NCBI GenBank assembly: GCA_024275415.1 | Contig: JAJRZD010000042.1 | Coordinates: 1 to 32,000, forward strand | From: an archaeon | Lineage (GTDB): Archaea > Asgardarchaeota > Thorarchaeia > Thorarchaeales > Thorarchaeaceae | Reading direction: 5' to 3' | DNA: 32,000 nt | Part shown: positions 1-32,000 of the stretch, piece after piece | How positions within the stretch are numbered: the first letter of the stretch is position 1 | Layout of the letters: each line of letters starts with the position of its first letter | Made by a program: the position numbers and the translations under genes | The notes under the pieces: model-generated | What the model was told of the DNA's origin: nothing | What the model saw: the letters and a program-made list of their open reading frames with translations, nothing else | The model's database searches: none

Positions 1-156
1 ATTATCATCACTTCTTTTTTGCACCAAGTTGTTATTACAATACGTCCCTTCGCGTCGAAAAATGCACTCATAGAAAAGTCCGCAGTTGTGAATTGGTTTG
101 ATTTGAAAAACGGCAATGGTTTCAGGATTCGGGCACGATGCAATATGAATTGTCAT
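1..156 (-). CDS. Possible 5' part of a gene running off the left edge (MTIHIASCPNPETIAVFQIKPIHNCGLFYECIFRREGTYCNNNLVQKRSDDN...)
   Basis: Manual translation: ATG at 156 (also in-frame ATG at 162), open to position 1, four Cys in 52 codons. No family recognised and not in the ORF track. Confidence 0.25.
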   Translation of the reverse strand, partial: MTIHIASCPNPETIAVFQIKPIHNCGLFYECIFRREGTYCNNNLVQKRSDDN

Positions 157-271
157 AACCATTACCTTGCATTAGCTTTTCAAAGCCCATAGAAACGTAG
201 GCACGAAAGGATGTGAGAAGCAGAAATATCCAAATGCTATGAGAGAACATTGACGTATGGAGTAGAGAATC

Positions 272-820
272 ATGGAGAGAATGATCGAAGGGATGGACAG
301 AATTTCAACGCCACGTAACCTTCTGCTAGGACTCATAGCTACGGTAGTGACTTTTTCGTTGATGATAGCATTAGGAATAGTCTTGGTGTACGATGTCTAT
401 GGAGTTTCGTTCATCCCAGACACGAGTTTCGGATACACGATAGCCGATATTCAGACTGCATTCGACAACCTCGGAACAGAAGGGGTTCGCGTCTGGTTAA
501 TGGTACGCATGGTAGATATGATATTCCCGATAGCCTATACATTCGCTATGGTGTGTGGAATCATGTTGATGCTCAGGCACTCGTTCCCAGAGAGAAAGAG
601 TTTGAGGACACTGACCCTGCTGCCAATAGGCGGAGCGATAGTAGACTACATCGAGAACATATTGATTGCCAGTCAGGCATTATCATATCCGAACCTCTCG
701 GGCCCCGTCATCGTGCTGGCGAGCATTGTGACAATCATGAAGTGGTTATTGTTATATGCAGGATTCGCAGTACTCATCATATTGTCCCTAGTCATCCTCT
801 TCAAGAGAAAAAAATCATGA
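272..820 (+). CDS. Conserved hypothetical membrane protein (about 4 TM)
   Basis: Four hydrophobic segments; D-x2-FP-x2-Y and DYIEN motifs of a widespread uncharacterised membrane family. Its stop overlaps the stop of the convergent gene (TCATGA, 815-820). Confidence 0.75.
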   Translation: MERMIEGMDRISTPRNLLLGLIATVVTFSLMIALGIVLVYDVYGVSFIPDTSFGYTIADIQTAFDNLGTEGVRVWLMVRMVDMIFPIAYTFAMVCGIMLMLRHSFPERKSLRTLTLLPIGGAIVDYIENILIASQALSYPNLSGPVIVLASIVTIMKWLLLYAGFAVLIILSLVILFKRKKS

Positions 821-1159
821 TTCAGAAGCCTTCAAATCCTCGATTTCCTCTTCTAGATCGCCGAGCTTCTTACGAAGGGCGATGAGTTCGTTGATCAGGA
901 CAGAGATGAGATATCCATATTTCACTCGATAATGTCCGTCCTCACGACTAAGCACATTGGCATCTTCAAGGCGCCTTGCGGAGTTGGTTATCGATTGTTT
1001 TGACACACCAGATATTGCCTTTTCGACTTCCTTCCTGACCTCGGCAGGCTTCACCTTGGGACCTTCAAGAGAATCAAGCAGGCTATGGAGAACCATGAGC
1101 CCAGTCTTCATCAGGGGGTTCCGTAGTTTGTCAACCGTCTTATCTAGCTCATCTCGCAA
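815..1159 (-). CDS. Small winged-helix protein with C-terminal coiled coil, putative regulator
   Basis: TTG start; HTH-wing pattern (PAEVRKEV...SKQSITNSARRLEDANVLSREDGHYRV) followed by a heptad-rich tail (LIALRKKLGDLEEEIEDLK). Confidence 0.6.
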   Translation of the reverse strand: MRDELDKTVDKLRNPLMKTGLMVLHSLLDSLEGPKVKPAEVRKEVEKAISGVSKQSITNSARRLEDANVLSREDGHYRVKYGYLISVLINELIALRKKLGDLEEEIEDLKASES

Positions 1160-1315
1160 TTCTCCACACTCCAGGTGACATCCAGATAGAGTACATGTTG
1201 CATCGGTGAAAAACCTTCTTGTTCATTATCTGTTGCAGGAGCTGATATTATATTCACCTATAAGACCATATATGCGTGTACTTGTGCTCAAGAGGAAAAG
1301 GAGAAAAGCAACAGC

Positions 1316-2026
1316 TTGCCACCAATACTCGTTGTGCAATCGTTGAGCAATGAACTAGAACGTGTAATCCTTGTACCTGTAATCCACACTGACACTGAGA
1401 GCATCAAAAAGGCACGAGAGATAGTACTGGAGATTCGACCAGATGTAGTCGCTGTTGAATTGGATCGCACACGCTATCATCAATTACAGAATCCACAATC
1501 AAATGACATGCCGGTACCACCCTCCACTGGAGATAGCGTCATGGATCTTATGAATCAAATAGCCATGCTTGAGAAAAGCTTGGGGCAGATGACGGGGGCG
1601 TTGGCAGGTGCCGAGATGCTTGCTGCAATCGAAGCTGGCAGAGAGGTCAATGCAAAGATTGCACTTGTTGATAGGCCAATCGAGAAGACATTCCAAGCAC
1701 TCATGCAAGTCCCTCTTGATGAGATATACAAGCTGGCTGAGATGATTCCCGATGCAACGGAACAGGTTGGCGATGGCAACCACGGGAGCATCTTTGCTAT
1801 GCTCAGGGATGAGGACAAGGTGGACGAATTGTTGGAGGAGTTCAAGAAAGAATTCCCAGCATTGTCAAACGTACTACTAGACCAGCGCAACATATTCATT
1901 GCCAAAGCGATAAAGTCTATCCTTTCAGATGTAGATGGTAAGGTCGTAGTCGTTCTTGGTGCAGGCCACATTGAAGGAGTGACTAGATCTCTCAGGAAAA
2001 TGATAGAAGCCGACAACGCCTGTTAG
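1316..2026 (+). CDS. traB: TraB/PrgY/GumN-family protein (archaeal TraB domain)
   Basis: Family motifs VAVELD, GAEM-x2-A, LVDRPI, LLDQRN and VVVLGAGH. Confidence 0.9.
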   Translation: MPPILVVQSLSNELERVILVPVIHTDTESIKKAREIVLEIRPDVVAVELDRTRYHQLQNPQSNDMPVPPSTGDSVMDLMNQIAMLEKSLGQMTGALAGAEMLAAIEAGREVNAKIALVDRPIEKTFQALMQVPLDEIYKLAEMIPDATEQVGDGNHGSIFAMLRDEDKVDELLEEFKKEFPALSNVLLDQRNIFIAKAIKSILSDVDGKVVVVLGAGHIEGVTRSLRKMIEADNAC

Positions 2027-2673
2027 AGTCCAAGTCCTCTAATGAGTTCCTCAAGCCCCTCGCCGGTCTTGGAACTGACCCTGAACACAGGCAGTAGAGC
2101 ATCAACTTCGCGGATGTCATGTTCTAGAGCATCAATATCAAAATCAAGAATGGCTGCGAGGTCTATCTTGTTTATCACGACCATATCAGACCGCTTGATT
2201 GTCAGAGGATGTTTCCTTATCATGTAAGGACCCTCTGTCACACTGACCACCACGATCTTCTTACTTGTGCCAAGTGAATAGCCAGCGGGACAGATGAGGT
2301 TCCCGACATTTTCAACGAAGACAACCTTGTACTTTGAAAGATTAACATCATTCAGTGCGACCTGAATCATCCGTGCATCAAGGTGACAGGCAGTTTCAGT
2401 ATTGATTTGGACAGTATCAACACCATGTTTCCCTACGCGGTCAGCATCAATACGGGTGTCAAGGTCACCTGCAATCATCAGAATCGGATATGACTTCGAC
2501 AGTCGTTCGCACAGTGATTCGATAAGCTGTGTCTTCCCAGTCCCGACAGAACCCATGATGTCTATAGCTGTGATACCATGTTCTTTGAACATCACAGCAT
2601 TCTTTGCAGCCGCATCCTCATTCGCACCAAAGAGGTCTTTCTTGATGTCAATTCTCAAAGTACGCTCATTCAT
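2023..2673 (-). CDS. hypB: Hydrogenase nickel-incorporation GTPase HypB
   Basis: P-loop GSVGTGKT, AGDL, metal-binding TACHLDA, ENVGNLICP, SVTEG, INKIDL. Start moved to ATG 2673 (MNERTL), which overlaps the upstream stop (ATGAATGA). Confidence 0.93.
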   Translation of the reverse strand: MNERTLRIDIKKDLFGANEDAAAKNAVMFKEHGITAIDIMGSVGTGKTQLIESLCERLSKSYPILMIAGDLDTRIDADRVGKHGVDTVQINTETACHLDARMIQVALNDVNLSKYKVVFVENVGNLICPAGYSLGTSKKIVVVSVTEGPYMIRKHPLTIKRSDMVVINKIDLAAILDFDIDALEHDIREVDALLPVFRVSSKTGEGLEELIRGLGL

Positions 2674-3241
2674 CGATTTTGGTCTCCGAATCCTCGAGCA
2701 GATGGACGCCTGACTCAGGATAGATGTAGTGTCCTGCAATTGGGCGTATCAGTGATCGCTCTACGATGATGGCGACCGCAGCCCAAATGAACCCCTGAAT
2801 CATGTCAATAATTGCAAGCAAGAATGCCGCTTCGATTGTTTCGCTCAGGAAAAGGAAAATGGTCATATCAGGAATGAATCCGCCAATAATCCCACCACCA
2901 AGTATTGCAAGAATCATGTACTTCTTGCTGTCCCGTTCCTTTGTGATGTGGACTGCATACCCTGTACCGATTCCCAAGAAGATGTTTCCAACCAAGGGGA
3001 TTATCGAGAGCTCGCCTGCGCCCATTGCACCGCCTATCCCTACTGCTAGGCCCACTAGAATACCCCCGAAAATTCCGCCGATAATACCTCCTAATTCGGA
3101 GAAAAGAAATCCAGGGGTGATTTCTACCAGCTCTGGGATGATTGTAATCCGCACGAGATACCGCATGATAAGCCCCAGTGCAGCGATTATCGCCAAGACT
3201 GCTATAGTAGCCGTGTTCTTTCGTAATGGCATGGTTCCCAT
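2666..3241 (-). CDS. ECF-transporter S-component-like membrane protein
   Basis: 5-6 TM; N-terminal AVLAIIAALG (AxxxA) and IIP...GGIIGGIFGGILVG pattern typical of group II S-components. Substrate unknown. Confidence 0.65.
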   Translation of the reverse strand: MGTMPLRKNTATIAVLAIIAALGLIMRYLVRITIIPELVEITPGFLFSELGGIIGGIFGGILVGLAVGIGGAMGAGELSIIPLVGNIFLGIGTGYAVHITKERDSKKYMILAILGGGIIGGFIPDMTIFLFLSETIEAAFLLAIIDMIQGFIWAAVAIIVERSLIRPIAGHYIYPESGVHLLEDSETKIDE

Positions 3242-3263
3242 ATTGTTGCCTCAGTTGGAGAAG

Positions 3264-3641
3264 TTATTGAATTGGCGCCGGCCATGTTTCTAACAAATAC
3301 TTTCTGGTTTCACGGTACCAGTTGTCCAGTTGTGTCAAGATTTGTTTTCGTATCACTTCAGAGGAGTTCCTGCGATATAGGTATTGGTAACCGCCTCTTT
3401 CGAGAGACCTCACTTCCCTAATGGCCAGATTATTGTCAACCAGTTCCTGCAGATATCTCTGCACTACACTGCGTTCCCTTGCGACCTTTGCAGCAACAGC
3501 ATCCACAGGTAGAGGCTCTTCGGTCAATACAAGATAGATCTTTGCAACACTGTTTTTGATTCCGAATGCACAGCATAAGAGTCCGCACGGCTCTGTGATA
3601 CTATTGCCCAACAGCCCACGCATCTTAGTTTTAGCTGTCAT
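3264..3641 (-). CDS. Archaeal TrmB/MarR-like HTH regulator (COG3355-like)
   Basis: LLCCAFGI...KIYLVL...VDAVAAKVARERSVVQRYLQELVDNNLAIR...GGYQYLY. Start moved to ATG 3641. Confidence 0.8.
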   Translation of the reverse strand: MTAKTKMRGLLGNSITEPCGLLCCAFGIKNSVAKIYLVLTEEPLPVDAVAAKVARERSVVQRYLQELVDNNLAIREVRSLERGGYQYLYRRNSSEVIRKQILTQLDNWYRETRKYLLETWPAPIQ

Positions 3642-3658
3642 TGCACATCCATTTTCGG

Positions 3659-3674
3659 TCTTATGCTGATAAGA
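3659..3674. promoter_or_regulatory. Perfect palindrome TCTTAT-N4-ATAAGA, candidate operator
   Basis: Read directly; lies in the 100-bp divergent gap between two HTH genes. Confidence 0.5.
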
Positions 3675-3675
3675 G

Positions 3676-3696
3676 TTGTGTAATGTATTTACACAA
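3676..3696. promoter_or_regulatory. Perfect palindrome TTGTGTAA-N5-TTACACAA, candidate operator
   Basis: Read directly; 8-bp arms, 1 bp from the previous palindrome. Confidence 0.6.
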
Positions 3697-3741
3697 ACGC
3701 TGATGCTATGATAATACTTCATTTCAAAAGAGGTTACGACC

Positions 3742-4206
3742 GTGTTTCATATGGTGGACAGAATGGACTATAGGCTGAGAAGCGACGACTACGAGAGATA
3801 CACGGAGCCATCTGAAAGATCAATGAAAGAGATTCACAAACCAATAAGCCTAGCACCACTCAAGGGGGCCCTTGAATCAGACCCGGTGAGATCCAAGGTT
3901 CTAAGGATATTAATCGAGTCTGGGACATGGGTCACTACAGCAGACCTTCTCAAGGCGGCACGTCAGGTAAGACCTGTAATTGGTGCCGTCACCATCGGAA
4001 CTATCTTGAACGGGTTGAACAATCTTGTTTCATCAAGGCTCGTCCTCAGCAGAATGTCTATGGCGAGTGGCATTGACTGGGCAGAATGGAGAATAAATCC
4101 CGACTGGCTGGAACCAACCCGAAAGCTTCTCAATATGCTTATTCGATCCAAAAAAGCGTCAACCGCACAGGCGACATACGATGAGGGACAACGCCTCCTA
4201 GGCTAA
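3742..4206 (+). CDS. Hypothetical winged-helix protein
   Basis: GTG start after GAGG; VRSKVLRILIESGTWVTTADLL...VTIGTILNGL...LV...EWRINPDW has wHTH character. Confidence 0.6.
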   Translation: MFHMVDRMDYRLRSDDYERYTEPSERSMKEIHKPISLAPLKGALESDPVRSKVLRILIESGTWVTTADLLKAARQVRPVIGAVTIGTILNGLNNLVSSRLVLSRMSMASGIDWAEWRINPDWLEPTRKLLNMLIRSKKASTAQATYDEGQRLLG

Positions 4207-4215
4207 CTTCAAATA

Positions 4216-4249
4216 TACTCAATTTTGAGTAGTGAATCAATATTGAGTA
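4216..4249. promoter_or_regulatory. Tandem operator: TACTCAA-TT-TTGAGTA (4216-4231) and GAATCAA-TA-TTGAGTA (4234-4249)
   Basis: One perfect and one degenerate 16-bp palindrome with 18-bp period, immediately upstream of the TATA box. Confidence 0.65.
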
Positions 4250-4252
4250 AAG

Positions 4253-4259
4253 TTTATAA
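4253..4259 (+). promoter_or_regulatory. TATA box (TTTATAA) of the ECF S-component gene
   Basis: Archaeal TATA consensus about 50 nt before ATG 4310. Confidence 0.55.
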
Positions 4260-4309
4260 GATGTGATATTCCAGACCGGCCAACGGTTCGTATCCCAAGA
4301 GGGACTATC

Positions 4310-4942
4310 ATGAATCAGGAAGTTGCTAGTAGTTATAATGAAGAATTGTTGGAAGCTCCAGAGGACTTGGAACACGCCACATCATCAAGGAAAGTCGCGC
4401 TTTCAGCTCTTTTGGGCGCCCTCTCAATCGTGCTCGCAGGAACAGCATCATTCATCCCAAGAATCCCTGGATGGGGAATTGCCATTTTCGATCCCGTTTC
4501 CATAGTATGGGTGATTGCATTTCTCATCGGTGGGATTGAGGTGGCGTTAATCACCACATTCGCGGGGTTTTTCGGGCTATTCCTTTTTGACCCGACGGGA
4601 ATTGGTCCAGTTTTCAAGCTCTTGGCCACGCTCCCCATGATAGTGGTGCCTTGGCTCTCTTTGAGATTCAGCAGGAACAAGGTCGGAAGCATTGCACTGT
4701 CAAATCCAAGACACTATGCTGGATCTATGTTCATTGGGTTCTTAGTCAGGCTTGCAATCATGCTCCCTCTCAACTTAGTCATTGTACCGTTATTATACGG
4801 TATCTCGGATGTCACCTTCATCATAACATACGTGGTCATCTTGAATGTCATCCAGAGCTTCTGGGATGCCCTAGTTCCATATCTGATAGTTTTCAAGACA
4901 CGGGTCTGGAGTGGGCTTTCAGAGCATTTCAGATTGTGGTAA
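4310..4942 (+). CDS. ECF-transporter S-component (group II, RibU/PanT-like)
   Basis: RKVALSALLGALSIVL, IP...FDPVSIVWVIAFLIGG, six TM segments. Confidence 0.75.
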   Translation: MNQEVASSYNEELLEAPEDLEHATSSRKVALSALLGALSIVLAGTASFIPRIPGWGIAIFDPVSIVWVIAFLIGGIEVALITTFAGFFGLFLFDPTGIGPVFKLLATLPMIVVPWLSLRFSRNKVGSIALSNPRHYAGSMFIGFLVRLAIMLPLNLVIVPLLYGISDVTFIITYVVILNVIQSFWDALVPYLIVFKTRVWSGLSEHFRLW

Positions 4943-4955
4943 CATAACAGGTTGG

Positions 4956-4978
4956 AGAGGGGGGTATCCCTCTATTTA
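4956..4978 (+). terminator. Stem-loop AGAGGG-N6-CCCTCT followed by ATTTA, possible terminator or 3' stabiliser
   Basis: 6-bp stem starting 13 nt after the stop of 4310-4942; weak U-tract. Confidence 0.35.
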
Positions 4979-5068
4979 TGATAGTGAAGGCAGTCAGTAA
5001 TTGCTTAAATAGACAGACCTCAAAATGAATCTCAGTCGTAATGACAGTTTACTCAAGGAGGTCACAAC

Positions 5069-5902
5069 GTGCGTCGATGCGAATTCTGCGATTCTCCAGT
5101 TCCTGCAGATGCCATAACATGTCCTGTTTGCAGAGAGCAGATTGCCGAAGAAACACTTGAACGGATCCTTCCTATGCTCAGAAGACCTGAAACACCAGAT
5201 GTACGAGCTTTAGGGACTCTTGATCGTTTGTGGGGTGTCATCCGTCGTCCAGCAGTGGCCTATCGGGATATCAGCAAGCGACCAGACTTTGCAGGTCCGT
5301 TTTTAATAATCATCGCAAATGCATTAGTCATGGCGGGATTCTTGATAGCGATCTCATCGAAGCTTACGAAGGTGGTCTATACAAATCAGACACTAGGCCA
5401 GACTACAACGGCAAACGTGTTAGCCCTCCCAGAGGGGGTCGACTACCTGTTAACAGCCTTGGTCAGCATAATGCCGAATATACTAATCGGGATTGTATAT
5501 CTTATCATTGGAAGTGCGTTTGCACATCTGGCGTTCAAGATAACTGGGGGATTGGGAAACCGAAGACAGACCGTAGCCATTGTAGGATACAGCATGTTAC
5601 CAGTCGTCATCTTCAGGCTCATAGGCCTAATCGTGTTCCTTGTGGCAATGCCAACCTTTCCCATTTATGTCAGTGATGGACTCAATAACGGTGGAACACC
5701 ACTTGTCACTATCATTTCGAACATCTATGCATCACCACTGTGGATCCTTGTCGATTATTTGATAACTGCTTCATTTGTATGGGTGGGATTCCTTCTCGTA
5801 TTCGTGATACGAGAAGCGCATAATACCTCCACTACATGGGCGATTCTGGTTTCGATAGCGTGTATGATTGTTCTAACATGGACTTTCTGGCAGGTTCATT
5901 GA
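5069..5902 (+). CDS. Zinc-ribbon + Yip1-domain membrane protein
   Basis: GTG start after GGAGG; CEFC-x10-CPVC ribbon; LWGVIRRPAVAYRDI and a five-TM Yip1 pattern (VGYSMLP, W-x3-L-x2-VI). Confidence 0.8.
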   Translation: MRRCEFCDSPVPADAITCPVCREQIAEETLERILPMLRRPETPDVRALGTLDRLWGVIRRPAVAYRDISKRPDFAGPFLIIIANALVMAGFLIAISSKLTKVVYTNQTLGQTTTANVLALPEGVDYLLTALVSIMPNILIGIVYLIIGSAFAHLAFKITGGLGNRRQTVAIVGYSMLPVVIFRLIGLIVFLVAMPTFPIYVSDGLNNGGTPLVTIISNIYASPLWILVDYLITASFVWVGFLLVFVIREAHNTSTTWAILVSIACMIVLTWTFWQVH

Positions 5903-5932
5903 CGACGCTTCATAGATCATTGACACGATTTC

Positions 5933-6856
5933 CTAGAAAATAGGTATGAATATGAACGCAACCAATCCTACCAGTGCTCCGACCTTATCCAGAGTGCTAC
6001 CAATGAGTAGGCGTTTCTCATTATCAGGTCCTGTCAAGGGAACAATAGCAGCGCTCGCCACGACGACCGCTCCCAACAAGAGAAGTGGCCAGAGTATGAA
6101 TGACGCAAATCCGAGTGCCCATATCAGGACATAGCAGACAACCCCAATCGTATTCATCATTGCTGCAACGACAGCAGCTGCGCGATACCCATAGATACGG
6201 GCGATTGTACGGACATCTCGAAGAGCATCACCTTCAACATCTTCCGCACCTTTGATGGTTTCTCGTGCCTGTAAGATCATGAATGCTGTGATGAAAAACA
6301 GCCAAGCAGGCAGTGGGATGATGATATTCCCGACTGATTCCCCGTAGATGATAGAGCCATAGATGACTCCAAACGCAAAGGAGAAGGCAACCATGAAGTT
6401 GCCAGCAAGTCCTAATTCCTTCACCTTAGATGCATAGGCATAACCGACGAGCAGGAAAACGACTACCACAAGAGCACCTATGGGACCGTTCAGCCAAGCA
6501 AAGACCACTCCGAGCAGTCCGAGAATGATAACATATGCCCAGGCCTGCCGTATGGTCATTCGGCCGCTTGGCAATGCCCGATGAGGTCTATTTATCTTGT
6601 CAATCTCGATGTCAAAAATATCATTGACAACATTGCCACCGGCTGCGACAAAAAAGTAGGTGATATAACCGAAGAGAAATTGAAGGAATAAAGCAGCACC
6701 ATCAACAGAGCCTGTTGCCACTCTGGCAGAGATGCCAATTCCTGCAAGAACGGTCAGTCCACCAATGATGCAGTTCTGAGGTCTGATAATGGACAGGAAT
6801 GCCTTCGGGTCTGTTCGCCTTACAGCAGGAACAGGTTTGTTTTCCGGTTCGTTCAT
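5933..6856 (-). CDS. Digeranylgeranylglyceryl-phosphate synthase (UbiA family, archaeal lipid synthesis)
   Basis: IRPQNC, GNVVNDIFDIEIDKINRPHRALPSG, RETIKGAEDVEGD...RTIA. Confidence 0.9.
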   Translation of the reverse strand: MNEPENKPVPAVRRTDPKAFLSIIRPQNCIIGGLTVLAGIGISARVATGSVDGAALFLQFLFGYITYFFVAAGGNVVNDIFDIEIDKINRPHRALPSGRMTIRQAWAYVIILGLLGVVFAWLNGPIGALVVVVFLLVGYAYASKVKELGLAGNFMVAFSFAFGVIYGSIIYGESVGNIIIPLPAWLFFITAFMILQARETIKGAEDVEGDALRDVRTIARIYGYRAAAVVAAMMNTIGVVCYVLIWALGFASFILWPLLLLGAVVVASAAIVPLTGPDNEKRLLIGSTLDKVGALVGLVAFIFIPIF

Positions 6857-6892
6857 CGAGTGCCACCTAGGTGATGGTGACTGCCATGGTGT

Positions 6893-7483
6893 TTGATTAA
6901 AGGGTTTCGGGGAGAACAGCCAGCACCCAATAACTCATATTCTGAAGGAGTTACGAGCGCGTTGGAGTTGAGAAGGTTGTTTGAGAACCTTTCAAGAGAA
7001 GATCTTCTGAAAATCATAGACATGTATGCGAAGGCATGGCAAGCCATGGATGGCGCATATTTTCTTTCATTGGAAAGGGAGTATGGGATGGATGTCGCCA
7101 TCCAGATGGACAAGGAGGCATGGCGCATCTTTTCGCCCATCGAAGCGAAGAGGATCATGAAAGAGATGGATATTACAGAGAATGGAGGGCTTGAGGCATT
7201 GGAGAAAGCATTAGGATATCGGGTGTATGCCGCATTGAACAAACAAACGACCGAGAGAGTAGATGAGAGGTCGCTGGTCTTCACAATGCAGTCATGCAGA
7301 GTGCAGGTGGCACGAAACAGAAAGGGACTTCCAGACTTCCCGTGCAAACAGGTAGGGATAATCGAGTACGAGGAATTCGCCAAGACGATAGACCCGAGGA
7401 TTAAGACTCGATGCGTGTTCTGTCCACCTGATGAGCATCCTGATGATGCCTACTGTCGGTGGGAGTTCATACTGGAGGATTAA
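6893..7483 (+). CDS. DUF6125-like protein (V4R/HNOB-related fold)
   Basis: YAKAWQAMDGAYF...YGMDVAI...EAKRI, CRVQVAR-x-RKGL-x-DFPCK-x-VG, C-x2-CPPD-x-H, C-x-WEF. Confidence 0.75.
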   Translation: MIKGFRGEQPAPNNSYSEGVTSALELRRLFENLSREDLLKIIDMYAKAWQAMDGAYFLSLEREYGMDVAIQMDKEAWRIFSPIEAKRIMKEMDITENGGLEALEKALGYRVYAALNKQTTERVDERSLVFTMQSCRVQVARNRKGLPDFPCKQVGIIEYEEFAKTIDPRIKTRCVFCPPDEHPDDAYCRWEFILED

Positions 7484-7487
7484 GAAA

Positions 7488-8333
7488 CTGAAGGAAATCC
7501 AATTCGGTCCGGCAGGCTATCCTGAAGAGGCAAGAGGCAATCTGGAACGAGTATTCGAGATATTGAGCAAAGCAGGGCTTTCAGCCCTCGAGTATGCCGC
7601 CGTTCGTGGACTTAGAACCAAGGAAGATAGGGCCAAGCTCATTGGACATCTTGCATCAAAACATGATATCTCAATGAGCATGCATGCAGCATATTACATC
7701 AGCCTGGCCTCAAAAACGGACGAAACTCGCGAGCGATCAAAGCAAAGGCTGGTCAAGGCGCTGCGTTTCGCACCATTAATGGGCGTAAAACGGATTGTGT
7801 TTCACGCCGGTTCCTACGGAGGGTTACCTCCAGAAGAGGCTCATGGCATTATCAGGGATGCACTGCAAGATGTTTGGGATGCAGCAGGGAAAAATACCAG
7901 ATCTGCATTCTTGGCGCCTGAGATTGCGGGAAAGTTTAACATGTACGGGTCGGTTGATGAGATTATTAGGTTATGTTCTGAGGTAGACGGATGTATCCCC
8001 ACCATAGATTGGGCACATCTCTACGCACGAAGCCAAGGAAACATCAATGACAGAGAGAACTATATGGCAATCCTACGAAGATTCGAAGATGCCCTTGGAA
8101 GACAGTTCGTGGACAATATGCATTTTCATGTAAGTGGAATAGAGTACACAAAAGCGGGTGAGGCGAGACACCAGCCACTTGGCAAGCAATGGGGACCAGA
8201 CATCCTTCCATTGATCGGTATTATCAGTGAAGTTGGTTACAAGCCAACATTCATTTCCGAAACGCCAGAGCCTATCAGAGGCGCACTCTACGCCAAACAT
8301 CTACTAGAGGAATGGGAGCAGATTAACAGATGA
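7488..8333 (+). CDS. nfo: Endonuclease IV (AP endonuclease family 2, TIM barrel)
   Basis: FGPAG, MHAAYYISL, VFHAG, PEIAGK...GS, DWAHLYAR, HFHVSGIEY, H-x-PL, ISETP. Likely CTG start 9 nt after GGAGG (7474-7478); the ORF track uses ATG 7431 inside the upstream gene. Confidence 0.88.
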   Translation: MKEIQFGPAGYPEEARGNLERVFEILSKAGLSALEYAAVRGLRTKEDRAKLIGHLASKHDISMSMHAAYYISLASKTDETRERSKQRLVKALRFAPLMGVKRIVFHAGSYGGLPPEEAHGIIRDALQDVWDAAGKNTRSAFLAPEIAGKFNMYGSVDEIIRLCSEVDGCIPTIDWAHLYARSQGNINDRENYMAILRRFEDALGRQFVDNMHFHVSGIEYTKAGEARHQPLGKQWGPDILPLIGIISEVGYKPTFISETPEPIRGALYAKHLLEEWEQINR

Positions 8334-9673
8334 CTCAGCTTGTGTTCGTCCTAGGGAAGAATTGGCTTCTTTCCATGGCAGAAGTGATAGTGTATTTGGA
8401 AGATGAAAGACTTCTCAAATCACTGGTTGATTATTCAAAGACAGCTGCAGTCATCTCGACAACTAGGCCTGTCACTGATGAGGACATCATCGATATCCAG
8501 AGCGCACTAGGAGGGTGCTACAAGATTGGACGCCATATTGTAAGCTATGATAGTGGAGTGCTTGAGAAAGCGTATCCAATCAGAGGAACACACTCGAAGA
8601 AAGACAGAGAAGTCATTTCAAAATGCGAGTGGTTGAGTACAGTATGGCTAACTCCTAGGGCTAAGAGGATCAAGTACGCAGTATCCACGTACCCAATTGA
8701 AGAGGGAGAGTCAAAGGTAGATCTAAGACGGTTCACACGAGGGATGAATGAATCGATCAAGACCAAACTAATCAAGGAGAATGCACGAAAGGTAGACTAC
8801 CTGATGTATGAGGAACCTGATAGGAGAAAACCAGAGCGTTCAAACACGGCACTGTGGCCCCAGACCATCGCACGCCACAACCTTCTGAAATTCCCAAATG
8901 CAGAGATACTGGCAGTATTGACTGACTCAAAGGTGCATCTTGCAAAGACCGTCACGGTGTACGACTCTATGCTACAGCAATATCGAGACGAGTCACGTCC
9001 ACATATTTCCTCAGAAATAAGTACCAGTCCAAAGATTTGCAGGACGCTGCTGACCCTTTCAGGAGCGAGACCTGGGAGTGTTGTTCTGGATCCCTTCTGT
9101 GGAACTGGCACTCTACTCATGGAGGCTGCTTTACAAGAGATGAGATGTATTGGGATCGATATAGACAGGCATGCTACCGAAGGCGCGAAAGCCAATTTGA
9201 GATGGTTGGGAAAAGAACTGGGTTCGCAACTGGATTTCGTCCTCATTTCAGGAGATGCCAGGGATGCAGACAAACTAGTCAATAGACAAGTGGACGCAAT
9301 TGCTTTCGAGCCTCATTTGGGACCAGTATTCAAGGAGAAGCCCGAGCTGGAAGAAACAGAGCAACTCATTGACGACCTGACAATCCTCTACCGGGATGCA
9401 TTGAAGTCGTTGACAAAGATATTGCGTCCAGAAGGAAGGATTGCAATGACGGTTCCCGTGGTACGTGCCAAAGGCAGGGAGGTCAGCATCGATTTCAACA
9501 AGATGCTAAGACGGACTGGACTGCAACTCTATCGGTTCCTTCCAAGTCATATCATCGATGGAGCATCACGCCGGGTAAAATCAGTCCGCATTAATCCCAA
9601 TAGAGGTGCACTCCCGGAAAGGAAACAGGGACAAATCGTACAACGGATGGTCATCATGCTTGGCAGAGGCTAG
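8330..9673 (+). CDS. Trm11/TrmG10-like SAM-dependent RNA methyltransferase
   Basis: TSPKICRTLL, VLDPFCGTGTLLMEA, GIDID, GDARD, EPHLGP; long N-terminal region where a THUMP-like domain is expected. 4-bp overlap with nfo. Confidence 0.8.
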   Translation: MTQLVFVLGKNWLLSMAEVIVYLEDERLLKSLVDYSKTAAVISTTRPVTDEDIIDIQSALGGCYKIGRHIVSYDSGVLEKAYPIRGTHSKKDREVISKCEWLSTVWLTPRAKRIKYAVSTYPIEEGESKVDLRRFTRGMNESIKTKLIKENARKVDYLMYEEPDRRKPERSNTALWPQTIARHNLLKFPNAEILAVLTDSKVHLAKTVTVYDSMLQQYRDESRPHISSEISTSPKICRTLLTLSGARPGSVVLDPFCGTGTLLMEAALQEMRCIGIDIDRHATEGAKANLRWLGKELGSQLDFVLISGDARDADKLVNRQVDAIAFEPHLGPVFKEKPELEETEQLIDDLTILYRDALKSLTKILRPEGRIAMTVPVVRAKGREVSIDFNKMLRRTGLQLYRFLPSHIIDGASRRVKSVRINPNRGALPERKQGQIVQRMVIMLGRG

Positions 9674-10503
9674 AAGAGATATCGTATCACATCATCAAGG
9701 ATAGCGTAAGTCTCTAGACGGTCAAGGTCACGCTTCACATATGTCATTGCCTTGTCAAAGACCATGTTTCGAAAGGCAGTCTTACCTGCAACTTCCTTGG
9801 TCGCTTTGGCTATGACACTCAGGAGTTTTTCCAAGGCCCCTCGCAACTTGTTGTAATTTGTATTGTAGACATCGATCCCCAGAATCTCGACCCCATTATT
9901 GTCAATTACCACATCTCGAAGGAAGGAATACGACTCGATAACTGGCCGAGCGAGTTCATTGATTCTAGTCATGAGGTCCTTCTTTGCCTTTTTATCCAGT
10001 TCAATACTCAGAATGGCCCGAAAGAGATGGCTATAGACCTCCAGACAGTCCATGCTCTTCCCAGCAACAAGTGCTTCATCTGTTTCTTCGAACTGACTGA
10101 CGAGTTCATCAATGAAGTTGCCAAAGTGACTGAATGTCTGTGGATTCCCAGTCCACCCGCTCAGAATCTCGTCAATGGTCTTTCCATCTGGCACTTCGTT
10201 CCGCATGAACTCGTTCAGTGCATATTCTAAGATGAACCGCATATGCCCAATGCGAGCAGCCTTAGACACCACCATGACAAAGAGGAGATGGTCATTTGCT
10301 TGCCAGACGTAGCGGCTGTTTTCAGTATCGATGATCCGTAAGTTCTCGTGTGACGCCTTGTCGATGAATGTATGCGTTGCAGAAAGAAAAGGGGCGATTA
10401 AATCCATATCAATCTCAATTCCACTGTATGCTCGTGATACAATATTTCGACCTGTGACCCGTTCGATGACCCATACCCCATGAATCAGTCGTTTAGCAGA
10501 CAT
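9670..10503 (-). CDS. Longin/roadblock-like N-terminal domain protein with uncharacterised helical C-terminus
   Basis: IHGVWVIERVTGRNIVSRAY...DMDLIAPFLSATHTF...LRIIDTENSRYVW...LLFVMVV fits the Asgard longin-like pattern. Start moved to ATG 10503. Confidence 0.65.
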   Translation of the reverse strand: MSAKRLIHGVWVIERVTGRNIVSRAYSGIEIDMDLIAPFLSATHTFIDKASHENLRIIDTENSRYVWQANDHLLFVMVVSKAARIGHMRFILEYALNEFMRNEVPDGKTIDEILSGWTGNPQTFSHFGNFIDELVSQFEETDEALVAGKSMDCLEVYSHLFRAILSIELDKKAKKDLMTRINELARPVIESYSFLRDVVIDNNGVEILGIDVYNTNYNKLRGALEKLLSVIAKATKEVAGKTAFRNMVFDKAMTYVKRDLDRLETYAILDDVIRYLF

Positions 10504-10588
10504 AAATCGCTCAATCCAAGAAAGGACGTACATTTGATAAGATTATGTATGATTTCTATCCTATTTCTAAGAGGCATGAAAGACAAGG

Positions 10589-10614
10589 AAGATGGGGAAG
10601 TGCATCCCCATCTT
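10589..10614 (-). terminator. Perfect 10-bp stem-loop downstream of tfb
   Basis: AAGATGGGGA-N6-TCCCCATCTT; followed on the minus strand by pyrimidine-rich CCTTGTCTTTC. Confidence 0.6.
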
Positions 10615-10638
10615 TATGCATTGGTAGGTTCACAGCCG

Positions 10639-11601
10639 TCACGCGGTTGATATGTGAAGCTTGCTCACCATTTCTTTGTAGCGGTTGCGTACCGTTACTT
10701 CCGTTACCCTTGCAGTTCGAGCAATCTCAAGCTGGGTTCGTCGGGCCCCTGTCAGAATGCTTGCAACATATATCGCTGCTGCAGCCATTCCCTTGGGATC
10801 CTTCCCTATCGTGAGTCTCTCTTCTTTCGCCAATTGCAATATCTCAATGGCCTTCGCCTTTGCTGCTCCAGGAATTCCCAATTCAGTGCCAAACCTATGG
10901 ATAAAATCAATAGGAGAGGAATGGGGAATTTTCAGGTTCAGATATCGAAGAATGAGGCGCACACACAAACTCAACTCCTTGCGAGTGATGTGTATTTGCT
11001 CAACAATCTCTTCAAGTGGGCGAGGAACCTGATGTACCCTACAGGCTAGATAGAGTGATGCCGCTATCATACCAAGAATGGTACGACCACGAGTAAGACG
11101 TTTCCGAAGAGCCTTTCTGTAGATGACTGCAGAGGTTTCTCGAATTGAGTAGGGAATACTCAATTGAGAGCTTATCCTGTGCAGCTCGGTCATTGCGACT
11201 GCTAGGTTACGCTTGTCAGAAGAGTGAACCTTGGTGCGTATCTGCCATTTACGTAGTCTGTGAATTTGTGCTCTTCGAGTGGAGCTGAGTTTCCTTCCTG
11301 CAGCATCGACGTTCTGTCTGCCAATGATTGTAGTAAGTCCTTGGTCGAACTTGCTCCAATCGGCGGGGCCTCCTACACGCTGACGAGAATTCTGCTCATC
11401 AGCAGTGAAAGCACGCCATTCTGGGCCCATATCAATGGACCTGTCAGATAGAACTAAGCCGCAGTTGGAACAGATCACCTCCCCTCTTGTGTGATCAATG
11501 TGTATTGTTTTTGAAGAACACGCAGAGCAAACATAACTGGCAACACCGGGGGACTCATTCTGTTTCTTGGATTTCACTTGCTTACTGGCCAGTCCGATCA
11601 T
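10639..11601 (-). CDS. tfb: Transcription initiation factor IIB (TFB)
   Basis: Zn ribbon CSAC...GEVICSNCGLV, B-reader PEWRAF, RLRKWQ, two cyclin repeats, C-terminal RTQLEIA...VTEVTVRNRYKE. Confidence 0.97.
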   Translation of the reverse strand: MIGLASKQVKSKKQNESPGVASYVCSACSSKTIHIDHTRGEVICSNCGLVLSDRSIDMGPEWRAFTADEQNSRQRVGGPADWSKFDQGLTTIIGRQNVDAAGRKLSSTRRAQIHRLRKWQIRTKVHSSDKRNLAVAMTELHRISSQLSIPYSIRETSAVIYRKALRKRLTRGRTILGMIAASLYLACRVHQVPRPLEEIVEQIHITRKELSLCVRLILRYLNLKIPHSSPIDFIHRFGTELGIPGAAKAKAIEILQLAKEERLTIGKDPKGMAAAAIYVASILTGARRTQLEIARTARVTEVTVRNRYKEMVSKLHISTA

Positions 11602-11719
11602 CTCCCTGCATCTCTACCGAGGGAACGTAGAGTTGCTGTTCGAAGGTTAGTTGTACCGATGATGCCTCGTTCATGGCGCTGAACGAAACGTTCGAGTGGG
11701 GGCACGTATTACGGGCAAA

Positions 11720-11733
11720 TTCTCAAATGAGAA
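11720..11733. promoter_or_regulatory. Palindrome TTCTCA-AA-TGAGAA near the predicted tfb transcription start
   Basis: Read directly; about 20-30 nt downstream, on the minus strand, of TATA-like TTATGTATATTT (11762-11752). Confidence 0.35.
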
Positions 11734-11784
11734 CTGTATTCGTCACGCATCAAATATACATAAGGCTTTGCACCGAAGGCGAGA

Positions 11785-11792
11785 TTTATATG
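11785..11792 (+). promoter_or_regulatory. TATA box TTTATATG, probably for argS (long leader)
   Basis: Canonical TATA preceded by purine-rich CGAAGGCGAGA; about 220 nt upstream of argS. Confidence 0.4.
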
Positions 11793-12010
11793 CGTAGATG
11801 TTTCAGCAAATCGCCGTCTTAACATTGTTATTTTTCGGAGTATAATTAGTGTTTAATATGCCTTTTTTGACTTCATTTAGGTACAGATGAAGGAAACAGA
11901 ACAATTCTATTTGACAAGATGTTAATGACCAGTTTGATACAACACACAACGTATCGTTTATGAAGAGAAGAGGAACCATTCTGTTAGGTCTTGCCATGAA
12001 TTGGTGAGTT

Positions 12011-13927
12011 GTGATTATGAAACAGGATAGCTTAGGAAACCCATGGAAGGTATTCTATGAGGAAGTGGTACGTCTTCTAGCAGACACTGCATCAGTGGAA
12101 ATTGCAACCATAAAACGATTCATAGAGGTCCCTCCGGATCCAAAGCTCGGAGACATTGCGTGTACCATCGCATTCCATTTGGCAAAGGAACAAAAGATGA
12201 AGCCGTTTCCTATCGCTGAGGAAATCGTTTCTAAACTTCGAGAGAGTATCAAAGACAACCCGTTGATAGATAGGGTCGAGTCGAAGGGCCCGTACATCAA
12301 CCTCTTCTTCAATCGTACGGAGTATGTTTCCCGAACCGTGCATGAAGTTATTCAAACCAATGACAGATATGGACTCACGGATGAGTACAAGGGAAAGCGG
12401 GCGCTGATAGAATTTCCAGCGGTCAACCCATCAAAACCTTGGCATATTGGACACACGAGAAATGCTGTCTTGGGGGACACCTTATGCAATGTGTTGCAGG
12501 CAACCGGATGGGAAGTCATCAAGCTAGACTACATCAACGACCTTGGTTTACAGATTGCCCAGCTAACTTGGAAGCTCATGCAGATGGGCGAGGAAGAAGT
12601 AGAGGATAAATACGACCATTATCTTGGACACCTGTATGTGGATGTCCAAACGGCATTCGAGAAGGACGAGAAAGTCAAAGCGGAGATCAGAGAGGTCGCT
12701 CGTAAGCTCGAAGACCTAGATTCAGACGAATCAAGAACCAGCATCAAGATGGTAACTGCTTGTGTGAAGGCTCAGTATCAGACAGCATACAGATTGGGAA
12801 TCTTTCACGACTATCAGGTGTGGGAGAGTGCGATTGCTCATAGTGGATTGCTTGATGCTGCTAAGAAAATAATGCTCAGGGCGGAGAATATCATAAAACT
12901 CGAAGAAGGCGAAAAAGCTGGGTGCATCGTTGCACGACTGGATATGCTGGACGAGTTCAAAGACATGCAAGACCCCTACAAGGTACTTTTCCGATCTGAC
13001 GGCACAAGGACATATACTGGGGCGGATGTTGCTTTGCAGATGTGGAAGTTCGGCATCCTAGACGACCCGTTCAAGTATCAGTTCTTCGAGACCCAGCCTA
13101 ATGGAAAGGACATATTCAGAACCTCATTGAGTGGGGAGGATAGAAACCTTGGAAAATTCGATGCAGTGTTCAATGTGATTGGTGCGCCACAGGCACATCC
13201 TCAGCGACTCATCTATGTAATTCTGGGGCTATTAGGATACAAGGAACAGAGCGAGAACTCCCACCACATTTCGTATGAATTCGTGGGACTTGAAGATGTC
13301 GGGTTCTCTGGAAGGAAGGGGACATGGATAGGCTATTCGTCTGATGTGGTTATTGATCGAGCGAAAGAGCTGGCAAGGGAAGAGGTTGACAAAAGGAATC
13401 CAGACGAGAGTGAAACATTCAGGGATTCGGTCGCAGAAAAAATCGCAACTGGGGCAGTCCGATATTTCCTTCTTAATGCATCCCCAGATAGGAAAATCAC
13501 GTTCAGATGGAAAGAAGCACTTGACTTCAATGGCGACGCAGCGCCGTACTTGCAGTACTCACATGCTAGAGCAACAAGAATTCTTGAGAAAGTAAGTAAG
13601 AATTGCCAGACTGATGTGGACATGACGTTACTCACCCATGAGGCGGAATTCGCCCTTTCCAAGGCCATTGCCAGATTTCCTGAAGAGATACTTGAAACGG
13701 TACGAGGGTTGCAAAAAAGTACATGGGGAACCGGCTTTCAATCCAACAAGCTAACATCATATTGTTACAATCTTGCCACTTTGTTCAGCAAGTTCTACGA
13801 CACATGTCCTGTCCTGAAAGCTGATAATGAATTGAAATCTGCACGGATTGAGCTAGTACGTGCATTCAAGATCACCATTGCCAACTGCCTGAAATTGCTT
13901 GGGATTCCAGTGGTCGAACGGATGTAA
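12011..13927 (+). CDS. argS: Arginine--tRNA ligase
   Basis: EFPAVNPSKPWHIGHTRN (HIGH), DYINDLGLQ, FSGRKG (KMSKS equivalent), GDAAPYLQYSHAR, DALR anticodon domain. Start GTG 12011 or ATG 12017. Confidence 0.97.
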   Translation: MIMKQDSLGNPWKVFYEEVVRLLADTASVEIATIKRFIEVPPDPKLGDIACTIAFHLAKEQKMKPFPIAEEIVSKLRESIKDNPLIDRVESKGPYINLFFNRTEYVSRTVHEVIQTNDRYGLTDEYKGKRALIEFPAVNPSKPWHIGHTRNAVLGDTLCNVLQATGWEVIKLDYINDLGLQIAQLTWKLMQMGEEEVEDKYDHYLGHLYVDVQTAFEKDEKVKAEIREVARKLEDLDSDESRTSIKMVTACVKAQYQTAYRLGIFHDYQVWESAIAHSGLLDAAKKIMLRAENIIKLEEGEKAGCIVARLDMLDEFKDMQDPYKVLFRSDGTRTYTGADVALQMWKFGILDDPFKYQFFETQPNGKDIFRTSLSGEDRNLGKFDAVFNVIGAPQAHPQRLIYVILGLLGYKEQSENSHHISYEFVGLEDVGFSGRKGTWIGYSSDVVIDRAKELAREEVDKRNPDESETFRDSVAEKIATGAVRYFLLNASPDRKITFRWKEALDFNGDAAPYLQYSHARATRILEKVSKNCQTDVDMTLLTHEAEFALSKAIARFPEEILETVRGLQKSTWGTGFQSNKLTSYCYNLATLFSKFYDTCPVLKADNELKSARIELVRAFKITIANCLKLLGIPVVERM

Positions 13928-13964
13928 CAATACTCTTGCAATGGCTGATGAATGAACTGCAATT

Positions 13965-15302
13965 TCATCCTGAAGTGACTTTGACTTCATCTAGTACCAA
14001 CGAGGGTGTGATGATGGAGGAATCTTTGCGAACATCATTTCCAACCCTGCTGACTTTCATGAGGAGTTCTCTCATGTTTATTCCAAACAGGGTGTTCTTC
14101 AAAGGATGGACTAGTTCTCCTCGCTCGATGTAGAAGCCCTCTGTAATCGTAGCACTTAGGTCGCCAGTAGTCATGTTGGGACTGTCCCCGGTATTGATGC
14201 AGAGAACTCCCTTATCTACCTCGGATATAAGGTCATCTAGGCTCCCCGACCCTGGTTGGATGATAAAGTTTGATGAAGATATTGATGGTATCCCTGCGTA
14301 GGAGGGACGGCTCGCACTACCCGTATTCGGAACATCATCCTTGAAGGCAGTATATGAATTGTGCAACAATGACTTCAAAACGCCCCGGTCAAGTACCAAC
14401 GTTCGCTGTGTTGGGAAGCCCTCACCATCATAAGGACCGGAGCCGAGTCCTCCCTTTAATAGGGCATCATCGATGATTGAGAGAGATTCCGAGGCAATTT
14501 GATGTCCTAGACAGTCCGAAATATAGGATCGACCGTATTGTACTTCTTCCGCATCTACAGCACCAGCAAACCCTCCTCCGAGAATGATACGTGCTGCAAG
14601 GGGAGCTAATATGACCGGAAGTGTTCCGCCTTCAATGGTCTTCCCTCCAAGATTACGGACTGCTTTCTTCGAAGCTGTAGAACCAACCCATTCGGGATCA
14701 AGGTCTCGTAGATTCCGAGTAGATTGGTATTCGAAGCTCGACGTTCGGGCATCATCGTTTCGGATTAGTGAAGAAGAGGATATCATTACAGATGCGAGAG
14801 AGATAGTCCGAGATATTCCTAGCGAGTTGGCGATGGCAAAGGTTCCTGCGGAAGCAGCCAGTCGTGCCTCGACAGATACCTCATACTGCCCAACTTCCTG
14901 TAAAGAAGCGTCCACCGTTCTGATAATCAGCTCGGCTGCATCTTCCGGTTGTAACCGGGGTATTTCAGGATCAAATAGTCCTTGGACATCTGGATAACGT
15001 CCTTCATAAGATGGTAGGCTCACAAAATCAGGATCGGGTATTGATGCCTTGGCAATCTTGACAGATTTTGTAATTGCCTCAAGATAGTCAGATTCCTGTA
15101 TCGTTGTCACAAAAGCAAAACCGATTTTTTTTCCAACCACTGAGCGGATGCCAACACCAGCATCACGAATATCCTCGGCGGTCTTGATTGAGTTATTTTC
15201 TACATCTATAGAGAAAGACTTGGTTGATGATACAAACACCTCTGCCTGATGAGCCCCAGACTCCAGTGCCTTGCTTACTGCTTTCTCAGCTATGTCCAAC
15301 AC
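13965..15302 (-). CDS. pmbA: TldE/PmbA, non-catalytic subunit
   Basis: GAHQAEVF, GVGIR, PYDGEG-x-PT, LHNSYTA, TG-x-A-x-R, TGDLS; no HExxxH. Start moved to GTG 15302, just after the tldD stop. Confidence 0.9.
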   Translation of the reverse strand: MLDIAEKAVSKALESGAHQAEVFVSSTKSFSIDVENNSIKTAEDIRDAGVGIRSVVGKKIGFAFVTTIQESDYLEAITKSVKIAKASIPDPDFVSLPSYEGRYPDVQGLFDPEIPRLQPEDAAELIIRTVDASLQEVGQYEVSVEARLAASAGTFAIANSLGISRTISLASVMISSSSLIRNDDARTSSFEYQSTRNLRDLDPEWVGSTASKKAVRNLGGKTIEGGTLPVILAPLAARIILGGGFAGAVDAEEVQYGRSYISDCLGHQIASESLSIIDDALLKGGLGSGPYDGEGFPTQRTLVLDRGVLKSLLHNSYTAFKDDVPNTGSASRPSYAGIPSISSSNFIIQPGSGSLDDLISEVDKGVLCINTGDSPNMTTGDLSATITEGFYIERGELVHPLKNTLFGINMRELLMKVSRVGNDVRKDSSIITPSLVLDEVKVTSG

Positions 15303-15312
15303 TATATTCAGT

Positions 15313-16698
15313 CTACACACCTCCAACAGGGACAGATCGTATTCGTACATGGGGACCACCTGTCGTATCAGGCACCGTCTGGCCAAACTTCCCACATGTG
15401 CCCGCTTCGAGTTCAATGTCCTTGGCAACGGCATCGATTTTAGACAAGATGTCCAATATCTGATTTGCAACGGATACATCGCGAACTAGTTGTCCAAGTT
15501 CACCATTGGTGATTAGGTAACCATGATCTGCTTGGAACACAAATTGCCCTTTAGAGGGATTAGTATAGCCGTAGTTGACACCACATAACAGTAGACCAGA
15601 AGCAGTATCTTCTATCAGTTCTACACTACTCCAGTCCCCAGGTTCCATGAAGGTATTGCTCATCCTAGGAATTGGAATGTCCATGTAAGATTGTGCCCTT
15701 GCAGAGCCATTAGGATGCATCCCAAGCCGACTGGATGTTTCGAGACTATGAAGCAGCTCTTCCAGTCGCCCTTCCTGCACCAACGAGTGTTTCGATGCCT
15801 TGGTTCCCTCCCAGTCATACTCAAACGACCCGCGCAGGTGCGGAAGGGTTGGGTCATCGGTGATAGAAAGGTACTCAGGGCCAACTATTTTGCCAACCTT
15901 GTCCTCAAGCACAGTAGAATGAGCAAGCCAATTGTCGGCTTCACATGCATGGCCGAATGCTTCGTGAGTCATTACACCGTTGAGGGCAGGGTCAAGTATG
16001 ACATCAAAGACGCCCCCCTCGACGGCCTTGCTGTCAAGTAATCGTATTGCGTGCTCTGCTGCGGAAATGCCAATATTCAACGAATCCTCTCGCTGGAACA
16101 CCTCGAACCCACCACGCATGCTAACTGATTTGAATCCACTTTGTCGATTAGTCCCATCCTTAGAGGTGGGAGTGGAAATGATGCGAGGGAGAGAATTCTC
16201 GACATAGACACTGGTTCCGAGTGAGTTTGCGATAAAAAGTTCGACCCACCTCTCGCCATATAACGTATGGGTGTTGACTATGCGAGGATCATAATCTCTT
16301 GCTTGGTCATCAATTGCCTTCACATACTTGACCTTGTCCTCGAAGCTGATGTCATGAAAATGTGTCTTTGGCCGGAACTCCGACTTTCCAGAAAAGGATG
16401 GACCTTCGATCTCAAATCGCTCCGAAGTCTTGGAACGTGTCGCCAGCGCCAGTCTTGCCACAGATATTCCTATTTCCCTCATCGCGTCAGGGGACAAGTC
16501 TGTGGTCTGAGCAAATGCCCAAGCACCATCTATGAATGCACGGATACCTGCACCCTTCGACCTCGATGCAATGGAACCCTTGGAAACCCCATTGGTTATT
16601 TCAATCACCGTGGTTGTGGTGTTCACGATACGGATGTCCGCAAATGAAACGCCAGTGTTTAGTGCTGATTCTATAGCAAGTCGAGCAAGATGTTCCAT
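15313..16698 (-). CDS. tldD: TldD metalloprotease
   Basis: FADIR, THEAFGHACEAD (HExxGH), YDWEGT, NGSARAQSY, PIPRMSNT, CGK-x-GQ-x-VP-x3-GGPH. Start moved to ATG 16698. Confidence 0.93.
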   Translation of the reverse strand: MEHLARLAIESALNTGVSFADIRIVNTTTTVIEITNGVSKGSIASRSKGAGIRAFIDGAWAFAQTTDLSPDAMREIGISVARLALATRSKTSERFEIEGPSFSGKSEFRPKTHFHDISFEDKVKYVKAIDDQARDYDPRIVNTHTLYGERWVELFIANSLGTSVYVENSLPRIISTPTSKDGTNRQSGFKSVSMRGGFEVFQREDSLNIGISAAEHAIRLLDSKAVEGGVFDVILDPALNGVMTHEAFGHACEADNWLAHSTVLEDKVGKIVGPEYLSITDDPTLPHLRGSFEYDWEGTKASKHSLVQEGRLEELLHSLETSSRLGMHPNGSARAQSYMDIPIPRMSNTFMEPGDWSSVELIEDTASGLLLCGVNYGYTNPSKGQFVFQADHGYLITNGELGQLVRDVSVANQILDILSKIDAVAKDIELEAGTCGKFGQTVPDTTGGPHVRIRSVPVGGV

Positions 16699-16714
16699 GT
16701 TTATCGCCCATTGA

Positions 16715-16790
16715 TATGACCGCATCGGCAGTTAGGATTATAATTTCTCTTACGACCGCATATTGTTACGACCATATGTGTTCGACGTAA
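16715..16790. repeat. Short direct repeats TTACGACCGCATAT (16750-16763), TTACGACCATAT (16766-16777) and TATGACCGCAT (16715-16725) in the tldD / steadiness-box gene divergent promoter
   Basis: Read directly; an inverted CGTAA also occurs at 16786-16790. Confidence 0.5.
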
Positions 16791-16847
16791 TACACACGTT
16801 ATTCTTAGCTATTTCCGTGATATGACTAGATTATTGGAGGCACTCGA

Positions 16848-18416
16848 TTGAGAGAAGATTCGATTCGACCGTCTTGCCAAGAGTGTGAGTCAAATCGTGC
16901 AACCCACTACTGTGAAGATTGTGGTGCTGTCTTATGTATGGGCTGCCTTGAGAGCAAGGAAACAGAATACCTGCTTTGCAGAGAGTGTCACACGAACCTC
17001 GGCGACATGACAAAGGAAAGCAAGATCAAGTCCTGTCCGGAGTGTGAATCAGAGGAAGTAGGAAAGGGAAGAAAGGTCGAAGAGATATGCCCTCAATGTC
17101 ACTCGTTGCGAATCCAAAATATCGAAGAGAAACGAAGATCAATAGCCCAACAACTGCGTGCTGCAATCAAACAGCTCCATTATGGGCATACAAAGATACG
17201 CGAGTTCAACAACGCTCTGACTGCGGCTAAGAGACTGCTCTATTCACTCAGGATGGCCAATTTTCTCCACTACAAATGGCTTGAGGACAACATTGAGAGC
17301 TTGCAGGAAGAAACGGTGGCATTGAAGAACCGAGTTATGAACCAAGCAGAGATTGTTGCCAAACGGATCGCAGCAGAAACCAAAGGTCTCATCGACTACA
17401 CCAGATGGACCACTGAGCAGTTCCCGTTCATTGAGGGTGTCACAAACAGAGTGATGCAGATTGGTGAACGGTACAAGAGGAATGTGGATGATGCCTTGCA
17501 GACGGCTAGAGCTGCTCTTGAAGATATCACAAAGCAGTTAGAAGGTCTCGATTATTACAGAAAACGATTTGCTGGGTTCTACGAGGTCACGGAATTAGCA
17601 GTGAACGAGCTACCGGTTTGTGCCCTTCCGGATATACGGATTGCAGGAAGCGATTTCCTCCGGAATGTCAAAGCGAATGGGATACTTTACATCACCAATA
17701 GAAGAATCGTATTCATTGCAGAGATTGGTCTGATGCGCAAGAAGATGGAAGTTATCTTCGACTTCCCACTCATGTATTTGACATCTATCGAAGAGGATGG
17801 TAGATTCCGAAAGAGGTTGATACTCCGGATGAAACAGGGAGATATCAAGATAGCATGCAACGAGCAGACCCAGAAGGTACTGCCTGACTATGTGGAGATT
17901 GGAAGAAGGTTTGAGCGGTATCAGCAAACAGATCTCCAACGTGTGAGGAAAATCGAACAGACTGACACGAATATGAGCGATGTGCGAATAAAAATCGAAA
18001 CACTTGTACACTCACTATTGTCGAGTGATAGACATAGAATAGAAACAACACACACTCCAAGAGAGAGCATCCCCTATGAGAGCTACCAAAAATATGATGG
18101 GGCATATCCTCAGAGCGTGCGTCAACCATACGAGTATCCTTCAAGGCAATATGACCATCCTAGTATGAATATAAGAAGAATTGATTATCCAAGGGGTGTG
18201 AATGCCTACCAAAGAGGAGATCTACACGCCCTGCAGCAAGATGCAATGGAGCTAGAAAAAGCCATCACTGAAACAAAGGAGATGTTCAGGGCAGGGAGAA
18301 TAGTGCCGGAGGACTTCATCCGTAGATACAGAGTACTGATGAGAGATGCCTATGTAACTCAGCAGGAGATAAGGAAATTGCAACGAGGAAGCCGAGAGCC
18401 AGACTGGATGTACTAA
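16848..18416 (+). CDS. Multidomain ESCRT-I-like adaptor: B-box-like Zn finger + Zn ribbon - coiled coil - PH/GRAM/GLUE-like - Pro/Tyr linker - steadiness box (Vps23/37-like)
   Basis: TTG start after GGAGG; six CxxC pairs in residues 10-84; GILYITNRRIVF...FPLMYLTSIEE PH-like core; C-terminal ELEKAITETKEMFRAGRIVPEDFIRRYRVLMRDAY resembles the TSG101/Vps23 steadiness box. Adjacent to ESCRT-III. Confidence 0.75.
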   Translation: MREDSIRPSCQECESNRATHYCEDCGAVLCMGCLESKETEYLLCRECHTNLGDMTKESKIKSCPECESEEVGKGRKVEEICPQCHSLRIQNIEEKRRSIAQQLRAAIKQLHYGHTKIREFNNALTAAKRLLYSLRMANFLHYKWLEDNIESLQEETVALKNRVMNQAEIVAKRIAAETKGLIDYTRWTTEQFPFIEGVTNRVMQIGERYKRNVDDALQTARAALEDITKQLEGLDYYRKRFAGFYEVTELAVNELPVCALPDIRIAGSDFLRNVKANGILYITNRRIVFIAEIGLMRKKMEVIFDFPLMYLTSIEEDGRFRKRLILRMKQGDIKIACNEQTQKVLPDYVEIGRRFERYQQTDLQRVRKIEQTDTNMSDVRIKIETLVHSLLSSDRHRIETTHTPRESIPYESYQKYDGAYPQSVRQPYEYPSRQYDHPSMNIRRIDYPRGVNAYQRGDLHALQQDAMELEKAITETKEMFRAGRIVPEDFIRRYRVLMRDAYVTQQEIRKLQRGSREPDWMY

Positions 18417-19039
18417 ACATCCAGTTCTCGTTCTAGAGCCTTGATGGCTTCCTCAAGCTTCTCAGTTTCATTCAACGGTTTTGCAGTCACGGAAACCTCA
18501 GCTGCGACTCCTGCCTCCGCATCAATCTCAGCCATGGCTGCTGCCAAATCTTCTGAGGTGATTTGGGCGTCCCCGGTCGAATCGAATGCCTCTGCGGTTA
18601 TCCCGCTCTCAATCTCGAATTCTTCCAGACGACGAGCAATCTCATCGACATTCTCAACGACTTTTGTGACATCTGTAGCATCGCCCAATAGGCCAAGTAT
18701 CTTCGCAACTTGATTGAGTGCTTGTGACGCCTTTGCGGTCGTTTGTGCTCGGGTCACATGAGCGAGAATCTTTAGGATTTGCAACCGGGATTTGTCTACA
18801 CCCAAGGCGAATCTTCTGAATCGAACCATCTCACTGGCGTATGTCCTATACGCCTCCAAATTGCCGGTCTTCCTAGCTCGAATTGCTCTGTTCTTTGTGT
18901 CGCGCTCTTCCTTCTCCAACTTGTTTCGTTGTCGCTCAAGCTGTTTGGCCAGTATGCGAAGCTGCGATGTCACCTCATTGATATCAGGTTTTTTTCGGCC
19001 CCATGAGAATGCCTTTCTAAATGCACCCAAAATTCTCAC
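18413..19039 (-). CDS. ESCRT-III subunit, Vps2/24/46 class
   Basis: Amphipathic N-terminus (MRILGAFRKAFSWGRKK), basic hairpin, ARKTGNLEAYRTYASEMVRFRR (compare CHMP2 A-x-KGQ-x-DA-x-K-x2-AKDLVR-x-RR), acidic C-half, MIM1-like EKLEEAIKALERE. Confidence 0.9.
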   Translation of the reverse strand: MRILGAFRKAFSWGRKKPDINEVTSQLRILAKQLERQRNKLEKEERDTKNRAIRARKTGNLEAYRTYASEMVRFRRFALGVDKSRLQILKILAHVTRAQTTAKASQALNQVAKILGLLGDATDVTKVVENVDEIARRLEEFEIESGITAEAFDSTGDAQITSEDLAAAMAEIDAEAGVAAEVSVTAKPLNETEKLEEAIKALERELDV

Positions 19040-19213
19040 CGTCTAAGAGTGGTTATGTCCTATGCTGACCTGTACACCTGTCCATTTAACATTTCGTAGA
19101 GCAAAAGAAACTGAGTGCTTGTACACGATACTTACCAGTTTAAAATAAGTTGGAAAACACACAAAAGAATACCGAAGTTCATAAGTATTCAACGCAAGGA
19201 CACGTGAACTAAG

Positions 19214-20443
19214 ATGTCATCAGACGGCGCTGACCGAGTCGACCAAGGTTTGAAGAATCTACTAGACAAGGCAATTGACCTTGATAACCGGGGCATGAAA
19301 AAAGAGGCATCCCGCTACTATCTGAAAGCTAGCAAGATTCTGATCAAACTGTCCAACTCGGCATCCCTCCCTTCAGTGCGCAAGCACTACTTGAAACGTG
19401 CTCAAGAGTGTGTTGACCGAGTGCGATTCATCTCGGGTATCAAGAATATCGCAAGTTACTCCGTGGATGGCTTGAGCAGGCCAGTTCCGAAGGCATCGCC
19501 CTCCGCAAGTGTAGGTGACGGAAGGAGGGCCGAGGCTATCACAGAAGAGGACGAGGATGCTAAACGTCTGAAGGACATGATTGCAGATACCATAATTTAC
19601 GAGAAACCAAACGTGAAGATGTCTGAAGTAGCAGGATTAGAGGACGCAAAACAGGCGATTATTGATGCCATAATCGCACCTATGAAACACCCTGAACTCT
19701 TCAAAGGTAAAGCAAGACAGCCATGGAGGGGAATACTCTTCTATGGCCCTGCGGGGTGTGGGAAAACTCTGATTGCAAAAGCGGTTGCGTCAGAGGTGGA
19801 TGCGACATTCTTCAATGTTTCAGCAGCAAATATCGTCAGCAAGTGGCTTGGCGAGTCTGAACGGTTGGTGAAGAATCTGTTCGAGATGGCCCGTATGAAC
19901 CAACCTTCCATCGTGTTCGTCGATGAGTTAGACTCTGTAGGTGGAGCGCGTTCGGGCGATGACGTAGGTGGAGAGCGAAGGCTCAAAACACAACTGCTGA
20001 CTGAGATGCAGGGTCTTGCCAGTGTTTCGGAAGACCGTGTTACAGTAATTGGTGCCACAAACTTGCCGTGGGAAATAGATTTTGCACTGCGCTCCAGATT
20101 TGAGAAAAGAATCTATGTGCCATTACCAAATAGGGAAGCACGCAGAAGAATCTTCGAGATTCATATGGAAGATGTCGATATCGAACCAGATGTAAACTTC
20201 GATGAGTTGTCCGACCTTACGGAAGGCTATAGTGGTAGAGATATCAGCGTAATCTGCAGAGAGGCAGCCATGGAACCAATCAGAGACCTTCAGATCTCTG
20301 GGCGCATGGATGACAATGAGGAGATAATCGAGCTGAGAAAAGTATCGCGAGAGGACTTCCTGAAAGCCATCGAGAATATCAGACCGGCAACCTCTCCTGA
20401 GGATCTGAAGAAGTACACGGACTGGGCGGAGGAGGGTTCCTAG
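19214..20443 (+). CDS. vps4: Vps4 AAA ATPase with N-terminal MIT domain
   Basis: MIT (LLDKAIDLD...EA-x2-YY...YL-x-RA); Walker A GPAGCGKT; pore loop SKWLGESE; Walker B VFVDELD; GATNLPW; C-terminal Vps4 helix. No beta-domain. Confidence 0.95.
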   Translation: MSSDGADRVDQGLKNLLDKAIDLDNRGMKKEASRYYLKASKILIKLSNSASLPSVRKHYLKRAQECVDRVRFISGIKNIASYSVDGLSRPVPKASPSASVGDGRRAEAITEEDEDAKRLKDMIADTIIYEKPNVKMSEVAGLEDAKQAIIDAIIAPMKHPELFKGKARQPWRGILFYGPAGCGKTLIAKAVASEVDATFFNVSAANIVSKWLGESERLVKNLFEMARMNQPSIVFVDELDSVGGARSGDDVGGERRLKTQLLTEMQGLASVSEDRVTVIGATNLPWEIDFALRSRFEKRIYVPLPNREARRRIFEIHMEDVDIEPDVNFDELSDLTEGYSGRDISVICREAAMEPIRDLQISGRMDDNEEIIELRKVSREDFLKAIENIRPATSPEDLKKYTDWAEEGS

Positions 20444-20446
20444 CCT

Positions 20447-21163
20447 GTGGGCATGAAAGAGAAACGCAGGGAGAAGAAGACCAAAACGAAGGGTCAAGTG
20501 CGTCCAATAGAAGTAGAAGAGCCAAAGTCACAAAAAATAGGGGAAACATTGGCAGTGCAGCCATCCGAGGACACTACCAGTGGACATGTAGATGAAATAG
20601 TTGAGATAAAATCACACACTGAAACGGTCGCTAAATCGGAGATTGTTACTGAGCCTGAGATTATCCTTCCTTCATGGGGTGATATCACAGAATCGGAGTG
20701 GATGTATTCGATTCCGCCAAGAAAGGAAGACAGTACGATGTGGGCAGAGGAATGGGGAGATTTCCTTTTGGAGTGGGCACAGTCCAAGTCAGTCCATGTG
20801 ATCTCATTATCAACATTCCTGAAAGAAATCCCATTCAAAGATATGGTACGAAAGGTGGATGCGTTTCGCCTCATCGGGGATTGCCTAGTCAAGAAAGAAG
20901 TGGCTGATTGGCTGGACAGGGGAAGACGACAGCTCCGGATATACTGGAAGCCTCTTGAAGAGTGGGCAGATATCCTATACGAGTGGGCTCTCCAGACTGG
21001 GAACACCTTTCTGGATCTGAAGTCAATCATCATTCAAGAGGCAGATGAGGAGTTTGCCAAGCTTCCTGAGAGGGACATCGGAATCCTGTTGTCTATGCTG
21101 GTAGAGAAGGGGTCGGCGGAGTGGATAGATAAGAAGAAGTTCGCGATAAAGATCCAATTCTAG
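20447..21163 (+). CDS. vps25: ESCRT-II Vps25/EAP20 homologue with charged N-terminal extension
   Basis: WMYSIPP...WAEEWGDFLLEW and IYWKPLEEWADILYEWALQTG match the two Vps25 WH repeats (eukaryotic YSFPP...W and W-x2-PEEW-x3-IY-x-W). GGAGGG RBS at 20431-20436. Confidence 0.88.
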   Translation: MGMKEKRREKKTKTKGQVRPIEVEEPKSQKIGETLAVQPSEDTTSGHVDEIVEIKSHTETVAKSEIVTEPEIILPSWGDITESEWMYSIPPRKEDSTMWAEEWGDFLLEWAQSKSVHVISLSTFLKEIPFKDMVRKVDAFRLIGDCLVKKEVADWLDRGRRQLRIYWKPLEEWADILYEWALQTGNTFLDLKSIIIQEADEEFAKLPERDIGILLSMLVEKGSAEWIDKKKFAIKIQF

Positions 21164-22092
21164 GATGAGTCCAGTATATCACGACGGACTTCTGGGGATG
21201 GTGTGTTCTCTTGAGACGTTCTTGTACGCAGTCCGGGGAAGTAGTAGCGGCCTCCAGTACTGAACCTGATGTCAGCAACAGCCATCCCAACATCTACGAG
21301 GCTGGTCAGAACCTGACGCGCGTGTTCCTCAGACCATTTGAACTGGAGCATGATCTCTTCCACGGATGTGTACCCCTTGATTGCAGCAAGATTGACTACA
21401 TCTGCTTGGTCACGCCTCAGCTCCAGTGGACGAAGCTCGACCACCTTCACACCACCGCGCAATGTCCTAATTCCAGGAATAAGCCCGTGCTCTGATACTC
21501 TATTTACGGCCTCGATGACATCGTTGTAGCTAACGGATCTGAACTGTGGCAAGCGTTTCACGACCTCAACAATGAGTTCTGCAAGGCCCATGATCCCCTT
21601 CGATGCATGGATTGTTGCAACATCTAGCACTGCCAGACCAAGCTGGTCATAATATTCATCCAGCGTCAATCCATTCAGCGACTGTTGGGGTTTCCGGTCG
21701 TATAGGTTCAGAAGGGTGGATGCGTCAGGAAACTGCTCGAAGATATGCGCACCATCAAGGAACGTGGCGACATCTATACCCATTCGTCGTAGCTCGTCTA
21801 TTTGGGTTCTAACCTCGTGTACTAGTGCTTCAGATTCCCGACGGTACGAACCAACATCGACAGCGCCAAGGTCGTATATCTTTTTCAGCTGGTCAAGTGT
21901 CGCGATTGATGCAAATAGTTCTGATTGTATGCTCTCGTACATTTGCCACTGACCTTCTGCTAGATAGACTGCACCAAGGATAGGAAACGCGGATTGACCT
22001 TTAAGGGATAGTATTATGTGGTTTATACGAAGCAGGTTGATGTCCGAATCGTCAGAGATACCATGTTTCAAATCATTCAGAGTTAAGGGCAT
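21160..22092 (-). CDS. Vps28-N-like / Vps22-36 (EAP30) fusion protein
   Basis: C-terminal half DEYYDQLGLAVLDV...KGIMGLAEL...ELRRDQADVVNLA...GYTSVEEI...KWSEEHARQVL...GMAVAD...YYFPGL matches EAP30. Residues 50-128 (YESIQSELFASIATLDQLKKIYDLGAVDVGSY...F...P-x-A) match the Vps28 N-terminus. Confidence 0.85.
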   Translation of the reverse strand: MPLTLNDLKHGISDDSDINLLRINHIILSLKGQSAFPILGAVYLAEGQWQMYESIQSELFASIATLDQLKKIYDLGAVDVGSYRRESEALVHEVRTQIDELRRMGIDVATFLDGAHIFEQFPDASTLLNLYDRKPQQSLNGLTLDEYYDQLGLAVLDVATIHASKGIMGLAELIVEVVKRLPQFRSVSYNDVIEAVNRVSEHGLIPGIRTLRGGVKVVELRPLELRRDQADVVNLAAIKGYTSVEEIMLQFKWSEEHARQVLTSLVDVGMAVADIRFSTGGRYYFPGLRTRTSQENTPSPEVRRDILDSS

Positions 22093-22127
22093 TGAATTAG
22101 TTAGTACACGAATACTCCGAAGTCAAG

Positions 22128-22134
22128 TTTTATA
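22128..22134 (-). promoter_or_regulatory. TATA box (TATAAAA) of the Vps28-Vps22/36 gene
   Basis: About 36 nt upstream of ATG 22092, consistent with a near-leaderless transcript. Confidence 0.55.
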
Positions 22135-22321
22135 TCAGAATGATGCATAATAGGTTCTTGACGAAAATGTCACGAGGTTATTACACATTTCCGAATTGGC
22201 TCCACACCAGTGGACGCTAGTTTGAAATGCCCTCCTCGTGATGTCCGTTCTCACTTTTCTTGGTCCTCGCGGGGAGGAGGAATTCAAGTCGTGTAGTAAC
22301 CTCAAAAGAGGTGAAAAGAAA

Positions 22322-22522
22322 ATGTCAGGTCGTGTATCTTCAAGACGAAGGCGTAAAGCAAGACGAGAAATGATCAAGGATGAGTTGAGATGCTATATCG
22401 ATGCGTTTGATGACCTCATCAGCGGCTCGGAGAGAAAGAGAAACTTCACGAATCGAAAGTATAATCGACCGACAGCAAACCATAGGAACCTCGAAAAAAC
22501 ATGGATTGTTCAGCAGCACTAG
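22322..22522 (+). CDS. Small Arg-rich hypothetical protein (66 aa, MSGRVSSRRRRKARRE...)
   Basis: Ideal RBS GAGGTGA (22308-22314) 7 nt before ATG; fills an otherwise empty gap; T-rich tract at 22558-22570 downstream. Confidence 0.45.
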   Translation: MSGRVSSRRRRKARREMIKDELRCYIDAFDDLISGSERKRNFTNRKYNRPTANHRNLEKTWIVQQH

Positions 22523-22569
22523 TAAAGAGAAGGAGAGTGCCGATAGATGGCACTCCATTTCCTTTATTT

Positions 22570-23928
22570 TTATGGCGTTAGTCTATCACGATCACGAGGC
22601 AGCAAGGTTGCTTCTCGGATATTATCGATATTGAGCAATTGCATGGTGAGCCGTTCTATACCAAGCCCCAGCCCTCCATGAGGAGGAGCACCGTACTTGA
22701 ATGGGTCGAGATAGAAACCGAAATTGTCAGGATTGAATCCCTTGGCCTTGAAACGTTCAACAAGGAGGTCGTAGATGTGAATGCGTTGGCCACCAGTAGT
22801 TATTTCCATCCCCTTATAGGTCAGATCAAAGCTCTCGGTCATCCCTTCATCGGTCATGCTTGGCATTGTATATGCTGGTCGGAGATCAAGAGGGTAATGC
22901 GTGAGAAACACCAAATCGGTTCCGAACTTCTCGGGGAATATCTTCCCTAGCAGTCGCTCACCTTCAGGATCAATGTCATCCGTGCTAGACAGCTCTTTCC
23001 CTTCTGCATTAAGAAGGTCTATAGCTTCTACGTATTTCACACGTTTGAACGGGGTCTTTGGGACTACTAGGTCGATTCCCAGCAGTTCAAGCTCGGCTGC
23101 AACATGCTCCTTCGTCTTCTTGAACGAGTGATGGAGCATCTGCTCTTCCATCTTCATCACATCTTCTACACCACTAATCCATGCCATCTCGAAGTCGAAG
23201 GATGTGTATTCATTGATATGACGACGTGTGTTATGCCGTTCCGCCCGAAATACAGGAGCAATCTCAAATACCCTGCCAAATCCAGCCAAGAGCATCAGCT
23301 GCTTGTAAAACTGGGGACTTTGCGCCAGGTATGCTTTCTTCTCGAAATACTTTATTTCGAAGAGATTCGCACCCCCTTCAGTAGCCTCGGCAACAATCTT
23401 TGGTGTATGGATCTCCACGAAATCATTCTGTTCTAGGAACTCACGAGCGAACCGTATCAGAGCATGTTGAATCCTGAAAATCGCATTCACAGTAGGCTTC
23501 CGAAGATCCAAAATCCGGTTATTCAGTCGGGTGTCAAGGTCGATATCGACTTTTCCTTCGACGACATCAATAGGCAGACGTTCAGATGTGTTGATTATTC
23601 GGATCGTAGTGGGAATCACCTCTGCTCCTGATGCGAGGTGCTTCGTTCCAACTACTTTACCCTCAACGGCAATCGCCATCTCTGGTTTCAAGTGACCAGC
23701 TAATTCAAAGGCATCCGCAGGCACCTTCTTCTGTGGTAGGGTCACTTGGACGGTTCCCTTCTCATCGCGAAGGACTAGGAACTTGATCTTTCCCTTATCT
23801 CGCAGGATATGAACCCATCCAAAAAGGAGAACATTAGAATCAACCAAGGATGCATTAACATCCCTGCTGAAATGCGTTCGCCGTTCGGTTCCAATAGGGG
23901 AAATACCTGCTTTTTCGTAGAAATTCAT
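22570..23928 (-). CDS. aspS: Aspartate--tRNA ligase (archaeal type, probably non-discriminating)
   Basis: OB fold GWVH-x-LRD-x-GKI-x-F; RL-x-NR-x-LDLR; [10 protein letters not shown]; FRAE-x-H-x-T-x-RH (motif 2); GGQRIH; PPHGG-x-GLG-x-ER (motif 3). Start moved to ATG 23928. Confidence 0.97.
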
Positions 23929-23936
23929 ATGACACA

Positions 23937-23959
23937 CCATCAGGGCTGAGATTTGATGG
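23937..23959 (-). promoter_or_regulatory. Hairpin CCATCA-N11-TGATGG overlapping the aspS RBS region
   Basis: Read directly; the 3' arm overlaps GGTG upstream of ATG 23928. Confidence 0.3.
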
Positions 23960-23998
23960 CGTTTACATTTCATTATGAGGCTTTTGGAATGTGTGGGA

Positions 23999-24029
23999 GA
24001 GACCCCCAATAAATCTCGACGGGGGTCTC
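23999..24029. terminator. Perfect 9-bp GC-rich stem-loop GAGACCCCC-N13-GGGGGTCTC between the HTH gene and aspS
   Basis: Read directly; 10 nt after the HTH stop on the minus strand; no clear U-tract, so function uncertain. Confidence 0.4.
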
Positions 24030-24039
24030 GAATGCCCGA

Positions 24040-24381
24040 CTACATCGGAGCTGATGTCAATACATACACCCGCTCTCTCGCGTCATCTTCATTCTCCTCT
24101 TCCACAATCAGTCCTAAATCCTTCAGTCTGCTAAGACCATAGTTGAACGTCCGAGGGGGAAGGAATGTGCTACTAATCAGATCTTGCCGGGACATCCGAC
24201 GCCGTGACTTAAGAAGCACGTAGATGAATTTCGATGACGGAGGAAGGCGTAAGAATGAGCGTTGGGCAAACGTGATCCCACCTGAGAGTTGTTGCCATAG
24301 TTTAACGTACCTCCGTGTGTTTTTGATAGCACTTGGGAAAACCTCTGATAAACTTTGGCATCTGTTCCAATGGTAAATCAT
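24040..24381 (-). CDS. Small archaeal wHTH regulator (LPPS-x-K family); start uncertain
   Basis: LRLPPSSKFIYVLL...MSRQDL...LPPRTFNYGLSRLKDLGLI...DARERVY. In-frame ATG at 24381 is only 37 nt from the divergent gene, while the RBS-preceded ATG at 24298 is out of frame. Confidence 0.7.
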   Translation of the reverse strand: MIYHWNRCQSLSEVFPSAIKNTRRYVKLWQQLSGGITFAQRSFLRLPPSSKFIYVLLKSRRRMSRQDLISSTFLPPRTFNYGLSRLKDLGLIVEEENEDDARERVYVLTSAPM

Positions 24382-24418
24382 AAGAGCGAGAGCACCCACT
24401 GAAGCATTGGTGAGGTTT

Positions 24419-25081
24419 ATGCAATACGAGAGATTGCAGCTTGCAATTGAGGGCCATAACAAGAGAGAGATGATGGCGACATTCTACAGGCAGAAGACCG
24501 ATACTGAACAGATAGCCATTGTTCTACCGGGGCTGCATTACAATTCAGATATGCCCCTGTTGTACTATTCCATAGGAGCCCTTCTGGAGGGCGGACACAA
24601 CGTACTGGATATCAAAACGGGCTATGCGGATCTGAAGGAATTCCAATCAATGCAGTCTGCTGACCGGTTGGAATGGATGCGCAAGGATGCTGAGGCAATC
24701 TATCGGACTATCGAGGAACTAGAGAACTGCTCAGTTTCAGTAATCATCGGAAAGTCGTTAGGAACAATTCTTATGGGACATTTGCTCAAGATACATGAGG
24801 GAGCGAAAAGGAGCAAGACATGCTGGCTTACGCCTCTCCTAAATCATGACTGGCTTCTTGAACAGATGCTTTCTCAAGAAGGACATTCGCTCATTGTGAT
24901 TGGAACTGCGGACCCATTCTATGATAACAATGCTATCAGAAGGCTGGAAGGACTGGACAAGTGTGATGTGCTGATAGTCACGGATGCAGACCATTCCATG
25001 AATGTGCCAGATGGCACAGTGGAATCAATTGAACACTTGAAGGCAATAATCAGCAGGATACGTGGTCTCGTGAAGACATAA
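24419..25081 (+). CDS. Alpha/beta-fold hydrolase
   Basis: VLPG-x2-Y, nucleophile elbow GKSLGT, GTADP (Asp), DADHSM (His). Start 24419 or 24470. Confidence 0.85.
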   Translation: MQYERLQLAIEGHNKREMMATFYRQKTDTEQIAIVLPGLHYNSDMPLLYYSIGALLEGGHNVLDIKTGYADLKEFQSMQSADRLEWMRKDAEAIYRTIEELENCSVSVIIGKSLGTILMGHLLKIHEGAKRSKTCWLTPLLNHDWLLEQMLSQEGHSLIVIGTADPFYDNNAIRRLEGLDKCDVLIVTDADHSMNVPDGTVESIEHLKAIISRIRGLVKT

Positions 25082-25231
25082 TCGCATTCTCATTCACATA
25101 GCGAACGAGAAATCTAGCACCATACACTCCCTATCGCTTAAATAGGATGGCAGTGGTATATTGGACACATCGGAACGTGGTTGCTAAGAGTTCCACATTT
25201 CGAGTAAATATAACCTGAAGGAGTTGCAAGA

Positions 25232-25552
25232 ATGGCAAACTTAAAAGAGATTAGTAAGTGGCTCGTCATTATCGGAGGTGTTGTTGGCCTACTACAGGGC
25301 ATACTTACAATCATCGGAGGATCGATCAGTCTGATCACTGTTCTTACGCTGAACCCACTTATCATGGGAATCATTGCGATACTGATATCGCTGGTCGTCC
25401 TTGCGACAAGTGGAGTTGTGAACATCCCCGCGTTGAAATTCGACAACAATTGGATAATATTACTGATTCTTGGAATCCTGCTTTTCGTCTTTGCAAGCGA
25501 TATTGCAGGGATTCTTGTGATAATCGGCGCGATTCTATTAGTGGTAGAATAA
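25232..25552 (+). CDS. Small 4-TM membrane protein (paralogue 1)
   Basis: Very hydrophobic, AAGGAG RBS; shares pattern with 27060-27419 and 27441-27809. Confidence 0.7.
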   Translation: MANLKEISKWLVIIGGVVGLLQGILTIIGGSISLITVLTLNPLIMGIIAILISLVVLATSGVVNIPALKFDNNWIILLILGILLFVFASDIAGILVIIGAILLVVE

Positions 25553-25627
25553 AACAAGACACTCATGCACACACTTGCTGAGCGGTCGCATGAGTGCCAT
25601 CTTCTTTCTTCTCAGTCTAGCGACGAG

Positions 25628-26986
25628 CTAGTGGATTTCCTCTGAGATTGCCCTATCAAGACGACGAATTGCCTCATCAATCTCGTCAGTTGTGATGATG
25701 TAGCTTGGAGTGAATCTGATCACGTTCTGTCCGGCACCGAGAATCCAAAGTTTCTGCTTCTGGACTGCATTCTTGATAATCCTGTCGCGCAGGGTTGTGG
25801 CCTTCCTTTTGTTCTCTCGATCGGTCACGAACTCGACGCCAATCATCAGTCCAAGCCCGCGCACATCACCGATCACCTCATGCTTCTCCATCAGCTCTTC
25901 AAGCTGCTTCATCATGTAGGCGCCTTTCTCAGCATTGCTCTTCAGGAACCCACTTTCCTCGATGTGTTTCAGTATCCAAAGTGCCAACAATGCCATCTTG
26001 GGTTCTGCCGAGAAGGTTTCAGAATGGCGAGAAGGCCCTGAATACATGGGTGCTGGACCGATTGAAGCGCCCATCGGATATCCGCCTCCAAGTGCCTTTG
26101 CCATGGAGATGTAATCAGGGACTACCCCATGGTGCTCAATGGCACACCATTTCCCAGTACGCCCCATTCCAGCCTGAACCTCATCAGAATGGAAGAAGGC
26201 ACCGTGGTCTTTGGCTATCTTATAGACGCCTTGCACAACATCAGACGGAGGAACGATGAGCCCACCTTCTCCAGACAATGGCTCCATGACCACAGCTGCT
26301 ATATCATTACCCTCGACTTGAAGGGCGTATTCCAATGTTTCGAGGATATGGTTCTTGTAATCATCATCGGTCATACCCTTGGGCTTTCGATACATGTAGG
26401 GATAGGGAACCCGAATGACATCAACACCTTGGGGGAATGTGTTCTTGTGTCTGAAATTGCTTGAGGTCAAAGAGAGAGCATACCCCGTCCGGCCGTGGAA
26501 CGCAGGACGAAAACTGACGAACCTTCGCTTGTTGGTAAGGTCTATCGCGGACTTCATACATCCTTCCACAGCACGCCCTCCCGACGTGGTGAACACGACT
26601 CTCTTCCTATGACTGCCAGGAGTAATCGAGGCGAGCTTTTCAGCCAAGAGTGTTTGGGGAATCGCATCAAAATCCATTCCGGGGAATTCATGGATGACAT
26701 CAGCAATCCGTCCTTCGAACTCCAATTGTGGTGCGTAACGAAGACCGAAAGCTCGTACTGCAACACCTCCAGTCAGGTCAAGGTACTTCGTGCCCTCAAC
26801 ATCATAGATATTGACTCCATCTCCACGGGTATGATCCAGACAGCCGTACACATCTCGATCTTGGGTTGTGAGAGCCAATGCTTCGGTTGCTCGTTTTACC
26901 CAGTACTTGTTGGTCATATTCTTGGGGGTAATATCAAAACCAAGTTCACGTAGAATCTGATAGTGCTTCTCGTCCATGAGTTTCAC
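25628..26986 (-). CDS. Class III PLP-dependent aminotransferase (GABA/ornithine/acetylornithine-AT-like)
   Basis: YLDLTGGVAV, FHGRT, MEPL-x-GEGG, DEVQAGMGRTG, MAKALGGG (PLP Lys), DVRGLGLM-x-GVEF, IRF-x-P. Confidence 0.92.
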   Translation of the reverse strand: MKLMDEKHYQILRELGFDITPKNMTNKYWVKRATEALALTTQDRDVYGCLDHTRGDGVNIYDVEGTKYLDLTGGVAVRAFGLRYAPQLEFEGRIADVIHEFPGMDFDAIPQTLLAEKLASITPGSHRKRVVFTTSGGRAVEGCMKSAIDLTNKRRFVSFRPAFHGRTGYALSLTSSNFRHKNTFPQGVDVIRVPYPYMYRKPKGMTDDDYKNHILETLEYALQVEGNDIAAVVMEPLSGEGGLIVPPSDVVQGVYKIAKDHGAFFHSDEVQAGMGRTGKWCAIEHHGVVPDYISMAKALGGGYPMGASIGPAPMYSGPSRHSETFSAEPKMALLALWILKHIEESGFLKSNAEKGAYMMKQLEELMEKHEVIGDVRGLGLMIGVEFVTDRENKRKATTLRDRIIKNAVQKQKLWILGAGQNVIRFTPSYIITTDEIDEAIRRLDRAISEEIH

Positions 26987-27059
26987 TGTCCCTTGAAAAG
27001 GCAGGCCTTGCAGCCAAGTCCCCCATTAATCTAATTTGTGATGCAGGCGTTTGTAAGGA

Positions 27060-27419
27060 CTAGAAAAGCATCAGAACCGCGCCGATAAGTACGAAGGTGC
27101 CTCCGAGGGTGCAGCCAAATATGTAGATTGCACCGCCCAACAAAAGGAACGCTAGGACATTCCGCCGTACACGTAGCAACGGGATTTTTACAATCCCAAA
27201 GGTGGTGAGCGTAATCAGAGAAAGAAGTATTTGTAGCACGCCAAGCAGGAGATTGGCGATGGCACCCAGAACCCTCCAGACATTCAGAAACGGAAGGAAT
27301 GAAACTGAAACACTGACATTTAGCAGGTAGAGAACACCAAAAATGAAAGAAACGATGGCCCCAAAGACAACCAGTACCTCCCCAACAAAGAAAGTGTCTG
27401 ATTTCTTTGCGGTGACCAT
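27060..27419 (-). CDS. Small 4-TM membrane protein (paralogue 2)
   Basis: VLVVFGAIV...LGVLQILLSL-x2-L-x2-FGIVKIP...LGG-x-FVLIGAVL. Confidence 0.7.
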   Translation of the reverse strand: MVTAKKSDTFFVGEVLVVFGAIVSFIFGVLYLLNVSVSVSFLPFLNVWRVLGAIANLLLGVLQILLSLITLTTFGIVKIPLLRVRRNVLAFLLLGGAIYIFGCTLGGTFVLIGAVLMLF

Positions 27420-27440
27420 CGAAACATCTCCGTGATTCGT

Positions 27441-27809
27441 CTATCCCTTGAGGATAAGCAACAGTCCAGCTAGAACAATCATGAGACCTGCGAGTGTTCC
27501 CAGACTCATCAGCCATGCGAGAATATTGAAGGATATTCCTCGTCCTACGATGAAAATGGCTATGAGTCCAAAGAGAGTGAGCAATGCCCCAGATCTTTGA
27601 ACCTTCCAGTGGATGAATCCGCATGCATCAAAGGATAGTAGCGTCATAAGAAGTAATGCGATGCCAAGAACAAAGTCAATCAGTGCGTTGAAATCCCCGC
27701 CAATGACCCCATTGACGGATGCGATCAGCATATTTATCGAGAATAGAAGAAGCACTATTCCTCCAAGCACAGTATAACCTTGCGCGGCACCTTCTGCTTT
27801 GCAGCCCAT
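27441..27809 (-). CDS. Small 4-TM membrane protein (paralogue 3)
   Basis: Start moved to ATG 27809; VLGGIV...LGIALLL-x-TLL-x4-CGFI...LAGLMIVLAGLL. Confidence 0.65.
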   Translation of the reverse strand: MGCKAEGAAQGYTVLGGIVLLLFSINMLIASVNGVIGGDFNALIDFVLGIALLLMTLLSFDACGFIHWKVQRSGALLTLFGLIAIFIVGRGISFNILAWLMSLGTLAGLMIVLAGLLLILKG

Positions 27810-27921
27810 ATTTATCAACCTCAAATAAAGTGGTGGGAGATTGGTCAAAAGGCGATAAATAACCTTCCCCACAGAGCTACCAGCGTAATACACAGGATTG
27901 TATTGGGATAGTCACTAATCC

Positions 27922-27938
27922 GGACTAGCAAATAGTCC
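27922..27938. promoter_or_regulatory. Palindrome GGACTA-N5-TAGTCC just before GTG 27942
   Basis: Read directly in a divergent intergenic region. Confidence 0.3.
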
Positions 27939-27941
27939 AAG

Positions 27942-28817
27942 GTGACCTTATTGAGATATTCAGACTATGATGGGCGACGGCAAGAGCGACCTGTGAGATT
28001 GGACAGAACTGAAGGGACGGTCATTATCGAAGGAAAGGCATATCCTGCAAAAGAGATAATCGAGGCCCTTGCACAATCTGGCTATTCGCAGATCAGGTCT
28101 AGCGGCGATGCATTGATACTGGGAAGGAAACGGATTGCACCTATATTCAAGTCCCCGAAGGAACGAGCAATGGCTTCACTTTGCCATGGCAGTCTTGCCT
28201 ATTGCTGTCCACTCACAAAACGATGCGCAGAAAGAGACAGGGCATTGGAGATAATTGGGCTCAGCGCAGATGAATATGAGCAGATGAAAGGCGAGTCGCA
28301 TATCAGGTTCTTGGACATGTCGGAAAGAGCTACATCACATCCCACCAGCTATGACTGGGGACGTCCCGCTCGTGAGAGAGTAATCAATAAGCCCGCCACA
28401 GATAGGGGGTATGGCTCAGATGACTACAGGAGAGATTACGACCAGTTGGAATCAGTTCTGGACTCGCGATATGCTCGTTCGACTGGCAGACCCGGTCAGA
28501 GGACATGGGAGAAAGAGCCTCACAGCGGACAGAGGGGAGGACTACACGAGTCTCAGCGTGGAGGTTCTTTCTTGACCGCCGGGCTTGGCGATGGTCTAAT
28601 GCAGCAAGCCATTCGAGGGAGGGATTCTGGGAACTCCTGCAGCATAAGGTCAGATGCGAAGGTGGAGGGACTCGGTTCACTTTTTGCGCAGGGTGAACTA
28701 AGCCCATTTGCAGATGAGAGCAAATGTGAAACGGATAGGCTTAGTTTCTGTTTCTCCTGTGGGAGGACATTCGACCCAAACACAAAGGTCTGTCCCTACT
28801 GTGGAGTGCCACAGTAG
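27942..28817 (+). CDS. Hypothetical protein with a methanogenesis-marker-9-like Cys module and C-terminal Zn ribbon
   Basis: CHGSLAYCC-x4-RC-x2-RD-x-AL-x3-GLS-x2-EY-x3-K (residues about 81-116); low-complexity R/G/S/D middle; CFSCG...CPYCG. Confidence 0.7.
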   Translation: MTLLRYSDYDGRRQERPVRLDRTEGTVIIEGKAYPAKEIIEALAQSGYSQIRSSGDALILGRKRIAPIFKSPKERAMASLCHGSLAYCCPLTKRCAERDRALEIIGLSADEYEQMKGESHIRFLDMSERATSHPTSYDWGRPARERVINKPATDRGYGSDDYRRDYDQLESVLDSRYARSTGRPGQRTWEKEPHSGQRGGLHESQRGGSFLTAGLGDGLMQQAIRGRDSGNSCSIRSDAKVEGLGSLFAQGELSPFADESKCETDRLSFCFSCGRTFDPNTKVCPYCGVPQ

Positions 28818-28829
28818 GACGCAAGTGTA

Positions 28830-29837
28830 TCAGTAATTGCCAATGGCTGCCTCTCGCCTACGAGAGTAGTCAGCAGGATAGTTGAAGGTAGTCACAATCC
28901 TTTCGATTCCAGCATCCCGTGCCAATTGTTTCAGCTCTTGTACTTGATCCATTGTTGTGACGCCCCATCTGAACAAGGATGCCCTACCACCTCGGCGAGT
29001 GAACTCGTTCGTGAAATACAGAGACTCTACAAGCTCGGTATAATCGCTCGTTCCTTTTTGAGGGAGTAATGGAGACCATGGAAAGAGGTTGATCAGAACA
29101 TTCCCTGTAATCTCACCTAGCTTTGCATAGTCATAGCCATATTCATTCTTTGCCCCTTCAGAGAGCCCTGTTTCAGGGTCAAGAAGAACTTCAACTGAAA
29201 GACGTAACGGGTCTTCACGTTCGGTTTGCTCGTCAATTTCTCTGGCGGCAGCTTGAAGCATCACAAGTCCTTCGTGGACTTTGTCGCTTCTCCATTTGTG
29301 CCACTTGTCGTGGTATTCTGGGTTCTCAATGATATATTGATATGTCAGTCGAGATGGTTCTTGATCGACCAGTGGTGCAAACTCCTTTCTGCAACGCTCA
29401 CAGAAACAGAAGTAATCTCTGATGAATCCGGTGCCAAAGAGCAGAATCTCGTCTATGGGGTAAGACCCAAGCTCCTTGATTATCTCAGAGCTGTATTCCC
29501 AGAAGTCATGACTGTTGGGGCAAATCTGATGTTCCATAGTCTGCCCAGAGGAGGTCATGCACTGGTACTTGGGATCTTTGGCGAACCATGCATCAGTATA
29601 GAGATCCATACCAATGACTCCGTTGATTCCTAGTGCATGAGTAAGTTCGACCCATTCCTCAAAAAATTGGACATTCTCCTTGTGAATTGGCGCAGTCCGG
29701 CTGGGATAGTTCGCATATCCGGTAGGACCCTTCCCCACAATGCCAACACTCTCCATATAGGATGCGTATGTGGAAAGGAAATCCTTTGCGGACATTTCAA
29801 CATCCTCAGGTTTCAACAATATGACCATCTTCTGCAT
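28830..29837 (-). CDS. Glycoside-hydrolase-like TIM-barrel protein (GHL6/GHL10/GH42-like) with CxCxxC site
   Basis: ICPN...IIKEL-x2-YPIDEILL...FCFCERCRKEF...WHKWR pattern. Start moved to ATG 29837. Confidence 0.55.
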   Translation of the reverse strand: MQKMVILLKPEDVEMSAKDFLSTYASYMESVGIVGKGPTGYANYPSRTAPIHKENVQFFEEWVELTHALGINGVIGMDLYTDAWFAKDPKYQCMTSSGQTMEHQICPNSHDFWEYSSEIIKELGSYPIDEILLFGTGFIRDYFCFCERCRKEFAPLVDQEPSRLTYQYIIENPEYHDKWHKWRSDKVHEGLVMLQAAAREIDEQTEREDPLRLSVEVLLDPETGLSEGAKNEYGYDYAKLGEITGNVLINLFPWSPLLPQKGTSDYTELVESLYFTNEFTRRGGRASLFRWGVTTMDQVQELKQLARDAGIERIVTTFNYPADYSRRREAAIGNY

Positions 29838-29959
29838 GAAGAACTCTCGATAGTTCAGTTTCATTTTTGGAGCCCCATCAAAGTGTACAAATTTCGCGGA
29901 TGTTACATAGCAGTTAGCTCAGCCTTCGCTAAAAGGATTTCTTCGGTGAAGTACATTCA

Positions 29960-32000
29960 CTAAAAGAACTGGTCAAGGGTGGTGAATCCCATGAGGCTCT
30001 CAAAACTCAGCCCTATTGCATCCAAAACTTGCCCGAATACAGACTTGAGAGTGTCTATGTACTTGTCCTTGTCAATCCAGTATGATCGCTCCTTGGCAAG
30101 TGAAACTGGGAGAACTCCATTATGATCCTTGGTCTTGATATATTCAATCAAAGACCCTGCATGGGGTTTCTCGCTAAGCATCCTAGCAGCACGGACATGC
30201 TGCGGCTGAACATCCCCATAACTTTCGAGTTCCTTTGTCAGTTGCACTCGAAACGCCAACTCCTCGGGCGTGTACGGCTCTGCTTTCCCCTCAAGGCGGT
30301 CGATGACTGTGTGAACAATCTTGCTGATTTCCTCACGTGCGGTTTCGAACCCTTCTGGACTGTCTACCTTCGCCAGAACGTCAAGCATCTCTCTGAAAGC
30401 ATTCTGCACGAATAGAGGCGTATTGCGTTTCTTCCCGCTTAGTCCCTTGACCTCTACGTATCCAGACTTGTATACTCCAATGTAATTCTTCTTCCTTTCT
30501 GAAAGAGCTACGTACTTGTAGGTCTTCTCCACCTCAAGGTCAATCCCAAGCTCGTCCCGTGACCACCGGACGAGCTCCTCTTGTTGTTCCTTCGAAGGAT
30601 TATCGAGGAATACAGAGTCAGTATCACCATATATCACTTTGACTCCCATTTGCTCTGCTTTTTCTTTAGTGCGAAGGATTGCATTCCGGCCATATGCAGT
30701 GACGCTCTCTGCCGCAGGCATACAGAATAATTCGAAGTGCTGTGCTCCTGTGACGCCGTAAGATGCGTTAACGAACACCTTTAGTGCTTTCTCCACGACC
30801 ACATACCAATTGCGAGTCTGTTCATCAAGGGACTTGTCCTTGCTTTTCCCCTTGAACCAGTTCACCCGAGTGTCCCTGAAGAACCCGATTGTTTCGCTAA
30901 TCATCCCCCTGTTCTTGATACATGTCCAGTGATTGGTTTCTGGAACGCGGTTGTGGGTAGCCTTCTTGCATTCGTCGTGGGGACAATCGACGGTTTCATA
31001 GCTGATATTATGTGTCTTCATAATCGTAGGGTATAGGCTTGCAAAGTCAAGTACGGTCGCATTGAAGTGGACTCCGGGCACAGGCTCGATGACGATGGCG
31101 CCCTTGAACGCCTTGTCTTTAATCATCGCCTCGGTCTGTGCAGAGCTTGATTTCAGCATCTGGATCTCATGTTGCTGAGGAATCAAGAAACCCCTTAAGC
31201 GGTGTTCCTGCCTGAACAGTGATTGTATCCAGCTAGATATTCCGAATCGGGTAACATCCTCCATGGACAATCGGGAGATACGCATCAGGAGAATGATCAA
31301 TCTCAGTAGCAGATTCTCATTATACTGAGTGATGCGCAGAGTGATTCGAGCATCCAGCCAACAATAATGTGCTAGCTCATAGTAAGGTAGATTATTGATG
31401 TTATCACTCAGACCCAGCTTCCCGATTCCCAGAAGACCTTGCCCGATGGACTCAAGACTGCTCCGCTCGTATGCACCGGATAACGCATATAGTCGGATTG
31501 ACGGGTTCTTGAGGAACCTGTACAGGTCGATGTGTATCCCGCCTTTCATCAGCGCGGTGTCTTGGTTATAGGACATACGAATCGGGCATTCATTATCCAT
31601 ACGTATGCCCAGGTTCTTCGCACGGTTGTAGAGGTATTTCAAATCGAAAGTGTCACCGACAAAGGTCAGAACAAGGGGGTACTTGTCAATCATTCGAAAG
31701 GCTTGGGTAATCATCTCCTTCTCATCATGGAAGAAGACAATTTCAAGCTCTTCGGGATAATCGGGCGTCTTCTCGCCCTTCGGGTGTCCATCACGACGTA
31801 AGACATAACACATGTTTAGACTCTCATTGTCAGAGAGACCAATTGCAGTAACAGGATGTTCTGCCTTAGCGGAATCGGGGATGCGATTCTTTTGGGGAGA
31901 ATACACCTCGATATCGATGGCAATCCTTCTGATATCAGGGACTTCAGTGAAGAACATCGGTGCGTATTGATTGATTATCCGTTCAAGCCCCGTAGGATCA
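29960..32000 (-). CDS. polB1: Family B DNA polymerase, PolB1 type (5' end outside the window)
   Basis: ExoI DIEVY, ExoII GDTFD, ExoIII YCWLDA; motif A DFASLYP, B KVFVNASYG, C YGDTDS; KKNY; KGLSGKKRNTP. The frame stays open from 31957 to the window edge. Confidence 0.93.
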   Translation of the reverse strand, partial: DPTGLERIINQYAPMFFTEVPDIRRIAIDIEVYSPQKNRIPDSAKAEHPVTAIGLSDNESLNMCYVLRRDGHPKGEKTPDYPEELEIVFFHDEKEMITQAFRMIDKYPLVLTFVGDTFDLKYLYNRAKNLGIRMDNECPIRMSYNQDTALMKGGIHIDLYRFLKNPSIRLYALSGAYERSSLESIGQGLLGIGKLGLSDNINNLPYYELAHYCWLDARITLRITQYNENLLLRLIILLMRISRLSMEDVTRFGISSWIQSLFRQEHRLRGFLIPQQHEIQMLKSSSAQTEAMIKDKAFKGAIVIEPVPGVHFNATVLDFASLYPTIMKTHNISYETVDCPHDECKKATHNRVPETNHWTCIKNRGMISETIGFFRDTRVNWFKGKSKDKSLDEQTRNWYVVVEKALKVFVNASYGVTGAQHFELFCMPAAESVTAYGRNAILRTKEKAEQMGVKVIYGDTDSVFLDNPSKEQQEELVRWSRDELGIDLEVEKTYKYVALSERKKNYIGVYKSGYVEVKGLSGKKRNTPLFVQNAFREMLDVLAKVDSPEGFETAREEISKIVHTVIDRLEGKAEPYTPEELAFRVQLTKELESYGDVQPQHVRAARMLSEKPHAGSLIEYIKTKDHNGVLPVSLAKERSYWIDKDKYIDTLKSVFGQVLDAIGLSFESLMGFTTLDQFF

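Follow-up and report, generated by a model that had tools for sequence, protein, structure and literature searches.

How is an ESCRT pathway wired in an archaeon whose ESCRT genes stand without a ubiquitin or UEV module? The window analysed here, a 32,000-nucleotide stretch of a Thorarchaeota contig, contains a five-gene cluster that the original prediction had read as ESCRT-I, -II, -III and Vps4 functions connected by unusual domain fusions. All five ORFs are present where they had been placed and have the identities first given to them, and there is no ubiquitin or UEV gene within the window, as had been claimed. The cluster is a standard, conserved ESCRT membrane-remodelling locus of Thorarchaeota, an Asgard lineage without ubiquitin. 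The domain fusions had also been read correctly, and the doubt about their publication is settled: cluster and domain architecture have already been published (PMC9192718; PMC10936438 and its Table S3). It is likely that the pathway encoded by this conserved Thor locus remodels membranes with ESCRT-I and ESCRT-II covalently joined and with ubiquitin recognition missing. The features of the locus, with gene calls scored against the Pfam curated cut-offs, are as follows.

16848..18416, + strand: Znr_CC_PH_SB adaptor, 522 aa, ESCRT-I-like subunit (asCOG cog.011556 family)
16869..17120, + strand: N-terminal zinc module of the adaptor, aa 8-91 (12 invariant Cys, six CxxC pairs)
17121..17588, + strand: coiled-coil/long-helix stalk, aa 92-247 (AF2 helices)
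17610..17927, + strand: GRAM/GLUE-type PH domain, aa 255-360 (VIA-align; weak Pfam GRAM and bPH_3)
18201..18389, + strand: steadiness-box (SB) helical hairpin, aa 452-514 (AF2, homologues, hhalign)
18413..19039, - strand: ESCRT-III of the Vps2/24/46 (ESCRT-IIIA) class, 208 aa (Pfam Snf7 42.5 bits, E 7e-11)
19214..20443, + strand: Vps4 AAA+ ATPase, 409 aa (Pfam AAA 137 bits, AAA_lid_3, Vps4_C 33 bits)
20447..21163, + strand: Vps25 (ESCRT-II), 238 aa (Pfam ESCRT-II 53.3 bits, residues 87-187)
21160..21942, - strand: Vps28N-Vps22 fusion, 260 aa from its probable start (homologue alignment, human SNF8/Vps22 profile match)
21208..21669, - strand: Vps22 core of tandem winged helices, aa 92-245 from M51 (Pfam EAP30 54 bits)
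21691..21942, - strand: Vps28-N domain, aa 1-84 from M51, a helical hairpin with additional helices (hhalign, structure, AF2)

From 5′ to 3′ the genes are thus arranged as adaptor (+), ESCRT-IIIA (-), Vps4 (+), Vps25 (+) and Vps28N-Vps22 (-). The 4-bp overlaps of convergent stop codons that had been pointed out before are both real, one being CTAA at 18413-18416 (adaptor/ESCRT-III) and the other CTAG at 21160-21163 (Vps25/Vps22). They are not conserved: the corresponding genes in relatives abut or stand 16-80 nt apart, and the overlaps are particular to the source genome, unlike the ThorAB25 cluster described below. Within the window the cluster is flanked by genes for TFB, ArgRS and two TldD/PmbA proteins, and by AspRS. 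The synteny comparison proposed with the original prediction showed that TFB, ArgRS, both TldD/PmbA genes, the five ESCRT genes and AspRS are kept in identical order in both of the other Thorarchaeota genomes examined (L049 and L050).

Domain assignment of four of the five products was direct, as Snf7, AAA/AAA_lid_3/Vps4_C, ESCRT-II and EAP30 all scored above the curated cut-offs. The nearest solved relatives of ESCRT-IIIA are CHMP1B, CHMP1A, CHMP2A and CHMP3. The MIT domain of Vps4 scored 25.3 bits, under the Pfam cut-off of 30, and the N-terminal ∼85 aa of Vps25 appear to be low-complexity and charged. A genome-wide search for a Vps20/32/60 gene, also proposed earlier, yielded one ESCRT-IIIB, unlinked to the cluster, on contig 28 (G000:C28:3768-4460), whose nearest solved relative is the Heimdall ESCRT-IIIB 9ftl (E 5.8e-10). 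In addition, an 810-aa EAP30 paralogue is present at L051:692-3124. This protein could be a second ESCRT-II arm, and the chain may therefore not be minimal.

The longest Vps22 ORF runs to 22092. Most likely, however, the gene starts at the ATG at 21942, which is residue M51 of the long ORF, because ∼40 homologues have their first residue at this position and residues 1-50 of the long ORF are unconserved, even among relatives with 81-87% identity. This start was read from an alignment of 14 homologues and has a Shine-Dalgarno-like GAAGGT 9 nt before it. The protein matched human SNF8/Vps22 by profile (E 5e-20) and 2zme_A by Foldseek (E 9.6e-9), and its winged-helix core aligned with 3cuq_A (VIA-align Z 12.3, model residues 92-241).

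Pfam VPS28 gave no direct match to this protein and Pfam Vps23_core none to the adaptor, and both domains were therefore established by other means. Vps22 residues 5-82 matched Asgard VPS28 ORFs in BLASTP (n=16, the ORFs that pass Pfam VPS28) with E 5e-16 to 1e-9 and 29-38% identity, and in hhalign the region matched the same 16 ORFs with a probability of 99.2% (E 3.6e-19). In the AF2 model the hairpin helices 2-24 and 30-53 have pLDDT 83-94. When the model was ranked against 48,161 chains with VIA-align, human Vps22 came first and the human ESCRT-I headpiece 6vme_E second, the N-terminal domain aligning with the latter at Z 11.2 and rmsd 2.0 Å over 78 residues, in a type of search where helical hairpins reach high structural scores by chance. 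Together these results provide strong evidence that the N-terminus of this Vps22 is a Vps28 N-terminal domain, and the fusion of Vps28-N to Vps22 proposed before is borne out.

In the fusion, Vps28-N replaces the usual N-terminal helical region of Vps22, and the Thor N-terminus has no similarity to the N-termini of other Asgard Vps22. A six-frame HMM scan of the genome detected one Vps28-N and one SB but no C-terminal bundle of Vps28 in any part of it. Full-length matches to the fusion (residues 1-245) were obtained in the source genome and in 12 of 13 sampled members of its family, and among 101 sampled genomes the Vps28-N form of Vps22 is confined to this family. Outside the family the winged-helix part alone matches Vps22, and the N-terminal part matches a separate vps28 just upstream of vps22. 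As the two genes are adjacent and co-directional in other Asgard lineages, an in-frame deletion between them that took away the C-terminal bundle of Vps28 together with the N-terminal helices of Vps22 would explain the fusion.

The adaptor starts with a TTG at 16848, a start that holds because it is preceded by GGAGG and because C10 and C13 are invariant among homologues. We found 163 homologues, nearly all labelled Thorarchaeota (47-70% identity). The AF2 model has a mean pLDDT of 80.4, and the Pfam matches (B-box, GRAM, bPH_3) are all weak. The invariant cysteines of the zinc module (C10, C13, C22, C25, C30, C33, C44, C47, C63, C66, C81 and C84) would suffice for three Zn sites, of which the first and second appear to be cross-braced (B-box/FYVE/RING-like) and the third is a Zn ribbon. 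The module matched Pfam B-box with E 6.6e-4, under the cut-off, and the family profile matched FYVE, RING and B-box chains weakly (E 0.02-0.3); by eye, the FYVE-like cross-brace lacks the basic PI3P-binding motif. The stalk consists of helices 92-108, 111-136, 143-178 and 189-240, with pLDDT mostly 80-96. The PH domain aligned with the MTMR2 PH-GRAM (Z 12.6, rmsd 2.8 Å, 107 aa), Lam6 (Z 11.4) and the human EAP45/Vps36 GLUE domain 2hth_B (Z 11.1, rmsd 3.8 Å, 108 aa) in VIA-align.

A disordered linker (aa 396-451) precedes the hairpin, whose helices 452-481 and 487-514 have pLDDT 94-97. Several lines of evidence, weaker than those for Vps28-N, support its identification as an SB. Full-length homologues from other Asgard families match Pfam Vps23_core at the equivalent site, two of them above the cut-off, and the hairpin aligned in register with Asgard Vps23 SB in hhalign (E 0.0017, probability 15%). 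The direct sequence signal is weak: the hairpin was the only match of an Asgard SB HMM to the six-frame genome, at E 0.17, and the profile search of the PDB gave E 1.4. The proposal of an SB carried on a Zn/coiled-coil/PH protein is nevertheless supported. The adaptor family occurs in Asgard families f12 and f16, and homologues in other Asgard families sit 3-12 kb from vps28 and vps22.

Complex prediction of SB with Vps28-N, another check proposed at the outset, gave an ipSAE of 0.69, compared with 0.00-0.02 for controls. Of 80 solved complexes 58 attain this mark, as do 2 of 110 mismatched pairs, counts that are only a rough guide here because we supplied our own alignments. Three runs shared at least 94% of contacts, with partner pLDDT of at least 73. 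On the adaptor, 6 of the 14 predicted interface positions are conserved, compared with 13 of the 63 positions of the whole hairpin. The conserved interface residues are R481, E488, F490, Y494, M498 and R499 on the adaptor and E8, A11, S12, A14, T15, Q18, L19, S32, E36, L40 and E65 on Vps22. The SB hairpin is thus predicted to pack against the Vps28-N hairpin, as Vps23 does on Vps28 in the eukaryotic headpiece; since that headpiece is already solved, the predictor may be reproducing a known complex.

No ubiquitin, E2/UEV, Vps28 or Vps23_core was found in the source genome, nor any separate canonical UEV-Vps23/Vps28/ubiquitin set; as the genome is 92.9% complete, these absences are unproven. In sampled genomes of the source family, ubiquitin was found in 0 of 26 (107 of 151 Asgard genomes), VPS28 in 0 of 13 (64 of 101 Asgard genomes) and E2/UEV (UQ_con) in 0 of 6 (47 of 61), each search carrying a positive control within the same phylum. 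All three are present in most other Asgard families. Other Asgard operons (Heimdall-, Odin-, Hel- and others) contain UEV-Vps23, Vps28 and Vps22, with Vps22, Vps25, Vps4 and ESCRT-III orthologous to those of Thor. Unlike Thor, these lineages have retained ubiquitin, E2 and UEV-Vps23, and they encode a full-length Vps28 directly upstream of vps22.

The eukaryotic headpiece consists of the Vps23 SB, Vps28-N and Vps37, and ESCRT-I is linked to ESCRT-II by the Vps28 C-terminal domain binding the Vps36 NZF/GLUE region. The Thor system resembles it in the SB/Vps28-N hairpin pairing, by fold and predicted complex, and shares the downstream order Vps22, Vps25, ESCRT-III, Vps4. It differs in being without a UEV domain, Vps37, a Vps36 proper and the C-terminal bundle of Vps28; a peptide bond stands where eukaryotes have the non-covalent Vps28-Vps36 link, and the PH/GLUE-like domain is on the ESCRT-I-like subunit instead of on ESCRT-II. 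By analogy with the eukaryotic pathway and with published Asgard yeast two-hybrid results, the adaptor would sit on membrane or cargo, with its PH domain and Zn fingers as putative sensors, and its SB would recruit Vps28N-Vps22. Vps22 would carry Vps25, which would nucleate ESCRT-IIIB, ESCRT-IIIA then joining, and Vps4, by way of MIT-MIM contacts, would take the polymer apart.

In eukaryotes, ubiquitin is recognised by the GLUE domain of Vps36 and by NZF fingers. A pathway still directed by a tag, with a SAMP/ThiS/MoaD-type beta-grasp protein, activated by a single E1-like enzyme, marking cargo and the GLUE-like PH domain or Zn ribbon of the adaptor reading it, is quite unlikely. The genome does encode one ThiF-type E1 (C122, 201 bits) together with five small proteins of the ThiS/MoaD type, which makes a ubiquitin-like tag of another kind possible, and the human EAP45 GLUE, a ubiquitin binder, is among the structures that align with the PH domain (Z 11.1 and 10.3). 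However, ThiF and ThiS were found in 11-12 of 14 control genomes, where their role is sulfur transfer, and their presence therefore says little. None of these genes is linked to the ESCRT cluster, the GLUE match ties with many PH domains and is exceeded by MTMR2 PH-GRAM, and the sampled genomes of the family yielded no E2, UEV or ubiquitin.

It is also unlikely, if less so, that the chain is as described and serves mainly cell division or abscission, like Cdv in TACK archaea, in place of cargo sorting or budding. In that case the adaptor would mark the division site as CdvA does, and the sequence similarity reported between SB and CdvA hairpins (Makarova 2024, PMC10936438; Lu 2023) fits this, as does a single-copy cluster among housekeeping genes conserved across the family. 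ESCRT-II and an ESCRT-I-like adaptor, however, typify the sorting branch and not Cdv, and Makarova et al. 2024 (PMC10936438) place the Asgard systems with protein sorting. Weak direct SB signals, chance structural scores of helical hairpins and the ability of complex predictors to pass through likeness to solved complexes would all be compatible with unpaired hairpins, the adaptor hairpin self-associating as a generic antiparallel coiled coil and the adaptor being a mere neighbour gene outside ESCRT. We consider this very unlikely given its position next to ESCRT-IIIA in both other Thor genomes, the proximity of its homologues to vps28 and vps22, the near-zero complex controls, the enrichment of conserved residues at the predicted interface, and its handling as a Thor ESCRT-I subunit in the yeast two-hybrid of Hatano et al. 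2022 (PMC9192718).

The preferred reading, of a covalently joined ESCRT-I/II pathway, agrees with published work. In Hatano et al. 2022 (PMC9192718), an equivalent cluster, ThorAB25_08990 to 09030, was cloned from Thorarchaeote AB_25, ubiquitin is reported missing in Thorarchaeota, and Thor Vps22 is reported to self-associate. The gene families there match ours (08990, SB; 09000, ESCRT-IIIA; 09020, Vps25; 09030, Vps22), 09010 is presumably Vps4, and the locus-tag spacing fits our gene order. Vps22 of AB_25 begins at the position equivalent to M51, and its SB is a ∼500-aa Zn/coiled-coil/PH/SB protein like our adaptor, sharing by eye the motifs LVSLRMANFLHY and ELPVCALP. The source genome is distinct from AB_25; in the databases, its adaptor has its closest homologues at 70% identity and its Vps22 at 81-87%. 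Makarova et al. 2024 (PMC10936438) defined the Znr_CC_PH_SB family (asCOG cog.011556), which has the domain order of our adaptor (three Zn sites, coiled coil, PH, SB), and predicted an ESCRT-I role with a membrane-associated PH domain. Their Table S3 assigns Thor Vps22 KXH75178.1(1-70) to PF03997, VPS28 N-terminal (HHpred probability 99). They describe fusion to an SB as general among Asgard Vps22 proteins (cog.002769), whereas the non-Thor N-termini showed no similarity to Vps28-N. Our additions to this picture are small: the limit of the fusion to one family in the genomes sampled, the replaced Vps22 N-terminus, the putative deletion origin and an SB-like candidate for a third hairpin. The last is a small conserved protein that possibly fills this place.

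Five ORFs occupy positions 16848-22092 on strands +, -, +, +, -, as the original prediction had it, and four of them were identified by Pfam matches above the curated cut-offs. The genes, and the parts of the adaptor encoded by the first of them, are listed below.

The ESCRT gene cluster and the regions of the adaptor
16848-18416, + strand: adaptor, 522 aa; weak B-box, GRAM and bacterial-PH Pfam matches
18413-19039, - strand: Snf7 (ESCRT-III); Pfam match above the curated cut-off
19214-20443, + strand: Vps4; AAA, AAA_lid_3 and Vps4_C above cut-off, MIT sub-threshold
20447-21163, + strand: Vps25/ESCRT-II; Pfam match above the curated cut-off
21160-22092 (long ORF), - strand: EAP30/Vps22; Pfam match above the curated cut-off
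Adaptor aa 1-91: zinc module (AF2 model)
Adaptor aa 92-247: long helices, coiled coil (AF2 model)
Adaptor aa 256-353: PH domain, a beta-sandwich plus helix (AF2 model)
Adaptor aa 396-453: disordered linker (AF2 model)
Adaptor aa 452-514, C-terminal: steadiness-box (SB) hairpin, pLDDT 94-97 (AF2 model)

The window is contig 20 of a 3.53 Mb assembly (127 contigs, 92.9% complete), and almost all adaptor and Vps22 homologues carry the label Candidatus Thorarchaeota. The cluster is flanked by housekeeping genes (TFB, ArgRS, two TldD/PmbA genes and AspRS), and gene order and flanks are identical in two other Thorarchaeota contigs. The 4-bp overlaps between the stop codons of the convergent pairs are indeed present (CTAA at 18413-18416 and CTAG at 21160-21163); small gaps at the equivalent sites in relatives indicate, however, that this packing is particular to the window's genome. 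The two TldD/PmbA ORFs (13965-15479 and 15313-16725, both - strand) overlap by 167 nt as listed, and as the first of these genes would encode 504 aa against 449-462 aa in relatives, its start is probably over-called.

The Vps22 gene was correctly recognized in the original prediction, but its start at 22092 was not upheld. Alignment of Vps22 homologues placed the start of the conserved protein at M51 of the long ORF, residues 1-50 being unconserved even among relatives that are 81-87% identical, and a GAAGGT motif lies 9 nt 5' of the M51 ATG. Together, the alignment and the motif indicate that the gene most likely spans 21160-21942 and encodes 260 aa; Vps22 residues are numbered from M51 hereafter. 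The ThorAB25 sequences printed in Hatano et al. 2022 (PMC9192718) belong to the same families as the cluster, and Vps22 begins there at the equivalent of M51. The TTG start of the adaptor stands: it is preceded by a GGAGG motif, and all 42 homologues have C10 and C13. The 492-aa version of the adaptor in the protein collection is truncated.

Vps25 matches the Pfam ESCRT-II winged-helix family with 53.3 bits (cut-off 27). Vps4 combines one AAA+ domain (AAA 137 bits, AAA_lid_3 51 bits) with the C-terminal helix (Vps4_C, 33 bits) and an MIT domain whose score of 25.3 bits is under the cut-off of 30 but which is placed as expected, at residues 15-73. The ESCRT-III protein has the Snf7 fold (42.5 bits) and is of the Vps2/24/46 class (ESCRT-IIIA), being nearer CHMP1/2/3 than Snf7/CHMP4/6: among solved structures it is closest to CHMP1B, CHMP1A and CHMP2A, then to an archaeal CdvB (Vps2-like) and CHMP3, and none of these is Snf7-class.

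Neither the adaptor nor Vps22 matched Vps23_core or VPS28 when scanned directly with Pfam, six-frame Pfam scans of the genome were likewise negative, and homology was therefore assessed through Asgard intermediates. VPS28 (PF03997) matches above cut-off were present in 64 of 101 Asgard genomes, and 16 of these ORFs were extracted. Residues 1-90 of the Thorarchaeota Vps22 matched the 16 Asgard Vps28 sequences by BLASTP over about 76 residues (29-38% identity; E 5e-16 to 1e-9, values that refer to a database of 16 sequences), and residues 4-84 matched Asgard Vps28 by hhalign with a probability of 99.2% (E 3.6e-19). When an HMM of Asgard Vps28 was run against the 28,526 six-frame ORFs of the genome, Vps22 was the sole match (E 1.2e-15), and only the N-terminal half of the HMM was covered. 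In the AF2 model, a hairpin of two helices (residues 2-24 and 30-53; pLDDT 83-94) is followed by short helices and two winged helices. An exhaustive VIA-align comparison of this model with 48,161 PDB representatives ranked human Vps22 first (3cuq_A; Z 12.3, model residues 92-241) and the human ESCRT-I headpiece second (6vme_E; Z 11.2, rmsd 2.0 A over 78 residues, model residues 1-80). Chain 6vme_E is probably VPS28, judging from its residue numbering (34-112) and the constructs used. The hairpins were missed by whole-model Foldseek searches, in which winged helices and helix-plus-PH proteins dominate, but revealed by VIA-align, and profile matches to the PDB sequence of yeast Vps28-N were suggestive at most (E 0.09-0.2). 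Together these results bear out the original prediction that a Vps28 N-terminal helical-hairpin domain is fused to ESCRT-II winged helices.

The remainder of the protein is a tandem winged-helix EAP30 core (54 bits; cut-off 26.8) that by profile is closer to Vps22 (human SNF8, E 5e-20) than to Vps36 (E 0.57). [quoted passage not shown] This indicates that the protein is a Vps22 with a Vps28 domain and not a Vps28. The canonical N-terminal helices of Vps22 are absent: the Thorarchaeota N-terminus has no likeness to those of 16 other Asgard Vps22 proteins (hhalign 0.3%, hmmsearch nil), the latter show no similarity to Vps28-N either, and the Pfam EAP30 match begins only at profile position 77. 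The dissimilarity of the two kinds of N-terminus argues that Vps28-N replaced the canonical helices rather than being added to them.

The adaptor (AF2 mean pLDDT 80.4) has the composition of the Znr_CC_PH_SB family (cog.011556), which Makarova et al. 2024 (PMC10936438) defined and proposed to be an ESCRT-I component whose PH domain is membrane-associated. Its N-terminal zinc ribbons contain 12 Cys residues, arranged as six CxxC pairs, that are invariant in the 42 homologues and could hold three Zn ions; they are followed by the coiled coil, the PH domain and a C-terminal Vps23_core-like hairpin. The PH domain resembles MTMR2 PH-GRAM (Z 12.6, rmsd 2.8 A, 107 aa), Lam6 (Z 11.4) and the ubiquitin-binding GLUE domain of human Vps36/EAP45 (Z 11.1) almost equally, and hence the only justified label is a PH fold of the GRAM/GLUE kind.

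Direct signals for the steadiness box are weak: the adaptor itself is below Pfam significance for Vps23_core, and the profile match to yeast Vps23 SB has an E-value of 1.4. Against Asgard Vps23 SB, hhalign gave an E-value of 0.0017 in the correct register, at low probability, and with an Asgard SB HMM the adaptor C-terminus was the sole match in the genome (E 0.17). Full-length adaptor homologues, encoded by ORFs of about 500 aa, occur in two other Asgard families (21-26% identity, E 6e-55 to 3e-28); the C-termini of these homologues from outside Thorarchaeota match Pfam Vps23_core, two of them above cut-off (31.0 and 28.8 bits against 26.8). These matches and the confidently modelled hairpin agree with the original placement of an SB on a Zn-finger/coiled-coil/PH protein. 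Weak matches to an HMM of the Thorarchaeota SB on contig 9 (205 aa) and contig 43 appear to be generic coiled coils.

The adaptor has the zinc module at its N-terminus in place of the ubiquitin-binding UEV domain of Vps23/Tsg101, and neither a UEV nor a UQ_con match is present in the genome. The adaptor is not a Vps23 orthologue. Members of its family are also encoded in archaeal families that retain ubiquitin, UEV-Vps23 and Vps28, and hence it is not a Thorarchaeota invention but an older ESCRT-I-like module, now the sole SB-bearing partner left in Thorarchaeota. In one of these other families (f12; G022:C133, G067:C8 and G096:C19) the adaptor homologue lies 3-12 kb from a vps28-vps22 pair, indicating that the link between adaptor and ESCRT genes predates the Thorarchaeota arrangement.

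Complex prediction with Vps22(1-90) and adaptor(445-522), each supplied with its own alignment, gave an ipSAE of 0.69 against 0.02 for the best control. For comparison, 58 of 80 solved complexes attained this mark, as did 2 of 110 mismatched pairs; these counts are approximate here because own alignments were used. The runs share at least 94% of contacts, with partner pLDDT of at least 73. The adaptor SB is thus predicted to pair with Vps28-N, as was originally proposed, with helix 2 of the SB (aa 480-506) contacting both hairpin helices of Vps28-N. On the adaptor side, conserved residues occupy 6 of 14 interface positions, an enrichment over the 13 of 63 in the whole hairpin, and the predicted interface is specific and testable by mutation. 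As the Vps23-Vps28 headpiece has already been solved, the score may reflect likeness to it and not independent evidence of binding.

No Pfam match to ubiquitin, UEV, UQ_con, VPS28 or Vps23_core was detected in the 92.9%-complete genome. Phylum-wide scans served as positive controls: ubiquitin (PF00240) was found in 107 of 151 Asgard genomes and in 0 of 26 of Thorarchaeaceae, UQ_con (E2/UEV, PF00179) in 47 of 61 and 0 of 6, and VPS28 in the 64 of 101 mentioned and 0 of 13. The absences therefore hold across the sampled family, in line with the original view of a ubiquitin-free system. The genome has one E1-like ThiF and five ThiS-type ORFs, unlinked to the cluster; these are near-universal sulfur-transfer genes. 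Two other families (f17 and f20) are also mostly without ubiquitin, E2 and Vps28, f17 in addition being without Vps22 (0/5), and the single sampled genomes of f6 and f11 gave no matches either. The scans agree with the report that some Asgard classes are without ESCRT (Makarova et al. 2024, PMC10936438). UEV-Vps23 has been described as absent from Loki- and Thorarchaeia (Lu et al., bioRxiv 10.1101/2023.07.25.550441), and Hatano et al. 2022 (PMC9192718) call ubiquitin seemingly missing from Thorarchaeota.

When the 260-aa Vps22 was used as query against 101 Asgard genomes, full-length matches were obtained only in Thorarchaeaceae (12 of 13 sampled genomes, plus the window's genome). The exception, G087, has the large EAP30 paralogue only, possibly owing to an assembly gap. 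In other families the winged-helix part alone matches Vps22, and the N-terminal part matches a separate vps28; this gene directly precedes vps22 on the same strand and itself follows UEV-Vps23. We infer that an in-frame deletion from the end of the Vps28 N-terminal domain to the start of the Vps22 winged-helix core generated the fusion; a deletion between the adjacent genes would yield exactly the Thorarchaeota gene.

By analogy with the eukaryotic pathway and the Asgard yeast two-hybrid results of Hatano et al. (PMC9192718), where self-association of the Thorarchaeota Vps22 is also reported, the PH domain and Zn fingers of the adaptor would bind membrane or cargo, and the adaptor would recruit Vps28N-Vps22. 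Vps22 would then recruit Vps25, which would nucleate ESCRT-IIIB; ESCRT-IIIA would join the polymer and Vps4 would disassemble it.

A second ESCRT-III protein, of the Vps20/32/60 class (ESCRT-IIIB; 230 aa), is encoded on contig 28 of the window's genome (G000:C28:3768-4460, + strand; locus L052:3768-4460). It matches Pfam Snf7 (66.9 bits), its solved relatives include Snf7 and, as the best, Heimdall ESCRT-IIIB (9ftl), and it is unlinked to the cluster, its neighbours being an inositol monophosphatase and a HAD hydrolase. The same contig encodes an 810-aa EAP30 paralogue (G000:C28:45491-47923, + strand; locus L051:692-3124), in which a long N-terminal region with a coiled coil and an Ig-like CarboxypepD_reg-type domain precedes a C-terminal EAP30/Vps22 module (35.6 bits). 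The EAP30 match starts at profile position 32, so that more of the N-terminal region is kept than in the cluster Vps22 (position 77). Paralogues 777-890 aa long are encoded by further genomes of the family and also in one other family, and an Atlas search with the N-terminal part gave only unnamed archaeal clusters. The protein could be a Vps36-like second arm of ESCRT-II. An EAP30 match on contig 43 falls in the winged helix of an MCM helicase and is not ESCRT. There was also a match on contig 106 (E 0.04); this contig encodes a 1056-aa UPF0182-family membrane protein (G000:C106:38782-41949, - strand; locus L056). Weak matches cover residues 315-379 of this protein, one to the CdvA-like coiled coil of Pfam (below cut-off, E 0.002) and one to the Asgard Vps28 HMM in its hairpin part (E 0.15), and are probably due to chance likeness of coiled coils.

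The original observation is thus confirmed and its interpretation supported, and the finding is on record. Makarova et al. 2024 (PMC10936438) assigned residues 1-70 of the Thorarchaeota Vps22 KXH75178.1 to the VPS28 N-terminal domain (PF03997, probability 99; Table S3) and described Vps22 fused to an SB. Hatano et al. 2022 (PMC9192718) list ThorAB25_08990 ('SB'), 09000 (ESCRT-IIIA), 09020 (Vps25) and 09030 (Vps22) among their yeast two-hybrid proteins; the Thorarchaeota fusion is unmentioned in a structural-clustering preprint (PMC13734099). As the fusion, the adaptor family and the ubiquitin-less case have been published, the finding is correct but known, and the window provides another genome copy. 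Asgard ESCRT bears on the origin of eukaryotic membrane trafficking, and Thorarchaeota are the natural case of ESCRT-I/II-like parts persisting without ubiquitin. What is added here is a quantitative confirmation of the Vps28-N and SB assignments, together with the evidence that the canonical Vps22 N-terminus was replaced, that the fusion is confined to one family among the sampled genomes, and that it fits an in-frame deletion. The 810-aa paralogue and a small SB-like protein are additional leads outside the window.

This small helical protein of about 110 aa (G000:C73:68108-68440, + strand; locus L057:1504-1836) is present in all 31 sampled genomes of the family (46-70% identity). Its neighbours, a transporter and ZnuA, are uninformative, and it is unlinked to ESCRT genes. 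An SB-like motif, G-x-I-x3-E-F-x3-Y-R, lies in its helix-turn-helix, and hhalign matched the protein to the adaptor SB (probability 73%, E 3e-5) and to Asgard Vps23 SB (E 0.0016). SHOCT-type hairpins, however, resemble the motif as well, Pfam gave only sub-threshold GvpG and SHOCT-like matches, and profile searches of the PDB returned generic coiled coils only. We see two possibilities for the protein: a free-standing third hairpin, or a SHOCT-type protein that is unrelated. From the profile matches it might replace Vps37 in a three-hairpin, ESCRT-I-like headpiece built of non-canonical parts, together with the adaptor SB and Vps28-N, but we consider this unlikely. If it does, this headpiece and the covalent ESCRT-I/II link would constitute a natural, ubiquitin-independent, minimal ESCRT-I/II.

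Follow-up and report, generated by a model that had tools for sequence, protein, structure and literature searches.

In the ESCRT-I subunit Vps23/TSG101, which is placed upstream of ESCRT-II, an N-terminal ubiquitin-binding UEV domain precedes a Pro-rich disordered linker, a helical stalk belonging to a three-chain coiled coil and a C-terminal steadiness-box hairpin, which packs against a hairpin of the Vps28 type. Vps36/EAP45 of ESCRT-II combines a PH domain of the GLUE/GRAM type, into which NZF zinc fingers are inserted, with an EAP30 winged-helix module that follows it, and binds phosphoinositide and ubiquitin. The ESCRT-III recruiter CdvA of the TACK group (crenarchaeal type) has a PRC barrel, a steadiness-box-related hairpin and a C-terminal ESCRT-III winged-helix-binding peptide, and its gene lies beside ESCRT-III. 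Thor- and Lokiarchaeia are described in the literature as lacking a UEV-Vps23, and Thorarchaeota as seemingly lacking ubiquitin altogether. A further Asgard architecture, Znr_CC_PH_SB, has been defined computationally and called a "likely ESCRT-I component" (Makarova et al. 2024, mBio, PMC10936438).

The protein described here is the Thorarchaeota member of that family (asCOG cog.011556); its architecture was published in 2024, and it belongs to a known family rather than being a new discovery. The gene occupies positions 16848–18416 on the forward strand of a 32,000-nucleotide window, the whole stretch of DNA analysed, and encodes 522 aa from a TTG start. No start codon was found further upstream in this reading frame, and the alignment of orthologues begins at residue 1. 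More than 160 full-length homologues were found, and of those that carry a name nearly all are labelled Thorarchaeota; at 50% identity there are 93 clusters. This is confirmed as a real, conserved gene of a Thorarchaeota-type genome.

The connection to the published cog.011556 entry runs through a relative, gene order and domain order, not through the published sequence itself. The 708-aa Loki-type relative P0135 matches the 522-aa protein at E 7.7e-38, and its locus order (L35Ae, family gene, MetE, Snf7) is that of the Lokiarchaeum GC14_75 entry (Table S2, PMC10936438). Like the published family, the protein has three zinc sites, after which come a helical region, the PH domain and, at the C-terminus, the steadiness box. 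The initial annotation had called for a search for the same architecture and its neighbours across Asgard genomes: family matches are present in 279 of the 301 sampled genomes of the phylum, and a Snf7 gene lies adjacent to the family gene, or one to two genes away, at all six related loci examined, distant relatives included. The Thor form is shorter (∼520 aa, against 620–780 aa) because its linker spans ∼60 aa instead of ∼200 aa.

Domain architecture of the 522-aa protein

Every Pfam match obtained with the 522-aa protein alone fell below its curated cut-off, and an NCBIfam scan of the same sequence returned nothing useful; the domain assignments therefore come from profiles built at the family level and from structure prediction (AF2 full-length model, pLDDT 79). 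These show, in order, an eight-Cys B-box/RING-like module, a four-Cys ribbon, a stalk of three helices, a PH domain closest to the GRAM and GLUE types, a Pro-rich linker predicted to be disordered and a hairpin of the Vps23 type, so that all of the elements listed in the initial annotation are present. Compared with Vps23/TSG101 the hairpin, the linker, the stalk and the proposed placement upstream of ESCRT-II are held in common, whereas the UEV is missing (no match in the 522-aa protein with Pfam), the linker comes after the stalk and not before it, and a PH domain and zinc fingers have been added.

The N-terminal module (16875–16991, forward strand; aa 10–48) would be expected to bind two zinc ions through C10, C13, C22, C25, C30, C33, C44 and C47, followed by H48, and the ribbon (17034–17102, forward strand; aa 63–85) one, through C63, C66, C81 and C84, followed by H85. 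The six CxxC pairs lie exactly where they had been placed, and none of the 12 cysteines varies among 48 relatives, whose identity goes as low as 16%. The family spacing is C-x2-C-x7-11-C-x2-C-x4-C-x2-C-x10-C-x2-C, then a variable spacer and an invariant C-x2-C-x13-19-C-x2-C, with C-x2-C-x8-C-x2-C-x4-C-x2-C-x10-C-x2-C in the first module of the 522-aa protein; judged from the alignment, such fixed spacing and invariance is far beyond chance. The spacing of the eight ligands is that of a B-box, except that the last pair is C-x2-C and not His...His, and ligands 1–6 agree with the B-box type 1 pattern. NZF fingers have ∼10 residues between their Cys pairs, and with the 13–19 residues found in the ribbon an NZF finger at the third zinc site was rejected on spacing.

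The claim of a B-box-like module finds support at the family level. On the 522-aa protein Pfam zf-B_box (PF00643) scores E 6.6e-4 and 20.2 bits, short of the 24.1-bit cut-off, which is reached in P0135 (24.8 bits) and in precomputed matches on P0040, P0047 and P0055; at E < 0.01 the profile matches 14 of 48 relatives, and the ANCHR-like B-box 7 of 48. Searched against the PDB, the zinc-module profile finds both RINGs (RNF4, 7.9e-7; RING2/BMI1 and TRIM21) and B-boxes (TRIM2, 5e-5; TRIM28, MID1 and PML). Zinc itself is absent from the full-length AF2 model, in which the N-terminal blocks have pLDDT 68–88 and the ribbon contains a beta-hairpin at residues 71–80; zinc-ribbon Pfam families match the ribbon segment of several relatives. 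A feature search of the ESM Atlas with aa 1–95 gave no usable match. The published description has three zinc ribbons (PMC10936438), and what is added here is that the first eight cysteines read as a single B-box/RING-like, two-zinc module in these profile matches.

The ∼150-aa coiled coil proposed after the zinc fingers is found as a 155-aa helical region (17121–17588, forward strand) that AF2 builds as three long helices (aa 92–136, 143–177 and 189–247) with short loops between them. The stalk is probably an antiparallel bundle in this model, and would then be intramolecular, unlike the three-chain coiled coil of Vps23/TSG101.

The PH core, first placed at 17610–17915 (aa 255–356), is recovered almost to the residue at aa 256–353 (17613–17906, forward strand; pLDDT 90 when modelled alone), where AF2 builds seven strands followed by a helix at the C-terminal end. 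Structure comparison with Foldseek puts the fold nearest to the GRAM and GLUE classes. Matches of the complete 522-aa model in Foldseek/VIA were mostly to DH-PH proteins, at rmsd up to 25 A; these are attributed to the shared layout of helices followed by a PH domain, and kinship with RhoGEFs was rejected. Both of the basic loops noticed initially are present and conserved, MRKK at residues 296–299 and RFRKR at 319–323. All 34 Thor orthologues have Lys or Arg at the positions of R297, K298, R319, R321, K322 and R323, and 33 of the 34 also at that of K299; K298, K322 and K/R323 are basic in 42–45 of 48 wider relatives. From this conservation we infer that the loops R297-K298-K299 and R319/R321-K322-R323 fit the predicted binding of membranes. 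Two further AF2 helices C-terminal to the PH domain (17934–18020, forward strand; aa 363–371 and 377–391) are conserved in Thor orthologues.

The linker (18033–18215, forward strand; aa 396–456) is rich in Pro, Tyr, Gln and Asn, is predicted to be disordered (pLDDT < 50) and is not conserved in sequence; family members have linkers of 29 to 460 aa, and Pro makes up 8.7% of linkers against 2.3% elsewhere. It had been singled out for its YP/PY strings. All five are present and the Pro/Tyr-rich disorder is kept, but as conserved short motifs the strings fail, given that orthologues carry 0–4 of them and mostly 0–2.

The hairpin expected at 18219–18390 (aa 458–514) is modelled as helices at 459–481 and 487–514 (18222–18389, forward strand; aa 459–514) with block pLDDT 88–94. 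Its family profile reaches yeast Vps23 (2f66_A, E 9.4e-7) and TSG101 (6vme_B, 2.8e-4) in the PDB, with Vps37B at 0.53, and 27 of 42 hairpins from the family have a match to Pfam Vps23_core (best E 2.6e-7), in agreement with the steadiness box first proposed. On the 522-aa protein alone Vps23_core gives E 0.011–0.022, below the cut-off, and a search of the genome with the same profile returned only this protein (E 0.126) and one weaker match.

The ESCRT neighbourhood and a candidate partner

The gene lies next to a set of ESCRT genes. It converges, with a 4-nt ORF overlap, on an ESCRT-III (Snf7-family) gene at 18413–19039 on the reverse strand (Pfam Snf7, E 7e-11), beyond which lie a Vps4 ATPase with MIT, AAA and Vps4_C domains (19214–20443, forward strand; Pfam and NCBIfam matches), a Vps25-like ESCRT-II subunit (20447–21163, forward strand; Pfam ESCRT-II PF05871, E 4e-14) and a Vps22-like ESCRT-II subunit with an N-terminal helical hairpin (21160–21942, reverse strand; EAP30, E 1.6e-14). 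Vps22 probably starts at M51 of a 310-aa ORF that extends to 22092; its orthologues have 245–260 aa, with a highly conserved N-terminal 55 aa. The order target, Snf7, Vps4, Vps25, Vps22 is preserved in Thor genomes at 47–50% identity, and the ESCRT linkage on which the initial annotation depended extends to the distant loci described above.

A search of the genome for canonical Vps28 (PF03997) yielded one weak match only, E 0.45, in the N-terminus of Vps22, and the likeness of that N-terminus to Vps28 draws mainly on an HHpred match published for a different Thor protein. When the C-terminal hairpin and the Vps22 N-terminal hairpin were submitted to complex prediction the score was 0.56 (runs 0.55, 0.58 and 0.56), whereas no control exceeded 0.12, with partner pLDDT of at least 79 and at least 92% of contacts shared between runs. 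Of 80 solved complexes 58 attained the pass mark, as did 2 of 110 mismatched pairs, and scores of 0.60 or below were obtained for only 7 of the 80 solved complexes but for both mismatches that passed; recall by the model of solved Vps23–Vps28 headpieces may have contributed to the score. The result was graded as weak support for docking of the hairpin onto Vps22 in these models. The genome also encodes several further hairpins of this general kind, so that Vps22 is one candidate partner.

There is good reason to regard the 522-aa protein as an upstream, ESCRT-I-like adaptor, a reading we consider probable although its mechanism is inferred; Makarova et al. (2024, PMC10936438) arrived at the same assignment. 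With its two conserved basic loops the PH domain would keep the protein at the surface of an acidic membrane, and the flexible linker would let the C-terminal hairpin pack against another hairpin of the steadiness-box type, for which the conserved N-terminal hairpin of the neighbouring Vps22 is the best candidate in Thorarchaeota. Such pairing could recruit ESCRT-II (Vps22/Vps25), and then ESCRT-III and Vps4. The zinc module, in the position that the ubiquitin-binding UEV holds in Vps23, may serve as a protein-binding or self-association head. The initial annotation had further called the adaptor ubiquitin-independent, which suits the organism because neither ubiquitin, E2 nor a significant UEV was found in its 93%-complete genome (best UEV match E 0.036, elsewhere in the genome). 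In some lineages the family and UEV-Vps23 probably occur together.

Vps36, CdvA and other comparisons

The alternative that fares best, which we hold to be possible though clearly less probable than an ESCRT-I-like adaptor, is that the protein corresponds in function to the N-terminal half of Vps36, a membrane sensor of ESCRT-II and not ESCRT-I, with zinc fingers and a GLUE-type PH domain joined to Vps22 non-covalently here and covalently elsewhere in the family. The latter condition occurs naturally. In three clusters from three samples (P0146, P0335 and P0336) the steadiness box is missing and a layout of B-box, helices and PH domain is fused to a Vps22-type EAP30 module, in an architecture that resembles Vps36; the module is 35% identical to the Vps22 of the window (E 2e-20). 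Pfam Vps36_ESCRT-II matches some family members. Hatano et al. (2022) placed the Asgard Vps22-like protein nearer to Vps22 than to Vps36 and reported Vps22 homodimers. The PH profile also finds the Vps36 GLUE domain as its best PDB match and GLUE domains take Foldseek ranks 2–3, but this likeness to GLUE is marginal, with E at 0.041 and many other PH domains lying within 2 Z units. The fused EAP30 module is itself nearer to Vps22/SNF8 (∼1e-6) than to Vps36 (6.5e-4). In the 522-aa protein the tandem winged-helix EAP30 module is absent by Pfam and a hairpin of the Vps23 (ESCRT-I) type stands C-terminal to the PH domain in its place, and the zinc fingers, of B-box/ribbon type, lie at the N-terminus, where those of Vps36 are NZF fingers inserted in the PH domain. 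This alternative overlaps with the ESCRT-I-like adaptor instead of excluding it, and the natural PH–EAP30 fusions lend support to the link between hairpin and Vps22 on which the adaptor reading draws.

It is less probable, and in our estimate unlikely, that the protein is a division adaptor in the manner of CdvA, with its PH domain on the membrane and direct recruitment of ESCRT-III for cytokinesis or vesicle scission, ESCRT-II being unneeded. Proposed membrane binding, a steadiness-box-related hairpin and a position beside ESCRT-III are common to both proteins; some of the six loci with a nearby Snf7 gene have no Vps22 or Vps25 in the vicinity, and steadiness-box hairpins have a published profile similarity to CdvA. 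Pfam CdvA nevertheless matches just 3 of 42 family hairpins, far fewer than Vps23_core does, a PH domain takes the place of the PRC barrel, and no C-terminal ESCRT-III winged-helix-binding peptide was identified in the 522-aa protein.

The zinc module invites comparison with TRIM proteins (RING, B-box, coiled coil), and it might be supposed that a B-box/RING-like module and a coiled coil drive oligomerisation or ubiquitin-type transfer, as in a self-assembling scaffold or an E3 ligase. The profile does reach RINGs, with RNF4 foremost, together with TRIM B-boxes, and long helices follow the module directly, as in TRIM proteins. The arrangement C-x2-C-x4-C at ligands 3–5 is typical of a B-box rather than a RING, the protein lacks a separate RING as well as SPRY or any other domain seen at TRIM C-termini, and the organism has no detectable ubiquitin system, with neither ubiquitin nor E2 found in the 93%-complete genome; a RING E3 is accordingly unlikely. 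The likeness to TRIM proteins is at the level of domains only, and the proposal, which leaves the ESCRT context and the steadiness box unexplained, appears improbable as a whole.

Least plausible of all is a generic SHOCT-type hairpin in a protein unrelated to ESCRT, for which a SHOCT-like motif (Gly, a hydrophobic residue, then an aromatic 4–5 positions on), similar hairpins in unrelated proteins of the genome and SHOCT matches to 2 of 42 family hairpins (best E 0.0067) might be cited, but which we reject, the initial annotation having named it among the outcomes that would tell against its case, since Vps23_core matches 27 of the 42, Vps23 and TSG101 steadiness boxes are the top PDB matches, SHOCT (PF09851) has no match on the 522-aa protein at E up to 10, and the conserved ESCRT gene neighbourhood and the EAP30 module of the fused variants speak against it.

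Implications for the origin of ESCRT recruitment

It is an open question how the eukaryotic ESCRT pathway first located the membranes and the cargo on which it acts, and genes for ESCRT-I, -II and -III are all present in Asgard archaea. For the role of upstream adaptor, a near-universal Asgard protein with a predicted membrane-binding PH domain and a Vps23-type hairpin is the obvious candidate. The family being published, its value is as a ready test case for the bench and not as a discovery, and the leads offered are a candidate partner in the Vps22 hairpin, natural fusions that back the link, and defined basic-loop residues to mutate.

A more tentative proposal, which we put forward as doubtful, is that eukaryotic Vps36 derives its membrane-sensing half from this archaeal family. 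Most Asgard archaea would, on such a reading, clip a zinc-finger and GLUE-type PH protein to Vps22 by way of two matching helical hairpins, and in a few lineages the two would have been fused and the hairpins lost. If this is true, the steadiness-box headpiece of ESCRT-I and the Vps36 of ESCRT-II would share one ancestral adaptor, and that adaptor would be free of ubiquitin in Thorarchaeota.

A zinc head, a PH domain and a Vps23-type hairpin

The target gene (window 16848..18416, + strand) is intact, encodes 522 aa from a TTG start and is single-copy in its own genome. No start codon lies upstream of TTG 16848 in this frame, and the alignment of orthologues from the first residues of the target backs the TTG start. 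The corresponding database gene call (P0002, 492 aa) covers 94 per cent of the frame from an apparent start at M31 (window 16848–16940), which would cost the protein the first five of its twelve conserved zinc ligands.

The cysteine positions in the initial annotation are exact, and 12/12 cysteines are invariant in 48 relatives down to 16 per cent identity, with a fixed spacing in the family of C-x2-C-x7-11-C-x2-C-x4-C-x2-C-x10-C-x2-C, a variable spacer, and C-x2-C-x13-19-C-x2-C. Pfam zf-B_box stays under its cut-off on the target alone (E 6.6e-4) and matches 14 of the 48 relatives, and an ANCHR-like B-box matches seven. A profile of the zinc region matches RING domains (RNF4 at 7.9e-7, RING2/BMI1 and TRIM21) and, over the first eight cysteines, B-boxes (TRIM2 at 5e-5, TRIM3, TRIM28, MID1 and PML). 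On sequence grounds we read the first eight cysteines as a putative single B-box/RING-like two-zinc module and the remaining four as a ribbon of their own.

The PH core, its basic loops, a Pro/Tyr-rich stretch and the C-terminal hairpin all lie where they were originally placed, although the YP and PY strings singled out within the Pro/Tyr-rich linker are without conservation. This linker (aa 396–456) is disordered (pLDDT <50), and its counterparts in the family vary in length between 29 and 460 aa, with a median of 191; Pro, Asn, Gln, Ser and Tyr are over-represented in them. The stalk and PH domain superpose with ESM Atlas clusters that are mainly Chloroflexota-labelled (295, 354 and 572 aa, the 354-aa cluster being about half archaeal), which suggests that the stalk + PH unit may extend beyond Asgard archaea. 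The 295-aa cluster superposes on target residues 86–356 with a TM of 0.73; in the 572-aa cluster Pfam GRAM is present in 68 per cent of members and Vps36_ESCRT-II in 51 per cent.

The two helices of the hairpin (aa 459–481 and 487–514; block pLDDT 88–94) can be identified as steadiness box-like, as first proposed: Vps23_core is found in 27 of the 42 family hairpins (lowest E 2.6e-7) compared with 3/42 for CdvA and 2/42 for SHOCT, and on the target alone it scores E 0.011–0.022. A profile of the 42 hairpins matches the steadiness box of Vps23 from yeast (2f66_A, E 9.4e-7; 2p22 and 2caz too), TSG101 (2.8e-4) and, weakly, Vps37B (0.53), with the Vps23 alignment running for 55 residues without gaps. 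A Trp stands within the last three residues in 28/34 Thor orthologues, often after Arg or Lys (window 18390–18413), the target tail itself ending D-W-M-Y, and an aromatic residue is among the last four in 25/48 wider-family members. Judging from sequence, this tail may be a short docking motif.

ESCRT gene neighbourhood and spread of the family

In the window the target is followed by a convergent Snf7 gene, whose frame overlaps that of the target by 4 nt, and then by Vps4 (MIT + AAA + Vps4_C), Vps25-like and EAP30/Vps22-like genes. Two tandem TldD/PmbA-family genes (window 13965–16725, − strand) lie directly upstream of the target and divergent from it. The order, including this upstream pair, is kept in two Thor genomes at 47–50 per cent identity (loci L012 and L013). 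A 30 per cent identical relative adjoins two Snf7 genes, and the 708-aa Loki-type relative P0135, which matches the target at E 7.7e-38, lies in the order L35Ae / family gene / MetE / Snf7; this is the order in Lokiarchaeum GC14_75, whose family member sits between L35Ae and MetE/Vps20 (PMC10936438, Table S2). Given the ESCRT gene order in Thor genomes and Snf7 near distant relatives, homologues are linked to ESCRT genes, as the proposed adaptor function would predict.

A word-indexed search returned more than 160 full-length homologues (∼520 aa), the named ones almost all labelled Thorarchaeota and 'hypothetical', and an exhaustive search gave 93 clusters at 50 per cent identity, many of them 600–900 aa long. 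Of the phylum's 301 sampled genomes, 279 match a profile built on 48 diverse members, which covers 87/90 high-quality genomes and 65/70 genera, the true prevalence being somewhat lower because some family-level groups matched weakly, probably partially (E 1e-6 to 1e-12).

Candidate partners of the hairpin

The Vps22-like frame (window 21160–22092, − strand; 310 aa) probably starts at M51 (nt 21942), since its orthologues, which open with a conserved hairpin, are only 245–260 aa long. The first 55 residues from M51 are highly conserved and are the best, though weak, VPS28 match in the genome (E 0.45); residues 1–70 of another Thor Vps22 match the Vps28 N-terminal family (PF03997) with an HHpred probability of 99 (PMC10936438). 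Complex prediction of the target hairpin with this stretch scored 0.56 (runs 0.55, 0.58, 0.56; partner pLDDT at least 79, contact agreement at least 92 per cent) against 0.12 for the best control, a score to be read knowing that the pass mark is reached by 58/80 solved complexes and 2/110 mismatched pairs, that scores up to 0.60 comprise seven of the 80 solved complexes and both passing mismatches, and that the model may have remembered solved Vps23–Vps28 headpieces. The prediction lends weak support to docking of the target hairpin on the Vps22 hairpin.

The Vps22 hairpin is one candidate among several, as the genome holds other hairpins of the same general type. A 195-aa frame on contig C28 (L009 1498–2085, − strand) has N-terminal helices, a long Pro-rich linker and an SB-like hairpin that the family hairpin profile picks up at E 0.096, and could be a third headpiece hairpin or the 'BAR-SB' protein of Makarova et al. 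2024; beside it, a 283-aa frame (L009 2189–3040, − strand) shows small-GTPase motifs by eye after an N-terminal domain. A free-standing 110-aa protein on contig C73 (L005 1366–1698, + strand), in a neighbourhood without ESCRT genes, also ends in an SB-like hairpin (E 9.6e-4). A 393-aa protein about 1.9 kb past the window end (contig C20, L006 523–1704, + strand) has a long coiled coil ending in an SB-type hairpin (E 0.0054), which shows that hairpins of this general type are not ESCRT-specific.

Indirect evidence that the target and Vps22 work together where separate comes from a PH–EAP30 fusion. Three proteins of 601–610 aa, from three clusters and three sequencing runs (P0146, L016 1641–3446; P0336, L018 1185–3002; and P0335; 69–77 per cent identical in the compared C-terminal part), join a B-box, helices and a GLUE-like PH domain to a Vps22-type EAP30 module standing where the linker and steadiness box would be. 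EAP30 is over its cut-off in these variants (E 1.8e-11 to 3.8e-8), and the module is 35 per cent identical to the window Vps22 (E 2e-20) and nearer Vps22/SNF8 (∼1e-6) than Vps36 (6.5e-4). Inspection of the P0146 junction by eye revealed no hairpin. Loci L016 and L018 share an OB_Ssb-like gene and then Snf7 downstream. The architecture is Vps36-like, in archaea, and the fused form was not found in the searched parts of the Makarova et al. 2024 text and supplement.

A described family and its proposed mode of action

The target is an orthologue of 'Znr_CC_PH_SB' (asCOG cog.011556), a family in which Makarova et al. 2024 (PMC10936438) recognise three zinc ribbons ahead of a coiled coil, followed by a PH domain expected to associate with membranes and by a steadiness box. 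They judge it 'likely to be ancestral in Asgardarchaeota' and 'absent in eukaryotes', and propose that it is 'a likely ESCRT-I component'. In a 2023 preprint (10.1101/2023.07.25.550441) cog.011556 is entered under the heading of a 'Steadiness/Vps23 box' family. The initial annotation, in which one protein combines Vps36-like lipid sensing with a Vps23-like headpiece independently of ubiquitin, is supported, though it is essentially the interpretation already published. Ubiquitin (PF00240) and E2 (PF00179) had no match in its 93 per cent complete genome, in agreement with the remark that ubiquitin is seemingly missing from Thorarchaeota (Hatano et al. 2022; PMC9192718), and the best UEV match there was non-significant (E 0.036).

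Beyond the domain identities and genomic ESCRT link, which the data demonstrate, the basic loops of the PH domain would anchor the target on an acidic membrane, from which, across the flexible linker, the Vps23-type hairpin would pack on that of Vps22. A third hairpin protein may join this packing, which would bring in Vps22/Vps25 and next ESCRT-III and Vps4. For the zinc head, the simplest guess is that it binds protein or associates with itself. A full-text literature search found no bench study of Znr_CC_PH_SB, and the family is a good bench target.

Follow-up and report, generated by a model that had tools for sequence, protein, structure and literature searches.

In eukaryotes, Vps28 and Vps22 are encoded by separate genes. 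The eukaryotic ESCRT-I headpiece is built of three hairpins; the N-terminal hairpin of Vps28 (Vps28-N) packs against the steadiness box (SB) of Vps23 (2F6M, 2CAZ, 6VME), and the C-terminal four-helix bundle of Vps28 links to ESCRT-II. A gene in the 32,000-nucleotide stretch of Thorarchaeial DNA that we analysed (hereafter, the window) raises the question of whether the two complexes may instead be joined within a single polypeptide. The original prediction held that a Vps28 N-terminal hairpin is fused here to a Vps22/36 body, that the product is a covalent bridge from ESCRT-I to ESCRT-II, and that the fusion bears on how the two complexes were joined ancestrally. We herein examine the extent of the gene, the identity of its two parts, its distribution among Asgard archaea, its putative binding partner and its origin.

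The gene and its start codon

The gene sits in an open reading frame (ORF) of 310 codons on the minus strand (21160-22092), in which the residues that had suggested Vps28, YESIQSELFASIATLDQLKKIYDLGAVDVGSYRRESEALV...IDVATFL...FPDA, are all present, encoded at window positions 21709-21945. Searching for homologues gave 127 proteins, whose matches span about 79% of the ORF; all the named ones are from Thorarchaeota, almost all are 245-260 aa long, and the nearest relatives are 81-87% identical to the protein of this metagenome-assembled genome (MAG). More than 100 homologue N-termini align with Met51 of the ORF, while the part upstream of it is unconserved and missing in nearly all of them. Since the homologues start at Met51 and the upstream part is not conserved, we take Met51 as the true start, which gives a protein of 260 aa; residue numbers in the original prediction were thus 50 too high, and its residues 50-128 correspond to 1-78 in the 260-aa numbering. 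The Met51 ATG is preceded, at a distance of 9 nt, by a GAAGGT motif. The upstream ATG at 22092 was rejected as the start on the same two grounds, homologue starts and lack of conservation. The gene and the remainder of its ORF are as follows:

21160..21942, minus strand: actual coding sequence (260 aa and stop codon) of the Vps28N-Vps22 fusion (homologue starts; EAP30, E 2e-14; human SNF8/Vps22, E 4e-18)
21943..22092, minus strand: in-frame upstream ORF extension of 50 codons, probably outside the protein (unconserved; absent from nearly all homologues)

We also noted a TATA-like box upstream of the ATG at 22092; the mRNA may carry an extended 5' leader, or that start may be used in rare cases. 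In the 630-nt gap upstream of the fusion gene we found no vps28 remnant, no RNA gene and no small conserved ORF. The gap is kept in two close relatives only.

The C-terminal body of the protein

The 260-aa protein divides into four parts:

21703..21942, minus strand: Vps28 N-terminal (steadiness-box) domain, residues 1-80 (sequence, profile and structure matches)
21664..21702, minus strand: low-confidence linker, residues 81-93, likely the fusion junction (pLDDT below 50 at 83-88; alignment ends)
21433..21663, minus strand: first winged-helix domain of the Vps22 core, residues 94-170 (Pfam, SNF8, AlphaFold, Foldseek)
21238..21414, minus strand: second winged-helix domain of the Vps22 core, residues 177-235 (Pfam, SNF8, AlphaFold, Foldseek)

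The body was recognized by Pfam EAP30 (PF04157), which matches ORF residues 136-274 with E 2e-14 and 54 bits against a cut-off of 26.8; the match begins at profile position 77 and leaves the N-terminal helical region of the family (positions 1-76) unmatched. Human SNF8/Vps22 is the best solved relative (E 4e-18), and its residue 93 pairs with residue 94 of the real protein (ORF 144). Two winged helices are seen when the 260-aa protein is modelled with AlphaFold (pLDDT 76), and a Foldseek search with this model placed Vps22 chains best (2zme_A, E 7.5e-8), with Vps36 behind (1.7e-4). The C-terminal body is Vps22-like. Hence, the EAP30/Vps22 winged helices of the predicted "Vps22/36" body stand, while the Vps36 part of that label is dropped, the body being closer to Vps22 by both SNF8 and Foldseek.

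The N-terminal domain is a homologue of Vps28-N

Single-sequence searches of the N-domain against Pfam and PDB profiles gave sub-threshold Vps28 matches amid noise and were indecisive alone. Matches to Pfam VPS28 (PF03997) were weak (E 0.13 and 0.052; 12.4-13.8 bits), and the whole fusion protein falls below the gathering cut-off of that family, 24.5 bits. Weak PF03997 matches were found in 14 of the 17 family members, the best with E 5e-4, and one related member, P0126, matches Vps23_core with E 0.034. Clearer results came from searches against individual Asgard proteins and their profiles. In a phmmer search of 1.84e9 representatives, residues 5-81 matched residues 20-96 of P0261 with E 7.1e-5; P0261 is a Jordarchaeales protein of 222 aa that matches PF03997 over positions 3-188 of 188 (E 3e-17) and whose C-terminal half matches solved Vps28 C-terminal domains. 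BLASTP aligned the N-domain of the fusion with P0261 over 76 residues without gaps, at 34% identity and E 2e-13. A word-index homologue search with the Jordarchaeales Vps28 gave close relatives only. Moreover, a profile of 46 Thorarchaeial N-termini matched Asgard Vps28 sequences, drawn from our genome searches, with an hhalign probability of 99.5% (E 4e-23, 82 columns), and a second profile-profile comparison by another tool gave 99.2% and E 2.4e-19. The Thorarchaeial N-domain profile also matches the canonical Vps28 genes of other Asgard genomes with E 1e-12 to 1e-20.

Structural comparisons gave the same domain. The AlphaFold model of residues 1-95 (pLDDT 88.5) consists of a hairpin (helices 2-24 and 30-53) and three short helices, and a Foldseek search with it returned Vps28-N chains (6VME, 2F6M, 2CAZ, 2P22) at all of ranks 1-11, with TM scores of 0.51-0.71, most above 0.64, over about 80 columns and with an rmsd of 2.5-2.7 Å for most; the E-values were only 0.07-1 and, for a small helical domain, are weak taken alone. 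The VIA structural aligner, which is independent of Foldseek, ranked first human VPS28 (6vme_E, Z 11.3, rmsd 2.0 Å) and second yeast Vps28 (2caz_E, Z 8.9, rmsd 2.1 Å), each with 78 aligned residues and with chain identities checked. All other VIA matches had Z of at most 7.9 and covered the hairpin only. In this comparison, the hairpin could be superposed on the C-terminal domain of Vps23, whose steadiness box (PF09454) is a simple two-helix hairpin at the end of a coiled-coil stalk, with Z 7.4 for 2p22_A and 7.2 for 2f66_A (57 residues at an rmsd of 1.9 Å in each case), and on CdvA (Z 7.3, rmsd 0.8 Å, 54 aligned); the Vps28-N matches were clearly better. Residues 1-80 are homologous to the helical headpiece (steadiness-box) domain at the N-terminus of Vps28, and the central element of the original prediction is confirmed by the phmmer, hhalign and structural matches.

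We then considered what the fusion protein lacks in comparison with its two parent families. By hhalign, the full-length Thorarchaeial protein aligned with canonical Asgard Vps22 at 100%, albeit only from residue 63 onward; its N-domain scored 1.7% against canonical Asgard Vps22 N-termini, and the latter scored 0.5% against Vps28-N. The usual N-terminal helices of Vps22 are replaced, not supplemented, by the Vps28-N domain. The Vps28 alignment stops at approximately residue 85, and the confident Vps22 alignment begins at approximately residue 94. The C-terminal four-helix bundle of Vps28 is absent, there being no room for it between the domains, and an Asgard Vps28-CTD profile search of the genome found no match at E ≤1. 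Thus, as had been predicted, Vps28-N runs straight into the winged helices, through a linker of about 13 residues and without the C-terminal bundle.

Distribution of the fusion among Asgard archaea

We surveyed 251 Asgard genomes, including the family of the source genome (f1, 59 genomes) and a family represented by a single genome (f2). PF03997 was matched above its cut-off in 157 of 191 non-Thorarchaeial Asgard genomes versus 1 of the 59 genomes of f1, and in 2 of 87 genomes of the whole class. The Thorarchaeial N-domain profile matched exactly one site per genome: in non-Thorarchaeial genomes this single match was vps28 (canonical, about 215-230 aa) and never vps22, while 54 of 59 f1 genomes and the one f2 genome had a match of the fusion type, in a frame of 250-280 aa; in f2 the gene adjoins vps25 and vps4 (locus L004). 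A scan of species-representative genomes found 76 fusion loci, all in Thorarchaeota-type MAGs, including SMTZ1-45 and AB_25. The source genome is 92.9% complete, and its only Vps28-like sequence is the N-terminus of the fusion. The fusion was found across Thorarchaeia and in none of the other sampled Asgard families, which keep separate, adjacent vps28 and vps22 genes, and Thorarchaeia are without canonical Vps28. The protein set of Hatano et al. (2022) includes no separate Thorarchaeial Vps28.

A Thorarchaeial family of 411-aa proteins (P0348; source-genome copy at C11:20100-21365) was considered as a stand-alone Vps28; comparison with Asgard Vps28 profiles gave 0.4% by hhalign and no significant match by hmmsearch. 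The matches of the family to PF03997, over profile positions 10-185, are weak (P0348, E 0.011; best 1e-5 across the class), and the source-genome copy matches Vps5-BAR weakly. It is probably the "Vps5-BAR-Vps28" fusion described for Thorarchaeia by Eme et al. (2023), a report in view of which some Vps28-like function may persist elsewhere in this class. Weak matches of the Vps28-N profile in a 1042-aa membrane protein (C106) and in a 544-aa ORF (C30) were judged to be due to chance.

The ESCRT gene cluster and a modelled docking partner

The fusion gene is the last of a five-gene cluster in the order SB adaptor, ESCRT-III, Vps4, Vps25, Vps22, the adaptor lying four genes from Vps22:

16848..18416, plus strand: Znr_CC_PH_SB adaptor, 522 aa, proposed docking partner (weak Pfam B-box, GRAM/bPH and Vps23_core matches)
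18165..18413, plus strand: C-terminal steadiness-box region of the adaptor, residues 440-522 (Vps23_core, E 0.026 over residues 469-510)
18413..19039, minus strand: ESCRT-III (Snf7 family) subunit (PF03357, E 7e-11)
19214..20443, plus strand: Vps4 AAA ATPase with MIT, AAA and Vps4_C domains (domain matches)
20447..21163, plus strand: Vps25-like subunit of ESCRT-II, convergent with vps22 and overlapping it by 4 nt at the stop regions (PF05871, E 4e-14)

The gene order is identical in Thorarchaeota AB_25, and at least five more MAGs have matching locus-tag spacing. In Hatano et al. (2022), the AB_25 homologue of the adaptor, ThorAB25_08990, is labelled "SB", and ThorAB25_09030, labelled "Vps22", is a homologue of our protein with the same N-terminal sequence. 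Makarova et al. (2024; PMC10936438) list the adaptor family as cog.011556; it is composed of zinc ribbons, a coiled coil, a PH/GRAM-like domain and a C-terminal steadiness box of the Vps23 type, in which R481, G483, E488, F490, R492, R493, Y494, L497 and R499 are invariant or nearly so. Elsewhere, the genome encodes a second EAP30 protein, a 779-aa paralogue with canonical N-helices. No third headpiece hairpin was identified in the Thorarchaeial system.

A complex of Vps22 residues 1-95 with adaptor residues 440-522 was modelled. The model scored 0.73, versus 0.02 for the best of three controls; solved complexes of the same kind exist (Vps23-C:Vps28-N: 2F6M, 2F66, 2CAZ, 2P22, 6VME), so that the pass may stem from resemblance to them and not from binding by this particular copy. 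The same mark was attained in 58 of the 80 solved complexes tested and in 2 of the 110 mismatched pairs, counts that calibrate the score only roughly, as the model was computed with our own alignments. The runs agree in at least 83% of the contacts, with a pLDDT of at least 71 for the partner. In the modelled interface, helix 1 of the Vps28-type domain (residues 3-22) faces adaptor residues 480-506, and in both families these are the stretches with the highest conservation.

Discussion

We consider it moderately probable that the whole explanation holds, i.e., that Thorarchaeia possess a Vps22 whose head is a Vps28-N domain, that this protein arose by deletion, and that it docks on the SB adaptor. 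In such an arrangement, the Vps28-type hairpin would pack through its conserved first helix against the C-terminal Vps23-type steadiness box of the adaptor, as in our complex model, and an ESCRT-I-like cargo and membrane adaptor would thereby be tied directly to the ESCRT-II core. The core, in which assembly of Vps22 with Vps25 into ESCRT-II is predicted from the adjacency of their genes, would pass the signal through Vps25 to ESCRT-III and Vps4, and neither a contact of the Vps28 C-terminal domain with Vps36 nor a ubiquitin/UEV module would be required; Thorarchaeota have been reported to be without ubiquitin, and also without UEV-Vps23. The covalent bridge between ESCRT-I and ESCRT-II put forward in the original prediction is plausible in view of the complex model and the conserved synteny. 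As a more tentative but realistic proposal, one junction deletion in the ancestor of Thorarchaeia may have hard-wired ESCRT-II to a ubiquitin-independent zinc-ribbon/PH adaptor via SB-SB pairing, giving a minimal ESCRT-I/II supercomplex.

Possibly, the Vps28-type domain is instead an oligomerization element that replaces the Vps22 N-helices, acting in Vps22-Vps22 pairing or in pairing with the 779-aa EAP30 paralogue (an ESCRT-II stalk), and not an ESCRT-I dock, although we regard this as rather unlikely. The yeast two-hybrid data for Thorarchaeial ESCRT-II orthologues in Hatano et al. (2022) include self-interaction of Thorarchaeota Vps22, which fits a dimerizing N-domain equally well but could also use the winged helices. 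The domain equals the canonical helices in position and length, and the N-terminal helices of eukaryotic Vps22/Vps36 are thought to promote pairing (Makarova et al., 2024; PMC10936438); however, the fold of Vps28-N is kept as a whole, short helices included. Similarly, the presence in the genome of a second EAP30 protein with canonical N-helices would suit an oligomerization role, whereas the most conserved face of the domain is the one modelled against the Vps23-type box. The docking and oligomerization roles are compatible.

As regards the origin of the fusion, at 28 of 30 non-Thorarchaeial Asgard loci vps28 is followed directly by vps22 on the same strand, often only a few bases apart, the other two loci ending at a contig edge. 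In a tree of the winged-helix part, the fusions cluster among canonical Asgard Vps22 (support of 100 for the Thorarchaeial group and SH-aLRT 87 for its grouping with the f2 type) and stand apart from the clade of EAP30 proteins of about 770 aa; the tree has no root, and its support for a single origin of the fusions is only moderate (SH-aLRT 87). Because vps28 lies directly upstream of vps22 in other Asgard archaea, a deletion at their junction is the likely origin. We envisage one fusion event in the stem of Thorarchaeia, by an in-frame deletion that would have taken out the 3' half of vps28 together with the first (5') third of vps22, the next gene; such a loss, of the Vps28 linker and C-terminal bundle and of the Vps22 N-helices, would yield precisely this protein, with the junction in the disordered linker. 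Since the fusion is confined to Thorarchaeia, is nested among unfused Asgard Vps22 and has an adjacent gene pair as its counterpart elsewhere, it is most likely a derived Thorarchaeial trait that arose from adjacent vps28 and vps22 genes.

The opposite course, in which the fusion is the ancestral ESCRT-I/II arrangement and separate Vps28 and Vps22 came about by later fission, is very unlikely. ESCRT modules have often been fused or split in Asgard archaea (Hatano et al., 2022; Makarova et al., 2024, PMC10936438), and an unrooted winged-helix tree would allow it, yet most other Asgard families sampled have separate, adjacent vps28 and vps22 genes, the fusion is limited to one order with its winged-helix part nested among canonical Vps22, and a fission would leave two parts, the C-terminal bundle of Vps28 and the N-helices of Vps22, to be gained de novo. 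The fusion, found in Thorarchaeia only, nested among unfused Vps22 and most likely derived from a gene pair, thus fails to bear on the ancestral ESCRT-I/II link as had been suggested, and it is uninformative on the ancestral state of the eukaryotic machinery. Finally, the notion that the segment is just an ordinary set of Vps22 N-helices, with the same length and layout as in human Vps22, or a generic hairpin, a common motif, that resembles Vps28-N by chance, as the sub-threshold single-sequence Pfam matches (E 0.13, 0.052) and the Foldseek E-values of at least 0.07 might suggest, is barely credible, given that hhalign assigns it at 99.5% to Vps28-N and at 1.7% to canonical Vps22 N-termini, that the significant database-wide phmmer match is a full-length Vps28, that the VIA match at Z 11.3 spans all 80 residues and is well above other hairpins, and that the one profile match in each non-Thorarchaeial genome is Vps28, not Vps22; the segment is neither an unrelated fold nor the normal N-helices of Vps22.

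Relation to known systems

This domain architecture has been published before: Makarova et al. (2024, mBio; PMC10936438) described the Asgard Vps22 (asCOG cog.002769, "Vps22#") as "fused to an SB", and their Table S3 gives, for residues 1-70 of the Thorarchaeota Vps22 KXH75178.1 against the PF03997 VPS28 N-terminal domain (SB), an HHpred probability of 99. Our fusion gene has every part of the Vps22# layout, namely the SB-type N-domain, the two winged helices and the setting in an ESCRT cluster of an Asgard archaeon; as the Thorarchaeota Vps22# it is the same protein family with the same lineage and domain call, and nothing essential differs. In that paper, however, the fusion is stated for Asgard Vps22 generally, whereas in our survey the Vps28-type domain was detectable in Thorarchaeia only. 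The refinements that we add, i.e., the restriction to Thorarchaeia, the replacement of the N-helices, the likely deletion origin and the modelled docking partner, are modest; we found no statement of the junction-deletion origin or of the specific SB-SB pairing in the papers that we consulted. What the arrangement suggests is that the link between the cargo-recognizing and membrane-deforming parts of the ESCRT machinery can be covalent, with the Vps28 C-terminal bundle and ubiquitin dispensable, and that Thorarchaeia may offer a simple natural system for reconstituting the ESCRT-I/II/III cascade.

In comparison with Vps28 (PF03997), which is present in eukaryotes and most Asgard archaea, the N-domain of the fusion has the same fold, 32-34% identity to Asgard Vps28-N and a like modelled pairing with a Vps23-type box; unlike Vps28, the fusion is without the C-terminal bundle, scores below the Pfam cut-off and has its N-domain joined covalently to ESCRT-II. 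With Vps22/SNF8/EAP30 (PF04157; 3CUQ, 2ZME, 1U5T) it shares the tandem winged helices, a similar length (260 versus 258 aa) and an adjacent vps25, but the N-terminal helical region of that family is replaced in the fusion by Vps28-N. The canonical Asgard row of vps23-like, vps28 and vps22 genes contains the two halves of the fusion, correctly ordered and on the same strand; there, in contrast, they belong to two separate, complete proteins, a Vps28 with its C-terminal bundle and a Vps22 with its own N-helices. The UEV-Vps23-Vps28 fusion of Heimdallarchaeota, as presented by Hatano et al. (2022), likewise joins ESCRT modules that are separate in eukaryotes; however, it unites two ESCRT-I subunits and keeps ubiquitin binding, whereas the Thorarchaeial fusion combines an ESCRT-I with an ESCRT-II component in a lineage without ubiquitin or UEV-Vps23.

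A second EAP30 protein and a possible partner of the fusion

The genome that carries the Vps28N-Vps22 fusion encodes, outside the window, a further protein of the EAP30 (Vps22/Vps36-type ESCRT-II) family:

contig C28:45584-47920 (L041:133-2469), + strand: second EAP30 protein, 779 aa

Its C-terminal ~225 residues fit the canonical Vps22 profile, ordinary N-helices included (E 7e-44), and are preceded by an Ig-like CarboxypepD_reg domain and a coiled coil; together with other proteins of ~770 aa it forms a distinct clade (support 100*). This protein may be a Vps36-like partner of the Vps28N-Vps22 fusion.

Small genes for the Vps28 C-terminal domain alone were observed at three loci of other Asgard genomes (L017:2087-2368, L021:2080-2391 and L029:2085-2369), in each case immediately 3' of a full vps28, and they are followed by a canonical vps22 in L021 and L029, while L017 reaches the contig edge first. 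At the same three loci, an iterated Vps28 search also found a C-terminal hairpin (Vps23-type steadiness box) in the product of the gene 5' of vps28.

The ESCRT cluster and its surroundings

The Vps25-like protein of the window carries a Lys/Glu/Thr-rich N-terminal extension of ~85 residues (residues 1-85; window 20447-20700), which matched no family. N-terminal subdomains, some of them steadiness-box-like, have been described on Asgard Vps25 (Makarova et al., PMC10936438); none was detectable in the extension of the window Vps25.

The protein-database version of the adaptor (P0349, 492 aa) starts 30 residues further in than the form initiated at the TTG codon at 16848. Since this TTG start retains the first conserved CxxC pairs common to adaptor homologues (region 16848-16940), the longer form is probably the right one. 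The cluster is flanked by the following features:

13965-16725, - strand: two tandem PmbA/TldD-family metallopeptidase genes, adjoining the ESCRT cluster
21943-22569: gene-poor gap of ~630 nt separating vps22 from the gene for Asp/Asn-tRNA synthetase

The PmbA/TldD pair and, further upstream, the arginyl-tRNA synthetase and TFIIB genes are ordinary housekeeping genes. Within the gap, which contains a TATAAAA motif near 22130, ~300 nt are conserved at 71-76% identity in two close relatives only. An Rfam search of 21943-22569 returned nothing credible (one chance-level lncRNA match at E 0.65, which scored 18.9 bits where the gathering score is 80 bits). The gap contained no tRNA, and its small ORFs had no Pfam match.

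A helical family of Thorarchaeia with weak Vps28 matches

A helical protein family present across Thorarchaeia is also represented in this genome, outside the window:

contig C11:20100-21365 (L043): 411-aa helical protein; congener copy P0348, L009:1743-2978

Its members give weak matches to positions 10-185 of the Pfam Vps28 profile PF03997 (P0348 at E 0.011, the strongest match in the class at 1e-5) and are not recognized by Asgard Vps28 profiles; the copy of this genome additionally shows a weak Vps5-BAR match at its C-terminus (E 0.23). The 411-aa family probably corresponds to the Vps5-BAR fused to Vps28 reported by Eme et al. (2023).
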